Source: Acidobacteriota bacterium (GTDB lineage Bacteria > Acidobacteriota > UBA6911 > RPQK01 > JAJDTT01). Taken from it: a stretch of 64,000 bases of DNA. The notes under the pieces were generated by a model, which saw nothing but the letters and a program-made list of their open reading frames with translations, did not search any database and had not been told where the DNA came from. Where the stretch lies: contig CBDCJH010000002.1 in the NCBI GenBank assembly GCA_965217775.1, positions 5,152,001-5,216,000 of the forward strand, read 5' to 3'. How positions within the stretch are numbered: the first letter of the stretch is position 1; each line of letters opens with the position of its first letter. Both the position numbers and the translations under genes were made by a program. This document shows positions 1-64,000 of the stretch, in pieces.

Positions 1-2067
<2,067 letters not shown>

Positions 2068-2146
2068 CGGCGGGAAACCTCGCCGGTCCGACACCCCCGC
2101 CGCTGCCGGCAGGAGCGTCCGGGCAATATTGAATCGGCTGGGATTT

Positions 2147-2377
2147 ATGGTGGAACCTGATCGCAAGTCTGCGCATCATTCTCCGGAGGCCTGTCCGGAG
2201 TGCCGGTATACCTTGAGCCGGCGCAGCACGTGGTGTCCCTACTGCGGGGTTCAACTCACCCACCCACCCTGGAAGAAGGTGGGGGCCTGGATTCTGCTGG
2301 TGTTGATCGTCTACGGTCTGGTCCAGTGCCATTTGCGTTTGCTGGACGGCCCCGACGGTTTGAATTCGTTGCCTTGA
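2147..2377 (+). CDS. Small zinc-ribbon membrane protein
   Basis: CPEC...CPYCG followed by a hydrophobic helix; ATG 2147 is in frame with ORF 2057..2377. Confidence 0.6.
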   Translation: MVEPDRKSAHHSPEACPECRYTLSRRSTWCPYCGVQLTHPPWKKVGAWILLVLIVYGLVQCHLRLLDGPDGLNSLP

Positions 2378-3117
2378 GAGTTCCTGATTTGAAGACTCCC
2401 GGCTACCGGCACCACTGCGTGACCCACGTGGGCTGGGTGCGCCCCGTGAACGAAGACACGCTGATCGAGTCTCCGGAACATCATTTGTTTGGAGTGTGCG
2501 ACGGCATGGGAGGGCATGCCGCCGGAGAAGTGGCCAGTGCTCTGGCGGCTACGGTCTTCCGGCGCGTGATGGCAGCAGGTGTCCTGCCCCCGGCAGCGGC
2601 GCTGGGCGAGGCCATCCGCCAAGCGGACGAGGCGGTTTACCGGGACCAGATGGTCCACCCGGCGCACAAGGGAATGGGAACGACTCTCAGCGCGCTCCTT
2701 CTCTCCGGTTCGGCGCCGGATGAGGCCTGGATCGGACACGTGGGCGATAGTCGGGTATATCGGTGCCGGAATCAGAGATTGGACCAACTGACGACGGATC
2801 ACTCGCCGGTATTCCGCCTCTATCGGAAGGGTCTTCTCTCCAAGGAGCAGGCTCGCCGGCACCCGCACAAGCATATCGTGGAACAGGCGCTGGGGCTGAG
2901 CCCTCCGGTCGAGGCGGATATTTTTGCCGTGGACGTCCGACCCGGAGATCTCTTTCTGCTCTGCACCGATGGTTTGAGCGATCAGGTCGGAGATGTTGAG
3001 ATCGAAGACGTTTGCCGATCCGGATCCGTGCGCGCCAGGGCCCGTCACCTGGTGCAAGCCGCCAATTTCAAGGGTGGATTGGACAATGTTTCCGTGGTCG
3101 TCGTGCAGATCCTGTAA
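2374..3117 (+). CDS. PP2C-family Ser/Thr protein phosphatase (Stp1/PrpC-like)
   Basis: RPVNED, VCDGMGGHAAGEVAS, GMGTT, HVGDSRVY, LCTDGL and GGLDN motifs; start placed at TTG 2374 (uncertain). Confidence 0.9.
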   Translation: MRVPDLKTPGYRHHCVTHVGWVRPVNEDTLIESPEHHLFGVCDGMGGHAAGEVASALAATVFRRVMAAGVLPPAAALGEAIRQADEAVYRDQMVHPAHKGMGTTLSALLLSGSAPDEAWIGHVGDSRVYRCRNQRLDQLTTDHSPVFRLYRKGLLSKEQARRHPHKHIVEQALGLSPPVEADIFAVDVRPGDLFLLCTDGLSDQVGDVEIEDVCRSGSVRARARHLVQAANFKGGLDNVSVVVVQIL

Positions 3118-3260
3118 TGGATAGGAATGCTCCGCCACCGGCCCGGTCCGGCGGACGCATAGGAGAAATAGGCATCGAGTTCATCCGGCTCCGGCGTCCT
3201 CGACGAGACCATTTCCCCTGCCGGGCCCGCTGGGCGAAAACGACCCGCCTGTCTTCACTC

Positions 3261-3288
3261 TTTCCTATTTCCTCTTTCCTATTTCCTC
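3261..3288 (+). repeat. Heptamer tandem repeat (TTTCCTA/TTTCCTC) x4
   Basis: tttccta tttcctc tttccta tttcctc read directly, upstream of the amidohydrolase RBS. Confidence 0.8.
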
Positions 3289-3310
3289 TGTTTCTCAGAA
3301 GGGGAGTGCC

Positions 3311-4225
3311 ATGAAACCGAATGACGCGCATTGCCATTTCTTCTCCCGGAACTTTATCCGGACGCTGGCTGGTGAGAGGGGACTCCGGGGGGACGACCCC
3401 GCGGGCGACGCCTGCCGAATCCTGGCATGGGATCCGCCCGGCTCCAACGGAGAGTTGGCGGACCGTTGGGTTGCGGAGTTGGATCGCCACCAGGTCGGCC
3501 GGGCGGCGATCATCGCCAGCGTCCCGGAAGATGAAGAGTCGGTGGCGGAAGCCTTGGGCCGGCATCCTGGGCGCTTTGTCGGATTCTTCATGGTGGACCC
3601 GACGCGGCAGGCGGCCGCGGAACGGGTGACCCGGGCGGTCACCGAGCTGGGGCTCCGCTGCGCCTGCCTGTTTCCCGGGATGCACGGATATGAACTCTCG
3701 GACCCGCGGGTGCTTGGCCTGGTCGAGCGGCTGGCGTCCGTGCCCGGCACGGCGCTATTCGTTCATTGTGGTGTACTGACCGTCGGCGCCAGGAAGAAGC
3801 TGGGATTGCCGGCCCGATTCGACCTCAGGTATTCCAATCCCTTGAATGTACATCCATTGGCGCTGGCCTATCCCGAACTGCCGTTCATTCTCCCTCACTT
3901 CGGCGCCGGGATGTTCCGCGAGGCCCTCATGCTGGGAGACCTGTGTCCCAACGTCCACCTGGACACGTCCAGCTCCAATTCCTGGATTCGATACTCCGGG
4001 TTGACCCTGGAGCAGGTCTTCGCCCGCTCCCTCGAGATCCTGGGTCCGGACCGGATTCTGTTTGGAACCGACTCTTCATTCTTTCCGCGGGGCTGGCAAA
4101 GCCCGCTCTGGGAAGAGCAGTCCCGGATCTTGAAGCAAGTTGGCTTGGACCGGGAGGGCCGCCGCAAGATTCAGTCCGCCAACTTCGAGCGGCTCTTCCC
4201 CGTCAAAGGTTCCCCAGCAGTCTGA
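3311..4225 (+). CDS. Amidohydrolase family (Amidohydro_2-like) protein
   Basis: N-terminal DAHCH, VHCG, PHFG and C-terminal ILFGTDS metal-binding motifs. Confidence 0.85.
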   Translation: MKPNDAHCHFFSRNFIRTLAGERGLRGDDPAGDACRILAWDPPGSNGELADRWVAELDRHQVGRAAIIASVPEDEESVAEALGRHPGRFVGFFMVDPTRQAAAERVTRAVTELGLRCACLFPGMHGYELSDPRVLGLVERLASVPGTALFVHCGVLTVGARKKLGLPARFDLRYSNPLNVHPLALAYPELPFILPHFGAGMFREALMLGDLCPNVHLDTSSSNSWIRYSGLTLEQVFARSLEILGPDRILFGTDSSFFPRGWQSPLWEEQSRILKQVGLDREGRRKIQSANFERLFPVKGSPAV

Positions 4226-4667
4226 GTAGAAACGCCCTGGCCCGGTCGTAGACGCGAGGACTGGAGCTCTCCCGGGGACCCGCCACGTTCAGAACCCGGA
4301 TCCGGTGACGCCGGATCCATTCCAGAACCGGTTCGGTTCCGGGGTCCAGGTCCAGGTCCACCCGCCGGCATGGCCGCCCTCGGCGCCGGGCTCGGACCCA
4401 GGTGAGCCGGGTGCCGCCGTCCACTCGGGTCCGGAACAGGATGAGGGTCCCGTTCGAATCTCGAACGTTCCAGTCGGTTCTCTGGTGGTACCGGCGGAGA
4501 GGCGTCTCCCGGAGCGGATAGCGGGGATCGAGAGGACCGTCCTCGGCGCGGCGGCCCCTCGGGCACCAGCCGCCGCAATCGAGCGATAGCTCCAGAGCCA
4601 CGTCCAGAGCCGCGCGGTCGACTCCCGTTTGTCCTCCCGAGACGATGCGATTCGGTCGGCCTTCCAC
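4203..4667 (-). CDS. Putative molybdenum carrier / SLOG-family protein
   Basis: IVSGGQTGVDRAALD, GGWCPRGRRAEDG, RTDWNVRDSNGTL and LNVAGPRES motifs. Confidence 0.85.
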   Translation of the reverse strand: MEGRPNRIVSGGQTGVDRAALDVALELSLDCGGWCPRGRRAEDGPLDPRYPLRETPLRRYHQRTDWNVRDSNGTLILFRTRVDGGTRLTWVRARRRGRPCRRVDLDLDPGTEPVLEWIRRHRIRVLNVAGPRESSSPRVYDRARAFLLRLLGNL

Positions 4668-5014
4668 GTTGCGCCTGCGCTCTCGTACAGCGGGTTACGC
4701 ACCGGTTCGAATGGATCGACGATACTATCCGCCACGCATCAACCCGCCATCCGCCCCGGGGTTCCCCGGATACCACCAGAAGATGTCGAGTATACTCACG
4801 AGCGTCCGCCAGCCCGCCGATATCGAATCCGCGATGTTTCCCGGACTCCATTTCGTACGTGAGGCGTGTCTGGAAATGGCATCGTCAATTTTTTGTCAGG
4901 GGTCCAGGAAGAAAAAGTCGGAATTTAAAACAACCATATCGGTATAATGTTGTCTTGAACAGATGTCCCTGGAAAAAACTGCGAGGATGGGTTTGGGGGG
5001 CGATTTCAAAGGCA

Positions 5015-5100
5015 TGTGGACAAGGTGTGGATAAATTGTGACTGTATGAACCATAAGTGAAGTTGCTATTGCGGATAGGGTCTTGCAGCCGAAATCCACA
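5015..5100. promoter_or_regulatory. DnaA-box cluster
   Basis: TGTGGATAA 5026-5034 (perfect reverse complement of TTATCCACA), TGTGGACAA 5015-5023 (1 mismatch), TGCGGATAG 5070-5078 and AAATCCACA 5092-5100 (2 mismatches each), in an AT-rich tract. Confidence 0.55.
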
Positions 5101-5134
5101 AGAAAAAGGCTCAATTTCTTGGTGAAATTTCTGG

Positions 5135-5162
5135 TTGCGCGGTTCGGAGAAAGGCATAGAAT
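5135..5162 (+). promoter_or_regulatory. Sigma70-type promoter for the structured RNA
   Basis: TTGCGC (5135-5140)-N16-TAGAAT (5157-5162); predicted start ~5169-5170 coincides with the base of the closing stem. Same architecture as the tRNA-Phe promoter in this window. Confidence 0.65.
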
Positions 5163-5168
5163 CTCCCT

Positions 5169-5645
5169 TGTCCCAAGGGGTAAACGCAAGTTGGCCCCGA
5201 GGCGGCGCCGGTCGCAAGCGGTCGATCCGGCTCCAGGGTTTCGGCCTTGAAGGTGGGGAGGCGGCCAGTGGCGGGCGGGCGAGTTCCTCAGCCGGTTTTG
5301 ATCGATTGAGGGGCAAGCGCCGAAGAGGCGCGCCGGATCTGCCGGAGCCTTCGGGCGAGGGTAGCGAAGGCGAGTGTTCAGAGGCTGCTTTCGGGGGTGC
5401 GGCTCCAGGGCGGCGGGTTGCTTCGGATTGGCGTGAACCGGTTGTTACCGGGGAACCTCAATGAAGGACGGCCCCCCTGGAGAGGAGCGGAAGTCGTCAG
5501 GGGCAAGGGCAGGTTCCTTCGGGACTTGGTCGAACACGGCGGCAGATGCTCCACTTGGGGGCACGGAAACTGGCCCCATTCGGGTCGGCAGAGAGTGCCT
5601 TTCGAGGCCGTGCAACTCGCGAATATCACTTGGGACACTTTTTTT
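5169..5645 (+). ncRNA. Large (~470 nt) highly structured non-coding RNA candidate, class not recognised
   Basis: Closing stem 5169-5193/5613-5637 (21 of 25 pairs); nested helices 5221-5230/5580-5589, 5251-5258/5549-5556, 5337-5344/5540-5547, 5374-5379/5532-5537; UUCG at 5240, 5350, 5390, 5422, 5518, 5601; T7 tract 5639-5645; no credible ORF. Confidence 0.75.
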
Positions 5646-5762
5646 CTTCCGGGCGCTCGTTCCCAGGCATCATCGGTTCCTTCCCGTGCAGTGAGTGTTG
5701 ACTTGCTGCGATCCATTTCGTTCTTTTTCCGTCGTCGCCGTTAGAGTAATCGTTGGATCTCC

Positions 5763-5790
5763 CGCGGGGTATATTACGCGGGGTATATTA
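5763..5790 (+). repeat. Perfect 14-bp tandem duplication CGCGGGGTATATTA x2 upstream of lysC
   Basis: Read directly; each unit contains a -10-like TATATT. Confidence 0.85.
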
Positions 5791-5820
5791 CGGTTTCTCG
5801 AAATCGCGTGAGATGAAGCT

Positions 5821-7203
5821 GTGATCGTTCTCAAATTCGGTGGGACGTCAGTTCAAGGCACGGACGCGGTGACGCGGGCCGTCCAGGTGATTCGGCGCCA
5901 ATTGTCCCGGGGCGAGGTCGTGGTCCTGTCCGCCATGGGCAAGACCACCAATGGACTGTTGGAGATGGCACGAACCGCCTCGTCCGGGGACATCGATTCC
6001 GCGTGGGCGATACGGGACGACCTGAGCGCGTTGCACGAGGCGGTGGCGCGTGAGCTCCTCTCGGGCCGCCGCTGGAAGAGTGTGGAAACGTCGCTGGCGG
6101 CCCTCTTCCGGGAGATGACCGATATCGTGCAGGGACTCTATCTGCTGGGTGAGACCAGTCCCCGGAGCATGGACCGTGTCGGGTCCTTCGGCGAACGCTT
6201 GAGCACGCTGATTTTCTCTGAAGTCCTCAGGGAAAACGGAATCCCTGCCGAGTTGGTGGACTCACGAGATCTGATCCGAACCGACGACCACTTCACCCAG
6301 GCTGCCGTCTTGCAGGAACTCACCCGGAACTGCGTCCGGGAACAGCTCCTGCCTCGGCTGCGCGCCGGAAAGGTGATCGTCGCGCCGGGCTTCATCGGCT
6401 CCACGGTAGACGGGGTCACGACCACCATCGGGCGCGGAGGGTCCGATTACACGGCCGCCCTGATCGGAGCCGCACTGGATGCCGAGGACATCCAGATCTG
6501 GACCGATGTTCCGGGCGTTCTCACCGCGGATCCCCGGATTGTTCCGGGCGTCTACAAGATTCACGCCATCTCCTTCGCCGAAGCAGCCGAGTTGGCCTAT
6601 TTCGGGGCCAAGGTGCTCCATCCCAGCACGCTGACACCGGCCATCGATCGGGACATCCCCGTGCATGTCTGCAACTCCAGGCAGATCGACGAGCGGGGAA
6701 CCTTCATTTCCGCGGCCCCCGTCTCCTCCTCCAGTCCCATCAAGTCCATTGCCTGCAAGCGGGGCATCACCATCGTCAACATTCTGTCCACCCAGATGCT
6801 GCTCTCTTACGGCTTCCTGCGCCGGATCTTCGAGGTGTTCGAGACTCACGAAACGGTGGTGGACGTGGTGGCCACTTCCGAGGTCAACGTCTCCCTGACC
6901 GTCGATTCCTCGCAGGAGCTGGAGGCGATCGGCAGCGATCTGGCGGAGTTCGGCGAGGTCCGGGTGGCCCCCGACATGGCCATCATCTGCACCGTGGGCG
7001 AGGACGTGAAGAAAACCCCCGGGATCGCGGCGCGGATCTTCGGGGCTCTGGAGGGGATCAACGTGCAAATGATCTCCCAGGGGGCGTCCCGTATCAACAT
7101 GACATTTCTGGTTGCGGAAGACACAATGGAGGAGGCCGTCCGGCTGCTCCACAACGAGTTCTTCCGGCAGCCGGACCCGGAGTTGTTCGAGCCCGTCGAG
7201 TAA
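5821..7203 (+). CDS. lysC: Aspartokinase (lysine-sensitive type)
   Basis: VLKFGGTSV, TTIGRGGSDYTA, WTDVPG, GAKVLHP and C-terminal ACT domains; first gene of the dap operon. Confidence 0.95.
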   Translation: MIVLKFGGTSVQGTDAVTRAVQVIRRQLSRGEVVVLSAMGKTTNGLLEMARTASSGDIDSAWAIRDDLSALHEAVARELLSGRRWKSVETSLAALFREMTDIVQGLYLLGETSPRSMDRVGSFGERLSTLIFSEVLRENGIPAELVDSRDLIRTDDHFTQAAVLQELTRNCVREQLLPRLRAGKVIVAPGFIGSTVDGVTTTIGRGGSDYTAALIGAALDAEDIQIWTDVPGVLTADPRIVPGVYKIHAISFAEAAELAYFGAKVLHPSTLTPAIDRDIPVHVCNSRQIDERGTFISAAPVSSSSPIKSIACKRGITIVNILSTQMLLSYGFLRRIFEVFETHETVVDVVATSEVNVSLTVDSSQELEAIGSDLAEFGEVRVAPDMAIICTVGEDVKKTPGIAARIFGALEGINVQMISQGASRINMTFLVAEDTMEEAVRLLHNEFFRQPDPELFEPVE

Positions 7204-7256
7204 GGGCGGATCGCGGCTCCGGCGTCCTTCGATTTTCGAGAAAGTCCGGGGTGGAC

Positions 7257-7955
7257 ATGAACATCACGTTGATCGGCTACGGAAAGATGGGGAGGGCCAT
7301 CGAGGCGGCCGCACAAGAGGCGGGAGACGAGATCGTCTCTTGGATGGATATCGACGAGAACCCGTTGGAGGCGGGTTTCTCGGGCGATTGGGTCGCCCGG
7401 ACGGACGTCATCATGGATTTCTCGACGGCGCACATCGTTCCGGTGAACGTGGCGAATGCCGTCCGTTGCGGGATTCCCATCGTCGTCGGGACGACCGGGT
7501 GGTACGACCAGATCGACAAGGTCCGGGACTCGGTGATCCGGGGCGGCGGCGCGTGCGTCTACGCGGGCAACTTCAGCCTGGGCGTGCAGATCTTCTTTCG
7601 GTTGACTCGCCGCGCGGGTGAGATGTTCTCCAGGTTCGAGGAATACCACCCCTACCTGGTGGAGACCCACCACGTCCGGAAGCTCGACGCGCCGTCGGGC
7701 ACCGCCTTCACCATGGAGAAGATCCTGGGTGAGTGTTACGGTCGCGCCGTCAACGCCGTCAGCGTCCGGGCGGGACATTTCCCCGGAATTCACGTCGCCG
7801 GTTTCGACTCGGCGGTGGATACCATCACGCTGGAGCACCAGGCCCGCAGCCGCGGCGGTTTCGCCCGTGGCGCTCTCTTTGCCGGCCGGTGGATCCAGGG
7901 CAAGCAGGGCTTCCACGCATTCGAGGATGCCGTTTTCGGAGAGCAAAATGATTGA
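7257..7955 (+). CDS. dapB: 4-hydroxy-tetrahydrodipicolinate reductase
   Basis: IGYGKMG, VVGTTGW, NFSLGV, ETHHVRKLDAPSGTA. Confidence 0.95.
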   Translation: MNITLIGYGKMGRAIEAAAQEAGDEIVSWMDIDENPLEAGFSGDWVARTDVIMDFSTAHIVPVNVANAVRCGIPIVVGTTGWYDQIDKVRDSVIRGGGACVYAGNFSLGVQIFFRLTRRAGEMFSRFEEYHPYLVETHHVRKLDAPSGTAFTMEKILGECYGRAVNAVSVRAGHFPGIHVAGFDSAVDTITLEHQARSRGGFARGALFAGRWIQGKQGFHAFEDAVFGEQND

Positions 7956-8844
7956 ACTGAAAGGCTGTGGAACCGCCCTGGTCACCCCCTTCACGTCTCA
8001 CCGTGACGTGGATGTGGACGCGTACCGCAAGTTGGTGGAGTGGCAGATCGAATCGGGAATCGACTTTCTGGTGCCCTGCGGGACCACCGGCGAGAGCGTC
8101 ACCCTGACTGAGGAGGAGTATGCATACGTCATTCAGATCTGTGTGGAGACGGCCTCGGGAGCGGTTCCGGTGGTGGCCGGAGCGGGGTCCAACGACACCC
8201 TTTACGCTCGCCAACTGGCGCAGGGCGCTGAGCATGAAGGCGCGGACGCCATCCTCTCGGTGACTCCCTATTACAACAAGCCGACCCCCGAGGGAACTTT
8301 CCGGCATTTTTCCGAAGTCGTCCGTTACCTGGACATCCCCCTGGTGTTCTACAACGTCCCGGGAAGGACCGGCACCAACATTCCGGTGGATACCCAGCTC
8401 CGCCTGGCCGGAGTGGACAACATCGTGGGAGTCAAGGAAGCCAGCGGGAATCTGGATCAGATCATGGAACTGCTGAGGCGCCGGCCCGAAGGGTTCCTGG
8501 TCTTCTCGGGCGATGACAGCCTGGCCTTTCCCATGGCCTGCCTGGGCGCGGAAGGAGTCATCTCCGTGGCCAGCAACGTGATCCCGGCGGAGATGTCCCG
8601 GATGATGGCCCTGGTCCGGGAGGGAGAGCTGGCCGAGGCGCGCGCCTTGCACCACCGTTATCTCCACCTCATGAACCTCAATTTTGTGGAGTCCAACCCC
8701 ATCCCGGTCAAGTACGCCTTGTCCCGAATGGGCCGCCTGACCGAGTCCTATCGACTGCCCCTCTGCCCCATGGAGGCGGGGAACAAGGAGAAGCTGGACC
8801 GGGAGCTGGACCGACTCGAGTTGTGCCATGTCCCAAGCCATTGA
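7948..8844 (+). CDS. dapA: 4-hydroxy-tetrahydrodipicolinate synthase
   Basis: [39 protein letters not shown]; ATG 7948 overlaps the end of dapB. Confidence 0.96.
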
Positions 8845-9646
8845 GCACCTTTTCGAAGCTGAGGAATTCACTCCGCAGGATCGGGTCACCCTGGACGCCT
8901 TCCTGGACGACCTGGATTTGGGACGGGTCCGGGCGGCCGAGAAGGTGGACGGGGAGTGGAGAGTCAACGGTTGGGTCAAGAAGGGCATTCTCGCCGGTTT
9001 TCGGATGGGGGTTATCAGCGACGTCTCCATCAACGACGGGTTCCGATACTTCGACAAGGACACGTTTCCCCTGAAGCGGTTCTCGCTCTCCTCAGGTGTG
9101 CGCATCGTGCCGGGGGGCTCGTCGATCCGCCGCGGTTGCCATGTGGCCGCGGGCGTGACCTGCATGCCTCCCATGTACATCAACGCCGGCGCCTATGTGG
9201 ACGAGGGGACCATGGTCGATTCCCATGCCCTGGTCGGATCGTGCGCCCAGATCGGGAAGCGGGTGCACCTCAGCGCCGGATGCCAGATCGGCGGCGTCCT
9301 GGAGCCGGTGGGGGCTCTGCCGGTGATCGTGGAGGACGACGCCCTGGTGGGGGGCAACACCGGAGTCTACGAGGGAACCATCGTTGGCCGGGAGGCGGTC
9401 CTGGCCGCGGGTGTCATTCTGACGGGCTCGACGCCGGTTTACGATCTGGTCCATGAGACCGTATACCGGTCCGCGCCCGGTGCTCCTCTCAAGATTCCTC
9501 CCGGCGCCGTCGTGGTGCCCGGATCCCGGCCCGTACAAAAAGGCTTCGGGAAACAACACGGCCTGTCCCTTTATGCTCCGGTGATCGTCAAATACCGGGA
9601 TCCGAAAACCGAGGGGTCGGTCCAACTCGAAGACCTGCTCCGATAG
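8828..9646 (+). CDS. dapD: Tetrahydrodipicolinate N-succinyltransferase
   Basis: [42 protein letters not shown] hexapeptide repeats. Confidence 0.95.
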
Positions 9647-9702
9647 ACCGTGGCGACAGTCGGCGAGGTTCGCCTGGTTCGCCCCTTTCCCGCCGGTTCC
9701 TC

Positions 9703-10851
9703 ATGAGTCCCAGATTTGCCCGACGCCTGGACGGCATTGAGATCTCGATGATCCGCCAGATCATGTCCCGGGCCGCGGGTTGCGTGAACCTGGGACTGGG
9801 CGAGCCGGAGTTCGCGGATCCTCCGCGGGTCCGGGAACAGGCGCGCCGCGTGTTGGAGGGTGGGCGGATCGGCTACTCTCCCAACGCCGGGGTCCCCGAG
9901 CTTTGCCGCCGGATCCACGAGTACCACGGCGGCCGCGACGGTCATTCGGTCTGCGTGACCAACGGGAGCCAGGAGGCTCTGTTTGACGTGGTGTTCGCCC
10001 TGGCGGGGCCGGGAGACGAGGTGCTGGTTCCCAATCCGGGATACGTCACCTACCCGACGGCGGTCCGTTTGGCCGGGGCAACCCCGGTCTCGTACCCCTT
10101 GGGGGCCGGCGACGGATTCCAGTTGGATCTGGAGGAGCTCGAAGCCCTGGTCTCCTCTCGAACCCGGGCCTTGATTCTCAACACGCCTTCCAATCCGACG
10201 GGCCGAAGCCTCACATTGGAGCAACTCCAGGGTGCGGCGCGTCTGGCCGAAGAGAAGGATCTGGTGCTCGTCAGCGACGAGATCTACCGGGAGATCTACT
10301 ACGGTTCGCCGCCTGCGTCGGCACTGGACGCGACGGACGCCGCCGTCGTCATCTGCGGGTTCTCCAAGGCAGCCGCCATGACCGGATGGCGCCTGGGCTG
10401 GGCCTGCGGACCCCAAGCCATCATCGACAAGGTGACGGTGCTCCACCAGAACACCTCCATCTGTGCGTCCACGTTGACCCAGAGGGCGGCTCTGGCGTTG
10501 TTCACGCCGGAGGGTAGGGACGAAATCGAGCGTATGCGGCAGCGTATGGCACGGAATTGCCGATTCACCTGCCGGTGGCTCGGCCGGCGGATGGGACAGG
10601 CGTTCGTTCCGCCCGACGGGGCGTTCTACGTCATGGTCTCGGTTGAGGAAACGGGTCTCGACAGCCTCTCGGCGAGTCTGGAACTGCTCCAGGACAAGGT
10701 GGCCACCATTCCCGGCGCCGCCTTCGGGTCCGAGGGAGAAGGCTACCTGAGGCTTTCGTTTGCCTGCCTGCCTGAATCGCTTAAGAAAGGGCTCCGGCGG
10801 TTCGAGACGGGCATCAAGCGGCTCGCGCGGAACCGGAAACAGCGCAGGTGA
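9703..10851 (+). CDS. PLP-dependent aminotransferase class I/II (DapC candidate by context)
   Basis: NLGLGEP, NTPSNPTG, SDEIY, GFSKAAAMTGWRLG. Confidence 0.88.
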   Translation: MSPRFARRLDGIEISMIRQIMSRAAGCVNLGLGEPEFADPPRVREQARRVLEGGRIGYSPNAGVPELCRRIHEYHGGRDGHSVCVTNGSQEALFDVVFALAGPGDEVLVPNPGYVTYPTAVRLAGATPVSYPLGAGDGFQLDLEELEALVSSRTRALILNTPSNPTGRSLTLEQLQGAARLAEEKDLVLVSDEIYREIYYGSPPASALDATDAAVVICGFSKAAAMTGWRLGWACGPQAIIDKVTVLHQNTSICASTLTQRAALALFTPEGRDEIERMRQRMARNCRFTCRWLGRRMGQAFVPPDGAFYVMVSVEETGLDSLSASLELLQDKVATIPGAAFGSEGEGYLRLSFACLPESLKKGLRRFETGIKRLARNRKQRR

Positions 10852-10855
10852 TCTC

Positions 10856-11659
10856 ATGGCCTCCCCACCCATCATCACCTTCAGCACCGATTTCGGGAGC
10901 AGCGGTTCGTACGTCGGCGCGGTCAAGGGAGCCATCCTGCAGATCTGTCCGCAGGCCCGGATCGTAGACATCAGCCACGAGATCTCCTCCCACAACATTC
11001 TCGAGGCCGCATTCAATCTGGCTTGCAGCTATTCCTACTTCCCGGCCGGAACCGTTCATCTGGCGGTGGTGGATCCGGGGGTGGGGTCCGAGCGGCGAGG
11101 CATCGTCGTCTCCACGGACCGGTATCGCTTCGTGGGCCCGGACAACGGCCTCTTCACGCTGATCTATCGCCGGGAGAAGGTGAAACAGGTCATCTCCATC
11201 GAGTCGGCGAGGCATTGCCGAGAGACGGTGTCGGCCACCTTTCACGGCCGGGACGTCTTCGGCCCCGCCGCGGCTTGGCTGGCCTGTGGTTTGGAACCGG
11301 AGCAGTTGGGGCCGGAGGTGACGGATTGGCGCCAACTGCCGCTGACCCTCCTGCAACGGCAGGAGTCGGGCCGAATCCGCGGAGTCGTGCTTCAGGTCGA
11401 CCGGTTCGGCAACGTCATCACCAGCGTCCACGATCGCGAACTCCGAGATCTCCTGGGTTATCAGCCACAATTGGTGGAGTTTTCGGCCGGGGGCCGAAGA
11501 ATCGGCCGGCGTTGCCGCACCTATGCCGAGGCGCCGCCGGGAGAGCTCGTCTACCTGAAGGGGAGCAGCGGGTACTACGAGATCGCGGTCTCCGAGCGGT
11601 CGGCAGCCGGGATCTTGGGCCTGAAGGTGGGAGACCCGGTCCAGGTCACGGTTCGTTAG
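10856..11659 (+). CDS. SAM hydroxide adenosyltransferase / chlorinase-fluorinase family (DUF62)
   Basis: STDFG, VVDPGVGSER, GPDNGL, ATFHGRDVF, DRFGNVIT. Confidence 0.92.
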   Translation: MASPPIITFSTDFGSSGSYVGAVKGAILQICPQARIVDISHEISSHNILEAAFNLACSYSYFPAGTVHLAVVDPGVGSERRGIVVSTDRYRFVGPDNGLFTLIYRREKVKQVISIESARHCRETVSATFHGRDVFGPAAAWLACGLEPEQLGPEVTDWRQLPLTLLQRQESGRIRGVVLQVDRFGNVITSVHDRELRDLLGYQPQLVEFSAGGRRIGRRCRTYAEAPPGELVYLKGSSGYYEIAVSERSAAGILGLKVGDPVQVTVR

Positions 11660-12006
11660 CCCCGCAAAGCTTTGCGGAGAACATCCACGGCCAGATCCGC
11701 AGCATGCAGCTTGTGGGAAGGCAGCCCTCCCAGGTAGTCCAGGATCGATTCGGCCGTGATTTCCCGGCACTCCCAGCTCCGGCGATTCCGGCACATTTGG
11801 GTGACGGCAGCGGAGGCGGCGATGGCGGCCGGGCAGCCATAGGTCTCGAAGCGGCTGTCCACAACGATGTCCTGCTGCAGCTTCAGGTAGAGATGGGTGA
11901 TGTCGCCGCAGATCGGGTTCTCGGCCCGGGCCGTATGGGTCGCGCCGGCGAGGCTTCCCCGGTTGGGAAGCTCACGAATGAGCTCTCTGGCCTTTTCGCT
12001 GTACAC
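11656..12006 (-). CDS. iscU: Fe-S cluster scaffold IscU/NifU-like
   Basis: NPICGD, FETYGCPAAIA and KLH motifs (the usual third Cys after KLH is Ala); coupled to the cysteine desulfurase. Confidence 0.85.
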   Translation of the reverse strand: MYSEKARELIRELPNRGSLAGATHTARAENPICGDITHLYLKLQQDIVVDSRFETYGCPAAIAASAAVTQMCRNRRSWECREITAESILDYLGGLPSHKLHAADLAVDVLRKALRG

Positions 12007-13174
12007 GGTTTCGACTTTCCCGATAGAGAGGGGAGAGTTCCCGCATCCTCCGGATGGTTCGCGGGAGCACGTCCAGAGCTGTCGTGATCTCTTCTTCAGC
12101 GGTCATCCGGCTGAGACTGAGCCGAAGCGCACTCTCGACCCGGCGGTTCTCGAACCCCATGGCCTTCAGGACGTGGGACGGCTCCAGCGATCCGGAAGAG
12201 CAGGCCGCGCCGGTAGAGACTGCGATCCCCTGAAGGTCCAATGAAATGAGAAGAGCTTCCCCCTCGACGCCTCGAAAACTCAAGTTGGTGGTGTGAGGCA
12301 TCCTTCGGAGCGTCGATCCATTGATCCGGGTCTGGGGAATACGCTCCAGGAGTCCCGTCTCGATCCGGTCGCGAAGGGATCGGACCCGGAGGTCGAAATC
12401 CGCCAGGCCTTCCCTAGCCAGGGCGACCGCCTTGCCCAGGGCGACGATACCCGGCACGTTCTCGGTGCCTCCCCGGCGTCCCCGTTCGTGAGAGCCGCCC
12501 AGGAGCAGAGATTTCATCTCCACACCGTGGCGAAGGTAGAGGGCCCCGACTCCCTTGGGCCCGTGGATCTTGTGACCCGATAGTGAAAGCAGGTCCACCC
12601 CCAGGTCGTTCACGTCCACGGGGATCTTGCCGGCCGACTGGACCGCGTCGGTGTGGAAGAGGATTCCCTTTTCCCGCGCAAACCGTCCCACCGCGCGCAA
12701 GTCTTGAATCGCACCGGTCTCGTTGTTGGCATGCATGATCGAGATCAGGATCGTGTCCTCACGAACCGCCGCGTGCAGGTCCTTAAGCCGGATCAACCCC
12801 TGACGGTCCACCGGCAGGTAGGTCACCTGGAATCCTTCCTCCTCCAACTGCTCCATGGTCCGCAGGACCGCGGGATGCTCGATGGTGGTGGTGATGAGAT
12901 GCCGTCCGTGTCCGGAATGGCTGGCGGCGATTCCCCGGATGGCGGTGTTGTCGGACTCGGTCCCCCCGCTGGTGAAGATGATCTCCTTGGGAAGACTGCC
13001 GATGAGATCGGAGACCGCCTGCCGGGCGGTCTCCACCGCCTCGCGGGCCTGCTGGCCGAATTCGTGAATCGATGAGGCGTTGCCGAAGTCCTGGAGAAAA
13101 TGAGGCGACATGACCTCCAGCACCCGTGGATCCACTCGTGTCGTGGCGTTGTTGTCCAGGTAGACTCGCCTCAC
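11972..13174 (-). CDS. iscS: Cysteine desulfurase
   Basis: YLDNNATT, FTSGGTES, HTDAVQ, SGHKIHGPKG, STGAACSSGS. Confidence 0.95.
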   Translation of the reverse strand: MRRVYLDNNATTRVDPRVLEVMSPHFLQDFGNASSIHEFGQQAREAVETARQAVSDLIGSLPKEIIFTSGGTESDNTAIRGIAASHSGHGRHLITTTIEHPAVLRTMEQLEEEGFQVTYLPVDRQGLIRLKDLHAAVREDTILISIMHANNETGAIQDLRAVGRFAREKGILFHTDAVQSAGKIPVDVNDLGVDLLSLSGHKIHGPKGVGALYLRHGVEMKSLLLGGSHERGRRGGTENVPGIVALGKAVALAREGLADFDLRVRSLRDRIETGLLERIPQTRINGSTLRRMPHTTNLSFRGVEGEALLISLDLQGIAVSTGAACSSGSLEPSHVLKAMGFENRRVESALRLSLSRMTAEEEITTALDVLPRTIRRMRELSPLYRESRNRVQRKGQRAHS

Positions 13175-13338
13175 TGCCGTCCCTTCTCCCGTTCCGCGCT
13201 ACGTATTTCCCAAGACTCGGAGGCGTTCACGCCGCTTCTGGCCATCGACCTTGACAGCCCCTGGAACCGATCTTACTAGAACAATGGCTAGCCAAGAAGG
13301 AACAAACGACAACGATTGATATGACGAGGAGGTCAACA

Positions 13339-13782
13339 ATGAGTCTCATCAGAGTAACGCCATTCGCAGGCATCAACGGATTGCACCGGTTGATGGATCA
13401 TTTCTGGCGCGACAGCCGTTTCCTGGCTCCCACCGACAGTGAGGAGGTCCAACCGGTGCGCCGGCCCATCTCGGACGTGTACGAGACCGGAGACAGCCTG
13501 GTCTTCACCATGGACCTGCCCGGATTCGACAAGAGCGAGATCGAGGTCAACGTCAACAACGGCTGTCTGGAAGTCAAGGGCGAGCGCAAGACCCAGGAGA
13601 AGGAGGATCGAACCTACCGCCAAGTCCAAAGGTGGCACGGGCGTTTCCAACGGTCCTTCCGGCTCCCCCGCGGACTGGATCGGGATAAGGTCTCGGCCGA
13701 ACTGAGGAACGGAGTCCTCAGCATCTCGATCCCCAAGCTGCAAGCGGCGAAACCCAAGCAGATCGCGGTCCGAGTCAGCTGA
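13339..13782 (+). CDS. Small heat shock protein Hsp20
   Basis: DVYET, DLPG, GRFQRSFRLP, AELRNGVLSISIPK; GAGGAGG RBS before ATG 13339; TTGACA at 13251. Confidence 0.93.
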   Translation: MSLIRVTPFAGINGLHRLMDHFWRDSRFLAPTDSEEVQPVRRPISDVYETGDSLVFTMDLPGFDKSEIEVNVNNGCLEVKGERKTQEKEDRTYRQVQRWHGRFQRSFRLPRGLDRDKVSAELRNGVLSISIPKLQAAKPKQIAVRVS

Positions 13783-13795
13783 AGCTCCCTGCCCG

Positions 13796-13827
13796 AGGGC
13801 CCCGGAACCTCCCCCCTCCGGGGCCCT
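13796..13827 (+). terminator. 11-bp hairpin after hsp20
   Basis: AGGGCCCCGGA/TCCGGGGCCCT inverted repeat; no strong U-tract. Confidence 0.5.
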
Positions 13828-13873
13828 GTCCACTTCGTTGAAAAACCTAGGGAGCAACCTGGGAGAGGCGACT

Positions 13874-15790
13874 GTGCGCCAGGCTAACTGGCACAAGATA
13901 GGCGGTGGAAGTCCGCCGAAACGAAGGACTAACCATCCACGTTTCTCCGCGAGCCGTGCGTGGGCACCCGTGAGGGTGTCGGCGAAGCGTCGGTAGCGGT
14001 GCGTATGGGCAGGCTATTGAGCATCGAAAGCTCCCTGATCGGAAGTGCCGAGGCTGTAGTCGCGGTCGAAGGCAACACCGGCTGGACCGCCCAGGTGAGG
14101 GACGGTCGGGCTCCGCGGTGTCAAAGAACCCAGGCACGTACGCAAATCTTGTTCCGGGACCTGGGAGGGCTTCATTTCACCCCGGGGGGTCGCCCCGGGG
14201 TCGCATGAGAAAGGAGTAACCCGAAACTCATGATGGACGGAACGAAGCAATCGGATTCATCCATAGTAGCGATGAAGCGGGCGAACAAAGAGGGGCGACC
14301 CTCGGCGGAGCCGGTGGAGCGAAGGGATGGAACCAAGGGGAATTCGGTGAGCCAAAGCACGCGCCGGACGCAGAGTCGGGGGAGCGTGTCCCAAGCGGTG
14401 GACCGGATACGGCGAGCGATCGCGAGAAACCCCAAGGAGCGACTGACCGCGCTGCTGCACCATATCACTGTGGAGGCCCTGCGCCGCGCCTACCTCGGAC
14501 TGAGGAAGGATGCTGCGCCGGGAATCGATGGGGTACGGTGGGAGGAGTACGGGGCGAAGCTGGAAGAGCGACTGCTGGACCTGCATCGCCGCGTGCACCG
14601 GGGCGCGTACCGAGCGCCTCCCGTCCGGCGGGTGAACATCCCCAAGCCGGATGGAAGGACACGACCGCTCGGCGTGGCCGCGCTGGAGGACAAGATCCTC
14701 CAGAAGGCAGTCGTGGACGAGCTCCTGACGCCGATTTACGAGGCGGAGTTTCTCGGGCTCAGCTACGGGTTCCGGCCCGGACGGAAGGCGCATGACGCGC
14801 TGGATGCACTGGCCTACGGGATCGAACGGCGGAAAGTCAACTGGATCGTGGACGCGGACATTCGGACGTTTTTCGATGCCATCGACCGGGACCGGCTGCT
14901 GCGGTTCGTGGAACGGCGGATCGGAGACCGGCGGGTGCTGCGGCTGCTGCGCAAGTGGCTGAACGCCGGCGTGATGGAAGAAGGGACCTGGTCGGACTCG
15001 GGGAGAGGGACGCCTCAGGGCGCCAACGTCTCGCCGGTCATGGCCAACGTGTACCTGCACTACGTGCTGGACCAATGGTTCCATCGGACGTGGCGTCCAC
15101 GAGTCCCCAATGGCGAAGCGATCCTGGTGCGATATGCGGACGACTTCGTGGCCGGATTCCAGAGACGGGCGGACGCGAAACGGTTTCTCCGAGACCTGGG
15201 GGAACGGTGCGCCGAGTTCGGGCTGGAACTGCACCCGGAAAAGACGCGACTGGTGGAGTTCGGACGATTTGCGGCAGCGGATCGGCGACGACGCGGGGAG
15301 CGGAAACCGGAGACGTTCGACTTTCTGGGGTTCACGCACTACTGTGCGAAGACCCGGAAGGGACGCTTCCGGCTGGGGCGGAAGCCAAGCGCGAAACGGA
15401 TGAACCGGACCCTGCAACGGTTGGGGGAGAGGCTGTGGAGACAACGGCACGCGGATCACTGGGAGGTCGGGAAATGGTTGAGCCGGGTCCTGAACGGCTG
15501 GCTGAACTATTTTGCGGTTCCGGGGAGTACGCGCTGGCTGCGAGGTTTCTGCTATCTGCTGCAACGGCGGTGGCTGCGAGCCTTGCGCCGCCGGTCTCAG
15601 CGCGACCGCTTCAGTTGGAGACGGTTGCGACGGATGACGGAATTGCTCTGGCCATCCGTGAAGATCCGTCACCCGTGGCCGGGGCAGCGGTTCCGCTGGC
15701 CGTCCACACCCAAGGTAGGAGCCGGATGCCTTAACGGGCACGTCCGGATCTGTGCGGGGGGCGGCAGGAAACTGCCGTTCCTACCGTGAC
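13874..15790 (+). mobile_element. Group II intron (full length, RT without endonuclease domain)
   Basis: 5' GTGCG at 13874; domain V GAGCCGGATGCC...GGCACGTCCGGATCTG and domain VI ending CCTACCGTGAC at 15790; EBS1 AGTCGC (14058-14063) is complementary to the 5' exon end GCGACT. Confidence 0.92.
14230..15789 (+). CDS. ltrA: Group II intron reverse transcriptase/maturase
   Basis: RT0 APGIDG, IPKPDGRTRPLG, SYGFRPGR, GTPQG, RYADDF, FDFLGF and domain X; no HNH domain. Confidence 0.95.
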   Translation: MMDGTKQSDSSIVAMKRANKEGRPSAEPVERRDGTKGNSVSQSTRRTQSRGSVSQAVDRIRRAIARNPKERLTALLHHITVEALRRAYLGLRKDAAPGIDGVRWEEYGAKLEERLLDLHRRVHRGAYRAPPVRRVNIPKPDGRTRPLGVAALEDKILQKAVVDELLTPIYEAEFLGLSYGFRPGRKAHDALDALAYGIERRKVNWIVDADIRTFFDAIDRDRLLRFVERRIGDRRVLRLLRKWLNAGVMEEGTWSDSGRGTPQGANVSPVMANVYLHYVLDQWFHRTWRPRVPNGEAILVRYADDFVAGFQRRADAKRFLRDLGERCAEFGLELHPEKTRLVEFGRFAAADRRRRGERKPETFDFLGFTHYCAKTRKGRFRLGRKPSAKRMNRTLQRLGERLWRQRHADHWEVGKWLSRVLNGWLNYFAVPGSTRWLRGFCYLLQRRWLRALRRRSQRDRFSWRRLRRMTELLWPSVKIRHPWPGQRFRWPSTPKVGAGCLNGHVRICAGGGRKLPFLP

Positions 15791-15901
15791 TTCTTGCCGC
15801 CCTCTTAATCGCCGACCCGAAACCGCCGGCTGCAAAGCCTGCGTTCCCACGCCCCTTTTTTCTGCGCGGATTGCACGGCTCCACAGTTGGTCGGGCCTAT
15901 C

Positions 15902-15929
15902 TTGCAGGGGGACCGGGTTCTGGTAGAAT
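15902..15929 (+). promoter_or_regulatory. tRNA promoter
   Basis: TTGCAG-N16-TAGAAT with an extended -10 TG, 16 nt before the tRNA. Confidence 0.6.
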
Positions 15930-15945
15930 ACAACCCTTTTCGAGA

Positions 15946-16018
15946 GCCGGGGTAGCTCAGTCGGTAGAGCAGGGGACTGAAAATCCCCGTGTCGGCGGTT
16001 CGATTCCGTCCCCCGGCA
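15946..16018 (+). tRNA. tRNA-Phe(GAA)
   Basis: Acceptor stem GCCGGGG/CCCCGGC, D arm AGCTCAGTCGGTAGAGC, anticodon arm GGGGA-CTGAAAA-TCCCC, T loop GGTTCGATTCC; followed by CCC rather than CCA. Confidence 0.97.
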
Positions 16019-16227
16019 CCCCTCTACGGAATCGCCTTCTTCCACTTCCTTCTACCGTCCGCAGACGGAGCATTCGGTCCCCTGCGCCCCCGTCAACCCG
16101 CAAAATCGCGAAGCGCATCTCGATGTGAAGGCGGCGCGCGCGCCTGCTGCTCGCGGAAGAGGCATCGAGCCGGCTCAGCAGAAAATAATCTCCATCCCGT
16201 CCAGTCGCCCCTTGCAGCATGATCTCG

Positions 16228-16244
16228 AATAAACCAAGTTTATT
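16228..16244. promoter_or_regulatory. Palindromic operator candidate for phd-vapC
   Basis: AATAAAC-caa-GTTTATT inverted repeat just upstream of the antitoxin. Confidence 0.45.
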
Positions 16245-16267
16245 GGACTAAGTGTCAGGAGGATTGC

Positions 16268-16507
16268 ATGCGGACCGTCAGTATGGACGAAGCCAAGACG
16301 CACCTTTCGCGTCTCGTACAGGCCGCCGCCAATGGCGAGCCGTTCATCATCGCCCGTGCCGGCAGGCCGATGGTCAAAGTCGTCGCGGTAGACGCGCCGG
16401 ATCCCGGAACAATGTGCCGAATCGGGTTTCTGGCCGGCAGAATCTCGGTGCCGCCCGACTTCGACCGCATGGGCGCTGACGAGATCGAGACATTGTTCGA
16501 AGGTTGA
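16268..16507 (+). CDS. Phd/YefM family antitoxin
   Basis: MRTVSMDEAKTHLSRLV...GEPFIIARAGRPMVK, upstream of a PIN toxin. Confidence 0.92.
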   Translation: MRTVSMDEAKTHLSRLVQAAANGEPFIIARAGRPMVKVVAVDAPDPGTMCRIGFLAGRISVPPDFDRMGADEIETLFEG

Positions 16508-16896
16508 GCGTGAGTTTCCTCCTCGACACTCATGTCCTGCTTTGGGCCGCGGGTGTGCCGGATCGGTTGCCGGCCGATGCGCGCACGCTGATCGAAAACC
16601 CTGCGACGGAGTTGATCTACAGTGCGGCATCGCTCTGGGAGGTGGCCATCAAGAACGGGTTGGGGCGCGCGGATTTCAGCGTCGATCCAAGCCTGCTGCG
16701 CCGGGGGTTGCTGGAGAATGGTTACACGGAATTGGCCGTGACCGGCGCCCATGCAGTGGTTGTGCATGGGCTGCCGCCGATCCACAAGGATCCATTCGAC
16801 CGCCTCCTGGTCGCACAGGCTCTGATTGAAGGGGTGACGCTGGTGACGGTGGATGAAGTCGTGGGGCGCTACTCGGGGCCGATCCGGGTACTTTGA
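16504..16896 (+). CDS. vapC: VapC PIN-domain toxin
   Basis: LLDTHVLLW, SAASLWEVAIK, HKDPFDRLLVAQA. Confidence 0.93.
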   Translation: MSVSFLLDTHVLLWAAGVPDRLPADARTLIENPATELIYSAASLWEVAIKNGLGRADFSVDPSLLRRGLLENGYTELAVTGAHAVVVHGLPPIHKDPFDRLLVAQALIEGVTLVTVDEVVGRYSGPIRVL

Positions 16897-16907
16897 TGGC
16901 CATCGTG

Positions 16908-16952
16908 AAAGAAAGTGACTGTCCCCTTCTCGTGACTGTCCCCTTCTCGCGG
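16908..16952 (+). repeat. AAAGAAAGTGACTGTCCCCTTCTC junction repeat, copy 1 (with tandem partial copy)
   Basis: Near-identical copies at 17743, 18490, 19260 and 23032, all in the same orientation. Confidence 0.85.
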
Positions 16953-17061
16953 GGCGAAGCGCGCGATAGCTTTAGCCGCGACGTGCTGGCGCACGGGTTG
17001 CGGTTGACGGCGGGTAAGGCGAGAGGGGAACATGAACCCGTGTCGCGGAGTTGAATCGACT

Positions 17062-17289
17062 ATGGACTGGCATGAGTACATATCCGTCGATCCGAATGTC
17101 TGTCACGGCCAAGCGTGCATTGCTGGCACTCGTGTGATGGTAACGGTCATCCTGGACAATTTCGCTGCCGGATTGACCGTCGAGGAGATTGCCGAGAGCT
17201 ATCCTTCCGTTTCCACCGATGCGGTCAGGGCCACTCTGCACTACGCCGCCGAATTGGCCAAGGAACGAGTAGTGCCCCTGGGAGCATAG
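17062..17289 (+). CDS. DUF433 family antitoxin
   Basis: ISVDPNVCHGQACIAGTRVMV...EIAESYP...LHYAAELA. Confidence 0.9.
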   Translation: MDWHEYISVDPNVCHGQACIAGTRVMVTVILDNFAAGLTVEEIAESYPSVSTDAVRATLHYAAELAKERVVPLGA

Positions 17290-17298
17290 AGACTCCCC

Positions 17299-17513
17299 AT
17301 GCGACTAAAACTCGATGAGAACCTGCCCGGCGAGTTGGCGAGGCTTTTCATCGAGGCGGGGCATGATGCAGTGACGATCCTCGACCAGGAAATCGGCGGT
17401 GCGACGGATGCAATCGTCGCATCCGCTTGTCTTAGTGAGGGTCGTGCCATTGTGACGATGGATACGCATTTTGCTGATATCCGAGGGTATCCCCCACATC
17501 TCTACCCCGGAAT
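17299..17513 (+). pseudogene. DUF5615 PIN-like toxin, 3'-truncated
   Basis: MRLKLDENLP...GHDA...TMDTHFAD; after YPGI the frame runs into an antisense mazF fragment. Confidence 0.8.
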
Positions 17514-17735
17514 AACGGTCCCGTCTGGCCTGCCGATCCAGGCTCTTGATCTGGTCGGCCAGAACGACGCCGGTGAAGGTTCCGGCGGCAGGAAGGGCGA
17601 CCTCGAAGGGATAGCCCTTGGCTCGGGAGGTGATGGGGCAGAACAGGGCGAGGCCGGTTTTCCGATTGTAGTTTCTCGGGCTCAGCGCCAGGGTCGGGAA
17701 GCGTCCCGCTTGTTCATGGCCGGCTTTAAGATTGA
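17514..17735 (-). pseudogene. mazF: Internal mazF/PemK fragment (paralog of 19308..19655)
   Basis: NLKAGHEQAGRFP...FCPITSRAKGYPFEV...DQIKSLD; lacks both termini; 5' break abuts the junction repeat. Confidence 0.85.
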
Positions 17736-17742
17736 GAAGCGG

Positions 17743-17771
17743 AAAGAAAGTGACTGTCAACCTTCTCGCGG
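17743..17771 (+). repeat. Junction repeat, copy 2
   Basis: AAAGAAAGTGACTGTCAACCTTCTCGCGG. Confidence 0.8.
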
Positions 17772-17904
17772 ATGGGTCTGGCGGGGGCGAAGCTGGCGCG
17801 GGCGCAGAACTGTACCCTGCTCGGGACATTGTTGAAGGTCGGAACTCAGGGCCGGGCCACCACGCGCGAGGTCTGGCTGTCGTTTTCCGAGAGCTACCCG
17901 TTGA

Positions 17905-18408
17905 CTAGATTACCCGGTTTCCCCAGGCAGAAATTACGTTCTCGCTTTCGTTTTGGAGCCGTCTGATTCCTGGCACGCTGAGCTTCGGAGTAGCTGGCAC
18001 AAAATCAAACTCCCAATCAACCCACTGGACCGGAAAGCCGACAGTCTGGGCATATTCGTATGCGGCCGTACAGTGATGCTGGTAGCTTTCCCATCCGTTT
18101 TGCATCAACTGGCAAATGCCTTTTACAGCGACTCCTTCAATACCTACGACTAGAGCACCGGATCTCAAGCTCAACAAGTCCCACATGATACGAGATGCTT
18201 GACTACTATACTCTTCACCGTACGCAATCAAATGTAGGTCCTTGACCGTGCGAATGAACGTGTCTTTATACCCCTTTTCAACCAAAGTGCAGAGTGTTCT
18301 CAGGTCTCCCAGTTTCGGCCATCCCTGGGCTACCACTTTTCGATGTTTCAACTCTTCGTAAGAAGCATTTCTCTGATTCCGATCAATGGCAAGCCACCAT
18401 GTATTCAC
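17905..18408 (-). CDS. Hypothetical protein, lower GC (possibly defence-associated)
   Basis: GGAGGAG RBS before GTG 18408; VAQGWPKLGDL resembles the N-terminal region of some restriction-system accessory proteins (weak). Confidence 0.6.
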   Translation of the reverse strand: MNTWWLAIDRNQRNASYEELKHRKVVAQGWPKLGDLRTLCTLVEKGYKDTFIRTVKDLHLIAYGEEYSSQASRIMWDLLSLRSGALVVGIEGVAVKGICQLMQNGWESYQHHCTAAYEYAQTVGFPVQWVDWEFDFVPATPKLSVPGIRRLQNESENVISAWGNRVI

Positions 18409-18489
18409 GGCTCCTCCCCCCTTTTCTTGAGTGACGTCCATTCTGAAGGTTTCGCCATATTGTACCCCTTGTTCGGATCAAGGCGGGAG

Positions 18490-18513
18490 AAAGAAAGTGA
18501 CTGTCCCCTTCTT
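18490..18513 (+). repeat. Junction repeat, copy 3
   Basis: AAAGAAAGTGACTGTCCCCTTCTT. Confidence 0.85.
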
Positions 18514-19250
18514 CCTGGTCCGCGACCCGTTGACTTCGCCAAACCGCGATCACGCAACCCCGCCAAGGCTCGCTTGATCTGCCGCTCGCTGGCATCAGCT
18601 ACCAAACCAGCAACAATCTCGCGCAAGGCCAAGCCATCCTCCGCGTCATCAAGCAGCGCCAAAATTGCATCTTACCGCTTGATCACGTCATCCCCGCTGC
18701 CTCTGGGCGGAACGTAGTCGGCGCGTCGAAAGCGCAACGTCACGCAATCGCCGCGTTCCTCGATCTCGGGCCGGGGCAGTCCGGCGGAGGTCGCCAGTTC
18801 CGCCATCCTGAGCGTACCGCGGCCCCACTCCTCGATAATGCCGCGCCGGTAGAAGGTGCGAGCGATCAGCGGATTCCAGGGCCGCGACTCGTGCGGCCCG
18901 AACAAATCATCCGGAGTCAGCCCGAAGTGCAGCGGGCCGGTCGAAGTCACCTCCAGGCGATCGTCGTACACCGCGAGCCCGATGGAGCCGCCGCCCATCG
19001 CGTAATCGCCGTGGCACAGAGCGTTCGCCAGCGCCTCGGGAGTGGCCAAGGGCGGGTAGAGCGGTTCGTCGATGCGCGCCATGCGTCCCGATTCGAACCG
19101 GCTGGCGATGGGCAGCGTTTCACGCAGGAAACGTTCCGCGTTCGCAAGGACCACGAAGGCGTTGCCGTTGAATTGCCGGTTGTCCAGGAAGTCGGAGCGG
19201 TTGGTGCCCCGAAAACGGGCCACGCGCAGCAGGCACTGCGGCATTTCGCG
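18514..19250 (-). pseudogene. HATPase_c_4 (RecG C-terminal-like) plus HTH regulator fragment
   Basis: EALANALCHGDY, AVYDDRLEVTSTG, SRPWNPLIA, IEEWGRG; internal TAA at 18672-18674; both ends cut at junction repeats. Confidence 0.8.
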
Positions 19251-19259
19251 TGACTCGTG

Positions 19260-19285
19260 AAAGTAGGTGACTGTCCCCTTTTCGG
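19260..19285 (+). repeat. Junction repeat, copy 4
   Basis: AAAGTAGGTGACTGTCCCCTTTTCGG. Confidence 0.8.
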
Positions 19286-19307
19286 TTCAACCCGTTTACG
19301 GCGCGGG

Positions 19308-19655
19308 TCAGGATTCGTTTTGATTCACGAGAACAGCCAGCTTCTCAAAAACTTCGCTCACTACCCGGGGCGGCGCCTTCGATTCGAAACGGACCCGTTT
19401 GGCCAGGCAATCCAGGCTCTTGATCTGGTCGGGCAAAATGACCCCGGCGCCGGCAGCAGGAAGGGCGACCTCGAAGGGATAGCCTTTGGCTCGGGAGGTG
19501 ATGGGGCAGAACAGGGCGAGGCCGGGTTTCTGATTGTAGCTTCTCGGGCACAGCGCCAGGGCCGGGAAGCGTCCGGCTTGTTCATGGCCGGCTTTAAGAT
19601 TGAAGGTCAGCCACACGATTTCCCCGTCTCCGGGGACGTAGGACCTCTTTACCAT
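19308..19655 (-). CDS. mazF: MazF/PemK endoribonuclease toxin (possibly inactive)
   Basis: YVPGDGEIVWLTF, GHEQAG, CPITS, DQIKSLD; the conserved Arg of the GxRP motif is Phe. Confidence 0.85.
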   Translation of the reverse strand: MVKRSYVPGDGEIVWLTFNLKAGHEQAGRFPALALCPRSYNQKPGLALFCPITSRAKGYPFEVALPAAGAGVILPDQIKSLDCLAKRVRFESKAPPRVVSEVFEKLAVLVNQNES

Positions 19656-19888
19656 GCCTCATTGCCTTGGGCGGGCCCGGTGTCCACCTCGGGATGCAGA
19701 TTCTCGTCCGTCACGGACGCCAGCATATCGGCCAAGCTGTAGGTCATCTTGCACAGTACGACTTGGTTGCCGCGCGAGACCATCTCGACGGTGGAGCCCT
19801 CATGCACCCCCCACTGCTCGGCGATGGGCTCGGGGATACGCACGGCCAAGCCGGACCCTCATTTGCAGATCTTTGATTTCGTACCCAA
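19649..19888 (-). pseudogene. mazE: MazE/AbrB antitoxin with a nonsense mutation
   Basis: AAGGAG RBS, TTG 19888, reads MGTKSKICK*GSGLAVRIP...ENLHPEVDTGPAQGNEAW; TGA at 19859-19861 replaces the Trp of KWG. Confidence 0.8.
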
Positions 19889-19899
19889 GGATAGTCTCC

Positions 19900-19915
19900 T
19901 TTTGTATCTACAAAA
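19900..19915. promoter_or_regulatory. mazEF operator palindrome
   Basis: TTTTGTA-TC-TACAAAA directly upstream of the mazE RBS. Confidence 0.6.
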
Positions 19916-19979
19916 AATATCTTTTCCCGTGGTGTGATCAAGGCTCATCCGTGGAACGTTGAAGGGCCGGATCGCCCCC

Positions 19980-21494
19980 TCACTTGAACCGGAAGGAATA
20001 GATATCCGCATCCTTCATGACGAAGCGGAGCCGGATCGGCCTTTCCGCCAGACGGTCGAATCTCATGGGGTCGGTGGGGAGAAAACCCGGGCGGCTCCAC
20101 CGGATCCTTCTCTGAATGTGATCGCCGAAGATGACCGGCGATTCCTCCAGCGTGAAACCCGGAATGGGCTGCCCGTCCGCGTCCTGGACCTCGATTCGGA
20201 TGCTGCCCACGGCCGACGTCGAGAAGTTGAGGACCAGATCCCGGCCCTCGAATCGGAATGGCTTGGTGACGAATTCACCCCCGGAGTAGGGCGCTTTGAT
20301 GGAAGTAAAGCCGTCGGTGCGCAAGACGAAACGTTCCAGGTATGTGGACGGATAGGTGTAGTTGCGGGACGTGTAGATCGAAATCTCATCCGGGGCGGTG
20401 GGAACCACGCCCACGGCCGTGCTGTTGGTTCGGTGGATCCAGTTTCGTTCCTGCCGTCCCGGCCGGATGAAGGCCTCCGGAAAGGGGTTCCAGTCGATCC
20501 CGTCACGGCTGATCATGAAAACGGTCTCCGAAATGCCGGGCCGGGGAGCATCGTCGTGGATCTGCCGCAAGGGCTGGAAGCGCTTGGGAAAACCCAAGTA
20601 GATGTGAGGGGCCCGAAAATAGGGCGTGGCCGCGTTGGTGTAGAGGTGGTCCACGGGCCGGGCCTTGCCGTTGAAGGTGCAGGGGACCGGCTCGGTCCAG
20701 TTGAGAAGGTCCTTGGATGTGGTCCGGGCGAAGGTGCGCACGTCCTGGAGCATGTACCGGAAGTAGAAGACGTACTGTTGCTCCCACTCGGACCAGAAGA
20801 GGACGTTGACGGAGTCGAAGGCGTTGGGCAACGAGGTGACGAAGAGGGGGTCCTCCCGCCACTTCTTCCAGTGGAGCCCGTCGGGCGAGACCCAGAGCAC
20901 CAGGCCGATGGAGCGTTCGTTGGCCTGACCGAATCGGGGATTGATGCCCACTCCGCCCGGTGACTTGAAGCGGATCGCCGGGTCGACTCCCGGCCGGGTA
21001 TCCAGCAGGGGCGCTCCCCCAGCGTGGTCGGTGACGATGTTGTTTTCGGTGGATCCGTTGAACTCGTAGAGGCCCAGATTGGGCCGCGTCCACTGGATTC
21101 CGTCCCGGCTCTCGGCATAGCAGAGGAAGTTGGGATGCGGAGGCGTGAGTTTCTCGTCCGGTCTCAGTCCGGCCTTCCTGGCGTAGGTCGGATCGGTGCG
21201 ACCCATGTAGTACATCCGGAAGAGGTCGCCGTCCTTGAAGACGCTCAATTGCCAACTGGTGTTCCCCTCCCAGGGACGATCGAATTCCATGACTGTGCCG
21301 CCGGACCAGGGTGAGTGAGGGCGGATCTCCACACCCTTCATCTCGGCGATCAGATAGTCGTCCGCGAACAGCTCCAGTCGGGAACCGATGTCAACGGCTT
21401 CCATGGAAGTGGCCTCCGCCCCCGAAAGCAGGTGACCGGTCCAGGCCGTGGAACCGGCCAGCAGCATCAAGACTCGAAACCAGGATACGCGCAT
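19980..21494 (-). CDS. Secreted glycoside hydrolase-like beta-propeller protein
   Basis: Signal peptide; repeated Asp-box-like S-x-DG-x-x-W motifs (SRDGIQW, SPDGLHW, SKDLLNW, SRDGIDW); LRTDGF. Confidence 0.7.
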   Translation of the reverse strand: MRVSWFRVLMLLAGSTAWTGHLLSGAEATSMEAVDIGSRLELFADDYLIAEMKGVEIRPHSPWSGGTVMEFDRPWEGNTSWQLSVFKDGDLFRMYYMGRTDPTYARKAGLRPDEKLTPPHPNFLCYAESRDGIQWTRPNLGLYEFNGSTENNIVTDHAGGAPLLDTRPGVDPAIRFKSPGGVGINPRFGQANERSIGLVLWVSPDGLHWKKWREDPLFVTSLPNAFDSVNVLFWSEWEQQYVFYFRYMLQDVRTFARTTSKDLLNWTEPVPCTFNGKARPVDHLYTNAATPYFRAPHIYLGFPKRFQPLRQIHDDAPRPGISETVFMISRDGIDWNPFPEAFIRPGRQERNWIHRTNSTAVGVVPTAPDEISIYTSRNYTYPSTYLERFVLRTDGFTSIKAPYSGGEFVTKPFRFEGRDLVLNFSTSAVGSIRIEVQDADGQPIPGFTLEESPVIFGDHIQRRIRWSRPGFLPTDPMRFDRLAERPIRLRFVMKDADIYSFRFK

Positions 21495-21646
21495 GATTCA
21501 CTCCTCGGTCGCAATTAGAACCGGTGTCTCGCAGGTTGTCACGTGGATGCGAAGAAATCCGATCGTGTTCGTATTGAAAACTCAATCGAGTGAGGATACG
21601 TTTCCTAACGATTCTCGCCAAGGGCTGCCAATAGGAGGGGTCGTGA

Positions 21647-22711
21647 ATGAGTCGGCATAAGGAATTCGATTTCGACAGCTTGCCCGAGGGCAGCAAGGAC
21701 TTCTACGAGCTGCGGTTGAAGGCACCGGATCTGACCCGTCTGACCGACGTCGTTCGGATGACCTGCGGCGACACGATTTCCCCGAACGCGATTTCTGACG
21801 CCATTGCGGCGCGGTTGGATGCCGGTTCGCTGTTGATCCCAGTCCTGGCGGTGAAAGGCGCCGGCCAGGGAAAGACTCTGGTGGCGACGGCCGGAGTTCA
21901 TGGGGACGAATACGAGGGCATGGAAGCCATCTTTCGCATCTTCGAAGCCCTCGACCCTTCCAACCTGTCCGGGACCTTCGTCGCGGTGCCGGTAGTGACG
22001 CTTCCGGCGTTCTGGCAGGCGACGCGGGCGAATCCTGTAGACGGCCTCAACATGGCCCGTATCTTTCCCGGGTCCCCTTCGGGGAGCATGAGCGAGCGGC
22101 TGGCCGCTCTGATGCTGGAGAAGGTCTTCCGGCATGCCGACCTCTACATCGACCTGCACAGCGCGGGCCGGAACAACGCCATGATGACTCTGGTCGGCTA
22201 CGCGGCCCTGGGCCGGCAGGCCGAGACGGCCCGGGCGGCGGCGGAGTGCTTCGGAGCCCCCATGATCTGGGAGCATCCCAAGGTCTCTCCCGGCCGCACG
22301 TTGACGGAGACCCTGAAATTGGAGATTCCGTCCCTCTACACCGAGGCGCGGGGAGGGGGCCGTGCCCATCCCGACGACGTGGATTGCTACACTCGGGGGC
22401 TTGCCAATCTGCTGGCGTTTCTCGATATGGCGCAACTCCCCGCTGCCGGCCTGGAAGCGGACTACGAGCCGCTGCGGCTCTGCGGCGACGGCGACGTGGA
22501 CGTCTCCATGAAGTCTCAGAGCAGCGGGCTCTTCTTCTCAGGCGCCCGTGTGGGGATGCGGGTTCGCGAAGGGGATCTGCTGGGAATGATCCGGGACCTG
22601 GACGGAACGCCGTTGGAGGAAGTCCGGAGTCCTCAGGACGGGGTCCTGGTGATGATCCGGACCAATCCCCGCATCTTCGCCGGTGAGGTCCTCCTGGTCA
22701 TCAACGCCTGA
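21647..22711 (+). CDS. Succinylglutamate desuccinylase/aspartoacylase (M14) family protein
   Basis: AGVHGDEYEG, NMARIFPG, IDLHS and C-terminal hybrid-motif domain. Confidence 0.88.
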   Translation: MSRHKEFDFDSLPEGSKDFYELRLKAPDLTRLTDVVRMTCGDTISPNAISDAIAARLDAGSLLIPVLAVKGAGQGKTLVATAGVHGDEYEGMEAIFRIFEALDPSNLSGTFVAVPVVTLPAFWQATRANPVDGLNMARIFPGSPSGSMSERLAALMLEKVFRHADLYIDLHSAGRNNAMMTLVGYAALGRQAETARAAAECFGAPMIWEHPKVSPGRTLTETLKLEIPSLYTEARGGGRAHPDDVDCYTRGLANLLAFLDMAQLPAAGLEADYEPLRLCGDGDVDVSMKSQSSGLFFSGARVGMRVREGDLLGMIRDLDGTPLEEVRSPQDGVLVMIRTNPRIFAGEVLLVINA

Positions 22712-23029
22712 GCCGGCTCCATCACCGCATCCGTTCCTCTTAATGTCCGGTGGGACGGTTCAGTCCAGCCTCTTGATCTTGAGATTCCGGAACCAGACCG
22801 GATCGCTGTGGTCCTGAAGGACGATGTGGCCCACGTCGGCGAGCCCATAGTGGGGGAAATCCTTGAACTTGCTGGCGGCCACCCTCTGTTTCCAGTCCTC
22901 GCTGCGCAGTTCGTACTCCACGATCTTCTCGCCGTTCATCCAGTGCTCCACGTGGTTGCCGTGGGCGACGATTCCCACCTGGTTCCACTCGCCGGCCTTT
23001 CGAGCCACGTCCTTCGAGGGAGGATGAAG
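22481..23029 (+). repeat. ~550-bp diverged direct repeat, copy 1 (3' ends of M14 and DUF1080 genes)
   Basis: Aligns by eye with 24136-24686, with scattered substitutions. Confidence 0.9.
22760..23029 (-). pseudogene. 3' fragment of a DUF1080 gene
   Basis: LHPPSKDV...LQDHSDPVWFRNLKIKRLD, nearly identical to the C-terminus of 24416..25150; cut at junction repeat 5. Confidence 0.88.
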
Positions 23030-23031
23030 CA

Positions 23032-23056
23032 GAAAAAAGTGACTGCCCCCTTCTCG
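23032..23056 (+). repeat. Junction repeat, copy 5
   Basis: GAAAAAAGTGACTGCCCCCTTCTCG. Confidence 0.8.
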
Positions 23057-23140
23057 AAGCCAGAGCGCCACCAAACATATGACTTGGGGATAGATCCTTG
23101 TAGGATGGGCGCCGATTTTCCGTTAATCTGATAAAGGTCA

Positions 23141-23550
23141 ATGTCGCTAGGCGTGGTCGTCAAGGGCCCCGAGGCGTTAGTACTGGCAGCGGATACTCGA
23201 GTGACTGTTACTGGTCGACATCGTAATGGTCCTGAGATACCTGTCAACTTCGACGATTTGACCCTAACCTGCTTGAATTGCTGCGTCAGCGATTCAATCT
23301 GTCAGATTCTCAGACTCGGGAGTTTGCGAACGCTCTCAGACTAAATCTGGAGTACGCGATACCCTATAGCGTACTTCCGCTTCAGGCCTGCGTCGATCTC
23401 GCGACCTTCCTGATCAGAACCACGATGACTGCCCAAAGTCTTGCCGTTGGATTACGAGGTGTCGGTGGTGCCATCAACGTAGCGACGATAACCTGAAGAG
23501 ACGGCCTGAAGTGGGTCCAGAAAAAAAGAATACGCGGAGAGAATCGCCAT
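23141..23550 (+). pseudogene. Degraded Ntn-hydrolase/proteasome-beta-like gene
   Basis: N-terminus MSLGVVVKGPEALVLAADTRVT and C-terminus LPLQACVDLATFLIRTT...GVGGAINVATIT lie in different frames with the middle apparently missing; TGA at 23494. Confidence 0.55.
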
Positions 23551-23866
23551 GTCAGACCAAACTTCGACCACTAGCATGAAAAGCTGGATGCGTTCTGGGT
23601 GGAGGATTCTTCCTGGTAACGTCCTCGCAGAAAGTGAAGCGTTGATACCCCCTGCGCCTGCGGCGACCATGGACATATTCGATGAACGAGATAAATCGGA
23701 AAATCCGCTGCAAGAGAAACACGACTCCAATTGCGATTGGGAACTCTTGGAAGATCTGGCCGATGCACAAAAAGCGTTGGAAGAGTACGAAGCTGTAGGT
23801 ATAGAGGGCACTATCCCTTACAGCGAGTACCGAGCAAAGCGACTTGGTTCGAAATACCGAGTATGA
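23549..23866 (+). CDS. Putative antitoxin of the RelE/ParE pair
   Basis: Acidic C-terminus ELLEDLADAQKALEEY...TIPYSEY, overlapping the toxin start; start codon uncertain. Confidence 0.6.
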   Translation: MSDQTSTTSMKSWMRSGWRILPGNVLAESEALIPPAPAATMDIFDERDKSENPLQEKHDSNCDWELLEDLADAQKALEEYEAVGIEGTIPYSEYRAKRLGSKYRV

Positions 23867-24111
23867 CGTTCGCCTAACCCCTCATGCCGAGCGCGATCTT
23901 CAGCGCCTGTCCGCTACGGACTTTCGTCGAGTCGATGAGCGCATCGTATCCTTGGCGCAAGACCCGCGTCCCCACGGTGTTCGAAAACTTTGGAAAAAGG
24001 CCCATCGGTTACGCGTCGGTCCGTGGAGAATCATCTGCATCATCGATGACTCCAATGGGGATCGTTCTGGTAAACAAGGTCGTCCGCCGAGAGAAAAATA
24101 CCTACCGCTGA
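23844..24111 (+). pseudogene. RelE/ParE toxin, frameshifted
   Basis: YDVRLTPHAERDLQRL...DPRPHGVRKL...RLRVGPWRII; the C-terminus IVLVNKVVRREKNTYR is in another frame after GGGG at 24057-24060. Confidence 0.78.
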
Positions 24112-24135
24112 ATTGACCACGTAAAGGCGGGGCTT

Positions 24136-24686
24136 TGCGGCGACGGCGACGTGGATGTCTCCATGCGGTCCGGATGCAGCGGACTTTTCTTCTCGGCCGC
24201 CCGCCTGGGCATGCGGGTCCGGCGCGGGCAGGTGCTGGGAATGATTCGGGATCTGGACGGTACGCCCTTGCAGGAAGTCCGGAGTTCTCAGGATGGGGTG
24301 CTGGTGATGTTCCGAACCAATCCCCGCATCTTCGCCGGCGAGGTTCTGCTGGTCGTCAACGCCTGATCCGGCGCCTCGACCGCGGCCGTTCCTCTTTTGT
24401 GTTCGAAGGGACGGTTCAGTCCAACTTTCTGATCTTGATGTTCCGGAACCAGACCGGATCGCTGTGGTCCTGCAGGACGATGTGACCCACGTCGGCGAGC
24501 CCGTAGTGGGGGAGATCCTTGAACTTGCTGGCGGCCACCTTCTGTTTCCAGTCCTCGCTGCGCAGTTCGTACTCAACGATCTTCTCGCCGTTCATCCAGT
24601 GCTCCACGTGGTTGCCGTTGGCGACGATTCCCACCTGGTTCCACTCGCCGGCCTTTCGAACCACATCCTTCGAGGGGGGATGAAGA
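24136..24686 (+). repeat. ~550-bp diverged direct repeat, copy 2 (includes orphan M14 3' fragment 24136-24366)
   Basis: CGDGDVDVSM...RTNPRIFAGEVLLVVNA duplicates the C-terminus of 21647..22711. Confidence 0.9.
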
Positions 24687-25150
24687 GCGTAGTTGGCGCC
24701 GGCGCTGGTCTCCCGCTTGGCACCGTCGCGGTGGCCGGCATCGTCCAGAACCTGCATCTCCGGTCCCGTGAACCAGAGGCTTTCGAACTCCTCGCTGGCC
24801 CGAAAGAAAATGCCGCTGTTGCCGGCCTCCAGGACCTTCCATTCCAGCCGCAAATCGAAGTTGCCGTACTCTTCCCGGGTGATGATGTCCCCGGCCCGGA
24901 CCTTTCCGGTGTAGTGGATGGAGTCGTCGTTGACTTCCCACCCTTTCGGAACCTCCTGGCTCCTGAAACCTCGCCACTGATCCAGGTTCTTGCCGTCGAA
25001 GAGCAACGTCCAACCTTCGGCACGCTCCTCGTCGGTCAGGGTGTTCAACATCGGGGCCGCCTCCTCCTCCATCGCCGGCTCGGAGTCGGGTACGGCGCAG
25101 GAGGCGAAGCAGACCAATATTCCCGATAGCAGGGTTTTCGTTCTTGTCAT
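24416..25150 (-). CDS. DUF1080 (3-keto-disaccharide hydrolase-like) lipoprotein
   Basis: Lipobox-like FASC, GWTLLFDGK, GNSGIFF, EMQVLDD, GEWN, LQDH; GGAG RBS before ATG 25150. Confidence 0.9.
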   Translation of the reverse strand: MTRTKTLLSGILVCFASCAVPDSEPAMEEEAAPMLNTLTDEERAEGWTLLFDGKNLDQWRGFRSQEVPKGWEVNDDSIHYTGKVRAGDIITREEYGNFDLRLEWKVLEAGNSGIFFRASEEFESLWFTGPEMQVLDDAGHRDGAKRETSAGANYALHPPSKDVVRKAGEWNQVGIVANGNHVEHWMNGEKIVEYELRSEDWKQKVAASKFKDLPHYGLADVGHIVLQDHSDPVWFRNIKIRKLD

Positions 25151-25185
25151 GATGGTCTCCATCAAGGTCCGGAATGAAAGGGACT

Positions 25186-26037
25186 TCACACCCGGACGAA
25201 TTTGGTCAGGCCGCCGTTGACGCCCACCTCGCCGACGTAGATGTCGCCGCGGCTGTCCCCCCAAATGGCGTGGGGAGAGCCTGGGAATTGCCCTGGACCG
25301 TCCCCCTTTTCGCCCCAACGGGAGAGCAGTCGGCCGTCCCGGTCGAGGACGCTGACGCGCTGACGGAGTTCGGCAACGAAAACGGTCTCGTCCGGATCGA
25401 ACCAGACGAAGTCGGGCCCATATGGATCGGCCCACTCCCTCAGGTAGATTCCCTCGCCGTCGAAGATCTGAATCCGGTTGTTGGAGCGGTCGCAGACATA
25501 GACCAGGTATTCGGAATCGACCCAGACGTCATGAACCAGGTCGAATTGCCCGGGTCCCGTGCCCGGCTCGCCCCAACTCTTCAGGAGCACGCCGTCCGGT
25601 GAGAACTTGTGCACTTTGGCGTTGCCGTATCCGTCGCTGACGAACAGGCAACCGTCGGGGGCGATGGCCAGATTCGTGGGCAGGTTGAAAGGCACGCCTG
25701 GAGGACGGGGTACGCCAGGGGTGCCCAGGGTCCACTGCAACTCTCCGTCTGAGGTGAGTTTGTGGACACAGTGGCCTTGCCACTCGGTGCAGTAGAGGTT
25801 GTCTGCCGCATCGATGCGGAGGCCGTGAGCGTTGTGCAACAGATCCTCCCCCCAGGAGGTGAGGAAGTTTCCGTCCCGGTCGAAGACGACCATGGGGTGC
25901 TCGCTTCGGCTGTACACGTAGACTCGGTCCCGGCTGTCGACGGCGATGGCGGGAATCCAGCCGAAGGTCCAACCCGGCGGGAGCTTGGCCCAATCGCGCA
26001 CCGGTTCGTACTGATAGTCACCCTGTCCCACTCGCAT
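25186..26037 (-). CDS. NHL-repeat protein (peptidylglycine amidating lyase-like)
   Basis: Repeated NHL units; VSDGYGNAKVHKF, WGEPGTGPGQF, CDRSNNRIQIFD. Confidence 0.85.
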   Translation of the reverse strand: MRVGQGDYQYEPVRDWAKLPPGWTFGWIPAIAVDSRDRVYVYSRSEHPMVVFDRDGNFLTSWGEDLLHNAHGLRIDAADNLYCTEWQGHCVHKLTSDGELQWTLGTPGVPRPPGVPFNLPTNLAIAPDGCLFVSDGYGNAKVHKFSPDGVLLKSWGEPGTGPGQFDLVHDVWVDSEYLVYVCDRSNNRIQIFDGEGIYLREWADPYGPDFVWFDPDETVFVAELRQRVSVLDRDGRLLSRWGEKGDGPGQFPGSPHAIWGDSRGDIYVGEVGVNGGLTKFVRV

Positions 26038-26186
26038 CCGGTCTCCTTACTGATTGGAGTGGAATTGGAACACCCGGACCTACCCCTGTCAACCGGCGGG
26101 CGTTCCGTATTTCCCACGTTGCTCTGAAAGTCAAAGGCGACTCCGCCTGGATCTTCTCGGAGCATTTCCTTGAAGGTGGAGATCAG

Positions 26187-26294
26187 CTACGGGTCGGCCA
26201 GCAGCCGCAGGAGAACGTCCCTGGAAATCAGAGCCATGTCCTGTCTCCGTTCCAGAAATGGCGAAACGTCCCGAAGAGCCTGTTCCCAGTCAAT
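26187..26294 (-). pseudogene. C-terminal remnant resembling an AbiEii nucleotidyltransferase toxin
   Basis: Reads IDWEQALRDVSPFLERRQDMALISRDVLLRLLADP*, preceded by an in-frame stop. Confidence 0.4.
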
Positions 26295-26453
26295 TTACTG
26301 CAACGAAATACGATCAGAGACAAATACGTTGAAGTTTCTCCCAATTGATATTAACCTTTGTTGTCGGCGGCCGGATCTGATGAATCGACCGTCGAGAGAA
26401 GCACTTCGGAGACCAAGGCGCAACCGAGCGCCAAAGCTCAGAAAGGATGAATC

Positions 26454-26780
26454 ATGAGAAAACCCGTATTCGCAATCGCCTATGTCGTCGTTCTGTTGGC
26501 TGGAGCGGGACTTGTCCTGGGCGCCCACCACGTCAAGACCCTCAAGGGTGAAGGCACCTGCGCCAAGTGCGGCTTGGGCGAAACGGCTTCCTGTCAGAAT
26601 GCCATCCAGGTGAAGAAGGATGGGAAGACCGTCACCTATTACATGGTCCACAACGACGTTGCCAAGAAGTTTCATGGCAACGTCTGCCAGGGCAGCAAGA
26701 GCATCAAGGCCAAGGGCACCGTGGCCAAAGAGGGCGGAAAGATGATGCTGACCGCCTCCTCGATCAAGGTGGTCGAATAG
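26454..26780 (+). CDS. Small secreted Cys/His protein (DUF6370-like)
   Basis: Signal peptide; GEGTCAKC...CQNAI...FHGNVC. Confidence 0.75.
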   Translation: MRKPVFAIAYVVVLLAGAGLVLGAHHVKTLKGEGTCAKCGLGETASCQNAIQVKKDGKTVTYYMVHNDVAKKFHGNVCQGSKSIKAKGTVAKEGGKMMLTASSIKVVE

Positions 26781-26820
26781 AGGGGTTCACCCTCCACGGC
26801 TCGCAATCTCGCATTCTCAC

Positions 26821-26853
26821 GTCAGTCCGACACTCTACCGGAGTCGGACTGGC
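26821..26853 (+). terminator. Hairpin downstream of the small secreted protein
   Basis: GTCAGTCCGAC...GTCGGACTGGC inverted repeat; no U-tract. Confidence 0.4.
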
Positions 26854-26961
26854 GTGGATCGTGCGGGCTCTTGAGCCTCGTTCCCTATCTTTCAGGCGAC
26901 GCAGGAATCGGGCGGCTTTTGCCAGTCGCCCGAATGAGCCGTAGCCGAAGGCTCATCTCCC

Positions 26962-27228
26962 ATGTCTGCCCCTGCCAAGCTCCTGGTCCTGCTTGGTGTA
27001 GCTCTTTTTGTGGGCTACCTCCTGTATTCCAGTCTGAGTCTCCGCAAGTTCAGTTGCGAGGTCTGTGTCGAATTCCGAGGCCGGACCGTTTGCCGCACGG
27101 CGGCCGGGGCGACTCGGGAAGAAGCCCAGAGAACGGCTGTAGAGCTCGCCTGCGCCGTCTTGGCCTCGGGCCGGACGGAGAGCATGCGCTGTAACGAGAC
27201 GCCACCGAAGAGCATTCGCTGGAAGTGA
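26962..27228 (+). CDS. Small membrane-anchored Cys-rich protein
   Basis: N-terminal TM helix; CEVC, C, C, C pattern. Confidence 0.7.
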   Translation: MSAPAKLLVLLGVALFVGYLLYSSLSLRKFSCEVCVEFRGRTVCRTAAGATREEAQRTAVELACAVLASGRTESMRCNETPPKSIRWK

Positions 27229-27275
27229 GGTCCAATCTCTAATTTCCCTCGGCTTTCGAATCTGGCGGGAACACA

Positions 27276-27662
27276 ATGCACGTAGAAGTCCGAAACCTGG
27301 AGGATGTCATCCTCGTCGACATGGAAGGCCGCTTGGTGGCAGGCGTCGGGGATCAGATGCTTCGGGAGGTCATGGATGAGTTGATCGCCGAGGGGTGGCA
27401 GAAGATCCTGTTGAATCTCTCCGGCGTCTCCTGGATCGACAGTTCCGGCATCGGCGAACTGGTTGCAGGAATCAGGCTGGCCAAGCGTTTCAACTGCTCG
27501 GTGAAGCTGCTGAGAGCGGGCGACCGGGTCAAGCACGTCCTCTCTCTCAGCCAGCTCCTGCCCCTGCTGGAAATCTACGAAACCGAGGAGGAGGCCCTGG
27601 ACCGGTTTCGCGCTGAAAACCCGTCTCCTCCGCCGGAAGGGACCGGTTCAGACCGGCAGTGA
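27276..27662 (+). CDS. STAS-domain anti-sigma factor antagonist
   Basis: LLNLSGVSWIDSSGIGELV phosphorylation motif. Confidence 0.9.
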   Translation: MHVEVRNLEDVILVDMEGRLVAGVGDQMLREVMDELIAEGWQKILLNLSGVSWIDSSGIGELVAGIRLAKRFNCSVKLLRAGDRVKHVLSLSQLLPLLEIYETEEEALDRFRAENPSPPPEGTGSDRQ

Positions 27663-28850
27663 GTCGCCGGGTGCCAGGATGGGAGGGGAGCAGGACACGG
27701 ACTCGGGGTATTTGAGTCCGGATCCGGTGTTGAGAAGAAGCACCCTCTCGCCGGGCCGGATCCAACCCGATTGACTCAGTTTCCGCGCCGCGGCCAGAGT
27801 GGCCGCCCCCTCCGGACAGATGAATGTTCCCTCGCTGCGGGCCAGCAGCCGTTGTGCCTGAAGGATCTCCTCGTCCGAGGTCTCGACGGCGCAGCCGCCG
27901 GTGTCGTACAGAGCGTCCAGAACCAGGAAGTCTCCCAGGGCTTTCGGGACCGTGATTCCGAAGGCCACGGTCCGGGCGTCCGCCCAGAACTCCGATTCCC
28001 GGCGGCCCGACTCCCAGGCGCGGACGATGGGAGCGCATCCGCTGGACTGGACCGACACCATTCGAGGAAAAGGCTGATCCAGCCATCCCAGCTCCCGTAG
28101 TTCCCGGAAGACTTTGTGGATGCCGATGAGCCCCACGCCGCCCCCGGTGGGGTAGACGATCACGTCCGGGAGCTGCCACTGGAACTGCTCTGCCAACTCC
28201 AGTCCCATGGTCTTCTTGCCCTCGATCCGGTAGGGCTCCTTCAGGGTCGAGGCGTCATACCAGCCGTGCCGCTCCACCCCGCCGGCCACCTGCTTCCCTG
28301 CGTCGCTGATCAGGCCGTCCACCAGGTAGAAGGTGGCGCCCGTCACGGCGCACTCCTTGCGGTGGATCAAGGGAGCGTCCGTGGGCATGACGATGACGCA
28401 TTCGATGCCGGCGGCAGCGCTGTAGGCCGCCCATGCGGCGCCGGCGTTGCCGTTGGTGGGCATGGCCAGGGCTTCGACCCCAAGCTCCCGGGCTCGAGAG
28501 ACGCCGACGGCGGCGCCCCGGGCCTTGAAGGTCCCGGTCGGCAGCAGGCCTTCATCCTTCATGTAGAGCCTGGAAAGCCCGACCCGGGCACCGGCCCGGT
28601 GCAATCTCAACAGCGGTGTCATCTGCTCTCCCAGGGAAACCCGCGCGTCGGGTTCGCGGAGGGGAAGCAGTTCCCGATACCGCCAGAGGCTCTGCTCACG
28701 TCCTCCGAATTCCGCCGGGTGCACCGTCTCCCGAACCCGATTCAGGTCGTAGCGAACCAGGAGCGGTCCGCCGCAGCCGCAGAGATGGGCCGGCTTCTCG
28801 CAATCGTGGGTGGCCTCGCAGCGTGCGCACTCCAAATGGGTAAAGAACAT
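27648..28850 (-). CDS. thrC: Threonine synthase
   Basis: N-terminal zinc-ribbon Cys motifs, PTGTFKARG, PTNGNAG, EPYRIEGKKTM, YPTGGG, NTGSGLKY. Confidence 0.9.
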   Translation of the reverse strand: MFFTHLECARCEATHDCEKPAHLCGCGGPLLVRYDLNRVRETVHPAEFGGREQSLWRYRELLPLREPDARVSLGEQMTPLLRLHRAGARVGLSRLYMKDEGLLPTGTFKARGAAVGVSRARELGVEALAMPTNGNAGAAWAAYSAAAGIECVIVMPTDAPLIHRKECAVTGATFYLVDGLISDAGKQVAGGVERHGWYDASTLKEPYRIEGKKTMGLELAEQFQWQLPDVIVYPTGGGVGLIGIHKVFRELRELGWLDQPFPRMVSVQSSGCAPIVRAWESGRRESEFWADARTVAFGITVPKALGDFLVLDALYDTGGCAVETSDEEILQAQRLLARSEGTFICPEGAATLAAARKLSQSGWIRPGERVLLLNTGSGLKYPESVSCSPPILAPGDSLPV

Positions 28851-28986
28851 GGATCTCTTCTACCTCCACGAGCCAGGGACCCCGGCCCCGGCCCCGAGAC
28901 ATTATAATTGGACTCTATGGCTGGCGATTCCAGTTCCCTCGATAATCGTAGATCGCTCTGGTCGCCGCCCGTAAGGAGCAGGTGAG

Positions 28987-30105
28987 ATGTTGGTTCCCAA
29001 GGACGACTTCATCGGTCTTGACGACGTGGTCCATCTCTGCGCCGGGGGTGAGACTCCCAGTCTGAGAAGTCATCAGGACGCCGTGGCCCGTTTCTTCCGC
29101 GACAAGGCCAGGGGAGACGATGGCCGGCAACGGTTCGAAGAGACCTATCTGGAATGCAAGGAGAAGGCGGGGAAGCTCCTTAACGTCTCCCCGGAAGAAA
29201 TCGCGTTTCTCTCCTCCACTTCGGAAGGGGTCAACCTGTTGGCTCACGCTCTGGATTGGGAGTCGGGCGACAATGTGGTGGTGGCCGATCTGGAATTCCC
29301 TTCCGACGTCCTTCCCTGGACTCGCCTGGAGCGTCTGGGAGTGGAACTTCGCTTGGTGCGGCACCGCAATTGGCGGGTTTCCGTGTCCGATCTGGAATCG
29401 CGCATCGACTCCAGGACCCGTGTGGTCGCGGTCAGCCTGGTGAGCTTTCTGACCGGGCAGCGGCAGCTGCTCAGTGAGCTCTCGCAACGGGTCCGGTCCG
29501 CCGGGGCGCTTCTCAGCGTGGACGCGACCCACGCGGCGGGCGTCGTCCCGGTGGAAGCGGGCCTCGCCGACATCCTCATGAGCAGTTGCTACAAGTGGCT
29601 GCTGGGAACCCACGGGGTCTCCGTCTTCTACTGGAATCGAAGTCGACTGCCCGACCTGGAGCCTCCCTTCCTGGGTTGGCACACTCCGGCCAGTCTCACC
29701 GGTTGGCGCCATCCGACCCGTTACGAGCCGCGGCCAGGCGCCGCCCGCTTTGAGGCGGGGAATCCGTCGTATATCTCGGTCTACATTCTGGACAACGCGC
29801 TGGACTACCTCTCCCGCGTGGGTGTTCCCGAGATCGAAAGCTATGTCTTGGGTCTGAGCGAAAGGGTGTTGCGTGGACTCACCGAACTCGGCTTGGAGAT
29901 CATGACTCCGTCCCGGCCCCAGGAACGCGCCGGCAATGTCTGCTTCGTCGCCCCCCGGGAGCGGGCCGTGATGCAATGGTTTGAACAGCGCGGAATCGTG
30001 ATCTGGGGAGATTCCCGGCGGATTCGGGTGTCCACTCATCTCTACAATACCGCGGACGACGTGGAGAGTTTGCTCGAAACTTTGAAGGACTGTCCTCTGG
30101 TCTGA
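28987..30105 (+). CDS. Aminotransferase class V PLP enzyme
   Basis: STSEG, EFPSD, VDATH, CYKWLLG, RFEAG, RVSTHLYN. Confidence 0.88.
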   Translation: MLVPKDDFIGLDDVVHLCAGGETPSLRSHQDAVARFFRDKARGDDGRQRFEETYLECKEKAGKLLNVSPEEIAFLSSTSEGVNLLAHALDWESGDNVVVADLEFPSDVLPWTRLERLGVELRLVRHRNWRVSVSDLESRIDSRTRVVAVSLVSFLTGQRQLLSELSQRVRSAGALLSVDATHAAGVVPVEAGLADILMSSCYKWLLGTHGVSVFYWNRSRLPDLEPPFLGWHTPASLTGWRHPTRYEPRPGAARFEAGNPSYISVYILDNALDYLSRVGVPEIESYVLGLSERVLRGLTELGLEIMTPSRPQERAGNVCFVAPRERAVMQWFEQRGIVIWGDSRRIRVSTHLYNTADDVESLLETLKDCPLV

Positions 30106-30108
30106 ACC

Positions 30109-31125
30109 ATGGCTGCTCGTCCCCTGAATCTGCGTCCTCAGGAATTGGGAACGGGTGCCGGTTCCTCCCGGCCCGTCTCCCGCTGTCTCATGCTCCGGAC
30201 GGAACATCCGCAGCTTGTGCGCGCCGCTGTGGAAAAGCTGAGGAAATCGAACCTGGTTCCCGGCCGCCGCCGGCTGATCTTCGATGCGCGGGCTCAGCCC
30301 TACCCGTTGCGACTCGGGAATATCGCCGCGATCCGCCGCAGGAGCCGTTACGAGGAAGAAACCCCCGCCACGGAGGCGACGATTCTGTATCTGCCCACCG
30401 AAGAGGATTCGATTGCTCTGGAGGTCCTGAGGAGGCTGCAAGACCGGAAGATCGTGGGTCCCGGCCGGATTCTGGTGTTCTGCTCAGACGTGAAGAAAAC
30501 TCTCTACGAGTCGCGACCGGAAGTGAGCGAAGTGGTCGCCTATGGACTCAGGCAGAGCCTGAGAAACCTGCGAACCGTCCTGAGACTGGCCAGGATGAAG
30601 GTCGACGTCGTCGTGGCCATCCTATCGGGACGGCCCATATTCCGGGCCCACAAACGGCTGTTTTTTCTGCTCCCGGCTCGATCCCGACTCGTGTTCAACG
30701 AACACGGGGACTGCCATTATGTCAAGCGGAGCCTGGGCGACCTGCTCGGTCTCTGGCGCACCCCGTCCCTTCCCAAGATCGAACCCTATCGGCGCCTTTC
30801 GGGAAGAGAGTTCCGTTTCAGCGCTTTGATCCTGATCAAGGCAGTCCTGTTTCTTCCCCGTTATCTGTTCTTGATCCTGTGGCTGCGCCTGGGCAGCTTG
30901 ACAGTCCGTGGTGAAAGTCCCGCGAGCACCGAGACCGTTCCTGCGCCCGCCGGACAAGGCGCGATTCGGGTGCATACCGGGAGTATGTGCCCGAATCGCA
31001 ACGCCGTCCGCCGGGATGCAGGGACGGTCGAATGCCGTGATGACTTTTGCCACGGGCTGTTGAGGAAGGGCGGGTCGAAGCGTCTCACCGTTTTCAGAAA
31101 GGGGAGCTTCGGAGCGCGCGACTAG
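30109..31125 (+). CDS. Hypothetical protein with C-terminal TM segment and in-frame MITE insertion
   Basis: Operon-coupled ORF of 338 aa; 54 codons derive from the MITE plus its TSD. Confidence 0.65.
   Translation: MAARPLNLRPQELGTGAGSSRPVSRCLMLRTEHPQLVRAAVEKLRKSNLVPGRRRLIFDARAQPYPLRLGNIAAIRRRSRYEEETPATEATILYLPTEEDSIALEVLRRLQDRKIVGPGRILVFCSDVKKTLYESRPEVSEVVAYGLRQSLRNLRTVLRLARMKVDVVVAILSGRPIFRAHKRLFFLLPARSRLVFNEHGDCHYVKRSLGDLLGLWRTPSLPKIEPYRRLSGREFRFSALILIKAVLFLPRYLFLILWLRLGSLTVRGESPASTETVPAPAGQGAIRVHTGSMCPNRNAVRRDAGTVECRDDFCHGLLRKGGSKRLTVFRKGSFGARD
30902..31059. mobile_element. 158-bp MITE, copy 1
   Basis: Imperfect 18-bp TIRs CAGTCCGTGGTGAAAGTC/GACTTTTGCCACGGGCTG; TSD TTGA (30898-30901, 31060-31063); 1 mismatch to copy 2. 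Confidence 0.92.
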
Positions 31126-31144
31126 TCAAGAGCCAATCAAGAAC

Positions 31145-31753
31145 TCAGGAACCGAAACGCGCCGCCACGGCATCCCAGTTCACGACGTTCCACCAGGCCT
31201 TGATGTAGTCGGGCCGCCGGTTCTGATAGCGGAGGTAGTAGGCGTGTTCCCAGACGTCGACACCCAGAAGAGGAACCTGTCCGGCCATGATGGGCGAGTC
31301 CTGATTGGCGGTGGAGAGGACCTCCAGCGATCCCGACCCGTTCTTCACCAGCCAGGCCCAGCCCGATCCGAACCGGCCCACGCCGGCGGCGGCGACGGCC
31401 TGCTGGAACTGGGCAAGGCTGCCGAAAGTGGAATTGATGGCGTCGGCCAGGGCGCCGCCCGGTTCGCCTCCGCCTCCGGGTCCCATCAGGGTCCAGAACA
31501 GGGAGTGATTGGCGTGGCCGCCGCCGTTGTTCCTGACCGCAGTCCGAATGCTCTCGGGAACCGCGGCGCAGTTGTCGGCCAACAATTCATCCAGGCTGAG
31601 GCCGGCCAACTCCGGATGCGAGGAAAGAGCATTGTTCAGGTTGCCCACGTAGGCCGCGTGGTGCTTGTCGTGATGGATTCCCATGGTGGTGGCGTCGATA
31701 TGGGGCTCCAAGGCGTCATTGGCGTAGGGAAGGGACGGCAATTCGAACGGCAT
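31145..31753 (-). CDS. sodA: Mn/Fe superoxide dismutase
   Basis: [33 protein letters not shown]; AAGGAG RBS. Confidence 0.96.
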
Positions 31754-31898
31754 GAGATCTCCTTTCGATGTTCTTGGGTGAGCGGGGCGCCCGCTCGGCA
31801 GAAAAGATACCAGTCCGGGTCGGAGACGGCAAGGGATCTCGTCGGCTTGGGAAGTGTCATCGTAGTAGACTGGAGCGGGAGTCGATCGGGAGCTTGGC

Positions 31899-33209
31899 AT
31901 GCAATTTCCTGAAAGCCGGTGGCTGTTTACGCCCGGGTTCGTGGTCATTTTTCTGCTCGCCGAAATCTGCGCACAGGTTCCTAAGGCTTCCGATTCGGAG
32001 ATCGAGTACGTCGTCGTCGTCACGGGAAGAGAGCTGCTCGAAGGCGCTTACGCCGACGCGCACACTCAGTTTCTGGCGCGGACCCTCCGGCCGCTCGGAG
32101 GACGATGCGTCGGGTCGGTCACCGTCACGGACGACGAGCAGGAAATAGGGCGAGCCCTCGACTACGCCTCGCGGCGAAGCCGGATCGTCGTCGTCACCGG
32201 AGGACTCGGACCCACCGGCGACGACATTACCCGCCAGACACTGGCCAAGTACACGGGCATCCCTTTGCGGGAATCGCCCCAGGTGATCGATGAGTATCGG
32301 CGCCGCTACGGAGACCGGGTATCCCGTCCGAGCCTCCGGCGACAGGCTCGGGTTCCGTCTCGTGGCGCCTATCTGAAGAATCGGGTTGGAAGTGCCGTCG
32401 GACTCGTCTTCGACGATGGTGAACGCGTCATCGTGGCGTTGCCCGGCCCGCCCCGGGAACTCCGGCCCATGGTCCGGGATGAACTGATTCCTTTTCTGGC
32501 CCGCCGCTTCGGAATCCAGTCGTCGGTCGAGTCGGTTACGCTGCGTTTCGTCGGGATCGGCGAGTCGAGCATCCAGAGGGTCATCGACGAGCACATTGAC
32601 CTGCCGGCCGAGGTGAGGGTCGCTTCCAGCTTCGAAGCGGGACGGGTCGACCTCACCTTCTACGGCCACTCCGGCTTGTCCCGCATTCGAGAAAGCCTGC
32701 TGGCGTTGCGGAGCCGGATGCTGGAGCAGCTCGGGAAACATGTCTATTCCATTGACGGATCGACCCTCGAGGAGACAATCCTGCAGCTTCTGGCCGACCG
32801 CACGACGACGTTGGCCGTGGGCGAGGTGGCGACGGGAGGCGGCCTCTCGTCTCGATTGACCACGACTCCTTCCGCGTCGGCGGTTCTGTTCGGCAGCTAC
32901 GTGGCCGCCACCAATGCGGGACTGAAGGCGTTGCTGGAGGCGGGCGGGTCAGGGACGTCGGGACAGGCTCCGGAGGGGAATGAGGCGGTCCGTGATCTGG
33001 CCCGAAAGGTGGCCGGCGCCCGGCGGGATCGATGGGTGCTGTTGGTGGCCGGACCGGAGAACCGGAACGCCGGCCGGGTCACCCTCTGCGCCGGGTCCCG
33101 GACCCAAGGATTCGAAATCGAGTCGGTCGGCTTCCGGCCCGGCAGATCGGGACGCGAGCGGCTCATTACGCGTGCCCTTGATTTCCTCAGGAGAAGACTG
33201 GCTCAATGA
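31899..33209 (+). CDS. cinA: CinA-like protein (MoCF domain plus degenerate PncC domain)
   Basis: [36 protein letters not shown]; GEVATGG in place of AESCTGG. Confidence 0.8.
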
Positions 33210-34096
33210 GTTCTGAACCGGGAGGAGGCTGCAAGAGACCGATGAGTTGGATGATGCGTCTGAGTTGGCTGCTTTGCCTGGGGCTGAGCTCCCAGGTTCT
33301 GGCCCTCGATTTTCCGCACCAGGCCCGGGTGGTCGAGATCACGGACCTGACCCACGACGTGAAGCGGGTGCGGCTGGTCCTGCTGAATCCAGACGGGTTC
33401 GTGTTCAAGCCGGGACAATTCGTCTTTCTGAAGGTCCCGGAAGAATTCGTCCAGGAGTGGAATACTCGATACCGGACGACACATGGCTCGGTTTTTCGAC
33501 CCTACTCCTTCGCCTCCCCGCCCAGCCGGCTTCCGGAATTCGACTTCATTATCAAGCACTTCCGGGCGCCGCCCGGCAAGGACGTGCCGCCCGGCGTCGC
33601 TTCGACCTACGTCCACACCCGTCTCCGGACCCAGGACGTGCTCCACCTCAGCGATCCCACCGGCACTCTCTACCTGGGTCAGGACAGCGACCGTCCCATC
33701 CTGGTGGTGGCCGGCGGCAGCGGCGCCGCTCCTTTCGTCGGTCTGTTGGAGTACTGGTTCGAAGCAGGGATGAACCGGACCCGGAAGATCCACTTTTTCT
33801 TCGGTGTCCGGAGCCGGAGGGATCTTCTGCTGCACGACCTGTTCTCCCGGTGGGCCGCCGAGAAAGAGAACTTCACCTACACGCCGGCACTCTCCTCTCC
33901 CCGTGAAGGGGACGACTGGCAAGGCGAGACCGGTTATATTCAACTCTCGGTCGACAAGTATGTGGAGGCCCCGTCCGAGGCGGAAGCCTATTTGGCCGGT
34001 CCGCCCATAATGGTGAAGATGGTGACCAAGGTCCTCCGGGCGAAGGGACTCCCGGACAGTCGCATTTTTTTCGATCAGATTCTTGCCAGGGAATGA
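33206..34096 (+). CDS. FAD/NAD-binding ferredoxin-reductase-type oxidoreductase (NqrF C-terminal-like)
   Basis: FKPGQF, RPYSFAS, GVASTY, AGGSGAAP, FFFGVR, YLAGPP; start uncertain (33206, 33242 or 33251). Confidence 0.85.
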   Translation: MSSEPGGGCKRPMSWMMRLSWLLCLGLSSQVLALDFPHQARVVEITDLTHDVKRVRLVLLNPDGFVFKPGQFVFLKVPEEFVQEWNTRYRTTHGSVFRPYSFASPPSRLPEFDFIIKHFRAPPGKDVPPGVASTYVHTRLRTQDVLHLSDPTGTLYLGQDSDRPILVVAGGSGAAPFVGLLEYWFEAGMNRTRKIHFFFGVRSRRDLLLHDLFSRWAAEKENFTYTPALSSPREGDDWQGETGYIQLSVDKYVEAPSEAEAYLAGPPIMVKMVTKVLRAKGLPDSRIFFDQILARE

Positions 34097-34106
34097 GGTG
34101 TTAGAT

Positions 34107-34661
34107 ATGGAGACTCAAACGATCATGGCTGTGGTTTCGTTTCTGGCTCTGGCGTCGGGCCTGCTGGCCCTCAGGTCGGCTTCCGCGGCGAAGAGCCGGA
34201 CCCGAACGTTGGAGCGGAAGCTCGAGACCCTGGAAGAAGACGTTTCCAGGGCGGGCTCCCAACAGAAGGAACAACTCGAGAATCAGGGGCAACTGCTCCG
34301 GAGAGTGGCCCAGGGTAAACACGTGACGGAGGCCGTCCTTTCCGGCGGCCTTTTCGACGAAATCGACGGTGAAGAAGCCATGGAAATGCTTCGCCGGCAT
34401 CCGGATACCTTGATCATCGATGTCCGGGAGCCCCATGAGCACGCCGCGGTCCGGATCCCCGGCGCCAAGCTGATCCCCCTCGGAGAAGTTGGCGGCCGTA
34501 CTTCCGAGATCCCGCAAGAGTCCGACCGCATCATCATGCATTGCGCCGCCGGAGGACGCTCGGCCCAGGCCTGCGCCCAACTGGGTGTCCAGGGATACGT
34601 CAATCTCTACAATTTGGCCGGTGGAATCGGACGCTGGCCCGGAGAAATCCGGAGGGGATAG
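34107..34661 (+). CDS. Membrane-anchored rhodanese-domain protein
   Basis: N-terminal TM plus coiled coil; IDVREPHE, HCAAGGRS, NLAGGI. Confidence 0.88.
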   Translation: METQTIMAVVSFLALASGLLALRSASAAKSRTRTLERKLETLEEDVSRAGSQQKEQLENQGQLLRRVAQGKHVTEAVLSGGLFDEIDGEEAMEMLRRHPDTLIIDVREPHEHAAVRIPGAKLIPLGEVGGRTSEIPQESDRIIMHCAAGGRSAQACAQLGVQGYVNLYNLAGGIGRWPGEIRRG

Positions 34662-34739
34662 CCGGAATCCAGCAGACTTCTTGAAACGATCGATCCGTAA
34701 AATGTTCGGATATCCCCCGATGGATAATGCGGGGCTAGC

Positions 34740-37043
34740 GTGAACCGTACAACGCGTTTTTTCGTGGCGTGGGCCGTTCCCTCTCTGCTCATTCTTCTGG
34801 CGCTTCTGCAGGGAGGCCCACAGTTTTTGGACGCCGCCCCCGGCAAGCCGAGCATGAGGGCGTTTCGCGTGTCGGAGCCGCCGGTGATGGACGGCGTGGT
34901 GGATTCGTCCTGGATGTCCATGGCGCCGGCCACCGGTTTCATCCAACAGCTCCCGGAAACGGGAGCCCCGGCGACCGAACGGGTGGAGGTACGGATCGGA
35001 TACAACCGCGACACCATCTTCGTCGGCGTCATCTGCTTCGATTCCCGGCCGCAGGCCATCGTCTCCACCCAGGCCCGGCGCGACGGCGTCCTGGACGAGA
35101 CCGATTCGTTCGAGGTTCTCCTGGATACCTACGACGATGACCAGAGCGGATACCTTTTTGCCACGACTCCCGGAGGCATCGAGTTCGACGCCCAGATCAT
35201 CCACGGCGGCCAGAGCCGCGCCTCAGGGGGACCCGCCCGAGCCGGCTCCGTGGGCGGCAGCGGCTTCGGTGGGGCCCAACGGGGCGGAGCGTCCGCTTTC
35301 AACCTGAATTGGGATGCGGTCTGGACGGTCCAGGCCAGGATCACTTCCCGCGGCTGGGAAGCCGAGCTCGCGATTCCCCTCAGGAGTCTGCGTTACGAGC
35401 CTGGAACGAATCGCACCTGGGGGATCAACTTCAAACGAAATCTCCGCCGGAAGAACGAACAGTCTTACTGGGCCCCGGTCACCCGCGGGTTCGAGATCCA
35501 ACGCGTTTCCCTGGCCGGAGAGCTGACCGGACTGGATCTGGATTTTCGACCCAGCCGCCAAGTCATTCCCTACGTCAAGGGCGGATTCCTCCACGATTAC
35601 CGGGGATCCGATCCATTGAAGGACGGGATTCTGGATGCCGGCGTGGACATGAAATACACGCTCACGCCGACTTTGACGTTGGACGCGACCGTAAACACCG
35701 ACTTCTCCCAGGTGGAGGTGGACGAGGAGCAGGTCAACCTGACCCGCTTCGATCTCTTCTTCCCGGAGAAGAGACCTTTCTTCCTGGAAAATGCCGGGTA
35801 TTTCCAGGTCGGCAGTCCCCGCCAGGCGGAACTCTTCTTCAGCCGCCGCATCGGCATCGATGACAGCGGAGTCGAGGTTCCCATCCTGGGGGGCGCCCGT
35901 ATCACCGGGAAGCTGAATCGTTTCAACCTGGGTGTCCTCAACATGCAGACCAATGAAGTGGAGGACGTGACTCCGGCGCACAACTTCACGGTTCTGCGCG
36001 TGGCCCGGGAGGTGGGTTCCCGCAGCGGATTCGGCGCCATCTTCATCAACAAGGTGGCCACCGGCTCTGCGGCGGCGCCGAACGAATTCAACCGGACCTA
36101 CGGCGTGGACGCCAACATCGGACTGGGGGAACGCTGGACCTTCTTCAACTACGCTGCCCGCACCGAGACGCCGGGTCTTGACGGGCGCGATCACGCCGCC
36201 AGCTCGGCGGTGAGCTACAACACCGATTTCTTCAACTGGGACGTGGGTTATCTGGAGGTGGGAGAGGATTTCAATCCTGAGGTGGGATTCGTGCCCAGGT
36301 CAGGCTACCGGAGGCCCTCCTACGGGATCTTCTTCAATCCCCGCCCCAAGAATCATCCTTTTTTCCGCCGTTTCTGGCCGCATCATTCCTGGCGCGGACA
36401 CTATCGCTTCGACGGTTCCCGCGAGTCGGGTTGGCGCCACAACGATATGCGGATCTTCTTCCAGAACGGTGGATCGGTGGGGTTCGCGTTCAATCAGAAT
36501 TTCGAACAGCTCTTCGAACCCTTCGAGATCTTCGACGACATCGTTCTGTCGAAGGGAATCTACCGTTTCAACAACTGGCTGTTGACTGTCGAATCGGACG
36601 AAAGCGCCAATCTCTTCGGCGTCGCCAACTATTCCTGGGGAGAATTCTACTCGGGTCATATCGACACCCTCAGCCTTCGGGCCGGATTCCGCGTGGGAGC
36701 CGAGTTTCTGCTGGCCGCCCGCTACGTGCACAATTCGGTGGACCTCCCGGAGGGGCCTTTTCGCACGAACCTGGCCATGGTGCAGTTGAACTATTCCTTC
36801 ACGCCGAAGAGCTATATCCAGTCCCTGATCCAGTACAACAGCTCCGAACGGGAGATCGGGGCCAACATCCGGTTCGCCCTGCTTCGCACCGGAAACACCG
36901 GATTCTTCATCGTCTACAACAGCCACTTCGATCCCACAGGAATCGACCCGCACGAAGGACCGATGGTGCCCGGTCCCTATCGGACGCAGAGAACCCTGGA
37001 CCGGACGATCCTGGCCAAGTTCACCTATCTGCTGGATTTCTGA
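34740..37043 (+). CDS. CBM9-like / DUF5916 outer-membrane protein
   Basis: Signal peptide; TVNTDFSQVEVD, FFPEKRPFFLEN, FFSRRIG; C-terminal aromatic beta strand. Confidence 0.85.
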   Translation: MNRTTRFFVAWAVPSLLILLALLQGGPQFLDAAPGKPSMRAFRVSEPPVMDGVVDSSWMSMAPATGFIQQLPETGAPATERVEVRIGYNRDTIFVGVICFDSRPQAIVSTQARRDGVLDETDSFEVLLDTYDDDQSGYLFATTPGGIEFDAQIIHGGQSRASGGPARAGSVGGSGFGGAQRGGASAFNLNWDAVWTVQARITSRGWEAELAIPLRSLRYEPGTNRTWGINFKRNLRRKNEQSYWAPVTRGFEIQRVSLAGELTGLDLDFRPSRQVIPYVKGGFLHDYRGSDPLKDGILDAGVDMKYTLTPTLTLDATVNTDFSQVEVDEEQVNLTRFDLFFPEKRPFFLENAGYFQVGSPRQAELFFSRRIGIDDSGVEVPILGGARITGKLNRFNLGVLNMQTNEVEDVTPAHNFTVLRVAREVGSRSGFGAIFINKVATGSAAAPNEFNRTYGVDANIGLGERWTFFNYAARTETPGLDGRDHAASSAVSYNTDFFNWDVGYLEVGEDFNPEVGFVPRSGYRRPSYGIFFNPRPKNHPFFRRFWPHHSWRGHYRFDGSRESGWRHNDMRIFFQNGGSVGFAFNQNFEQLFEPFEIFDDIVLSKGIYRFNNWLLTVESDESANLFGVANYSWGEFYSGHIDTLSLRAGFRVGAEFLLAARYVHNSVDLPEGPFRTNLAMVQLNYSFTPKSYIQSLIQYNSSEREIGANIRFALLRTGNTGFFIVYNSHFDPTGIDPHEGPMVPGPYRTQRTLDRTILAKFTYLLDF

Positions 37044-37111
37044 CCGGTTCTGAATCATGCTATGAGCGTTCCGAGCAACGCCGGAAACGGGTGAATGCCA
37101 GCGCCGGAATC

Positions 37112-37573
37112 ATGACCTACCTGACGCGTTTGACTGCGGCCATCAAGAGGGAATTGGAGCAGGGTCGACTGGGAACTCCCGTCTACGTGCGGTTGGTGAT
37201 CGTAGCGTCATCAGACCATGGACACCTTGTCCCCGTCTCCGTCGCGGGCATGCAGGTGGTCCAGGAGTTGCTGGGGCCGCCGATTGACGAGATCTTCGCC
37301 GCCGGGAGCGTCGAGTCCGGGAATCTGTCGTTGCAACTGCATTTGGAGGGCGGGCGCACCGGTCAGGTCGTGGTGATCCTCAAGCGGGAGGGCTCGCCGG
37401 GAGCGGACCTGCTCCTCGTCGGGAACCATGGCACCCTGCGGCATGATCTGGCGGAAGCCGATCTCGCCGGTGAAACCGGGGAACGGCTCTGGAGCGCGGG
37501 TTCGGTACGAGCGGAGTTGGTCGAGGCGGTGGAAGAGTCGTTGCGGAAGAGATCGCCGGTGCGGCTCGGGTAA
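37112..37573 (+). CDS. Hypothetical protein resembling a Gfo/Idh/MocA C-terminal domain
   Basis: GRLGTPVYVR, LLLVGNHG; directly precedes a Gfo/Idh/MocA gene. Confidence 0.6.
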   Translation: MTYLTRLTAAIKRELEQGRLGTPVYVRLVIVASSDHGHLVPVSVAGMQVVQELLGPPIDEIFAAGSVESGNLSLQLHLEGGRTGQVVVILKREGSPGADLLLVGNHGTLRHDLAEADLAGETGERLWSAGSVRAELVEAVEESLRKRSPVRLG

Positions 37574-37584
37574 CGGAGCGATCC

Positions 37585-38718
37585 ATGGGAAATACCTACG
37601 GGGTCCTTCTGGTGGCCGGAGACTTGACCCACCAGGAGAATTACGGTGCGGCGTTCGGTCGAGACCCGCGTTGCCGCCTGGTGGCGGTGACCGACGAGCC
37701 TGGAGTCCCGGAACGCAGGGATCGTTTGAATCGATCTCTGGCCCGCCGCTTTGGAATTCCCTTCATCCCCGATCTGTCGGATGCCCTGAAGCGCAGTGAC
37801 GTCCACGTCGTCAGCGTCTGCGTGGAGTTCGAACGCCGCGCCCAGGTGGCCGCTCAATGCGCCCGAGCGGGCAAGCACGTCTACGTGGACAAACCGTTGA
37901 CCGTCTCCAACCGGGAGGCGTCCTCTCTGGTGTCCGAGATCCGGAGGGCCGGAGTACGAAGCCAGATGTTCAGCATGTTCCGAACCCCTTGGGCCCAACG
38001 GGCTCGGCGGCTAACCGACAGCGGCGCCCTGGGGGGACTCGTGAGCATGCACAGCGACCTTCTGTTCTCCAAGGGTCACACCGGGACCGCCGATCTGGAC
38101 CGTCCCCGCCAAGAACATTTCCCGCCCCGAAGGTTCACCTATATCGACTCGAAACGGGAACTCTTCACCATGGGGGTCTATTCCATCGGGATCATGCGTT
38201 GGCTCACAGGCCGTGCGGTGAAACGCGTCTATGCCCGAACCGCCAACTATTTCTTCCAGGAACACCAGAAGAACGACGTGGAAGATTTCGCGGCCCTGAC
38301 CATGGAGTTCGAAGGCGGACTGGTGGGAACCCTGAGCGGAGCGAGAATCGGCTGGCTGAGTCATCTGGCCGGTGGAGTTTCGGGGATCTTCCTGGCCGGG
38401 ACCCGGGGTTGCCGATTCGTCGACGGTGCCCGGCCCCGGTTCGAAGTTGCCTGCGATGCTCCTGCCTGGCGGCCCGGACCGCCGCATCCCGAAGATCCCA
38501 TGGGGTTCTGGAGGAGCAGCACCCGGGAGGCCGGCGGGGTCCACAAGTTCACATGGCGTACGGTCCCCGAGGCGACCCAGTCGGACGAGTCCTTCTTCAT
38601 CGACTGTATCGAGCAGAACCGCGAGAGCGACATGAGCGTCGCCGAGGCCGCCGAGGTGCTGAAGGTGCTCCTGGCCGGCTACGAGTCCGCAGCCACCGGC
38701 AAGGTGGTCTCCATTTAG
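37585..38718 (+). CDS. Gfo/Idh/MocA family oxidoreductase
   Basis: AGKHVYVDKPL, GALG, VEDFA, YESAATGKVV. Confidence 0.85.
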   Translation: MGNTYGVLLVAGDLTHQENYGAAFGRDPRCRLVAVTDEPGVPERRDRLNRSLARRFGIPFIPDLSDALKRSDVHVVSVCVEFERRAQVAAQCARAGKHVYVDKPLTVSNREASSLVSEIRRAGVRSQMFSMFRTPWAQRARRLTDSGALGGLVSMHSDLLFSKGHTGTADLDRPRQEHFPPRRFTYIDSKRELFTMGVYSIGIMRWLTGRAVKRVYARTANYFFQEHQKNDVEDFAALTMEFEGGLVGTLSGARIGWLSHLAGGVSGIFLAGTRGCRFVDGARPRFEVACDAPAWRPGPPHPEDPMGFWRSSTREAGGVHKFTWRTVPEATQSDESFFIDCIEQNRESDMSVAEAAEVLKVLLAGYESAATGKVVSI

Positions 38719-38746
38719 GAGGGGCGACAAGAAAGTCGCCGCTCCT
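38716..38746. repeat. REP-like palindrome between convergent genes
   Basis: AGGAGGGGCGAC-AAGAAA-GTCGCCGCTCCT; its reverse strand matches the reconstructed intron target. Confidence 0.7.
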
Positions 38747-38747
38747 T

Positions 38748-39794
38748 TCAAAACCAGGCGTTCTTGTCGACCACGTTCTTGACCGGCCTGCCGGCAGCGT
38801 ATCGCCTGACGTTGTCCACCACCACCTGGGCGAATCGATCGGGGATCCTGGGGGACCGGGCGGCGCAGTGCGGAGTCAGGATGACGTTCTCCATCTGCCA
38901 GAGAGGATGCTCCGGGGGAAGCGGTTCGATTTCGAACACGTCGAGGCCGGCGCCGGCGATCTCCCCCGCCTCCAGCGCCGCGACCAGATCGTTCAGGTCG
39001 ACGATGACTCCGCGTCCGATGTTGATCAGAAAGGCGGTCCGCTTCATCTGCCGGAATTGGGGCCGCCGGAACATCTTGACCGTTTCCGGCGTATGAGGCG
39101 CGGAAATCACGACGAAATCGCTCTCCACCAGCAGGTCTGCCAGCCGTTCCGGCTTCCAGAGCGACTCCACGCCCGGCGGACATTCCTCTCGCTTGGGGTC
39201 GACCGCCAGCACCCGCATCCCGAAGGCCAGGCCTCGGCGGGCCACCTCCGATCCGATGCTGCCCAGACCGACCACGCCCAGAGTGGTGTCCGAAAGGTGG
39301 ATGTGGGCCCGGTCGGCGGGAGCGACGTCTCTCAGGCTGCGCACGAAGTTGGGGACTTTCCAACTGGGGTCTCCCATCACCTCCCAGGTGGCTTTCGCCT
39401 GATTGCGGACGTAGTGGTGGAAATTCCGGGCGAAGCAGAGGATGAATCCGAAGACGTGCTCGGCAATGACGTCCGAGAAGATGCCCCGCATGTTGGTCAG
39501 GATCGAGGGATGCTCCACCAGGGCGGGGAAGAGATAGTGTTCCATGCTGGCACTGGGCGCTTGTATCCAGTGCAACCGGGTTTCCGCTGCCAGCAGCTTT
39601 GGCGTCATCTTGCCGAAGAAGGCGTCGGCGTTCACCAGGGCCGCGGCTGCGGCGTCCTCGTCGGGCGCGCTCACCACGGTGCCGCCGTCACCGGCAGCTT
39701 CCACGATCGCGGCAAGGCGATGAGCATCCACGGCGGGATAGATCGCCAGCTTGAAGATTCGCTTCGGGTTTTGGTTTTGGTGTTCCGTTGTCAT
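38748..39794 (-). CDS. D-2-hydroxyacid dehydrogenase
   Basis: VVGLGSIG, APHTPET, INIGRG, GAGLDVFEIEP, LTPH. Confidence 0.92.
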   Translation of the reverse strand: MTTEHQNQNPKRIFKLAIYPAVDAHRLAAIVEAAGDGGTVVSAPDEDAAAAALVNADAFFGKMTPKLLAAETRLHWIQAPSASMEHYLFPALVEHPSILTNMRGIFSDVIAEHVFGFILCFARNFHHYVRNQAKATWEVMGDPSWKVPNFVRSLRDVAPADRAHIHLSDTTLGVVGLGSIGSEVARRGLAFGMRVLAVDPKREECPPGVESLWKPERLADLLVESDFVVISAPHTPETVKMFRRPQFRQMKRTAFLINIGRGVIVDLNDLVAALEAGEIAGAGLDVFEIEPLPPEHPLWQMENVILTPHCAARSPRIPDRFAQVVVDNVRRYAAGRPVKNVVDKNAWF

Positions 39795-39795
39795 T

Positions 39796-40818
39796 TCATG
39801 CTCCCTGGGAATCGATGTGCGAACTCACTCTGGGCCTGATGACGGTGCACCCAATGGTGCGAAAGTCTTCCTGCAGGTCGCGGAAGGTCTCGTCGGACCC
39901 GCAGATTCCGACGACGGCTCCCCCCGATCCGGCGTATTTCGCGCAGACTCCATGGGACCGCGCCATCTCGACCATCTCGACGTTCTTGGGATCCAACCTG
40001 GACAGCCCGGATCGAATATCGAAGTTCCGGTCCACCAGGCGCGCCAACTCCACCGCGTCCCCTTGCAACAGGCATTCTCTCCCCTGCCGCGCAAGATCCG
40101 CGAACTGTTCCATGGCCCGATGAACCGCCCGCTCTCCCCGGTTCCAGCGGCCTCTCAAATCGGAGTGATAGATGCCGGAGATCCGGCTCAGATCGTTGCG
40201 GAATGCCAGGTAGAGCGGGGGCAGCAAGCCGGGGTCGAGGGACTCGTAGAGTCCATGCCCGAGGCGGCTCATGGTCTCCCGGTTGAAATCCATGTAGACG
40301 AGGCCTTCGTAAACCTGGCAGACGCGATCCTGGAGGCCCGCGTCGATGCCGATCTCCTCCGTTTCCACCGAGAGGACGAGTCCGGGCAGAATCTCCCGGG
40401 GGATGGACACCTGGTAGAACTCGGCCAGACCCCGCATGGCCGCGGTGATGATGGCGCTGGAACCTCCCAGGCCCACTTGGCGCGGAATGTCGGTCTCGTA
40501 CCTGAGCGAAAAGTTCTGCTCAGGGAGTCGAATCTGCTCTCGCCAGCAGTATTCGGCGAAGACCTTGATCGTGGCCTTGACCAGGCGGAGACCGCCGTAG
40601 AGCCCGTTGAGCCGGACGTCGTCCACCAGGTCCTCCAGTTGCCGGAACTCGCAGCGGTCCTGGCGGCTCAGGATGATCTCCAGTTCGGGCCATTCGTAGA
40701 CGACGACCTTGGCGGAGTAGTTTCTCAGGATGCAGGAGATGGTCTTGCCGAAGAAGCCGTCGGAAGGGTTGCCCAGGAGGCCGATGCGAGCGTTGGCCGC
40801 GGCCCTAGTGATCTTCAA
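39796..40818 (-). CDS. GHMP kinase, glucuronokinase-like
   Basis: ARIGLLGNPSDGFFG, IPRQVGLGGSSA, AGLQDRVCQVY, KYAGSGGA. Confidence 0.85.
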   Translation of the reverse strand: MKITRAAANARIGLLGNPSDGFFGKTISCILRNYSAKVVVYEWPELEIILSRQDRCEFRQLEDLVDDVRLNGLYGGLRLVKATIKVFAEYCWREQIRLPEQNFSLRYETDIPRQVGLGGSSAIITAAMRGLAEFYQVSIPREILPGLVLSVETEEIGIDAGLQDRVCQVYEGLVYMDFNRETMSRLGHGLYESLDPGLLPPLYLAFRNDLSRISGIYHSDLRGRWNRGERAVHRAMEQFADLARQGRECLLQGDAVELARLVDRNFDIRSGLSRLDPKNVEMVEMARSHGVCAKYAGSGGAVVGICGSDETFRDLQEDFRTIGCTVIRPRVSSHIDSQGA

Positions 40819-41704
40819 CCAAACGCTCCAGCAGACGCTTGCGGAGCCCGGAGCCCAGATCCGGGTCGCGCAGGGCGAACTCGACGAAGGTCTCGAAATA
40901 GCTCTCGAAGTTGCCGATGTCGTAGCGCCTCTCGTTCTCCGGAAGACGGACCCCGACGACCGTCTCTCCTGCTTCCAGCAGCAGTTGGATGGCGTCGGTC
41001 AACTGGATCTCGCCGCCGACTCCAGGTTGGATGCGGTCCAGCTTCCGATAGATGGAAGGCGAGAAGACATACCGGCCGACCAAGGCCAGACGGCTGGAAG
41101 TGGACCCGACAGGCGGTTTCTCGATCAGACCCAGAATGGGAAATTCGGGACCGTCACCTCCCGGTTCCACGATCCCATACCGGAAGATGTCCTGAGGAGA
41201 AACCGTCTCGACGGCGACCACGCAGGCCGCCCCCGACTCGCGATGGATCCGGGTCATGGCGCTCACGACGTGCGACGGCGAATCGAGACCGATGATGCTG
41301 TCTCCCAGCGCAACCACGAAGGGTCGGTTCTGGGTGAATTGGCGGGCACACCGCACCGCATCCCCCAATCCCCGCTGAAGCCGCTGGCGAGTGTAGAAGA
41401 ACTGGACCTCGGTCTGCTCGTAGTCGAGCTCCAGCAGCAGGTCTTCCTTTCCCGACTCCCTCAGATTCCGGATCAACTGCTGATCCGGATCGAAGTGGTT
41501 CTCGATCGAGGTCTTGGTCCTTCCGGTGACGAAGAGGATCTCCTTGATGCCGTTCCTGCCCAGTTCTTCGACCACGTATTGGACCACCGGCTTCTTGGCC
41601 ACCGGCAGCATTTCCTTGGGCTGAGACTTGGTGGCCGGCAGGAGGCGGGTCCCCAATCCGGCCACGGGAACGACGGCGACGCTGATCTTCGGCCCTGATT
41701 TCAT
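40805..41704 (-). CDS. galU: UTP-glucose-1-phosphate uridylyltransferase family
   Basis: VPVAGLGTRLLPATKSQPKEMLP, GLGDAV, LIEKP, GEIQLTDAI, RYDIG. Confidence 0.92.
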   Translation of the reverse strand: MKSGPKISVAVVPVAGLGTRLLPATKSQPKEMLPVAKKPVVQYVVEELGRNGIKEILFVTGRTKTSIENHFDPDQQLIRNLRESGKEDLLLELDYEQTEVQFFYTRQRLQRGLGDAVRCARQFTQNRPFVVALGDSIIGLDSPSHVVSAMTRIHRESGAACVVAVETVSPQDIFRYGIVEPGGDGPEFPILGLIEKPPVGSTSSRLALVGRYVFSPSIYRKLDRIQPGVGGEIQLTDAIQLLLEAGETVVGVRLPENERRYDIGNFESYFETFVEFALRDPDLGSGLRKRLLERLVEDH

Positions 41705-41727
41705 GGTGTCTCGTCTCACCGACGGGG

Positions 41728-42213
41728 TCACCCCTGCGGACGGTAGAGCGTCACCAGGCAACCTCCCAGGGCGGCCAGCAAGATGCCCAGGACAAACGGC
41801 CACTGGATACTGGAGATTCCGCCCGGCGGCGGATGTCTAACCATGGAAGCGAACGCGTTGACGATGGGCGCTCCGGCGAAGACGATGGCCATGACCACAC
41901 TGGGAGAGCCCTTGGCTCCGAAGGCCAGGAGGACTCCGAAGGCTCCGACAGCTCCCAGGATTCCAGCCACGAGTGACAAGCCCATTCCCGGCGCCGGATA
42001 GCTCCAGTCCGCCCCCTGGCTCTTCAGAACCAGCAGCGGAGCCAGGACGGCGATCAGAAAATAGGCCAGACCGACGAAGAGGAAGGCCTTGTAACGCCCG
42101 TTCACCGGGTCCCCCATGGCCACCTGCCCGGCATGGAGAAGGGTGCCGTACATGCCCCAGCAAAACACCGTCATCATCGCGAAGCCGAGCCAAGCCAGTC
42201 CGGTACTTGTCAT
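41728..42213 (-). CDS. Small multi-pass membrane protein (EamA/DMT-like)
   Basis: Five hydrophobic segments; AAGGAGG RBS before ATG 42213. Confidence 0.75.
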   Translation of the reverse strand: MTSTGLAWLGFAMMTVFCWGMYGTLLHAGQVAMGDPVNGRYKAFLFVGLAYFLIAVLAPLLVLKSQGADWSYPAPGMGLSLVAGILGAVGAFGVLLAFGAKGSPSVVMAIVFAGAPIVNAFASMVRHPPPGGISSIQWPFVLGILLAALGGCLVTLYRPQG

Positions 42214-42258
42214 GAAATTCCTCCTTGATTGGATAGGGAGTATAGCCCGAATTTTTCC

Positions 42259-42369
42259 CAGGAGGGGGGACATTCTTGTCCCCCTCTTCATCCTTGTGCC
42301 CTTCTTTAATTATTGTCCCCACTCTTCATCGCGGACCCGGAATCGGGGGTTGCAAACCCCCGCTCCTAC
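42259..42369. repeat. Composite REP doublet (BIME/REPIN-like)
   Basis: GGAGGGGGGACATTCTTGTCCCCCTCTTCATC ... CGGGGGTTGCAAACCCCCGCTCCTAC; similar to the intron flanks and to 63379-63416. Confidence 0.7.
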
Positions 42370-43526
42370 CCGAGCCTGAAGTCCAAGAGGATCGGGTCGT
42401 GATCCGACAGCTTGCCGAAATCCTTCTCGAGTCCGCCGATCACCCGTGGAGGGGAATGGGGATCGGGAAGGATCCCCTTGCCGCCGAACCAGTCCAGCTT
42501 CATGGAACATCGGCCTTGATGGTCCTTCAGGGCCCAGTCGATGAACCAGAAGCACCAATTGGGGATCCACTCGGTCATGTTCCGGTTCGTGGCCAGATTC
42601 GCGGCGTCGTAGTGGAGGGTGCAGACACCCATCCGGTTCAGGTCCCGATAGCGGTAGCCTCGCTTCTCCAGTTCCCGGAAGAGGCGCCGTTCAAACCAGC
42701 GTTCCGGATAGGGATAGTGATGGTCCAGGACGTTGTCGATCCCCATGAGGACCCGCCGGGCGTAGCCGAGTATCGAATATACGGCGCGCCGGGCATGGTG
42801 GGTGGACGTGTTCCAGTCTCCTCCGATGAGCACCGGCAGCGAAGGGTGCCAGCCATGGAGATGGTCCAGCAACAGGCACATCTGCAGATGCCGATGCGCC
42901 TGGCTGGAATGGGCGTCCAAGTGGAGGCTGACGGCACGGAATCGTCCCAGCGGATGCTCGACCAGACCCAGGATCGCCCGCTGGCACCCCAGGCGTTTCT
43001 CCTTCCCCCTCATCTTGTCCTTGCCGTTGGGAAGGGGTAGCGCATGGGGCTCCGAAACCGGATGCCTCGAGAGCAGCGCGTTCCCGTGCAGAGCCTGGGA
43101 ATTCTCACCCGGCGCCTCGTTTTCCAGACCGGCCCCCTTGTCCAGATTGAGATAGCTGGGGACGAAGACGTAGGTCATCCCGAGTTTCCGGGCCAGCTCG
43201 CGGGTCACGTGGAGATTTCCGGTTCGGGCCATTCCGTAGTCCAGTTCCGTCACCAAGAGAATGTCGGCTTCCCGCAAGTGCGGATGTTCCCGGAGAGCGC
43301 GGGTCAGGCCGGGTAACTCCAGGCCGCGTTCGATATTCCAGGCGACCGCGCGGACCGAGCTCCTGTCCGGTCCCGAATGCGGTGCCGGGTCTTCACCGGT
43401 CTCGACGGTATTCAGGACCCGGTCTATTTCCGGCCGGAGCCGGCGATAGAGGGGAGAGGACTCCAGACTGCCGGTCGAAGGGATCTGCCTCAGTTGGGGG
43501 AAGTAGCGGTTGATGGAGTGGTCCAT
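42366..43526 (-). CDS. Endonuclease/exonuclease/phosphatase family protein
   Basis: AWNIERG, TELD, GNALLSR, LHLD, GGDWNT, KLDWF, SDHDP. Confidence 0.9.
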   Translation of the reverse strand: MDHSINRYFPQLRQIPSTGSLESSPLYRRLRPEIDRVLNTVETGEDPAPHSGPDRSSVRAVAWNIERGLELPGLTRALREHPHLREADILLVTELDYGMARTGNLHVTRELARKLGMTYVFVPSYLNLDKGAGLENEAPGENSQALHGNALLSRHPVSEPHALPLPNGKDKMRGKEKRLGCQRAILGLVEHPLGRFRAVSLHLDAHSSQAHRHLQMCLLLDHLHGWHPSLPVLIGGDWNTSTHHARRAVYSILGYARRVLMGIDNVLDHHYPYPERWFERRLFRELEKRGYRYRDLNRMGVCTLHYDAANLATNRNMTEWIPNWCFWFIDWALKDHQGRCSMKLDWFGGKGILPDPHSPPRVIGGLEKDFGKLSDHDPILLDFRLG

Positions 43527-43584
43527 CAGCCCGTATCCCGGGGAGGGGGTTCGAATCCGCGATTGTCATCCCGGACCGGTTTTC

Positions 43585-44031
43585 TCACCAGAGTGCTCCG
43601 GAAACGGAATCCCCTTCCAGAAGCAGAAGCACGAAGATGACGAAATTGATGGCGTGCGAAGTGAAGCAGAGGACGCAGGGAACCCGGGTCAGGAACAGCA
43701 GGGAGTAGGTGAGAAACAGCCCCAGGAGAACCGTGACTAGACTTGCCAGCAGTGACAAGTGGAAGATGGGAAAGGTGAAGAGGAAGCCCTCCAAGGTCCC
43801 GGCGGCGATGAACGGGTAGAAGAGTTGCGCCAGAACCGAGTTGGGGACTCCGAAGACACGGGCCCGGGGTGTGAAGACGATGGTGGCGCAGGTCTTTTCT
43901 CCCATCCTGCAGAAGCTGGGAATCCAGGCGGCGTCCGGACGTATCCAGCGGTAGGCCACGGCCGTGAAATAGGATGAGATGATGAAGCCTGCCAGTGACA
44001 GGACGACCAGCAGCAAAGAAGGCCAACTCAT
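43585..44031 (-). CDS. Vitamin K epoxide reductase (VKOR) family protein
   Basis: Loop cysteines C...C, RVFGVPNS, CVLC redox motif and TM helices. Confidence 0.85.
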   Translation of the reverse strand: MSWPSLLLVVLSLAGFIISSYFTAVAYRWIRPDAAWIPSFCRMGEKTCATIVFTPRARVFGVPNSVLAQLFYPFIAAGTLEGFLFTFPIFHLSLLASLVTVLLGLFLTYSLLFLTRVPCVLCFTSHAINFVIFVLLLLEGDSVSGALW

Positions 44032-44145
44032 GCCTGCCGCCCGCCTCTCGCGTTTCTCCGCCGCCCCATGGTGGGACGCATTGTATCCCCCCATTGGCCC
44101 CGGGTGCAGCGTGCAGGCCCTCGAATTCGGCGGGGAGCACGGATC

Positions 44146-45645
44146 TTGAACAAGGTCCGGGCGGGTCGGCTCCAAGTCCTGACACTGGATGCCGGGACTT
44201 CTTCCTTACGGGCTCAGGTGTGGGGAGTGGACGGGCGTCCCCTGCCTGAAATCGGCGCCCGGGCCCACTATCGCCTTTGGACCGACCCGGAGGGCGGGGC
44301 TTGGCTGGAGCCGGAGGAGGTCCTTTCGGCCGTGACCGAAGCGCTCGACGAGACGGTGGCTCGAGCCGAGTCCCGGGACGCCCGGATCGCCGCCGTCGCC
44401 CTGGACACGCTCTCTCCCACACTCCTCGGAGTGGACGAGCAGGGCCGCCCGCTGACGCCGATCTACACCTATGCCGACACCCGCAGCCGGCAGGCCGCCG
44501 CCGACCTCAGGCAAAGGCTGGATCCAGCGGAGGTCCACGAGCGCACGGGCTGTCCCATCCACAGCAGCTATCTGCCCTCCCGCCTCCTCTGGCTGGAACG
44601 GAGCCGGCCCCGGCTCTTTTCCCGAGTCGCCCTCTGGATGACCCTGGGCGAATTTCTCTATTCGCGATTCTTTCGGACCTGCGGTGTGAGCTATTCCGCG
44701 GCCTCCTGGAGCGGCCTCCTGAACCGCCACCTCTTGGACTGGGACGAGTCCTGGATTTCGTTCCTCCCGATCCGGCGGACTCAGCTCTCGCCGCTTCGCG
44801 ATTGCACGGAACCGTTCATGGGCCTGCGTGATCCCTGGGCCCGGCGCTGGCCGGTCCTGGCCCGAGTCCCCTGGTTCCCGGCGGTGGGAGACGGGGCCGC
44901 CGCCAACGTGGGCAGCGGCTGCATACGATCGGACCGGGTGGCCCTCACCATCGGCTCCACCGGAGCGATCCGGGCGGTCCTGGATCGCCCGGCCTCCCCA
45001 CTTCCGGCCGGTCTCTGGAGCTACCTGATCGATGCCGGCCGCCCCCTCCTGGGCGGAGCCACCACCGAGGGGGGTAGCGTCTTCTCGTGGTTGACCAGCC
45101 GGCTCCAGGTCGATTTCGAACCGGACCGCCTCGAAGCCGAGTTGCAAGCCATGGAGCCGGCGGCCCACGGCCTGGTCTTCCTGCCGTTCCTGGCGGGAGA
45201 AAGGAGCCCCGGATGGCGTGACGAAGCCCGCGGAAGCCTGGTGGGATTGACGCTGTCGACACGGCCGGTGGAAATCGTCCGGGCGGCTCTGGAATCGATC
45301 GCCTACCGGCTCTGTCTGATCTACCGCCTCATGGAGCCCCACTTGTCCCGGCAACACGAGATCATCGGCGGGGGCGCGGGGTTGCTCTCCTCCCCCGCCT
45401 GGCTCCGGATCCTGGCCGACGTCCTCGGCCGCCGCGTCATCGCCTGCGCCGAGCCCGAAGTGACGGGCCGGGGAACCACCCTGCTGGCGCTCGAGTCCCT
45501 GGGTCTGGTTCCGGACCTGGAGGAGGTCCCGCCAATGATGGGAAGAAGTTACGATCCCGACCCCGAGCGCAGCCGCCGTCACCGCGAGGCGATGGAACGG
45601 CATCTGGAGCTTTACCAGCGTCTGGTCGGCTTCGCGCTAGAATAG
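44146..45645 (+). CDS. gntK: Gluconokinase (FGGY family)
   Basis: LDAGTSS, YADTRS, ERTGCPIH, GDGAAAN, PFLAGERSPGW; upstream of gnd. Confidence 0.88.
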   Translation: MNKVRAGRLQVLTLDAGTSSLRAQVWGVDGRPLPEIGARAHYRLWTDPEGGAWLEPEEVLSAVTEALDETVARAESRDARIAAVALDTLSPTLLGVDEQGRPLTPIYTYADTRSRQAAADLRQRLDPAEVHERTGCPIHSSYLPSRLLWLERSRPRLFSRVALWMTLGEFLYSRFFRTCGVSYSAASWSGLLNRHLLDWDESWISFLPIRRTQLSPLRDCTEPFMGLRDPWARRWPVLARVPWFPAVGDGAAANVGSGCIRSDRVALTIGSTGAIRAVLDRPASPLPAGLWSYLIDAGRPLLGGATTEGGSVFSWLTSRLQVDFEPDRLEAELQAMEPAAHGLVFLPFLAGERSPGWRDEARGSLVGLTLSTRPVEIVRAALESIAYRLCLIYRLMEPHLSRQHEIIGGGAGLLSSPAWLRILADVLGRRVIACAEPEVTGRGTTLLALESLGLVPDLEEVPPMMGRSYDPDPERSRRHREAMERHLELYQRLVGFALE

Positions 45646-45678
45646 GGAACTCGTCGAACAGGACAGGAGAAAACGAAG

Positions 45679-47103
45679 ATGGAAACCAAGGCGGATATCG
45701 GACTCGTCGGGTTGGCAGTCATGGGCCAAAACTTGGTCCTGAACATGAATGATCATGGCTATACGGTGGCGGTCTTCAACCGGACGGTCTCCAAAGTGGA
45801 CGACTTCCTCTCGGGGGAGGCTCGGGGAACGAAGGTTCTGGGGGCTCATTCCCTGGACGAACTTGTCCGGATGCTCAAACGGCCGCGGCGGGTCATGCTC
45901 ATGGTCAAGGCCGGCTGGCCCGTCGACGAATTCATCCGGCAGCTCCTGGACCATCTGGAGCCGGGAGACATCATCATCGACGGCGGGAACTCCAACTACG
46001 AAGACACCCGCCGGCGGGTCTCCCTGGTGGAGTCCAAGGGTCTTCTGTATATCGGAACCGGCGTCTCCGGCGGCGAGGAGGGAGCCCGGCTGGGGCCCTC
46101 CATCATGCCCGGCGGATCCGCCGAGGCCTGGCCTCAGGTCCGGCCCCTCTTCCAGGCTGTGGCGGCCAAGGTGGACGGAGGCGAACCCTGCTGCGAATGG
46201 GTAGGCGACGACGGCGCCGGGCACTTCGTCAAGATGGTCCACAACGGCATCGAATACGGAGACATGCAGCTCATCTGCGAGGCTTACCATCTGATGAAGG
46301 CGGGATTGGCAATGCCCGCGGACGAGATCAGCCGCGTCTTCGCCCGCTGGAACCGGGGGAGGCTGGATTCCTACCTGATCCGGATCACCCGGGACATATT
46401 GGCGGTTAAGGATGACGACGGCGGTCCGCTGGTGGAAAAAGTCCTGGATACCGCGGGTCAGAAGGGAACCGGACGGTGGACCGTGATCTCGGCGTTGAAT
46501 ATGGGGGTGCCTCTCACTCTCATCGGCGAAGCGGTCCTGGCGCGGGCCCTGTCGGCCATCAAGGAGGATCGGGTCGAAGCTTCCCAGGTGCTGACCGGCC
46601 CCGCTGGCTCCGGCGCCGCGCCTGCAAGGGACCTGGTCGATGACCTGGAGCAAGCCCTCTACGCGTCCAAGATCGTCTCCTACACGCAGGGGTATCAATT
46701 GATGCGGGCGGCGGCAGCCGAATACGGTTGGAACCTGGATTTCGGGGGCATCGCCCTGATGTGGAGAGGGGGTTGCATTATCCGTTCCGTCTTCCTGGGG
46801 AAGATCAAGGAGGCCTTCGACCGGGAGCCGGCTCTGAAGAACCTACTGCTGGATCCCTATTTCAAGGAGCAGGTGGAGGGTGCCCAGGAGTCGTGGCGCC
46901 GCGTCGTCTCCCGGGCGGTCCGCTGGGGAATCCCGGTCCCGGCGACCTCCAGCGCCTTGGCCTTCTATGACGGCTACCGGCAAGCCTGGCTCCCCGCCAA
47001 CCTCCTGCAGTCCCAGCGGGATTACTTCGGCGCTCACACCTACGAGCGCGTGGACCGGCCCCGAGGCGAGTTCTTCCATACTCGTTGGACGGAATCGGGA
47101 TAG
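45679..47103 (+). CDS. gnd: 6-phosphogluconate dehydrogenase (NADP, decarboxylating)
   Basis: GLAVMGQN, GVSGGEEGA, KMVHNGIEYGDMQ, AGQKGTG, QRDYFGAH. Confidence 0.97.
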   Translation: METKADIGLVGLAVMGQNLVLNMNDHGYTVAVFNRTVSKVDDFLSGEARGTKVLGAHSLDELVRMLKRPRRVMLMVKAGWPVDEFIRQLLDHLEPGDIIIDGGNSNYEDTRRRVSLVESKGLLYIGTGVSGGEEGARLGPSIMPGGSAEAWPQVRPLFQAVAAKVDGGEPCCEWVGDDGAGHFVKMVHNGIEYGDMQLICEAYHLMKAGLAMPADEISRVFARWNRGRLDSYLIRITRDILAVKDDDGGPLVEKVLDTAGQKGTGRWTVISALNMGVPLTLIGEAVLARALSAIKEDRVEASQVLTGPAGSGAAPARDLVDDLEQALYASKIVSYTQGYQLMRAAAAEYGWNLDFGGIALMWRGGCIIRSVFLGKIKEAFDREPALKNLLLDPYFKEQVEGAQESWRRVVSRAVRWGIPVPATSSALAFYDGYRQAWLPANLLQSQRDYFGAHTYERVDRPRGEFFHTRWTESG

Positions 47104-47142
47104 GTTATCGGGACGGTGGTCGCTGGGGACACGGCCGCGGCC

Positions 47143-48021
47143 TCACACTAGCCCCTGGAAGGCTCGAAACAGGGTCCGATAGTATCGCATCACCCGGATC
47201 GGATCGGTGCTCTCGGGGATCTCGGCCAGGCAGTAGCCCGGATATTCCATCTCTCTGAGCAGACGGAACAGGAGCCGCCACGGGTACTCTTCGACGAAGA
47301 GGTCCCGCATGTGGACCAGCGAGATCCGGTCCTTGATCCGGTTGAAGTTGGTCTCCACTCCCCCGTCCAAAAGATCCGTCTTGTTGGAGTTCCAGCAGAT
47401 CCGGACGTTGTCGTGATCCGCGTAGTCCAGCATCTTCCGGATGCGGGGGATGCGGCCGGTCTCGCGTCCGTGAACCTCCATCCGGATCTGCACGCCCCAG
47501 CCGTTGCCGTAGGCTCCGCATTCCCTCAGGGCCAGTCCGATCTGTTCCAGGGTCTTCTCCTCCGGGACCCCCTCGGGAAGACCGTTGGGGCGCACCTTGA
47601 CGCCGGGTGCGCCGACGTCGTGGGCCAGCCGGACGAAGGCCTTGGTCTCTTCGATGTTGCGGCGCAGGACTTCCGGATCGGGCGAGTGATACTCGCAAGC
47701 GCTGCCCAGGCCCACCAGGCGGACCGGTGAATCCTGAAATCGTATCATGACTTCCCGGCGCTTCTCGGGAGAAATGTCGATCTCGACGCCGTGGGCGTGG
47801 GTGCTCCGCAGCTCGACCCCCTCGAAACCGGTTTCGGCGCAGTTGCGGATGAGCGTCTCCAGATCCCAGCTCCGGCCCAGGTTGTAGGTCACCGTCCCCA
47901 GACGCAGGGGAGGCTTCCGGGCGAGCTGCCGGGTCGCAACGGGCAAGGCGGAAGTTTCTCCGGTCCGGAGTCCGGCCGGCACCGATGCCGCCGCTGCACC
48001 CAGAAATCGTCTTCTCTTCAT
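47143..48021 (-). CDS. Tat-exported sugar phosphate isomerase/epimerase (TIM barrel)
   Basis: MKRRRFLG twin-arginine signal; GFEGVELR, RMEVHG, VHMRD, LAE. Confidence 0.85.
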   Translation of the reverse strand: MKRRRFLGAAAASVPAGLRTGETSALPVATRQLARKPPLRLGTVTYNLGRSWDLETLIRNCAETGFEGVELRSTHAHGVEIDISPEKRREVMIRFQDSPVRLVGLGSACEYHSPDPEVLRRNIEETKAFVRLAHDVGAPGVKVRPNGLPEGVPEEKTLEQIGLALRECGAYGNGWGVQIRMEVHGRETGRIPRIRKMLDYADHDNVRICWNSNKTDLLDGGVETNFNRIKDRISLVHMRDLFVEEYPWRLLFRLLREMEYPGYCLAEIPESTDPIRVMRYYRTLFRAFQGLV

Positions 48022-48059
48022 GGTTCTCTCCATGATTGCGCTACCGTGCGGACTCGGTG

Positions 48060-48599
48060 TTACTGGTGCCCCGCCGCCAGCAATTCCTGATAGCTTCTGA
48101 TGACGCCACCGCGGCTCTCTTGGAATTCCAGAGCGCTCCGGCGGTCCTTGAAGGCGACCAGGCCGGGCAGGCACCGGTCCCAGGCCAGAGTGTACTGGTG
48201 GCCGGATCCATCTTCCCGGGGCCGTTCCAGCGAGCAGCATTGGCGAATCGAGCTGTCTTCGACGTAGACGGCCTGCTCGGCGGGGAGGAGCTCTCCGGTG
48301 GCGACGTCTCCAATCCACGCCTCTTTCACCCGGTGGCCGTTCAGCTCCTGGTAATGGAGCCCGCAACGGGGACAGCAGACGTCGATGTCCTCTCCTCCGG
48401 AAAGTACGATTCGGTAGGTCGAGTCTCCATGCAGAGGTCTCTGGCAGACGGCGCAGGTTCCCGTCTCCAGCGTGTACAGGAAATAGCCGCTGCCGGCCAG
48501 CAGCAATATCAAGAGTATGAGCGCAGTTCCTCGAAGCACCTGGGAGCCTCTTCCGGCACGCTTGGCCGGAGCGTCGGGCGGCGGCCCATTTTCCTTCAT
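48060..48599 (-). CDS. NosL-like copper-binding protein
   Basis: TM anchor; CAVC, CCPRC, AVYVEDS, LVAFKDR...FQESRGG; end of the cus operon. Confidence 0.7.
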   Translation of the reverse strand: MKENGPPPDAPAKRAGRGSQVLRGTALILLILLLAGSGYFLYTLETGTCAVCQRPLHGDSTYRIVLSGGEDIDVCCPRCGLHYQELNGHRVKEAWIGDVATGELLPAEQAVYVEDSSIRQCCSLERPREDGSGHQYTLAWDRCLPGLVAFKDRRSALEFQESRGGVIRSYQELLAAGHQ

Positions 48600-48638
48600 G
48601 GCACAGTCACCCTGGGGGCCGGTCTACGCTTGCCGAGA

Positions 48639-49319
48639 TTACGGCAGCTCGCGGCGAAGTTTCTCATAGTATGCTTGATTCAGAGGCTCCTTGAGTTGAA
48701 AGCGAAAGACCCGCATCTTGTCGAAGTTGCGGCGGTTCTCTTCGTAGGTCCGGATCTCCAGCTCGTACCGTTGCGACGACCAGACGTTGGCCACGTCCCG
48801 ATCCTTTCTCCATTTCCTCGAATCCGACGAGTCCTCGCTGTCGTAGACGATGGTCTCCGGGCCGAAATAGAGTGTGCCTTCGCAGCCTCCGAGAGTGTGC
48901 TTGTGTTTGGCCGGGACCTGGTACTCGGCGTCGATGGGGTCGGTGACGCGATCGGTCACCGGTTTCTTCAGCTTGCCGGAGATGAGCGACAGCGTCCGGT
49001 CGGAAAATGTCTGATCAGGAGACAGCAGCTCGAAGTCGAAGACCTTGTCCTGGCCCAGACGGAGCTTCTGGTCTTCGTAGGTGAGCACGCTCAGGCGAGA
49101 GGGGGACTTGCGGTCGACGCTCTGAATGTCTTGCCAGACCCACTTCCGGTTGTGGCCCATCTTTTTCGGCGACCGGTATTCGATCCCCTCCTGGTCGATG
49201 ATCAATTCGCCTTCGCACTTGCCCCAGGGATCGTGGTCGTGCCTGACCCGAATCGAATCTCCCCAGGCGCCGGTGGCGAAACAGAGCAGTGTCAGGAGAG
49301 CGAACGGACTTTGCTTCAT
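48639..49319 (-). CDS. Secreted hypothetical protein with two internal repeats
   Basis: Signal peptide; RHDHDPWGKCEGEL and KHKHTLGGCEGTL repeats; ATG overlaps the cusA stop. Confidence 0.7.
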   Translation of the reverse strand: MKQSPFALLTLLCFATGAWGDSIRVRHDHDPWGKCEGELIIDQEGIEYRSPKKMGHNRKWVWQDIQSVDRKSPSRLSVLTYEDQKLRLGQDKVFDFELLSPDQTFSDRTLSLISGKLKKPVTDRVTDPIDAEYQVPAKHKHTLGGCEGTLYFGPETIVYDSEDSSDSRKWRKDRDVANVWSSQRYELEIRTYEENRRNFDKMRVFRFQLKEPLNQAYYEKLRRELP

Positions 49320-52300
49320 TTCAGCTTCCAACCCTTCCAGATGTAGTAGATGACGGGGTAGACACAGAGTTCCAGGAGGACGGAAGTCGTCACTCCTCCG
49401 ACCATGGGTGCGGCGATTCTCTTCATGACGTCCGCGCCGGCTCCATGGCTCCACATGATGGGAATGAGACCCGCGAGGATGATGCAGGCTGTCATCACCT
49501 TGGGGCGCACACGGTGGACCGCGCCTTCGCGGATGCTTTCGGTCAGATCCGAAGGGGAGCGCATGCGTCCCGCACGGACTGCCTTCCCGTAGGCCACGTT
49601 CAGGTAGAGTAACATCACCACGCCGGTTTCCGCATCCAGTCCCATCAGGGCGATGATCCCGACCCAGACCGCAACGCTCATGTTGTAGTCGAGCAGATAG
49701 AGCAGCCAGAACGCTCCCACCAGGGAGAAGGGGACCGCCAGAAACACGATGGCCGTCTCGAAAACGGACCGCGTGTTCAGGTAGATGATCACGAAGACGA
49801 TCAACAGGGTCATGGGGATCACGGCCATGAGATGCTGGCGGGTCCGCACCATGTGCTCGTACTGGCCGCTCCAGACGACGTTGTATCCGTCGGGAACGTC
49901 GACCTGGCCCGCGACCGCCTGCCGCGCCATCTTCACGTAGCTCCCCACGTCGATGTCTGCAAGGTCGACGTAGATCCAGGCGTTGGGGCGGGAATTCTCG
50001 GTCTTGATGGAAGACGGCCCCTTCCGAATTCGGATGGAGGCCAACTGTCCCATGGGGATCTGCGATCCGCGGGGTGTGGGAACCAGGATTTCCCGCAGGG
50101 CGGGAAGGTTGTCCCGCAATTCCCGGCTGTAGCGCAGATTCACCGGATAGCGTTCCAGACCCTCGACGGTGGTGGTGATGTTCATTCCGCCGATGGCCGA
50201 CTGGATCACGTCCTGGACGTCGCCCACGGTGAGCCCGTAGCGGGCAATGGCGTCCCGCCGGATGTCGAAGTCCAGGTAGTTGCCCTCCATGACGCGCTCC
50301 GAGTAGACGGAGAGGGTGCCGGGCAGGCGGCGGACCACCGCCTCGATCTCCTGCCCCAGGTTCTGGAGCACGGAAAGGTCCGGTCCCGACAACTTGATCC
50401 CGACCGGGGTCTTGATTCCGGTGGAGAGCATGGCGATCCGGGTCTTGATGGGCATGGTCCAGGTGTTGGTGAGCCCGGGGAACTGAATCGCCTGGTTCAA
50501 CTCATCTATGAGGGTGTCCGGGGTCATGCCGGGGCGCCACTCGGACTCGGGTTTGAGCATGATGGTGGTCTCGATCATGCTCAGGGGGGCGGGGTCGGTG
50601 GCCGTGTCGGCTCGCCCGATCTTTCCGAAGACGCGGTCGACCTCGGGAAAGCTGGCGATGATCCTGTCAGTCCGCTGCAGGATCTCCCGGGCCTTGGTGG
50701 TGGAAATTCCGGGCAGGGTGGTGGGCATGTAGAGCAGGTCGCCTTCGTAGAGGGGCGGCATGAACTCGGATCCCAGGCGGGAGTAGGGAAACCAGGTCAA
50801 CCCCAGGGTCCCGGCGGTGAGGAGCAGGACCGTCCACTTCCACCTCAGCAGGAGACGGAGCACCGGGTCGTAGAGCCGGATCAGGATACGGCTGAGGGGA
50901 TTCCTCCTCTCGGAACGGATCCGGCCCCGAATCCAGTAACCCATGAGGACCGGTACCAGAGTGATCGCCAGAATCGAAGCCGCCGCCATGGACCAGGTCT
51001 TGGTGAAGGCCAACGGCTTGAAGAGCCTCCCTTCCTGGGCCTCCAGCGTGAAGACGGGAATGAAGGAGACGGTGATGACCAGCATGGCGAAGAAGAGGGT
51101 GGGGCCGACCTCCTTGGAGGCCTCGGCGATGATCTGCCAGTGGTCCTTGCGTCCACGATCCGCCTCCAGGTGCTTGTGGGCGTTCTCGATCATGATGACG
51201 GCGCCGTCGACCATGGCCCCGATGGCGATGGCGATGCCCCCCAGAGACATGATGTTGGCGTCGATCCCCTGCTGCTCCATGACGATGAAGGAGATCAGGA
51301 CCGCCACCGGCAAGGTGATGATGGCCACCAGCGAGGAGCGCAAATGGAGTAGAAACAGGATGCACACCAGGGCGACCGCCAGCCCCTCTTCCAGGAGTTT
51401 CTCCCCCAGTGTCTTCACCGCCCGTTCGATCAGAGCCGACCGGTCGTAGACGGTCAGGATCTCGACGTCCCCGGGCAGACCCTGGCGCAGCTCCTCCAAC
51501 TTCTCCTTGACTCCTTGAATGACCTGGTGGGTATTGGCCCCGGACCGCACCACGACGATTCCGCCGACCACCTCTCCCTCGCCGTTGAATTCGGCGATCC
51601 CCCGCCGCATTTCGGGTCCCATCCGGACCGTGGCCACGTCTCTCAGGAGAATCGGCGTTCCGGCCGGCGACACCGCCAACGCAATCTCCCGGAGGTCCGC
51701 CAGGTTCCGGATATATCCTCGGCCACGGATCATGAACTCGGTTTCCGACATCTCCAGGACCCGTCCCCCCACTTCGCTGTTGCTCCGCTGAACGGCCTGG
51801 CGAATCCGGGAGATGGGAATGTCGTAGGCTCGGAGCCTGTTGGGGTCCACGGTGATCTGGTACTGCTTGACGAAGCCGCCGACGCTCGCGACTTCCGACA
51901 CGCCGTCGACCGAGGTGAGCTCGTACTTGAGGAACCAGTCCTGGAGGCTGCGAAGCTCGGCCAGGTTTCTCCGTTCCGACTTGAGGACGTACATGAAGGC
52001 CCACCCGACGCCGCTGGCGTCCGGTCCCAGGGTGGGACTCACTCCTTCGGGCAGACGGGTGCTGACGTAGTTCAGGGACTCCAGCACCCGGCTCCGGGCC
52101 CAGTACATGTCGGTCCCGTCTTCGAAGATGACGTAGACGAAGGAATAACCGAAGAAAGAGTACCCCCGCACGGCTTTCGAATAGGGTACGGAGAGCATCT
52201 GGGTGGTGATGGGGTAGGTCAACTGGTCTTCCACCACCTGTGGAGCCTGGCCCGGGTATTCGGCGTAAATGATGACCTGGACGTCCGAGAGGTCCGGAAT

Positions 52301-52414
52301 GGCGTCCAGGGGGGTCTGCCGGAAGGAATAGAGTCCGGCGATGATGACGAAAGCGGTGGCCACGATGACCAGGAGGCGGTTTTCCAGGGACCAGTCAATG
52401 ATTTTTCCAAGCAT
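49316..52414 (-). CDS. cusA: CusA/CzcA heavy-metal RND permease
   Basis: DAIPDLSDVQV, YWARSRV, MSLGGIAIAIGAMVD, EGDLLYMP, RVRPKVMT, RIAAPMVGG. Confidence 0.96.
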   Translation of the reverse strand: MLGKIIDWSLENRLLVIVATAFVIIAGLYSFRQTPLDAIPDLSDVQVIIYAEYPGQAPQVVEDQLTYPITTQMLSVPYSKAVRGYSFFGYSFVYVIFEDGTDMYWARSRVLESLNYVSTRLPEGVSPTLGPDASGVGWAFMYVLKSERRNLAELRSLQDWFLKYELTSVDGVSEVASVGGFVKQYQITVDPNRLRAYDIPISRIRQAVQRSNSEVGGRVLEMSETEFMIRGRGYIRNLADLREIALAVSPAGTPILLRDVATVRMGPEMRRGIAEFNGEGEVVGGIVVVRSGANTHQVIQGVKEKLEELRQGLPGDVEILTVYDRSALIERAVKTLGEKLLEEGLAVALVCILFLLHLRSSLVAIITLPVAVLISFIVMEQQGIDANIMSLGGIAIAIGAMVDGAVIMIENAHKHLEADRGRKDHWQIIAEASKEVGPTLFFAMLVITVSFIPVFTLEAQEGRLFKPLAFTKTWSMAAASILAITLVPVLMGYWIRGRIRSERRNPLSRILIRLYDPVLRLLLRWKWTVLLLTAGTLGLTWFPYSRLGSEFMPPLYEGDLLYMPTTLPGISTTKAREILQRTDRIIASFPEVDRVFGKIGRADTATDPAPLSMIETTIMLKPESEWRPGMTPDTLIDELNQAIQFPGLTNTWTMPIKTRIAMLSTGIKTPVGIKLSGPDLSVLQNLGQEIEAVVRRLPGTLSVYSERVMEGNYLDFDIRRDAIARYGLTVGDVQDVIQSAIGGMNITTTVEGLERYPVNLRYSRELRDNLPALREILVPTPRGSQIPMGQLASIRIRKGPSSIKTENSRPNAWIYVDLADIDVGSYVKMARQAVAGQVDVPDGYNVVWSGQYEHMVRTRQHLMAVIPMTLLIVFVIIYLNTRSVFETAIVFLAVPFSLVGAFWLLYLLDYNMSVAVWVGIIALMGLDAETGVVMLLYLNVAYGKAVRAGRMRSPSDLTESIREGAVHRVRPKVMTACIILAGLIPIMWSHGAGADVMKRIAAPMVGGVTTSVLLELCVYPVIYYIWKGWKLK

Positions 52415-52440
52415 TTCTCAGATCACCGTGGGTTGGACCT

Positions 52441-53943
52441 TCAGTGCTGATGATGCATGGAGGATCCCGTGTCCCCCGTGGCGCCCGTGGAGTTCGGAGA
52501 GACGATTTTCCGAATGGCCTCCTTCAGGCGGCTCTCGGAATCGATGAGGAATTGGGAAGAGATCACGACGCGATCGCCCTCGGCCAGACCCTTCCTCACT
52601 TCCCAGAAACCATTGCCATTTCTGCCCAATACCACCTCCCGGACCTGGAAGGCCCCATTTCCCCGATCCAGGACCACCAGGTTCCGGCGGCCGCTGTGGA
52701 TCACCGAGTCCTCGGGAACCGCCAGTGCGCCGCGGACCGATGACACGCCGAAGGTGACGTTGGCGTACATGTCGGCGCGGAGGCTCGGATCGGGATCCAT
52801 CAATTCCAGCGACACCTTCAAGGTCCGGGTCCGGCCGCTGAAGGCGGGGGACAGGAACCGAACGGCGCCGCGAAATTTTCGTCCCGGTTGGGCCGGAATC
52901 TCGATGGAGGCGGCCTGTCCGATCTGCAGCCAGGGAATCTGATGCTCGAAGACCTCCGCCTCCACCCAGAGGCCGGAAGGATCGGCGATCTTGTAGAGGT
53001 TCATTCCGGGACGGACTAGCATCCCCTCCAATGCCTTGTCCATTTTCTCCACCACCACTCCGCTGACCGGTGAGACCAGGGTGACGGTGTGCCGGGGCTC
53101 ACGGGACTCTTCCAGACGGCGGATCTGGTCCGAGTCGATGTGCCAGTGATCCAGTCGGCGCCGGCTGGACTCCACCAGGGATCGGGCCCGCTCGGCGACC
53201 TCGGGGTACTGGTTTCCGCTGAGCCGCGCGGCGTATTCCATGGCCTGCAAGTACTCCTGTTGGGTGGTCACCAGTTCCGGGCTGTAGATCTCCAAGAGCT
53301 TCTGGCCTCTCTCGACCGGCTCACCCACGTAGTTGACGTGCGCCTTCTCGATCCAACCTTCGTATTTGGCGTTGATCCAGGCCATCTTCCCTTCGTCGTG
53401 GACCAGGTTTCCCACGGTTCGGATGGTGAAGGAGAGATCGACCCGCCGGACTGCGACCCACTGCACGCCGAAGTTCTGGACGAAGGACGGGTCGATTCGG
53501 ACGACGTCCCGGTGACCGATCCCGGATTCCGTTTGCGGAACTTCCGGCTGTTGGTTGTCCGCGGTGCGAGTCGCCGTTTCGCCGGAAACACCGGCGTCGC
53601 CCATGGAGCCGTGCGAGAGCTGGGAATGGGACATGGCGTGGTCGGTCCCGGCACCTTCCCGATCTGTCCCGGAGCCTTCCCGGCCGGCGGTCGATCCTTT
53701 CAACGGACTCAGGCGCATCCCGCAGAGGGGACAGCTTCCCGGCCCTTGGCGGATGACCTGGGGATGCATGCCGCAGGTCCAGAGCTGTCCCTCCTGGGAA
53801 TCTCGTTGGGGAGACAGAATGCCGAACCAGGAGGGGATTCCCTTCCGGACCCGATGGATCAGGCGCCAATCGAAAGGATCGACCAGGATCAGGGCGGCCG
53901 CCGCCAGAAAAATCAGCAAGACCGGTAGCACCCATCTTTTCAT
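52441..53943 (-). CDS. cusB: CusB-type periplasmic adaptor with heavy-metal-binding domain
   Basis: WTCGMHPQ...CPLCGM, IYSPEL, QFLIDSES, His-rich tail. Confidence 0.92.
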   Translation of the reverse strand: MKRWVLPVLLIFLAAAALILVDPFDWRLIHRVRKGIPSWFGILSPQRDSQEGQLWTCGMHPQVIRQGPGSCPLCGMRLSPLKGSTAGREGSGTDREGAGTDHAMSHSQLSHGSMGDAGVSGETATRTADNQQPEVPQTESGIGHRDVVRIDPSFVQNFGVQWVAVRRVDLSFTIRTVGNLVHDEGKMAWINAKYEGWIEKAHVNYVGEPVERGQKLLEIYSPELVTTQQEYLQAMEYAARLSGNQYPEVAERARSLVESSRRRLDHWHIDSDQIRRLEESREPRHTVTLVSPVSGVVVEKMDKALEGMLVRPGMNLYKIADPSGLWVEAEVFEHQIPWLQIGQAASIEIPAQPGRKFRGAVRFLSPAFSGRTRTLKVSLELMDPDPSLRADMYANVTFGVSSVRGALAVPEDSVIHSGRRNLVVLDRGNGAFQVREVVLGRNGNGFWEVRKGLAEGDRVVISSQFLIDSESRLKEAIRKIVSPNSTGATGDTGSSMHHQH

Positions 53944-55280
53944 CAGTCTTCTCCCGATCCGGGGTAACGTGTTCCGACGGCCCGCTCCATTTCCGCCAGG
54001 GCCTGCAAATAGTCGGCCCGGTGGCGAGCCTGGAGCACGCGCGTTTCCAACAGGGACCGTTCGCTGTCCAAGAGCTCCAGGGCTCCCAACTGCGCATTCC
54101 GGTATCCGGACTCGGCGGAGCGGAGCGCCTCCCGGGTCTGGGGAATCAGGACCCGTTCAAACAGGTCCATCTGTCTCCACAGGGTCTGGATGCGAACCGC
54201 CAGGTCCCGGATGGAGAGTTGAATCCGGTTTCGCAGATCTCGATACGTGCTGCGTTCGGCGATCAGATTTTCCGCAGCCTCCATCACCTCCGCGCGATAC
54301 TTGTGCCTTTGGAGGGGAATGTTGATGCTCACCGAGAGGTTGTAGGCATTCTTTCCGCCGCCGGGACGCGTCGCCGGCAACAGGTCCTGCGGCGGAAGCC
54401 CCCCGACGTTGACGGTCCCCGCACTCAGTGTGAAATCCGGCCAGAAACTCTTCTTGGCCAGCTCCACGCCCTGCTCCGAAGCTTCGATCCGAGCCATGGT
54501 CCCCTTGAGTTCCTGCCGGTGAAGCTTCCCCAGCTCGTACAATTCATTCAAGTTGATACTGACCTTCGCCGCAGCGGGAAGCAGGAGTCGAGGCACGGGC
54601 TTTTCGGGAGGCTGGTCCAGCAGGCTGTTCAGTCGTGCCGCCGCCGATTGGCGTTGTTGTCCCAGCAGTTCCAGCCGGCTCATGGTCCGGCTGATCTCGG
54701 CCTGGATCCGGATCACCTCCTGCTGGTGTCCCTTGCCCGAAGCGTAACGAGCCTGAGCCAGATTCTCGTAGTGAGCCAGCAGAGATTTCTCCTCCCGTAC
54801 GATTTCCAGGGCCCGGTCCAGAAAGGCCACGTCGTAGAAGTTTCGCTTCACGTCGGCAGCGACTTCCCTTTCCCGGGCGCGGTAGAGACGGTATCGGGCC
54901 GCTGCCCGTTTGAAGGCGATCTTGCCCTTCAGGTCCAGCTTTCCGAACCAGGAGAACCGCTGGCTGAGTGTGAGCGTGCTCAGTTGAGGACCTTCCCGGG
55001 TTTCTACGCTGCGAAGGTAGCGGCCGAAGCTCACCATGGGATCGGGAAGAGCGGTCTGCTGGGGCACCTTCTGGAGAGCCGCACGGTAACGGGCCAGCTC
55101 GGTCAGGATGGAGGGGTTGGAGTCGAGGGCGGTGCGAATGTACTCACCCAGCAGCGGGTCCGGGATGTGGAAGGCTTGTGCCGGATCCGGCTGAGCTCCA
55201 ATGGCTCCCTGGTGCCCTGCAAGGAGGAGGCAGAGTCCCAGAAAAACGGTCGTCACGATTGGGGGTGTCGATCTCTTCAT
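53943..55280 (-). CDS. TolC-family outer membrane efflux protein (CusC role)
   Basis: ALPDPMV, SWFGKL and OEP repeats; first gene of the cus operon. Confidence 0.9.
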   Translation of the reverse strand: MKRSTPPIVTTVFLGLCLLLAGHQGAIGAQPDPAQAFHIPDPLLGEYIRTALDSNPSILTELARYRAALQKVPQQTALPDPMVSFGRYLRSVETREGPQLSTLTLSQRFSWFGKLDLKGKIAFKRAAARYRLYRAREREVAADVKRNFYDVAFLDRALEIVREEKSLLAHYENLAQARYASGKGHQQEVIRIQAEISRTMSRLELLGQQRQSAAARLNSLLDQPPEKPVPRLLLPAAAKVSINLNELYELGKLHRQELKGTMARIEASEQGVELAKKSFWPDFTLSAGTVNVGGLPPQDLLPATRPGGGKNAYNLSVSINIPLQRHKYRAEVMEAAENLIAERSTYRDLRNRIQLSIRDLAVRIQTLWRQMDLFERVLIPQTREALRSAESGYRNAQLGALELLDSERSLLETRVLQARHRADYLQALAEMERAVGTRYPGSGED

Positions 55281-55310
55281 CGTCTCTTGTCCGGCACGCT
55301 TGTTTCCGCA

Positions 55311-55327
55311 AGCAATTTCCGATCCAA
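55311..55327 (-). promoter_or_regulatory. Sigma54 -24/-12 promoter for cusCBA
   Basis: Minus strand reads TTGG-ATCGGAAATT-GCT (GG-N10-GC), about 30 nt before the TolC ATG. Confidence 0.55.
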
Positions 55328-55447
55328 CTGGAGCTCCTGCTCCGGATGCGGGTGCTAAGTCCTTCCAAATCGGGTATTTGATGCTTACTCGCCGGAGACA
55401 ATCCGGTGGCCGAGGCGCCTGTTCTTTGGTTCATATAAATCATAGTA

Positions 55448-55481
55448 TGTGTTAAATGGAACAGATGTCTCATATGACACA
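55448..55481. promoter_or_regulatory. Tandem TGT-N10-ACA upstream activator sites
   Basis: TGT-GTTAAATGGA-ACA (55448-55463) and TGT-CTCATATGAC-ACA (55466-55481). Confidence 0.55.
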
Positions 55482-55505
55482 AATGTTGGGTACAATGGGT
55501 CAAAG

Positions 55506-56890
55506 ATGAAGTCCGAACGGATCCTGTTGGTCGACGACGATCGGAATTTCCTGCGGGTCCTGGGCTACCAGGTCGAGCAGTTCGGGTACGACACCTGCTG
55601 CGTCTCTTCCGGAATCCGAGCCTTGGAGCGAGTCCGGGAGTCCGATGTGGACCTGGTGGTCACCGACCTTCGCATGCCGGGTATGGACGGTCTCCAGTTG
55701 CTGGAACGGATCCGCCGTTTGGACCCGGACCTGCCCGTGATCGTCCTGACCGCGCACGGTTCCATCGAGGGGGCCGTCGACGCCGTCAAGGGCGGGGCCT
55801 CCGATTTTCTGACCAAGCCCTTCGAGCGGGAGGAGATCCACCAGTCCATCCGGAAAGCCCTGCAGATGACGCAGTTGATTCGTGAGAATCGGAGACTCTC
55901 CCGGGAGGTGCAGCGCAGGTTCGAGTTCGAGGGGATCGTGGGTTCGTCCAAGGAGTTCCGGGAGGTCCTGGACATGGCGCGCCAATTGGCGGCGGTGGGG
56001 ACGACGGTCCTGATTCAAGGAGAGACGGGGACCGGGAAGGAGCTCCTGGCGCGGGCCATCCATTTCAACGGTCCGCGCCGGGATCGTCCCTTCGTGGTGG
56101 TCAACTGCGGCGCCATTCCGCGGGACCTGATGGAGTCCGAACTCTTCGGTCACCGGAAGGGTGCATTCACCGGAGCCGTCGCCGACAGGCGTGGAAAGTT
56201 CGCCGCGGCGGACACCGGGACTCTGTTCCTGGACGAGGTGGCGGAGCTTCCGCTGGATATGCAGGTGAAACTGCTCCGGGTATTGCAGCACAAGGAGATG
56301 GATGTGGTCGGAGACCCCGAACCCTCTCCCGTGGACGTCCGGATCCTGGCGGCCACGAATCAGGATCTGGTCCGGACCATGGCCAAGGGCCGATTCCGGC
56401 AAGACCTTTTCTATCGGCTCTCGGTCGCGCCCTTGAGGATCCCCCCCTTGCGGGAGCGCCGGGAAGACGTCCCGCTTCTGATCCACCATTTCCAGAGTGA
56501 GTCGTCCCGGAAACTGGGAAAGGAGGTGCGGTTCGGGGAAGACGCGGTTTCGCTTCTGCAGTCGTACCGTTGGCCCGGCAATGTCCGGGAGTTGGAAAAC
56601 GTCGTCGAGAGGCTGGTGCTCTTCAACCGGACCGGAAGCGTCGAGCGCGAGGACCTGCCCATCGAGATCCGCCGCCCTCCCGGGGATTCGGACAGCCGGA
56701 TGTTCCGGCTCCCGGAGAAAGGCTTTTCTCTGCAAGAGTTGGAGCGTGACATCCTGCTGGCGGCGCTGGAGCGGAACCGCTGGAATCAGGTTCGTACGGC
56801 GCGGTACCTGGGGATCACCAGGAACACTCTGATCTACCGGATGCGGAAGTTCGGACTCAGGCGAATCAGGGGTGAGGGACAATCTCCGTC

Positions 56891-56894
<4 letters not shown>
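55506..56894 (+). CDS. Sigma54-dependent response regulator (NtrC/ZraR family)
   Basis: Receiver LVDDD/DLRMP, GETGTGKE, ESELFGH, GAFTGA, FLDEV, WPGNVRELEN, Fis-type HTH. Confidence 0.95.
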
Positions 56895-57975
<1,081 letters not shown>

Positions 57976-57979
<4 letters not shown>

Positions 57980-60297
57980 GCCCCTCGTCCGAGCAGCGTG
58001 AAATCGATCCGGTTTGCGGGATGACGGTGACTCCCGGGCCCGACACCGACACCGTCGCCCACCGGGGAACCACGTACTACTTTTGCTGCTCACACTGCGC
58101 CGATTTGTTCCGGTCCGATCCGGAACTCGCCCTTGCGCACCAGGGAGGAGACCCTCCCGGGAAGCCGGTTCAGGACCACGGGGACGCCTTCACTTACGTC
58201 TGCCCCATGTGTCCCGGCGTCGAGTCGCCGACACCAGGGTCGTGCCCCTCATGCGGCATGGCTTTGCAGCCGTACGACGCGGCGGCAGGAGAGGACGACG
58301 GAGAATTGCGGGAAATGACCCGGCGTTTCCGCTGGAGTCTCGGTTTCACCGTTCCCCTTTTTCTGCTGTCCATGTTGGATATGGCGCCGGGACATCCGAT
58401 CTCCGGGTTCTTGACTCCGGCACTCCGCCAGTGGATCGAGCTGCTGCTGGCCACGCCAGTGGTGATCTGGGGAGGGCTCCCCTTCTGGCAGAGAGCCTGG
58501 GCCTCCATTCTGAATCGCAGCCTGAACATGTTCACGCTGATCGCCCTGGGCACGGGCGCAGCCTACGTCTACAGCTTGGCGGCCGTCGGATTTCCAAGGT
58601 CTTTTCCCGATGTCTACCGGGACAGTCTCGGTCAGGTGGGCGTCTATTTCGAAGCCGCCGCCGTCATCACGACCCTGGTCCTTCTGGGGCAGGTCCTCGA
58701 GCTCAGGGCCAGGGCGCGCACCGGCAGCGCCATCCGGTCCCTGCTGGAACTGTCTCCGCCCACCGCACGGAAGATCGTCGGCGGAGGCGAAGAAGAGGTG
58801 CCCTTGGGGGACGTGCAGCCGGGCGATCGGCTGCGGGTGCGGCCGGGAGACAAGGTTCCGGTGGACGGCCGGGTGCTGGAGGGAGAGAGCAGCGTGGACG
58901 AGTCCATGATCAGCGGCGAGTCCATCCCGGTCATGAAACACTCGGGAGACCCCGTGACGGGCGGGACGGTGAACGGTTCCGGTACGCTCGTCATGGAGGC
59001 GCTTCGGGTCGGAACCGAGACCCTTTTGGCCCGCATCGTCCGCATGGTCACCGAAGCCCAACGCTCCCGGGCGCCCGTCCACCGCTTAGTGGACCGCGTG
59101 GCGGCATGGTTCGTACCCGGCGTCATTCTGGTGGCGGTGGCGGCGGCAGCGACCTGGGGACTGTTGGGACCGGAACCGAGGTGGGCCAACGCGCTCGTCA
59201 CGGCGGCGGCGGTATTGCTGATCGCGTGTCCCTGCGCCCTCGGTCTGGCCACTCCCATGTCCATCATGGTGGGAGTGGGGGAGGGGGCCCGGTCGGGGGT
59301 TCTGATTCGCGACGCCGAGTCGCTGGAAGTCCTGGAGCGCGTGGATACCCTGATGGTCGACAAGACGGGCACTCTCACCGAAGGGAGACCGCGGCTTCAG
59401 GCCGTGCTTCCGGCCGCCGGATGGAAGCGTGAGGAAATCCTGAGACTCGCCGCCGGCGTCGAGCAGGGGAGTGAGCATCCCCTGGCCGGGGCAGTGGTTG
59501 ATGGGGCGCGCCGGGAGGGTCTGGAGCCGCCTTCCGTGAAACGCTTCGATTCCGTGGCCGGACAGGGGGTCCGGGGAGATGTGGAGGGTCGGGAGGTGGC
59601 AGTGGGCAACCGGCGTTTCCTGGCGGCTCTGTCCATCCGGGTGGGGGATCTGGATCGGCAGGCGGAGGAACTGCGCCGGCGCGGGCTGACGGCCTTCTTC
59701 GTGGCCGTCGACGGGCGGAGCTGCGGCGTCTTGGGTCTGGGCGACCCGGTCAAGGCGTCCGCCCGGGAGACTCTGGCGCAGTTGAGGGTCCAAGACCTCA
59801 GGATCGTCATGCTCACCGGCGACGGCCGGACCACGGCCGACGCGGTGGCGAGTGAGCTGGGGATCGAACGGGTCCGGTCGGAGATGTTGCCCGGCGAGAA
59901 GGCGAGTTTGGTCCAGCGGGACCAGGAGCAAGGCAGGATCGTGGCCATGGCGGGGGACGGTGTCAACGACGCTCCGGCCCTGGCCGTGGCCCGAGTCGGC
60001 ATCGCCATGGGCACTGGATCCGACATCGCTCTCAAGAGTGCGGGCGTGACCCTCTTGCAAGGAGACCTGAGAGGCATACTGCGCGCTCTCCGATTGAGCC
60101 GGGCGACGCTGCGAAACATTCGCCAGAATCTATTTTTTGCCTTTCTGTACAACATGTTGGGTGTGCCGGTAGCGGCCGGTGTCCTGTATCCTATCTGGGG
60201 TATCACACTGAATCCCATGCTGGCCGCCGCCGCCATGGCTCTCAGTTCTCTCTCGGTGATCGCCAACGCCTTGAGATTGCGGCGGGTCCGGATCTGA
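57976..60297 (+). CDS. copA: Cu(I)-translocating P1B-type ATPase with YHS and metal-binding domains
   Basis: DPVCGM/YFCC YHS domain, [37 protein letters not shown]...MALSS. Confidence 0.95.
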
Positions 60298-60303
60298 TCG
60301 GCA

Positions 60304-60343
60304 GTAGGGGCGAAATCGGGCACCCACAAGGGGGTGCCTCTAC
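60304..60343. repeat. GTAG-type REP palindrome
   Basis: GTAGGGGCG...GGGCACCCACAAGGGGGTGCCTCTAC. Confidence 0.65.
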
Positions 60344-60413
60344 GGTTTGGCCGGATGACGGGAATGGGACCGCTTCGCGATCCTCCGATCGGGTTACCGT
60401 GGAGTCGAGTACA

Positions 60414-61175
60414 ATGGAACCCGTGAGAACGAGCCGTTGGTTGCTGGTGCCGCTGCTCCTCCTGCTGGGCGGTCAATCCCAGGCCCAGGTCGAGTCGGAC
60501 ACTCTGCTGGAGAGTCTGAAGCCCCAGGGTTACGTCAGCGACTACGCCGGGGTGGTGGACGCCAATCTGAGGCGGTCACTGGAGGTCCGGCTCAGGGAAC
60601 TGGAGCAGAAGACGTCCGCTCAGATTGCGGTGGTCACTCTCCGGTCGCTGCAGGGAGGAGAGATCCGGGACTTCGCCAATCGGCTCTTCGAGCACTGGGG
60701 AGTGGGACGGAAAGGCAAGGACAACGGTGTTCTGATCCTCACCTCGTTGGAGGATCGCAAGATCTGGATCGAAGTCGGTTACGGCCTGGAAGGACTCCTT
60801 CCGGACGCGTTGGTGGGACGCATTCTGGACCAGGCGGTGATGCCCGATTTCCGCCACGGACGCCATGGGGGCGGCTTGGCCAGGGGCGCCCTCACGATTG
60901 CCGGGGTGATCGCCCGGGACGCGGGAGTCACGCTCAGTGGGACTGCCGTGCCGTCGGGAGCTCGAAAAAGCCGCCGTCCGGGCGCAGGCAACCTGCTCTA
61001 TCTGCTTTTTCTCCTCTTTTTGTTCCTGCGGCGTCCCCTGCTGGGGATGTTTCTGCCACTCGGGATGGGAGCCGGGTTCCCGCGGGGCGGCTATGGCGGA
61101 GGTTTCTCGGGCGGGGGCTTCGGCGGCTTCGGCGGCGGGCTCTCCGGGGGCGGCGGCGCGGGCGGGAGTTGGTAG
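60414..61175 (+). CDS. TPM domain protein (YgcG-like)
   Basis: GYVSDYAGVV, WGVGRKGKDNGVL, IEVGYGLEG, Gly-rich tail ending GSW. Confidence 0.92.
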   Translation: MEPVRTSRWLLVPLLLLLGGQSQAQVESDTLLESLKPQGYVSDYAGVVDANLRRSLEVRLRELEQKTSAQIAVVTLRSLQGGEIRDFANRLFEHWGVGRKGKDNGVLILTSLEDRKIWIEVGYGLEGLLPDALVGRILDQAVMPDFRHGRHGGGLARGALTIAGVIARDAGVTLSGTAVPSGARKSRRPGAGNLLYLLFLLFLFLRRPLLGMFLPLGMGAGFPRGGYGGGFSGGGFGGFGGGLSGGGGAGGSW

Positions 61176-61203
61176 GTGATCGTCCCGGATCGGATTTGAA
61201 GAC

Positions 61204-61944
61204 ATGAAACCGGAACAATTGGTCGAGAAGCTGCGCAAAGTCCAACCCTTGAGTCTCAGGTCGGTCATTCTGTACGGGTCGGCCGTCACCGGCGACTTCG
61301 TAAGGAAGCGATCGGACTACAATGTGCTCGTCATCGCCGAGAGTCTGGGAGTGCCGGAGCTGCGGGCTCTGGCCGGCGTGGCTCGGCGTTGGGTCAAGGC
61401 GGGCAATCCACCGCCACTGCTCTTCACTTTGGAGCGATTGAAACAGTCGGCGGACGTCTTCCCCATCGAGATCCTGGACATGAAGGCGGCGAACCGGGTC
61501 CTTTATGGCGAGGACATCCTGAGCCGGATTCCAGTCAGTGAAGAGAATCTGAGACTCCAAGTGGAGTCGGAGCTCAAGGGAAAGCTGATTCAACTCCGGG
61601 AGGCCTATCTGATTACGGGAGGAAAGCCCCGGGACGTGGTCGAGGTCCTGGTCCGTTCCCTTGCCTCGTTTCTGGTTCTCTTTCGGGCGGCCCTTCGCCT
61701 CTACCAGATCGGGGCGCCGGCCAAGAAGCTGGATGCGCTGGCCGCTCTGGCCCGGCGGATCCCATTGGACCCCACACCGTTCGAAACCGTCGAAGCCCTC
61801 AAGGAGGGGCAGATGAAGGTCAAACAGGTCAAGGCGGACGCCCTCTTCGGAGACTTTCTGAAGTCCGTTGAGACCGTTGTGGACGCCATCGACAGCTACG
61901 CTCACGGGCGGGAGCGGGCTGAGGAACAGGAGTTGCCGTCTTGA
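61204..61944 (+). CDS. Nucleotidyltransferase-domain protein
   Basis: ILYGSAVTGD...SDYN, SADVFPIEILD; lies between TPM and LemA. Confidence 0.8.
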   Translation: MKPEQLVEKLRKVQPLSLRSVILYGSAVTGDFVRKRSDYNVLVIAESLGVPELRALAGVARRWVKAGNPPPLLFTLERLKQSADVFPIEILDMKAANRVLYGEDILSRIPVSEENLRLQVESELKGKLIQLREAYLITGGKPRDVVEVLVRSLASFLVLFRAALRLYQIGAPAKKLDALAALARRIPLDPTPFETVEALKEGQMKVKQVKADALFGDFLKSVETVVDAIDSYAHGRERAEEQELPS

Positions 61945-62507
61945 AGAAGATATGGATCGTATTGGGAGTTGTCCTGCTTCTCTTCCTCATCGTCGGCATG
62001 AGTCTGACCGGTTCTTACAACCGGCTGGTCACGTTGAACGAGGGGGTGGAGGGCGCTTGGGCCCAGGTGGAGACGGTGCTGCAACGGCGCTACGACCTGA
62101 TCCCCAACCTGGTGAACACCGTGAAGGGGTTTGCAGCTCAGGAACGGGAAGTCTTTACCGAGGTCACCCGCTTGCGGAGCCAATGGGGAGCCGCCCGGAC
62201 CACCGCCGGCAAGGCTCAGATTGCCGGCCAGATGGAAGGGATGCTGTCCCGCCTGCTCCTGGTCGCCGAGCGCTATCCCGAGCTCAAGTCCAATCAGAAC
62301 TTCCTGGCCCTGCAGGACGAGTTGGCCGGGACCGAGAACCGGATCGCCGTGGAGCGGCGCCGCTACAACCAGACCGTACGGGACTACAACACGACGGTCC
62401 GCCGGTTTCCCACCAACCTCGTGGCCGGCTTTTACGGTTTCGAGCGGAGCACGGCCTACTTCGAAGCCGCCGAAGGAGCCGAAGCGGCTCCCACCGTAGC
62501 GTTCTGA
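61941..62507 (+). CDS. lemA: LemA family protein
   Basis: YNRLV, QRRYDLIPNLV, ERYPELKSNQNF, GTENRIAVERRRYN. Confidence 0.95.
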   Translation: MKKIWIVLGVVLLLFLIVGMSLTGSYNRLVTLNEGVEGAWAQVETVLQRRYDLIPNLVNTVKGFAAQEREVFTEVTRLRSQWGAARTTAGKAQIAGQMEGMLSRLLLVAERYPELKSNQNFLALQDELAGTENRIAVERRRYNQTVRDYNTTVRRFPTNLVAGFYGFERSTAYFEAAEGAEAAPTVAF

Positions 62508-63340
62508 TCCGAAGGTTCCGGGTAGATACGCCGGGCGGAAATCAGAAAACCGGTGTGCGCCACCATCCGATGAACCGGCCGGATGGACTCCTCGCTGACA
62601 TGCCAGGGACGGACCAGCGACTCGGTGGTTTCGATGTGCGCCCAGTCCGGGTCGCGCTGCAATTTTCTCACCAGCCGGTACACCTGAAGCGCGGTGGGGA
62701 GCCAACAGAGAAGGCTGCCGCCCGGTCTCAACGCCGCTGCCGCCGAGTCGACGGCGCGCTCCGGTTCGGGGACGTCGAACAGGATCGTGTCCAGGTCCTC
62801 CTCCTGGATCCCGTCGTAGACATCCTCCAGAACGATCGTGTGCCGCGCTCCCGAAGCCCCGTAGAGGCCCGCGAATTCGGAGAGCGTGTCCTGGGCCAGT
62901 GAAGCGAACTCTTCCCGGCGCTCGTAGGAGATGAGATGACCCTGCGGCCCCAGGAAACGGAGCAGGACCAGGGCCACCGACCCGGACCCGATGCCCGCCT
63001 CCAGAACCCGGGCCCCGGGATAGATATCGCCCCGGATCAGGATCTGCGTCGAGTCCCGCGGGTAGATGATCTGGGTTCGGCGGTGCAGCCCCTTGAGAAC
63101 GTACCGTTCCAGGGTAGGCCGGAGGCAGACGACGGGGATTCCCCGGCGGCTCGGAAATCGGCAGCCTGGGGGCTTGCCCACGATCTCGTCGTGGAAGACA
63201 TGGCCGGTATGGGAGTGGTGGAAGAGGCCTCCCGGGCGCAGTTGAAAAATGTGGCGCTTGTTCTTGGGTCCGATGAGCAGAACCAACTCACCCTCCCGAA
63301 GGGGAACCCGCTGCAGCGTCGATGTCGCGTCCGAGGCCAT
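62456..63340 (-). CDS. trmI: tRNA (adenine58-N1)-methyltransferase
   Basis: RRTQIIYPRD, VLEAGIGSGS, YERREEF, DVPEP, HRMVAHTGFL. Confidence 0.9.
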   Translation of the reverse strand: MASDATSTLQRVPLREGELVLLIGPKNKRHIFQLRPGGLFHHSHTGHVFHDEIVGKPPGCRFPSRRGIPVVCLRPTLERYVLKGLHRRTQIIYPRDSTQILIRGDIYPGARVLEAGIGSGSVALVLLRFLGPQGHLISYERREEFASLAQDTLSEFAGLYGASGARHTIVLEDVYDGIQEEDLDTILFDVPEPERAVDSAAAALRPGGSLLCWLPTALQVYRLVRKLQRDPDWAHIETTESLVRPWHVSEESIRPVHRMVAHTGFLISARRIYPEPSDQNATVGAASAPSAASK

Positions 63341-63378
63341 CCTGGGAGAATAGTCACGCCCATTTTCAAGTGTCAAAC

Positions 63379-63416
63379 GTAGGAGGGGCGACATTCCTGT
63401 CCCCCCCTCTTCATCC
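63379..63416 (+). repeat. REP-like palindrome abutting MITE copy 2
   Basis: GTAGGAGGGGCGACATTCCTGTCCCCCCCTCTTCATCC, similar to 42259-42292. Confidence 0.65.
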
Positions 63417-63420
63417 ATAG

Positions 63421-63578
63421 CAGTCCGTGGTGAAAGTCCCGCGAGCACCGAGACCGTTCCTGCGCCCGCCGGACAAGGCGCGATTCGGGTGCATACCGGG
63501 AGTATGTGCCCGAATCGCAACGCCGTCCGCCGGGATGCAGGAACGGTCGAATGCCGTGATGACTTTTGCCACGGGCTG
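63421..63578. mobile_element. 158-bp MITE, copy 2
   Basis: Same TIRs as copy 1; TSD ATAG (63417-63420, 63579-63582). Confidence 0.92.
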
Positions 63579-63674
63579 ATAGTAAATAGTTCAGCGAAGG
63601 TATGAGGACGGCCAGTGGAGTCAGGCGCGGTGGAGACCATGACGATGCTCGGCAGGGGCTGCTATTGTAGCCCG

Positions 63675-64000
63675 ATGAGAGACGGATCTCCCGCGAGGCA
63701 TCCTGCGTCATCTTCCACCCTGCCGGCGGTCTGGGTCTGCACGGCCATCCTGGCGACCGTCTTGAGCAGCCTGGGATTCGGTCGAACTCCGGCACCGGCG
63801 CCAAGACCTTCTTCGGCCGAAGGAGAACCGCTGCTTTCCACGACTCGACAGCTCACTTTCGAAGGCCGGCGTTCCGGGGAAGGATATTTCAGCCCGGACG
63901 GCTCCCGGTTCATCTTCCAGAGCGAGCGCGAGGAGGGAAACCCATTCTTTCAGATCTACCTGATGGACCTGGTCCGAAGAGAGGTGAGCCGGCTCTCTCC
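63675..64000 (+). CDS. TolB-like PD40-repeat protein (5' part; runs off the window)
   Basis: Signal-like segment, then RQLTFEGRRSGEGYFSPDG...IFQSER...FFQIYLMDL. Confidence 0.8.
   Translation, partial: MRDGSPARHPASSSTLPAVWVCTAILATVLSSLGFGRTPAPAPRPSSAEGEPLLSTTRQLTFEGRRSGEGYFSPDGSRFIFQSEREEGNPFFQIYLMDLVRREVSRLS

Follow-up and report, generated by a model that had tools for sequence, protein, structure and literature searches.

What is encoded on the + strand between positions 5170 and 5636 of the window, i.e. of the 64,000 nucleotides of Acidobacteriota DNA that were analysed as one stretch? The earlier note, made from the sequence alone, read here an independently transcribed large non-coding RNA, maybe of a new class. 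This core reading is supported by the comparison with Rfam, by conservation, by the promoter and the T-run, by the neighbouring genes and by RNA contigs. We show below that this segment is a stand-alone gene for a structured non-coding RNA of about 467 nt, that it has its own promoter and that it is near-universal in one order of the Acidobacteriota. Its parts are given in Table 1.

Table 1. Positions in the window of the RNA gene, its promoter elements, its helices and domains and its presumed 3'-end signal
Feature	Position	Strand	Description and basis
-35 element TTGCGC	5135..5140	+	read in sequence; TTG 16-18 nt upstream of -10 in 39/45 distinct homologous loci
-10 element TAGAAT	5157..5162	+	read in sequence; ends 7 nt before G1
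ncRNA body	5170..5636	+	467 nt, G1 through the final C of the closing helix; alignments
Terminal rod, 5' strand	5170..5182	+	P1a 5170-5177, unpaired G 5178 (opposite A 5628), P1b 5179-5182
Tandem purine internal loop	5183-5184 opposite 5622-5623	+	alignment
P2	5185-5193 with 5613-5621	+	covariation in alignment A1 and across 64 members
Domain I	5195..5396	+	closed by P3 (5195-5206/5384-5396); three arms, UUCG-capped hairpins at 5240 and 5350
Domain II	5403..5482	+	outer helix 5403-5414/5471-5482
Domain III	5484..5552	+	outer helix 5484-5489/5547-5552; UUCG-capped tip at 5518
Domain IV	5554..5606	+	outer helix 5554-5564/5595-5606; inner hairpin 5570-5576/5582-5588; covariance model R1
Terminal rod, 3' strand	5624..5636	+	P1b 5624-5627, A 5628, P1a 5629-5636
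T7 run	5639..5645	+	two bases past the closing helix; presumed 3'-end signal

A protein-coding region was ruled out by the pattern of changes among relatives and by the lack of recognisable domains. All eight gap runs among ten copies from the same genus are 1 nt long, and the conserved protein ORF that the earlier note had set against its own reading was not found, as no frame is open in all ten copies. The three ORFs that run across the RNA have no Pfam match. An origin in a mobile element was dropped too, with the RNA on 0 viral contigs and 0 plasmids. Neither did we recognise a known RNA. Rfam 15 (4227 models) gave no match at the locus when the whole window was searched at the gathering score, none between 4900 and 5850 at E<=10 and none at E<=0.1 in 12 loci of divergent members, so that the novelty suggested earlier stands against Rfam. 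The locus had also been said to be none of RNase P RNA, tmRNA, 6S RNA and SRP RNA, and indeed all four lie elsewhere in the genome (RNase P 291 bits, tmRNA 190 bits, SRP RNA 138 bits, and a 6S gene at C2:6233611-6233788 with 54.3 bits, above the cut-off). In the literature we found no large non-coding RNA of Acidobacteria, the supplementary motif lists of comparative surveys aside, and the end motifs occur as strings in no relevant paper. This looks like a previously undescribed RNA and a new class of large bacterial RNA.

How is such a gene expressed? The promoter proposed earlier, TTGCGC-N16-TAGAAT, has both its elements in place, separated by a spacer of 16 nt, and its geometry is common to all 45 distinct full-length members of the family. 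TANNNT is present in 45/45 distinct homologous loci, with exactly 7 nt between it and the first G of the RNA in 43 of the 45. A simple scan of 4900-5900 for sigma-70 and terminator consensus recognised no promoter and no terminator, and TTGCGC matches the -35 consensus in 3/6 positions. Hence, the promoter call rests on the comparison of the 45 homologous loci and not on a consensus match. The conserved promoter places the predicted start of transcription at G5170. Its architecture had been likened to that of a tRNA-Phe promoter in the same DNA, and the two are similar: upstream of the tRNA-Phe gene at 15946 stands TTGCAG-N17-TAGAAT.

The RNA that would start at this G has its two ends joined in a rod. 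The closing stem recognised earlier is confirmed at 5170-5193/5613-5636, where it was predicted both by single-sequence folding and by RNAalifold. The rod has 8 bp, then a G-A mismatch, a further 4 bp and a tandem purine loop, and it is prolonged by P2, which covaries in alignment A1 and across 64 members (CGC/GCG, CAC/GUG, AGC/GCU, CGG/CCG and others). The 5' strand of the rod, GUCCCAAGGGGU, is almost invariant in all 45 distinct full-length members, which also share the pairing 3' strand and the T-run. It is identical in 20/20 rows of alignment A1. Not more than one position differs in any of the 45 distinct members, which were themselves picked allowing at most one mismatch in this strand, and the same holds in divergent families. 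The rod pair A13-U is replaced by G13-C in several groups, and variants of the 3' strand stay paired (U-A becomes U-G in family f14, and L151 has a fully paired version). The 5' strand is more constant than the 3' strand, and this constancy could reflect a constraint at the level of DNA or of the initial transcribed sequence instead of recognition of the RNA.

The T7 run that had been noticed after the closing stem is there in the sequence, and 45/45 distinct homologous loci have a run of at least five T no more than 14 nt past the closing helix. No local hairpin precedes the T-run. Because of this, the long-range rod, once zipped up, probably acts itself as an intrinsic terminator and shields both ends of the molecule, and the transcript probably runs on into the T-run. 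An end made and protected by the rod would then give a stable and abundant RNA.

Four covarying domains meet in a junction that is closed by the rod. Compared with shuffled sequences the + strand has a better fold (z -2.89, 0/100 shuffles as good); the - strand does not (z -1.24, 11/100 as good). The earlier argument that G-U pairs favour the + strand also holds: 465 of the 2088 paired cells (22%) are G-U, and the same helices are only 72.2% paired when read on the - strand. With 20 sequences RNAalifold gave 105 pairs, of which 44 are compensatory. The pair count over the 20 relatives gave 94.5% of cells paired, 45 compensatory pairs and a covariation score of 0.436, compared with 0.08-0.14 for slid partners and reached by 0/500 shuffles; the structure was counted on the alignment it came from, which inflates these pairing figures. 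RNAalifold returned the same architecture in four groups folded separately.

P3, which closes domain I, has 10 pairs that are 96.5% paired in A1, 2 of them compensatory. The helices of domain II (9-12 in A1) are 90-97.5% paired, with compensatory change in 9/15 pairs, and those of domain III (13-16 in A1) show such change in 10/16 pairs. In domain IV, where 63 distinct sequences were compared, 14/14 pairs are compensatory and the share of paired cells is 90.5%, with slid partners giving 36-55%; the alignment (A3) was fitted to its own model R1, which favours these pairing figures. The internal loop of this domain carries conserved GAAAC and AGAG. The alignment of the interior between groups is uncertain, and the covariance model was built for the 3' domain only.

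This fold differs from the interior drawn earlier. The four nested long-range helices then proposed (5221-5230/5580-5589, 5251-5258/5549-5556, 5337-5344/5540-5547 and 5374-5379/5532-5537) are complementary in this sequence, but across the 20 relatives they are 68.1% paired and their covariation is no better than that of controls (0.173, compared with 0.09-0.12 for slid partners, with 40/500 shuffles reaching 0.173). They also clash with the helices that covary. Similarly, the GAAA-capped hairpin placed at 5558-5577 conflicts with domain IV and its compensatory pairs. The six UUCG motifs counted earlier are in fact seven on the + strand within the RNA, at 5240, 5350, 5390, 5422, 5518, 5579 and 5601. 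In the supported fold those at 5240, 5350 and 5518 cap hairpins, as had been claimed, and so does the one at 5579. The motif at 5601 had been read as a cap as well, but it lies in a helix strand, and so do those at 5390 and 5422.

The search for homologs in related genomes that the earlier note had proposed turned up covarying relatives throughout the order. By BLAST a relative was found in 8/8 genomes of the same genus and 6/6 of the sister genus. The covariance model of the 3' domain, R1, matches 67/76 genomes of the order, and 45/52 of the high-quality ones, with one or two copies per genome; the 5' motif adds two further members to these 67, so that ~69 genomes carry one, while genus g22, for example, has a detectable copy in 0/3 genomes. 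Outside the order, weak R1 matches occur in 4/61 genomes of the class. The exact 18-nt pattern of the 3' end with its T-run is present in 44/76 genomes of the order, and its reversed control in 0. A pattern search of 185,579 species genomes gave 66 loci, 43 of them with both ends, and the titles of all 43 read Acidobacteria, Acidobacteriota, Aminicenantes or 'uncultured bacterium'. Members range from 242 to 695 nt, with an interior very variable in length and sequence. In metagenomes, the 16-nt 5' motif gave 84 occurrences in 80 loci among the matches listed, with the 3' partner in 1. Such a motif is too short for a collection of this kind, and these occurrences therefore carry no word on habitat.

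Is the gene transcribed as a discrete unit? Three metatranscriptome runs contain contigs over 5186-5635 with a word depth of about 500-4700, while on the flanks the depth falls to 0 (4661-5148) and to 0-19 (downstream); these are assembled contigs of one study, from which strand, exact ends and true level cannot be read. A DNA run has an even depth of about 50-190 across the stretch. As to the discrete transcript that had been called for, the contigs are thus confined to the gene at high depth, but do not show its strand and exact ends: they begin at 5186, the gene at 5170. The RNA contigs of the three runs stop at 5632-5635, where the DNA run carries on, and these stops give a weak hint, from one study, of the 3' end. 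One DNA contig joins 5189 to 5623, with only 20 letters on one side. RNA runs of other studies have small shares only (0.15-0.18), and we did not count them as evidence.

What might this RNA do? The genes around it bear on one candidate role, that of a leader or attenuator acting in cis on the lysine and threonine pathway genes downstream (asd-lysC-dapB-dapA), with the rod and the T-run as a regulated terminator. Like the lysine riboswitch and the leaders of amino-acid operons, the RNA lies upstream of these genes in part of the family and ends in a helix followed by a T-run. Downstream on the same strand, asd and/or aspartokinase, dapB and dapA are found in this genus, for one paralogue of the sister genus, in members of family f7 and in L046 and L072. 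Yet, the downstream genes vary: in other members they are unrelated (thioredoxin-NHL, IspH, ThuA, LptD, EcsC), and after the second paralogue of the sister genus comes a gene in convergent orientation. In this genome a spacer of 180 nt separates the RNA from lysC, the RNA depth collapses from thousands to 0-19 past the T-run, and Rfam gives no lysine riboswitch or T-box match. Since the neighbouring genes vary, we do not regard the RNA as a leader, and hold this role to be very improbable. About half of the members do lie upstream of lysine-pathway genes, so that some regulatory link is conceivable.

We consider it rather probable that the locus is an undescribed, highly expressed non-coding RNA gene whose product acts in trans as a scaffold, the rod serving both for docking and for forming the 3' end. 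The RNA would work as a scaffold or as a component of a ribonucleoprotein, and not as the leader of an mRNA. The sequence of the rod is maintained, whereas the other ~430 nt are free to change as long as the structure holds; the rod would therefore most likely be where a protein docks in a sequence-specific manner, or where the RNA makes tertiary or quaternary contacts of its own. We infer the scaffold and docking roles from this pattern of conservation. More tentatively, the RNA may represent a new, order-specific class of housekeeping level that has its own biochemical function, either a ribozyme or the core of a particle or of an RNA-only assembly. The whole 470 nt would then double as its own intrinsic terminator, the 5' end clamping the 3' end before the U-run.

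Could the RNA work alone, as a ribozyme or as an RNA-only homo-oligomer like those reported for ROOL, GOLLD and OLE, with the rod and junction motifs as tertiary or quaternary contacts? Its large size, four covarying domains and high abundance would fit, and so would the conserved nucleotides of the junction and internal loops (GAAAC and AGAG in domain IV, and the P3 sequence); ornate RNA-only complexes are the subject of a paper (PMC12286853). It shares with OLE, ROOL, GOLLD and raiA a length of several hundred nt, covarying domains, a transcription unit of its own, abundance and restriction to a lineage. However, it has no sequence or model similarity to ROOL, GOLLD or OLE, matches none of the Rfam models of the four, occurs in Acidobacteriota instead of their phyla and was found on neither phages nor plasmids. 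They are marked by a conserved core, this RNA by an invariant end-to-end rod around a very variable interior, and an interior of variable sequence and of 242-695 nt is unlike a tightly conserved catalytic core. Nor was a conserved self-complementary loop noticed when the alignments were viewed by eye. An RNA working alone therefore seems unlikely to us. We give still less credit to a regulator that binds RNA polymerase like 6S RNA or the mycobacterial Ms1. These are likewise abundant, stand-alone RNAs with paired ends, but the canonical 6S gene of this genome is elsewhere, the Rfam 6S model has no match at the locus, and the supported fold is a branched junction of four domains, not a long rod with a central bubble. 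We found nothing for the expanded RNA-polymerase-binding RNA that the earlier note had offered as an alternative.

The terminator-like 3' end with its U-tail and the several hairpins might instead suggest a regulator of the sRNA type, base-pairing with the help of Hfq or titrating a protein such as CsrA. This has very little to recommend it in this genome, where Hfq gives a sub-threshold match (23.9 bits, cut-off 27) and CsrA (PF02599) was not found at a completeness of 97.9%, on which ground a CsrA sponge was rejected. Moreover, the stretch conserved most strongly is tied up in a helix, and no repeated loop motif was seen except UUCG, with TTCG found 39 times over the 3-kb locus where 40 are expected. 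The paired ends, with a conserved stem bearing an internal mismatch and followed by a U-run, would also fit a bacterial Y-RNA-like molecule bound by the Ro (Rsr) protein, and Y RNAs likewise have a variable interior; the rod would then be a putative counterpart of the Y RNA stem. Y RNAs measure about 70-120 nt and have a stem that binds Ro, and the bacterial ones carry a tRNA-like domain and usually have a TROVE gene nearby. The present RNA of ~470 nt is four to five times their size of ~100 nt, no tRNA-like module was detected in it, and the Rfam models of Y RNAs have no match. TROVE (PF05731) was found in 0/76 genomes of the order and in 0/1 for the genome itself, with positive controls in Deinococcus and Bacteroides. 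We rejected the identification with Y RNA and Ro for want of this partner, and such a molecule is scarcely credible here. A scaffold acting in trans remains our preferred reading.

New large and highly structured bacterial RNAs are rare, and RNase P RNA, tmRNA, OLE, ROOL, GOLLD and raiA each opened a line of biochemistry. The RNA described here resembles RNase P RNA, tmRNA and SRP RNA in being near-universal in its clade, in its one or two copies per genome and in its strong-promoter features, but differs from them in being confined to one order. That order belongs to a poorly studied and mostly uncultured phylum, and where expression could be viewed the RNA is among the most abundant transcripts. 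Its conservation is unusual, combining an invariant end-to-end rod with a body that evolves freely and stays structured. The rod is thus a testable handle, as a bait for a partner and, together with the U-run, as a candidate long-range terminator. The more than 45 diverse sequences and their conserved promoter suffice for a first family model and for annotating metagenome-assembled genomes, in which the gene now goes unseen.

Two minor observations concern the surroundings of the gene. A palindrome, TGCAC-N7-GTGCA, lies upstream of it at about -67, and its genome-wide count in five genomes is only about twice that of the control, from which no regulon can be read. A 'second copy' on contig C1 is 98% identical to this RNA and has near-identical flanks. 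The tRNA-Cys, tRNA-Asp and tRNA-Phe genes that accompany it are those of the region of contig C2 that holds the window, in inverted order, and rather than a paralogue this copy looks like redundancy of the assembly.

The window sequence taken by itself makes what seems a weak case for this RNA gene, since a consensus scan of 4900-5900 recognised neither promoter nor terminator, the -35 agrees with consensus at only 3 of 6 positions and no local hairpin lies ahead of the T-run. The strength of the case comes from comparison. Folded alone, the + strand pairs its 5' and 3' ends with each other at -235.5 kcal/mol (z -2.89; none of 100 shuffles as good), and the - strand is not more stable than shuffled sequence (z -1.24; 11/100 as good). 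An earlier note, made from the window sequence alone, had proposed a promoter, a start, a closing stem and a T-run behind it, and we showed that this arrangement is shared. Among the 45 distinct loci used for these counts, a TANNNT hexamer lies upstream of the RNA in all, and in 43 its end is exactly 7 nt from the first G. A TTG is found 16-18 nt further upstream in 39 (spacer of 16 nt in 35), most loci carry a T-rich stretch 5' of the -35, and at least five T occur within 14 nt past the closing helix in 45/45. This conserved promoter places the predicted start of the RNA at G5170. We are nearly certain that the gene is real.

Coordinates of the RNA gene, its predicted fold and its surroundings (RNA position 1 = window 5170)
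Feature	Window	Strand	RNA positions	Remark
Two adjacent 9-mers, TGTGGACAA + TGTGGATAA	5018-5036 (and 5081-5101)			~140 nt 5' of RNA start
-35 TTGCGC	5135-5140	+		read in sequence
-10 TAGAAT	5157-5162	+		16-nt spacer after -35; read in sequence
RNA start, G5170	from 5170	+		RNA opens GUCCCAAGGGGUA
RNA 3' end, UAUCACUUGGGAC	5624-5636	+		
T7 run	5639-5645	+		two bases past RNA 3' end
P1a			1-8 with 460-467	
G-A mismatch			9 with 459	
P1b			10-13 with 455-458	
Tandem purine-purine loop			14-15 with 453-454	
P2			16-24 with 444-452	
Domain I			26-37 with 215-227 (P3)	closed by P3
Domain II			234-313	
Domain III			315-383	
Domain IV			385-437	conserved internal loop (GAAAC, AGAG) and inner hairpin
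226-aa ORF	4171-4851	-		divergent from RNA gene
14-mer CGCGGGGTATATTA, twice in tandem	5763-5790			just 5' of aspartokinase start
Aspartokinase (AA_kinase and ACT domains)	5821-7203			begins 185 nt past RNA
Group II intron domain RF02005	13908-14130			161 bits (Rfam 15)
tRNA-Phe	15946-16018			Rfam 15

Homologues could indeed be collected. With the whole 526-base query, BLAST gave 85-94% identity in 8/8 same-genus genomes, both RNA ends in 6/6 sister-genus genomes and the last 27 bases nearly unchanged in three other families (19/41 genomes positive overall). An exact 20-base 3'-end pattern, scanned over one genome for each of 185,579 species, returned 66 loci, 43 of them also with the 5' motif 240-700 bases upstream, and all 43 are titled Acidobacteria, Acidobacteriota, Aminicenantes or 'uncultured bacterium'. 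Where the 5' motif is missing (23 loci), the contig either ends within the locus or comes from an unrelated phylum, and we take most of these loci for chance matches. Together with earlier loci, the two-ended ones make 45 distinct full-length members of 242-695 nt, most of 394-483 nt; the shortest (L046, 242 nt) comes from a genome flagged as unpublished (G016), which is included in the tallies and whose removal changes them by one. Within the order, an exact 18-base pattern occurs in 44/76 genomes (reversed control 0/76), and R1, a covariance model built on the 3'-most 100 positions, has one or two matches in each of 67/76 (45/52 among high-quality genomes). Two of the nine R1-negative genomes do have a full member whose 3' domain differs (L152, 598 nt; L151, 485 nt), and three others, from genus g22, show none. 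In the rest of the class R1 matches are weak (E 0.003-0.007) and restricted to 4/61 genomes, with 0/51 in the largest other family. Two such weak matches from one family, L142 and L143, have a perfect 3' motif ATCACTTGGGAC, with a T-run as well in L142. In the ~860 bases upstream neither has a 5' partner that convinces; they may be longer or rearranged distant relatives. No member was found in the viral contigs and plasmids searched. The sister genus and several more genera do have real paralogue pairs. A 'second copy' in the window's own genome, 98% identical to the first, was rejected as a paralogue: its contig C1 (144,268 bases) shares tRNA-Cys, Asp and Phe genes with the window's contig C2 at ~5.16-5.26 Mb, in inverted order and with near-identical flanks, which we read as assembly redundancy. 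C1 seems to stem from a second haplotype or strain retained in the assembly, and this fits the assembly's 7.5% contamination figure.

RNAalifold, run separately on the window's genus, two sister-genus paralogue groups and a group from family f7, gave one common fold plan in all four, including the closing stem already suggested by the earlier note and predicted by the single fold. The consensus of 20 full-length sequences aligned with MAFFT has 105 pairs, 44 with compensatory change. In this alignment the fold pairs 94.5% of cells against 36-50% for slid partners, has 45 pairs changed on both sides against 14-19, and scores 0.436 for covariation against 0.08-0.14, a value reached by none of 500 shuffles, the fold being derived from the very alignment on which it was counted, which favours the structure. 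Domain IV, in a model alignment of 63 distinct sequences across the order, shows compensatory change in 14/14 pairs and 90.5% of cells paired versus 36-55% for slid partners; this alignment was fitted to its own model, again favouring the structure. P2 and its extension covary via many pair types across 64 members. The four nested inner helices of the earlier note are complementary in the window, yet only 68.1% paired across the 20 sequences, and their covariation (0.173 versus 0.09-0.12 for slid partners) is equalled by 40/500 shuffles. They also compete with the helices of domain IV, which clearly covary, and for these reasons we replaced them by the four-domain model. Three of the four UUCG caps described as clear stand, and the other one does not.

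Public runs listed with the RNA stretch or parts of it number 24, of which 8 are on record as RNA. Over 4600-6400 we compared one DNA-type run with three metatranscriptome runs from a single study. Word depth in the RNA runs is 0 upstream (4661-5148), about 500-4700 over the body of the RNA (5186-5635) and 0-19 from 5637 onward, lysC included, versus about 50-190 in all three intervals in the DNA run. Contigs stop at 5632-5635 in 3/3 RNA runs. The RNA is present in RNA libraries, two to three orders deeper than the gene next to it; this is not a mapped transcript, as neither strand nor true ends can be read from contigs and the three runs all come from one study. The strand is taken to be + because of the orientation of promoter and T-run, the fold statistics and the G-U pairs. 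These pairs, whose bias towards the + strand had been noticed before, occupy 465 of 2088 paired cells, and the same helices on the other strand are only 72.2% paired. One contig of the DNA-type run X1 joins 5189 to 5623, skipping 433 bases (depth 14, shorter side 20 letters). It may come from a much shorter relative, or be a graph artefact at the conserved ends.

On present evidence the RNA is a new class, far from every known family. Rfam 15 matched only the group II intron domain and tRNA-Phe over the whole window, and nothing at E<=10 on 4900-5850 or at E<=0.1 on 12 loci with divergent relatives. RNase P RNA (291 bits), 6S RNA (54 bits, above cut-off), tmRNA (190 bits) and SRP RNA (66 and 138 bits) were all located elsewhere in the genome, in agreement with the earlier opinion that the RNA is none of them. 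That note had also entertained an expanded RNA-polymerase-binding RNA; we rejected a 6S identity, given the canonical 6S gene elsewhere and the wrong shape of the RNA. Y RNA was discarded (TROVE protein in 0/76 genomes of the order), as was a CsrA sponge (CsrA not found in the genome). A coding region is ruled out: the three ORFs across the RNA have no Pfam match, 8/8 gap runs among ten same-genus copies are of a single base and no frame is open in all ten. Literature searches for large ncRNAs in Acidobacteria gave nothing relevant, and the end motifs as text occur in no relevant paper, with the proviso that the supplementary motif lists of large surveys may still contain the RNA. It is very probably new both to Rfam and to the open literature that was searched. 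In general character it resembles the ornate large RNAs of unknown function.

The rod formed by the paired ends (P1a, G-A mismatch and P1b) is almost invariant in sequence, and in the interior identity is down to about half, with lengths that span a nearly threefold range. Changes in the rod keep pairing: family f14 has U2-G for U2-A, several groups have G13-C for A13-U, and in L151 the mismatch and a wobble become Watson-Crick pairs. The 5' strand is the least changed part. A helix serving for pairing only would covary freely, as the adjacent P2 does, so the rod is most likely read by something recognising sequence. This reader could be a protein or another part or copy of the RNA; the 5' strand could also be read, as DNA or early RNA, by the transcription machinery.

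The U-run always follows about two bases past the rod and no local hairpin precedes it, so the simplest reading is that long-range completion of the rod would itself be the termination hairpin. The RNA would be released only after its 3' strand pairs with the waiting 5' end. This would leave both ends inside a helix of 12 bp or more, which fits a stable, abundant RNA. We think that it thereafter works in trans, either as a scaffold or as part of a ribonucleoprotein, and that the rod is the docking site. One might instead regard the RNA as a leader of downstream genes. The lysine-pathway cluster does keep company with it in part of the order: asd, aspartokinase, dapB and dapA lie downstream in about half of the members, dapB and dapA coming after aspartokinase in relatives and asd before it outside the window's genus. 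But a leader role is at odds with the other members, where thioredoxin-NHL, IspH, ThuA, LptD or EcsC are found downstream, with one paralogue group whose downstream gene is convergent (with a transposase at L045), and with the collapse of RNA depth past the U-run. The RNA may also be self-sufficient, as a ribozyme or RNA-only assembly. We give even odds to a stable trans-acting scaffold whose rod serves for both docking and termination, and lean somewhat towards the combined statement of a new, highly expressed, structured ncRNA, terminated by its rod and acting in trans as a scaffold.

Of the 45 loci, 28 (e.g. L051, L036, L011) have a palindrome, TGCAC-N7-GTGCA, with its centre near -67 (about -57 to -77). 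It is absent from the window's genus, which has other sequence there, and L096 has TCCACA-N4-TGTGGA. Genome-wide it reaches about twice the control frequency only and no regulon is readable; near the RNA it is probably the site of a dedicated regulator. The two 9-mers upstream are kept in 10/10 same-genus copies, and the second agrees at every position with the classical DnaA-box consensus in reverse complement. The replication origin apparently lies near C2:5.00-5.01 Mb, judging from GC skew and the densest DnaA-box cluster; since this is about 145 kb from the RNA gene, the boxes may be a site of regulation by DnaA and not oriC. The tandem 14-mer beyond the RNA differs in other same-genus copies. 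The divergent 226-aa ORF has no Pfam match, and ORFs recur at the same relative position in same-genus loci.

Follow-up and report, generated by a model that had tools for sequence, protein, structure and literature searches.

The intron and its surroundings

The window, a stretch of 64,000 nucleotides from the genome of a sponge-associated Acidobacteriota, contains a complete group II intron at 13874-15790 on the plus strand, with an Hsp20-family gene upstream and a tRNA gene downstream. A sequence-only reading had already proposed an intron here, at 13859-15850; the intron is real, but that extent is too wide, as it includes exon flanks. The features of the locus are as follows.

13321-13782, plus strand: Hsp20-family gene upstream of the intron and on its strand (PF00011 at 4.7e-26)
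13874-15790, plus strand: complete group II intron, GTGCG...CCGTGAC, 1917 nt (RF02005, RF00029, empty paralogous site, contig that skips the intron)
14230-15789, plus strand: RT/maturase of the intron, 519 aa, without an endonuclease domain (RVT_1, TIGR04416)
15718-15751, plus strand: domain 5 (RF00029 alignment, fold)
15754-15787, plus strand: domain 6 with a bulged UA and a predicted branch A at 15783 (fold -40 kcal/mol, z -3.9)
15946-16020, plus strand: tRNA-Phe (GAA), downstream of the intron and on its strand

The intron starts with GTGCG at 13874 and ends with ...GAC at 15790, in agreement with the 5' GUGYG and 3' AY ends of group II introns, and both the intron and the REP-like palindrome that surrounds it lie 91 nt from the stop of the Hsp20-family gene. 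Rfam model RF02005 (group-II-D1D4-6) matches 13908-14130 with 161.3 bits, and the D5/D6 model RF00029 matches 15717-15790 with 37.5 bits (E 3e-5), narrowly short of the 40 bits of its gathering score. The boundaries are confirmed in two independent ways. A paralogous or allelic region without the intron is found on contig C1, 93% identical (743/800), and its sequence at the junction is precisely ...GGCGACT|TTCTTGTCGCC... Similarly, one contig of the public run X4 (library kind not given) passes directly from 13873 to 15791 and so omits 1917 nt with the ends GT..AC. The genome is a MAG with an estimated contamination of 7.5%, and contig C1 may stem from a second strain. Contigs of two metatranscriptome runs cover the intron; they contain no ligated-exon joint of the window copy, nor do they show its transcription. 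A joint in the RNA run X9 (13862 to 15791, with other letters between) was considered as a product of splicing and rejected, as it fits an empty locus of the C1 type.

In the predicted fold, the bulged UA of D6 stands 7 nt before the intron end, and D5 has a G-A mismatch in the middle of its AGC triad and a loop of either UAAC with a U-G closure or, alternatively, 6 nt. The RT/maturase (RVT_1 1.8e-35; TIGR04416 352.6 bits at a cut-off of 300) is encoded in domain 4, as is usual for bacterial group II introns, and its reading frame crosses D5 and D6, with its stop only 1 nt short of the 3' splice site. The intron had been described from the sequence as endonuclease-less, which agrees with the domain content of the intron-encoded protein (IEP). 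Its best matches among solved structures include the GsI-IIC RT (6ar1, 1.5e-44).

The REP-like palindrome family

The intron is located at the loop edge of a REP-like palindrome, GGGAGNGGCGACT|TTCTTGYCGCC. Further units lie elsewhere in the window.

38716-38746, minus strand: intact, unoccupied REP unit GGAGCGGCGACTTTCTTGTCGCCCCTCC (sequence match, DNA hairpin fold)
42266-42283, plus strand: REP subfamily variant GGGGACATTCTTGTCCCC (3 mismatches to the core)
63387-63404, plus strand: REP-like variant GGCGACATTCCTGTCCCC (3 mismatches to the core)

The first of these had been pointed out before as an intact palindrome and is present as such; folded as a DNA hairpin, its minus strand reaches -10.4 kcal/mol and its plus strand -13 kcal/mol, and 0 of 200 shuffles fold as well. 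With at most 3 mismatches, the REP core has 3 matches in the window compared to a shuffle mean of 0.34, a number reached in 0 of 100 shuffles. Genome-wide there are 109 exact GGCGRCTTTCTTGYCGCC sites and 371 free sites of a relaxed REP motif inside a palindrome, and the arrays have a period of 28 bp. The repeat is therefore a REP by form, being a short, GC-rich, imperfect palindrome with more than 100 copies, often arrayed and mostly extragenic. Further hallmarks of REPs are a GTAG or CGTC tag and the association with a RAYT transposase (tag criterion PMC3733652). The main family has no GTAG tag; a second REP family, GTAGGGGCACCC, with 39 copies, does. Y1_Tnp has three weak matches in the genome (39, 31 and 22 bits), and a REP-subfamily palindrome lies 85 nt upstream of one 233-aa HUH-like ORF.

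The 3' flank of the intron had also been aligned with a REP doublet at 42322-42369. This likeness is visible by eye, but blastn-short at E<=1 misses the copy; what it does recover is the C1 paralog, a single match of 53 nt (87%) and a few short ones of 24-30 nt. Judged by these matches, the repeat in the 3' flank is a separate low-copy module outside the REP.

Repeat and intron have the same genus limit, each occurring in 7 of the 8 further genomes that belong to the genus and in 0 of 18 that do not, which could mean that the intron itself has spread the REP-like units, as by-products copied from its exon flanks, and that they are no independent repeat family. This is very improbable. Genome G002 has 13 exact REP matches and zero intron matches, so the repeat is independent of the intron, and genome G006 shows the reverse, with 13 intron matches and zero exact repeats of the main form. 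Hundreds of free units in 28-bp tandem arrays also speak against by-products, as does the retrohoming pathway, which does not copy exon sequence.

Target recognition by base pairing

The elements assigned to target recognition are listed below; EBS1 and EBS2 lie in stretches that are unpaired in the Rfam alignment, and both covary with the 5' exon.

13861-13866, plus strand: IBS2 (GGGAGA), 5' exon, in the 5' flank of the REP stem; pairs with EBS2
13868-13873, plus strand: IBS1 (GCGACT), the 5' arm of the REP palindrome and the first loop T; 6 bp with EBS1
14030-14035, plus strand: EBS2 (GCTCCC), in D1
14058-14063, plus strand: EBS1 (AGTCGC), terminal loop of D1
14123, plus strand: EBS3 (A); pairs with T15791, the first base of the 3' exon
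15791-15801, plus strand: start of the 3' exon, TTCTTGCCGCC, the remaining REP loop and 3' arm; T15791 is IBS3

The EBS1 proposed from the sequence alone is thereby supported in its position and its pairing. Six EBS1 variants exist in the genus, each complementary to its own exons: AGTCGC is found with IBS1 GCGACT, GCGGCT, GCGATT or GTGACT, AATCGC with GCGATT or GTGATT, AGTCCC with GGGACT, AACCCC with GGGGTT, GGGTGC with GCACCC, and GGATGC with GCATCT. The EBS2-IBS2 pairing comprises about 6 bp (5-7 bp), and three EBS2 states each come with a matching IBS2, the variant lineages combining IBS2 CGTAGG with EBS2 CCTACG and IBS2 TGCATG with EBS2 CATGCA. EBS3, the base after GGTGTC, covaries with exon position +1 (A-T, G-C, T-A, C-G) in 9 of 10 aligned introns. 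Five introns are unscored in the covariation table, L071, L085 and L086 due to alignment artefacts (insertion or truncation) and L079 and L087 due to their short length. Because the 6-bp EBS1, the roughly 6-bp EBS2 and EBS3 all show compensatory covariation, target recognition is of the ordinary IIB type and not a IIC-type reading of a hairpin. In one ORF-less lineage all three EBS are changed, and this lineage is located in the second, GTAG-tagged REP family.

The sequence that is paired is itself almost a property of the repeat. Among free sites matching GGAGNGGCGRCT, 104 of 126 lie within palindromes, rising to 99 of 103 when position +1 is T; 12 such sites are occupied. With 83-96% of free IBS sites already in REP palindromes, the IBS sequence alone predicts, and so would account for, the REP association. 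Recognition of the hairpin only was set aside after this control for site availability.

Copies in the genome and the genus

The 21 intron matches in the genome resolve to 16 elements, namely 10 full-length copies, one internally deleted copy, four ORF-less forms of about 643 nt and one fragment. In all 16 the 5' exon fits the element's own EBS, and of the 15 that have a 3' junction, 14 show the 3' half of the palindrome. Where both junctions were scored, 13 of 14 elements lie in a hairpin whose stem reaches 5 bp or more, a score that omits the internally deleted copy C2:3645109, whose flanks are also REP halves, and the 67-nt fragment 3009691. In the sister genome G003 (also labelled G001), 10 of 10 copies are placed within stems of 6-8 bp. 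The claim that an abundant repeat family serves as a multi-copy target is borne out by these counts, and the check for copies at unrelated sites leaves it standing.

One copy, c3929, departs from this pattern: the IBS sequence is present and the palindrome absent (stem 3). It is also located in a coding-like ORF (678-nt stop-to-stop frame, GC3 0.77, protein-like translations), in which a Pfam scan of both exon halves found no family. Of 14 insertion sites, 9 are not crossed by a coding-like ORF; a few REP sites overlap the ends of stop-to-stop ORFs. Most insertion sites look intergenic, so that the idea of a safe harbour is valid for the majority of sites but not for c3929 and those at ORF ends. 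Apart from the pair C2:4405415 and C2:4406621, the flanks outside the REP are unrelated among copies; an origin of the copies by segmental duplication is therefore unlikely. For their mobility the ORF-less derivatives probably depend on the IEP that full-length copies supply in trans.

Some copies are clearly defective, as one full-length copy (c2725) is frameshifted by a 1-nt deletion, one is internally deleted, one is reduced to 67 nt and four lack the ORF, and the base opposite the triad G in D5 forms a non-canonical G-A. This could point to inactive relics of a single past burst, with a REP association that is only historical and an element that is now immobile. Such a past-only scenario is improbable, as the copies are 98-100% identical at the nucleotide level, the 519-aa frame is intact in 9 of 10 full-length copies, and the public run with the intron-less form of the window site adds a further sign of recent activity. 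In addition, all relatives that still score with RF00029 retain the same D5, and the sets of copies vary among the genomes of the genus.

Orientation relative to replication

The GC-skew minimum of the genome lies at about 5.0 Mb, and dnaA at 5,011,059. In 15 of 16 elements the sense strand has the leading-strand sequence, meaning that the intron lies on the lagging-strand template. Free REP motifs, by contrast, are unbiased by strand (splits of 34/40, 74/63 and 56/50). The same orientation is seen in G003 (10/10), G007 (8/8), G006 (12/13), G005 (4/4) and G004 (2/2), where dnaA was taken as the origin and the terminus was assumed to be opposite, not measured. Pooled over the six genomes, 51 of 53 elements are in this orientation, although insertions may be inherited and are thus not 53 independent events. 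The strand bias fits retrohoming primed at the replication fork.

A possible contribution of the hairpin

Pure sequence homing does not predict that two REP families are entered at the same structural spot. Yet in both the intron is found at the end of the 5' arm, GGCGAC(T)|TTCTT-GTCGCC in one and GGGGCACCC|CTTGT-GGGTGCCC in the other. The intron or its IEP could therefore also need the palindrome hairpin on the single-stranded lagging template, resulting in a partly IIC- or attC-like insertion at the junction of 5' arm and loop; alternatively, the exon hairpin could aid splicing by bringing the exons together and hiding IBS1 after ligation. As ssDNA the hairpins reach -10 to -13 kcal/mol, a stability matched by 0 of 200 shuffles, the orientation on the lagging-strand template is the one that is used (15/16), and a paper on IIB introns beside attC sites speculates likewise, stating that no such case has been reported for IIB (PMC7923331). 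We nevertheless regard a structural requirement as rather unlikely. The c3929 site does without a palindrome, a G005 lineage with changed EBS is inserted in a non-palindromic multi-copy site, and ten relatives with 42-57% IEP identity occupy unrelated sites with no palindrome by eye (not formally scored). Insertions lie in palindromes as often (13/14) as the available IBS sites do, a folded hairpin would conceal IBS1, and one shared position in two families is roughly a 1-in-10 coincidence.

A broader version of this thought, which we hold to be similarly doubtful, would extend the known kinds of group II target, namely unique homing sites, terminators and attC, by a fourth, the hairpins that REPs form on the lagging-strand template. 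Intron and repeats would then co-evolve, with EBS mutants hopping between subfamilies and to the GTAG-tagged family, always at the structurally favoured junction of 5' arm and loop. That position would be favoured by fork stalling or ssDNA at the hairpin, by strand invasion seeded by EBS2-IBS2, or by the exon hairpin closing after splicing and thereby blocking re-insertion.

A model for homing into REPs

The reading we prefer, with a probability of about 85%, is that of a recently active, endonuclease-less IIB-like intron (Rfam D1-D4-6 type) whose homing site happens to lie inside a genus-specific REP-like 28-bp palindrome. The intron RNA reads some 13 nt of the target through base pairing. 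EBS2 (GCUCCC) binds GGGAGN immediately 5' of the stem, EBS1 (AGUCGC) binds GCGACU, made up of the stem's 5' arm and the first loop base, and EBS3 (A) binds the first base of the 3' exon (U). As the IBS sequence is nearly confined to REP units, each suitably oriented REP becomes a potential landing site, and the intron has multiplied. Given the strand bias, it would most likely integrate at replication forks, by reverse splicing into the template of the lagging strand and with the nascent lagging strand serving as primer; other endonuclease-less introns take this route. Point changes in the EBS shift lineages between REP subfamilies, as the covariation shows, and one ORF-less lineage has moved to the GTAG-tagged family.

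A sequence-specific retroelement would thus escape the limit of homing to one site by adopting a repeat as its homing site while retaining recognition by base pairing. The scattered REPs would offer many mostly harmless landing sites and combine a IIC-like copy number (10-16 per genome here) with a IIB-like specificity. The natural EBS variants, each paired with its REP subfamily, form a data set on the evolution of target specificity, the principle behind targetrons. The strong strand bias in six genomes, set against targets without such a bias, offers clean genomic support for the view that introns lacking an endonuclease integrate in a fork-dependent manner.

Comparison with known systems

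The group IIC introns of terminators and attC sites likewise have an endonuclease-less IEP and many intergenic sites defined by palindromes. Their EBS1 comprises only 3-4 bp, EBS2 is absent and insertion occurs just downstream of a stem-loop, whereas the window intron has a 6-bp EBS1 and a covarying EBS2 (5-7 bp) and EBS3 and sits inside the hairpin at the loop edge; class C was rejected on these grounds. The parallel to class C drawn in the sequence-only reading is therefore an ecological one and does not extend to recognition, as the EBS covary, the insertion is inside the hairpin and sequence alone predicts the association. A bias towards the lagging-strand template is described for IIC introns as well (review PMC4424553; PMC8919778).

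RmInt1 of class D is, like the window intron, of the IIB type and endonuclease-less. It also prefers the lagging-strand template. RmInt1 homes through EBS1, EBS2 and EBS3 into the multi-copy ISRm2011-2 of Sinorhizobium meliloti (PMC1802570, PMC4615759); its target is an IS transposase gene, that of the window intron a 28-bp extragenic palindrome. An intron on pSymA (L059) matches RF01999 with 113.7 bits and has no match to RF02005 at or above the gathering score, and its IEP is 36% identical to that of the window. We take this intron to be RmInt1 itself from our reading of the record, which is not annotated so. Class D was rejected for the window intron due to the differing Rfam model and the low IEP identity.

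Compared by description only, the window intron resembles classes E and F, which are IIB-like and small, with an endonuclease-less IEP and an apparent EBS1 and EBS2 in D1 that have complementary exon sites (PMC3753933). In the same source EBS2 is proposed to act in homing and not in splicing, with which the covariation agrees, and the range of 450-700 nt given there includes the 643 nt of the ORF-less form. Diagnostic of these classes would be a D5 loop of 5 nt, an alpha' located in a D1d3 terminal loop and an IEP that groups with class E or F references; the D5 loop of the window intron is ambiguous in the predicted fold. The available text of PMC3753933 makes no mention of a REP target for IIE or IIF. 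A literature search returned no published account of a group II intron that homes into REPs.

Group II introns that proliferate together with ORF-less derivatives are known from Thermosynechococcus elongatus. There, too, many near-identical copies and ORF-less derivatives share one genome (PMC2882425). In Pseudomonas putida KT2440, a group II intron is REP-associated in only 2 of 9 copies (PMC1525189). A parallel in the choice of target is provided by insertion sequences such as IS1397, ISPpu9, ISPpu10 and ISPa11, among others, for which REPs are specific, harmless multi-copy targets (PMC1525189; bioRxiv 10.1101/2025.01.17.633520). With the window intron, a retroelement would join the few mobile elements that exploit REPs as parasites. 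In contrast to these DNA transposons, in which the transposition machinery reads the REP, the ribozyme of the window intron would recognise it through RNA-DNA base pairing.

Intron anatomy and encoded protein

The group II intron in the window is complete, starting with GTGCG and ending with GAC, and its parts are as follows.

13874-15790, + strand: complete group II intron
Domains 1-4: Rfam RF02005 (group-II-D1D4-6), full model length, 161.3 bits
15717-15790: domains 5 and 6, RF00029, 37.5 bits (E 3e-5), slightly lower than the gathering score of 40
14230-15789, in domain 4: 519-aa ORF of the intron-encoded RT/maturase (IEP); RVT_1, and NCBIfam group II RT/maturase model at 352.6 bits

Domains 5 and 6 fold as expected at -40 kcal/mol, a value equalled by 0 of 200 shuffles, and the predicted fold of domain 6 has a bulged UA seven bases before the intron 3' end. 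A domain search of the ORF found no endonuclease domain. The frame traverses domains 5 and 6, and its stop falls one nucleotide short of the 3' splice site; the catalytic RNA domains therefore also code for the final ~25 residues. The tblastn matches in relatives likewise extend to IEP residue 519.

The host site and its empty counterpart

Contig C1 of the source genome holds a second copy, 93% identical and without the intron, of the region from hsp20 to tRNA-Phe, with the junction sequence ...GGCGACT|TTCTTGTCGCC... In addition, one contig of the public run X4 (library kind unknown) exactly joins 13873 to 15791, skipping 1917 nt. By these two observations, the host site is the hairpin GGCGAC-TTTCTT-GYCGCC, which the intron interrupts directly behind the first T of the loop. 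IBS2 is poor at the C1 site, with CTGGCA where the occupied site has GGGAGA, which fits its empty state. The second hsp20-tRNA-Phe copy lies at 129327-130123 of C1 (144 kb); its 93% identity and an estimated contamination of 7.5% together point to C1 being either a duplicate carried on a plasmid or DNA of another strain in the bin.

Public runs containing the window stretch include sponge metatranscriptomes. In run X9, an RNA library, one contig of low depth (5.3) joins window position 15763 back to 13873, with a variant intron 3' end (...CCCTACCGCGA) joined to the base preceding the intron 5' end; the joint may stem from intron RNA in circular form, from a tandem arrangement or from faulty assembly. 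In runs X1 and X4, contigs lack 1422 nt of the intron interior (14290 to 15713), a further ORF-less deletion form unlike the 643-nt copies of the source genome.

Copies in the source genome

The 21 DNA-search matches in the assembly resolve into 16 elements: ten full-length copies (98-100% identity), one internally deleted copy, four ORF-less copies of ~643 nt, one of which has a 112-nt insert, and a 67-nt fragment. The 519-aa frame is intact in nine of the ten full-length copies, the tenth (c2725) having a 1-nt deletion. In every element the 5' exon is compatible with its own EBS. The sequence-only reading had proposed REP-like palindromes as the target, and the flanks of the copies bear this out, as 13 of the 14 scored elements having both junctions sit in a hairpin whose stem is 5 bp or longer, with insertion at the end of the 5' arm or one base past it. 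The internally deleted copy was left out of this scoring; REP halves flank both its sides. The intact palindrome noted at 38716-38746 is also real and has a stable fold as single-stranded DNA.

The sole scored insertion without a palindrome is c3929 (G000:C2:3929720-3931636, - strand, locus L004), where the 5' sequence AGGAGATGCGGCT is present, the 3' arm is absent and EBS3 (A) opposes G at +1. It sits in sense within a 678-nt stop-to-stop coding-like frame (GC3 0.77), both halves of which read as protein-like; a Pfam scan of this frame gave no family. This copy may be a gene-interrupting intron or an insertion in a pseudogene. In another genome of the genus (G003:C1:1402634-1406597; L069, L071), an intron copy is split near position 54-61 by ~2 kb of inserted DNA.

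Target recognition by base pairing

The Rfam alignment of domain 1 places AGUCGC in a terminal loop, which confirms the EBS1 assigned earlier to 14058-14063, and GCUCCC in an unpaired stretch; each covaries with exon sequence. The combinations are as follows.

Intron recognition sequences and the exons at which they occur
EBS1 AGTCGC (most copies): paired with GCGACT, GCGGCT, GCGATT or GTGACT
EBS1 AGTCCC (one G003 copy): GGGACT
EBS1 AATCGC (G006 copies): GCGATT or GTGATT
EBS1 AACCCC (G006 copies): GGGGTT
GGATGC and CATGCA (G005 lineage): TGCATGG-GCATCT
GGGTGC, CCTACG and EBS3 G (m3223, an ORF-less copy of the source genome): ACGTAGG-G-GCACCC|C

A14123, the base following GGTGTC, pairs with the first 3'-exon base, as does its counterpart in 9/10 aligned introns overall, and all four pair types occur between this position and exon +1. 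Judged by this covariation, recognition is of the IIB type, via EBS2, EBS1 and EBS3. The same pairings exclude for the window intron the IIC mode, which is described in PMC7923331 and PMC3753933 as combining a short EBS1 with a hairpin lying upstream.

The repeat families

The main REP unit is 28 bp long (tGGGAGCGGCGACTTTCTTGTCGCCGAc) and frequently lies in tandem arrays; the source genome has 109 exact cores and several stem subfamilies (GGCGGC, GGGGAC, GGCGAT). A second family, GTAGGGGCACCC-CTTGT-GGGTGCCC, has 39 copies and bears GTAG, the characteristic tag of REPs linked to RAYTs. It hosts m3223 as well as an ORF-less element of the same kind in G008. It is often nested in a longer palindrome, GGATCGCGAC...GCTGTCGC (G000:C2:48119, 2239057, 3670955 and others).

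Y1-transposase searches gave three weak matches, one with a REP-subfamily palindrome closely upstream. The candidate RAYT is a 233-aa ORF (L054 1141-1842 = G000:C2:5635244-5635945) that contains NHVHVLF, an HUH-like motif, and matches Y1_Tnp weakly at 39 bits; GC-rich palindromes lie on its flanks, including the REP-subfamily unit GGGGACATCCCTGTCCCC 85 nt upstream.

The similarity once drawn between the intron's 3' flank and 42322-42369 was not reproduced by BLAST, and the sequence is part of another repeat module, one of low copy number. This second small module consists of CCTCTTNATCGCCGACCCGNAACCG and then a hairpin with a GCAA loop, in whose stem compensatory changes occur; it stands behind some REP units (window 15801-15862 and ~42322-42369; C2:3717831, 5423091 and others), and BLAST recovers just a handful of copies.

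Is the hairpin needed?

As a control, free sites carrying the IBS sequence in the source genome were counted and scored as palindromic or not. Palindromes contain 104 of 126 free sites matching GGAGNGGCGRCT (99/103 when +1 is T) and, with a relaxed IBS motif, 371 of 482 (348/374 when +1 is T). The 13/14 insertions in palindromes are therefore what sequence homing alone would be expected to give. That the second REP family is struck at the same structural position is a single hint of something more. Relatives with 42-57% IEP identity all share the Rfam type of the window intron and occupy unrelated sites, where no palindrome was seen by eye. The G005 lineage is located close to the beginning of a coding-like sequence that is repeated; three of these sister-lineage introns (L032-L034; L076, L084, L092) have identical flanks and lie just past an ATG. 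In our reading, the translated host sequence resembles the N-terminal part of an integrase-type protein, and this together with the identical flanks would place the copies in another multi-copy mobile element.

Replication strand and distribution

The cumulative GC skew of the source genome is lowest near 5.0 Mb and highest near 1.68 Mb, with dnaA at 5,011,059. In 15 of the 16 elements the sense strand is the leading-strand sequence, i.e. they lie on the lagging-strand template. The split of free REP motifs between the replication strands is 34/40, 74/63 and 56/50. When the origin is set at dnaA and the terminus is assumed to lie opposite, the bias recurs in G003 (10/10), G007 (8/8), G006 (12/13), G005 (4/4) and G004 (2/2), counts that are not all independent events because some insertions may be inherited. 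The same lagging-template pattern appears for endonuclease-less introns in sections of PMC4424553 and PMC8919778.

The exact REP pattern occurs in 7/8 other genomes of the genus and 0/18 searched genomes of other genera, its reversed control being absent from all genomes searched; the intron 5' ribozyme is likewise found in 7/8 and 0/18. G002 has 13 REP sites and zero intron matches, while G006 has 13 intron matches and zero exact REPs of that form, its introns having other EBS1 variants and being seated in variant palindromes.

Comparison with known group II introns

The best solved-structure relatives of the IEP include the GsI-IIC RT, although recognition by the window intron differs from IIC. 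The pSymA intron, which we take to be RmInt1 (class D), matches RF01999 and has an IEP 36% identical to that of the window. A widespread enterobacterial plasmid intron is 52.6% identical and matches RF02005 as well. The features of the window intron fit the IIB-like, endonuclease-less classes E and F as described in part of PMC3753933.

Three target specificities of bacterial introns, namely homing sites, terminators and attC, are named in a 2015 review (PMC4424553), and an excerpt of a REP-target survey gives a P. putida intron as REP-associated in only 2/9 copies (PMC1525189). A full-text literature search, with subscription journals largely outside its scope, found no description of REP homing by a group II intron. 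The finding is real and well supported, and the mechanism is an ordinary one, EBS/IBS homing for which the replication fork most likely supplies the primer. The niche, a REP family, is unusual and apparently undescribed so far, and it provides a clear record of intron retargeting between repeat families.

Follow-up and report, generated by a model that had tools for sequence, protein, structure and literature searches.

A co-oriented 24-bp repeat resembling TIRYT terminal repeats marks gene truncations and rearrangement joints in Acidobacteriota

Introduction

The attC sites of integrons are longer and more strongly folding than the 24-bp, weakly folded repeat described here. ISCR/IS91 elements combine HUH chemistry with one-ended rolling-circle capture, have one fixed and one arbitrary end, and are known from complex class 1 integrons. 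One-ended transposition is also mentioned for ISEcp1 (PMC9727169). As outlined in PMC7986276, IS26 forms circles of one element and adjacent DNA by intramolecular attack, and these re-enter by homologous recombination or beside another copy.

The terminal repeats (TIRs) of TIRYT Y1/HUH transposases have the consensus GGGGWSAS (PMC3733652; PMC6006769 section 20). Dispersed solo TIRs belong to the TIRtron description in the same two sources, whose passages on TIRs present them as repeat families with no role ascribed at rearrangement joints or in cargo capture. Our own literature search, mostly below full-text level, found no link between TIR repeats and gene truncation, cargo capture or arrays. 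According to the Introduction of PMC8266576, E. coli TnpA-REP cuts 5' or 3' of its own repeat and recombines ssDNA, and the in vivo role of 'domesticated' RAYT/TIRYT transposases is stated there, and in section 20 of PMC6006769, as unresolved. Here we describe a motif that we class as a variant of this known but functionally uncharacterised repeat class, with a new role.

Results

Motif copies and their setting

The window (the whole 64-kb stretch of DNA analysed) contains five copies of the ~24-bp motif, all on the plus strand and spaced 0.7–3.8 kb apart (Table 1). Copy 2 was missed by an ungapped search and recovered by a regular expression and a weight matrix. A weight-matrix scan of all 64 kb gave no further site at a score of at least 13 (best score in five shuffles, 8.4), and the chance expectation for ungapped copies was 0 (100 shuffles). 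The sequence-only reading, which had listed five co-oriented copies and none elsewhere in the window, was correct on both counts. Orientation within a locus agreed for all 49 copies in ten loci. The motif is quasi-palindromic with dyad symmetry; as a bare sequence only its minus strand folds, weakly, with a stability not above that of shuffles (best z -1.6). GC skew was used to ask whether orientation follows replication direction, as with the lagging-strand activity of IS200/IS605-type elements. It was clear in four of the ten loci (z 4.0–6.1), representing three independent sites, where GTGACTGTCCCC always lay on the G-rich strand; the other six were uninformative. Partial right-half duplications follow 6 of 49 Acidobacteriota copies (eight pattern hits, two of them full tandem copies; background 2.7%).

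Positions 16900–23060 had been read as a single cassette mosaic. Its motif-marked breaks are real, but about 3 kb within it is conserved core DNA rather than cargo, syntenic in the orthologous locus L007, so the region comprises two hot spots rather than one string of cassettes. The reported lack of an integrase or transposase was confirmed, with no such Pfam match among 111 selected window ORFs (43 + 68). A CRISPR array was ruled out by the copy spacing, the lack of any Cas family among the 111 ORFs and the lack of Rfam matches in the array.

Table 1. Features of the array and its surroundings, in window positions. L005 and L007 are orthologous loci from two related Acidobacteriota MAGs.
Feature	Position	Strand	Basis or remark
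Group II intron, left of array	about 13874-15790		Rfam
tRNA-Phe, left anchor of variable array, common to L005 and L007	15946-16020	+	Rfam, alignment
Phd/YefM antitoxin and PIN toxin, common to L005 and L007 up to copy 1	16268-16896	+	Pfam, alignments
Motif copy 1	16908-16931; partial right-half tandem copy from 16932 to 16948	+	Exact; sequence search, alignments
DUF433 antitoxin-like gene and 3'-truncated DUF5615 (PIN-like; profile 1-77 of 110)	17062-17513	+	Pfam
mazF fragment, 5' break near copy 2	17514-17735	-	Alignments; 89-92% identical to 19388-19603
Motif copy 2 (degenerate)	17743-17767	+	Substitution and 1-nt insertion
Apparently intact 178-aa ORF between copies 2 and 3	17905-18441	-	ORF and homologues
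Motif copy 3	18490-18513	+	1 mismatch
AlbA-HATPase_c_4-HTH internal fragment	18514-19248	-	92.5% identical to L005 3661-4395
Motif copy 4	19260-19283	+	3 mismatches
mazF (intact, 19308-19655) and mazE, 5' end approximate	19308-19882	-	Pfam, ORFs
Core genes: 504-aa ORF (minus), AstE/AspA-family gene (plus)	19980-22711	.	Pfam; syntenic in L007
Duplicate, left copy A, astE-3'/DUF1080-3', 554 bp	22476-23030	.	Alignment; DUF1080 part broken beside copy 5
Motif copy 5	23032-23055	+	3 mismatches
Cargo missing from L007	23056-24130	+	ORFs, Pfam, alignment
Short ORF, possibly a fragment	from 23141, within cargo	+	
Putative antitoxin	23549-23866	+	Within cargo
ParE-like toxin	23844-24116	+	Within cargo
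Duplicate, right copy B: foreign-looking astE 3' fragment, then intact resident DUF1080 gene	24131-24685	.	Alignment

The motif marks breakpoints

Compared with L005, L007 and the window's own duplicates, a homology break lay at most 11 bp from each of the five window copies, which was matched in 2 of 200,000 random placements. At copy 1, the left flank and the motif are common to the window, L005 and L007, and divergence begins at the motif's right edge. Measured against intact homologues, 7 nt separate copy 2 from the end of the mazF fragment, and 1 nt separates copy 5 from that of the DUF1080 fragment. The HATPase-HTH fragment has its 3' break directly at copy 3 (0 nt) and its 5' break 11 nt from copy 4; its L005 counterpart belongs to an intact AlbA-HATPase-HTH reading frame of 474 codons. 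Four copies do therefore lie at gene truncations, as had been claimed. Of 49 block ends listed by hand in ten loci, 24 had a copy no more than 15 bp away (null 4.8 ± 2.1, maximum 16 in 20,000 draws); these ends are not fully independent and come from loci ascertained by motif presence. The homology breaks and random-placement tests together uphold the link between motif and breakpoints. Of the 20 block ends in window coordinates, 15 have no window copy within 15 bp, some of them being motif joints in the partner genome, and motif-free breaks exist at about 17514, the end of the DUF5615 remnant, and at 24131.

Breaks occur on both sides of the uniformly oriented motif and at variable offsets. 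Joints are found beyond the edges of the motif, at distances of 0 to about 20 nt and occasionally more; the motif itself is kept, and 0–10 nt of microhomology or short filler resembling local sequence is frequent. At the displayed junctions the partner genes carried no site at the break, and inspection by eye revealed no shared target sequence or dinucleotide consensus at partner joints.

These joints bear on the integron-like array that had been proposed, in which a tyrosine or serine recombinase would use the motif as its site of crossover. The motif's uniform orientation and dyad symmetry would suit such a site, as would some whole units that have a copy at each end (DUF4177 units in L006/L008; an extra Phd-PIN unit in L004 relative to L009), and integrons and CALINs likewise have oriented repeats between TA-rich cargo with no integrase nearby. 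Unlike in integrons, however, there is no fixed crossover here, and the cargo frequently consists of fragments and lies in either orientation. Several findings speak against a site-specific recombinase: the joints are at varying distances beyond the motif, partner DNA lacks a site, gene fragments are frequent and entry apparently proceeds via resident-gene homology; no tyrosine recombinase or integron integrase was found among the 111 window ORFs (Pfam) either. We regard this reading as very unlikely, and the integron-like array was not borne out.

Related records are MAGs, the window was judged from its assembly, and short dyads can stand near TA operons, all of which might suggest an assembly artefact, or an operator or terminator lying near TA genes by chance. 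Such explanations are scarcely credible: other, independently assembled genomes show the same architecture, chromosome-scale records among them, the duplicates are 75–93% identical and not collapsed repeats, the core genes are free of frameshifts against L007, and copies lie inside broken genes rather than at promoters.

Resemblance to TIRYT terminal repeats

The minus strand of the motif reads GGGGACAG, which fits GGGGWSAS in copies 1, 3 and 4 and in the partial copy beside copy 1; copies 2 and 5 are degenerate. This family match was made against the published consensus and plasmid TIRs. Among nine plasmid loci with 230–290-aa Y1 genes, inverted CTG(T/A)CCCCTT-type TIRs flank the Y1 gene in three, each with further TIR copies among toxin, immunity or TA cargo; a convincing TIR is lacking in four and an inverted pair in two. 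The motif shares the CTG(T/A)CCCCTT end with the TIRs of L014, L015 and L021 and differs from them in the inner half, and partial right-half duplications also follow the motif in L014 and L021, next to Y1 genes. In L021 (Pseudoalteromonas), an RHS-repeat fragment lies between solo TIRs of the same orientation, and an HTH_38 fragment also ends at such a TIR. No convincing TIR was seen in six further plasmid loci, whose Y1 genes are shorter or of other kinds (L012, L013, L016–L019), the exact motif was not found beside a Y1 gene in any plasmid locus, and blastn of copy 1 against plasmids gave no match.

As far as TIRtrons and TIRYT are described in PMC3733652 and PMC6006769, the likeness extends to the GGGGWSAS core, a near-identical CTGTCCCCTT end and dispersed solo and tandem copies, and the partial duplications are the same as those beside plasmid Y1 genes. 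Unlike in TIRtrons, the copies here are solo, quasi-palindromic and co-oriented, and they neither form inverted pairs nor have a transposase in cis. A Y1 profile that we built ourselves had no hit in six frames of the window and 10 loci, and no inverted motif pair was present in the window or nine Acidobacteriota loci; the present locus is therefore not a TIRtron. The trans-acting RAYT-like HUH enzyme suggested by the sequence-only reading is still the best candidate, given the fit to the TIRYT consensus and the resemblance to plasmid Y1 TIRs, although the window and loci yielded no such enzyme.

With REP/BIME repeats and RAYT groups 2 and 3, as presented in PMC8266576 and PMC5581495, the motif would share a domesticated Y1 enzyme acting in trans and cuts outside the repeat, and it shares a strand-asymmetric imperfect palindrome. 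It differs in having no GTAG in its consensus, no alternating REP/iREP pairs, a single orientation, a low copy number, a position at rearrangement joints and a weak fold. A match in L002 (Bacteroidota), 2.5 kb from a Y1 gene, was treated as chance since it lies inside a coding gene, and L008 2200-3740, considered as a possible REPtron, holds a 291-aa membrane-protein-like ORF and not a transposase. L003 (Allosphingosinicella) contains an inverted cluster of similar repeats with no Y1 hit.

The microhomology and local-like filler at the joints would also be expected if the motif were the target of some other site-specific nuclease (Ssn/GIY-YIG-like or of unknown type), incoming DNA being used in the repair of breaks through homology on one side and through end-joining or template switching on the other. 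Ssn nucleases, as outlined in PMC11893778, cut ssDNA near oriented hairpin repeats clustered by variable genes. The sequence nevertheless fits TIRYT TIRs and not the NTS/SRM motif, the same partial duplications occur at TIRs adjoining Y1 genes, and the motif survives at joints, which makes a nuclease target quite improbable.

Diverged duplicates flank several units

Diverged duplicates of resident genes stand on either side of several units, in a homologue|motif-cargo-homologue geometry at window copies 5 (1655 bp) and 2 (1868 bp), in L009 (810 bp) and in L004 (1946 bp), and in mirrored form in L001. The two copies of the astE/DUF1080 duplicate form a reciprocal mosaic when compared with L007: to the left of about 22640, copy B is the odd one at 26 of 28 informative sites, and to the right copy A is, at 29 of 33. 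The switch (22639-22712) coincides with the astE stop, so that faster decay of each dead half after local duplication would produce a similar pattern. B-specific astE changes were distributed 10/3/16 over the codon positions, and third/second-position ratios exceeded the local-decay expectation for astE (p 0.03), the L004 ldh fragment (p 0.04) and L001 f1 (p 0.02); DUF1080', mazF' and L001 f2 and f3 were compatible with local duplication (p 0.63–0.97). These patterns fit divergence of the astE', ldh and f1 fragments under purifying selection, as functional genes in other genomes. In L004, identity is 88.0% between the ldh fragment and its own resident gene, compared to 92.8% between that resident gene and the one in L009. 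The alignments and substitution patterns demonstrate the duplicate geometry and a foreign origin for some fragments, and the diverged flanking duplicates fit motif-ended circles from related species that entered by homologous recombination.

Were the motif instead a tiny non-autonomous random inserter that truncated genes, arrays could have arisen as the host recombined copies with one another and as local tandem duplicates decayed, involving neither capture nor foreign circles. Truncations on both motif sides, the neutral-like divergence of mazF', DUF1080' and L001 f2 and f3, the mosaic switch at a gene boundary and REP-like clusters with no demonstrated break (L008 2200-2441) are in line with such an origin. 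We nonetheless consider it unlikely, as the same intact gene continued directly across a copy in none of 19 displayed junctions (by eye), and as both the purifying selection in astE', ldh and L001 f1 and the ldh identities in L004 argue against it.

Discussion

We think that the motif is probably a solo TIR-class end used by a trans-acting TIRYT enzyme for capture and circle-based array building. Such a quasi-palindromic end would be recognised by TIRYT transposases (TnpA-REP subclass 2.1, Y1/HUH), and an enzyme encoded elsewhere would cut ssDNA just beyond either motif edge and join the cut ends to arbitrary nearby DNA, truncating genes at the motif. Circles of roughly 0.1–2 kb, with one motif, cargo and a piece of flanking chromosome, would be released, might be transferred between related species and could re-enter at the corresponding locus, either through one homologous crossover within the flanking piece or by recombination with a resident motif. 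The outcome would be an array that combines co-oriented motifs with gene fragments and diverged copies of local genes. We infer the enzyme's identity, the single-strand chemistry, the circular intermediates, RecA dependence and the transfer route.

Arrays of this kind recall IS26/IS6 translocatable units and pseudo-compound transposons as outlined in PMC7986276, in which directly oriented elements are likewise arrayed at truncated genes with one copy per unit. Unlike IS26, the element here is 24 bp long, has no coding capacity and is likely served by an HUH rather than a DDE enzyme; there is no 8-bp target duplication, 14-bp IR pair or DDE transposase in the window, and entry seems to occur via captured chromosomal homology. 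ISCR/IS91 would share HUH chemistry with the present system, and shares one fixed and one arbitrary end and duplicated resident segments around inserts; in contrast to ISCR/IS91, there is no ISCR transposase and there are no ori/ter ends here, and joints occur on both motif sides.

More tentatively, and with some doubt, we suggest that the motif could be a two-ended element of minimal size, about 23 bp, made of two fused TIR halves. Together with host RecA and a domesticated HUH transposase acting in trans, it would form an undescribed gene-acquisition system, in which circles of cargo and chromosomal flank are excised, home to the orthologous locus of related species and continually renew TA/defence arrays. 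On this view, TIRYT/RAYT-like enzymes would have a definite task in vivo.

That a TIR-class repeat marks real rearrangement joints across several genomes provides specific junctions, substrates and predictions, and the motif may explain the swapping of toxin-antitoxin and defence genes in these bacteria. If the circle-based reading holds, a 24-bp site and an enzyme in trans would achieve IS26-style array building without any IS, would constitute a hidden turnover route for TA, defence and polymorphic-toxin cassettes missed by integron and IS finders, and might offer a compact ssDNA-joining tool.

Other features of the locus

The group II intron and tRNA-Phe, the only Rfam matches found near the array, had been overlooked in the earlier reading. 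The intron was rejected as a cause of the rearrangements, being missing from L007 and from the matching L005 position, both with motif arrays. The 178-aa ORF had no match in Pfam, PADLOC or NCBIfam; it has 56 homologues, mostly of 164–181 aa, with a DUF8426/EVE-like lead only. The mazE gene carries an in-frame stop at 19859-19861.

The motif and the array

An exact-pattern search found four copies of the motif in the window at ≤ 3 mismatches, cf. none in 100 shuffles; copy 2, which carries one substitution and one insertion, was recovered by regex and weight matrix. All five copies were on the + strand and a weight-matrix scan found no sixth site across the 64 kb, in agreement with the sequence-only reading of an oriented motif with five copies and none elsewhere in the window. 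The consensus, GAGAAAGTGAC-T-GTCCCCTTCTC, has imperfect dyad symmetry, and the bare motif folded on the minus strand only, and weakly (-2.2 kcal/mol, z -1.6).

The array starts directly after tRNA-Phe. From the tRNA side, Pfam matches gave Phd-PIN and DUF433 genes, DUF5615 in truncated form and a piece of mazF; next come an unassigned 178-aa ORF, a HATPase_c_4 fragment, mazF and a broken mazE. Beyond two core genes lie a DUF1080 fragment, a short ORF and a putative antitoxin with a ParE-like toxin, followed by a piece of astE and by DUF1080 in intact form. No transposase or recombinase family was matched among 111 selected window ORFs (Pfam), and for these ORFs the reported lack of an integrase or transposase was borne out. 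The 178-aa protein had 56 homologues with a DUF8426/EVE-like lead, and may be a defence gene. To the left of the tRNA is a group II intron; it is absent from the orthologous locus L007, where the empty site is visible, and was thus rejected as a requirement for arrays.

Coordinates of features in the window and in related or plasmid loci
Locus	Position	Feature	Detail
Window	~13874-15790	Group II intron	RT ORF 14230-15789; between hsp20 and tRNA-Phe
Window	16908	Motif copy 1	Right edge is the end of homology with L005 and L007
Window	17743	Motif copy 2	Break at 7 nt; duplicated neighbour mazF, 1868 bp
Window	17905-18441	178-aa ORF	
Window	18490	Motif copy 3	Break at 0 nt
Window	19260	Motif copy 4	Break at 11 nt
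Window	22476-23030; 24131-24685	554-bp astE/DUF1080 duplicate, copies A; B	Switch at 22639-22712
Window	23032	Motif copy 5	Break at 1 nt; duplicated neighbour DUF1080/astE, 1655 bp
Window	30902-31059; 63421-63578	158-bp repeat	Internal palindrome; 99% identical
Window	63397-63420	Short repeat	Similar to the L007 palindromic repeat
L001	10696-10855	Motif copy	Flanked by 68-bp duplicate, 85% identity
L001		Duplicated neighbour	Four pieces from a single hydrolase region
L003	9883-10022	Inverted cluster of repeats much like the motif	Just past DNA ligase gene
L004		Duplicated neighbour ldh	1946 bp
L004	5390-5566	Insert related to 158-bp repeat	L009 lacks the insert
L006	4893	Motif and DDE transposase	Position matches the L008 tmRNA-end array
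L007	~15000-15035	Short palindromic repeat	Between astE and DUF1080
L008	2200-2441; 3715-3790	Motif copies within tandem repeats of 40 bp	GTAG-type REP hairpins intermixed
L008	13587-15773	Another array	Ends at tmRNA gene
L009		Duplicated neighbour ldh	810 bp
L014	1100-7900	TIR-flanked Y1 genes	NZ_CP116719.1
L021	1970-6850	Same-orientation solo TIRs beside TIR-flanked Y1 gene	NZ_CP045419.1

Breakpoints and joints

Alignment to intact homologues placed gene breaks at or close to copies 2 to 5 (see table), which upholds the truncations first noticed there. For a wider comparison, 49 block ends in or at variable arrays were hand-listed from alignments (not fully independent), leaving out locus edges, intron ends, ends outside arrays, weak paralogue matches, repeats of REP type and four of the six redundant blocks between L005 and L007; the motif set was adjusted manually, gaining a degenerate copy from L007 and losing an L001 copy that scored 13.2. 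A motif copy lay ≤ 15 bp from 24 of these 49 hand-listed ends (null mean 4.8, maximum 16 in 20,000 draws), so copies were enriched at breakpoints in these loci; the remaining 25 ends had no motif near. In the window alone 5 of 20 block ends were near a copy (P = 6e-4), and random placement put all five window sites at breaks in 2 of 200,000 trials.

Joints at the 19 junctions displayed lay outside the motif on either side, 0 to ~20 nt away and in occasional cases more; short microhomology or filler was frequent, and no motif site was seen by eye in the partner DNA. Because the joints are variable and outside the motif, and the partner lacks a site, a site-specific recombinase is disfavoured, as is the earlier description of the arrays as integron-like.

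Related loci

One genome scan with an exact 20-mer gave 11 loci, a small sample of the motif family given the exactness of the pattern. By title these were Acidobacteriota (7), Aminicenantes (1), Bacteroidota (1) and Allosphingosinicella (1), the eleventh being 97% identical to one Acidobacteriota/Aminicenantes locus. The window's orthologues, L005 and L007, were 88-93% identical to it, and L004/L009, L006/L008 and L010/L011 formed further pairs. Cargo between copies varied by genome (including Fic, AlbA-HATPase, Phd-PIN, PrlF, PemK, CopG, RES and DUF4177 genes), with PADLOC matches to SoFic and PDC-M50A, and all 49 motif copies in ten loci agreed in strand within their locus. As regards assembly artefacts, comparison across genomes showed the motif architecture recurring in independent assemblies, the duplicates were far from identical, and the core genes had no frameshifts relative to L007.

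A candidate enzyme

GGGGACAG, present on the motif's minus strand, fits GGGGWSAS, given as the consensus of the terminal repeats (TIRs) around TIRYT genes (Y1/HUH transposases of TnpA-REP subclass 2.1) in passages of PMC3733652 and PMC6006769. According to PMC8266576, E. coli TnpA-REP recombines single-stranded DNA, cutting it 5' or 3' of its repeat. A search of the window and ten loci turned up no Y1 gene, and hence the cutting enzyme is inferred; of the trans-acting recombinase or HUH enzyme suggested from sequence, the HUH part is favoured by the TIR match. Clear GC skew was present in only four of ten loci; its direction with respect to the motif agreed in all four, a number too small to indicate a strand bias. 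We consider the mechanism as a whole, a TIRYT-type enzyme cutting beside the motif and motif-bearing circles entering by homologous crossover, moderately probable.

Fifteen plasmid Y1 loci were fetched from 35 and 20 partly overlapping tblastn matches, nine of them with 230-290-aa genes. Three of the nine had inverted TIRs that share the CTG(T/A)CCCCTT end with the motif, and further copies lay among their cargo; two had copies but no inverted pair, and the other four gave nothing convincing. In Pseudoalteromonas (L021), solo TIRs in a same-orientation run lie on both sides of an RHS-repeat fragment and mark the end of an HTH_38 fragment; a Y1 gene, itself interrupted by an internal stop, is 3-4 kb away. 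Partial right-half duplication, first noticed as a tandem copy at motif copy 1, recurred in L014, L021 and 6 of 49 Acidobacteriota copies. Separately, the L021 solo TIRs separate RHS, transposase-HTH and immunity pieces, a possible in-cis example of the process, and in L014 small toxin/immunity-type genes are interspersed with MITE derivatives of ~170 bp and with the TIR-flanked Y1 genes.

The motif has the sequence features of TIRYT TIRs, but the locus is not a TIRtron (Y1 gene between inverted TIRs). The motif is only loosely like ISCR one-ended capture. Passages of PMC9727169 add little on this; the motif works like the IS26 translocatable unit outlined in PMC7986276, yet falls outside IS6, and bears only a loose resemblance to the NTS/Ssn repeats as summarised in PMC11893778. 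Where PMC5581495 discusses RAYTs, they are treated as domesticated, without this capture role. In the open-access text searched, TIRs were nowhere described as capture joints. We rated the motif as a probable member of a known repeat class (TIRYT TIRs), of which this variant and the capture-joint role would be new.

Duplicated neighbours and possible foreign origin

Many copies adjoin a diverged piece of a gene resident 0.8-2 kb away. With L007 as outgroup, the astE/DUF1080 duplicate is a reciprocal mosaic (26 of 28 sites on one side of the switch vs 4 of 33 on the other, the change point being picked post hoc). Such a pattern is what one crossover with a foreign circle would leave. The switch coincides with a gene boundary too, so a local duplication followed by decay could look the same. 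Codon position, which separates the two only partly, showed third-position changes too numerous for local decay in astE' (P = 0.03; B-specific changes 10/3/16 by codon position), the L004 ldh fragment (P = 0.04) and the hydrolase fragment f1 of L001 (P = 0.02), whereas local duplication was not rejected for DUF1080', mazF' and L001 f2 and f3. The third-position excess is taken to show that three of the seven fragments evolved as working genes elsewhere.

Other repeats

The L001 copy flanked by a 68-bp duplicate could be a ~90-bp mini-circle insertion. In L008 the tandem-repeat clusters flank a 291-aa membrane-protein-like gene, and the inverted cluster in L003, an Alphaproteobacterium, had no Y1 gene nearby. 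The 158-bp repeat is MITE-like. The short palindromic repeat that L007 alone carries in its astE-DUF1080 gap differs from the motif, also with a GGGGACAG core.
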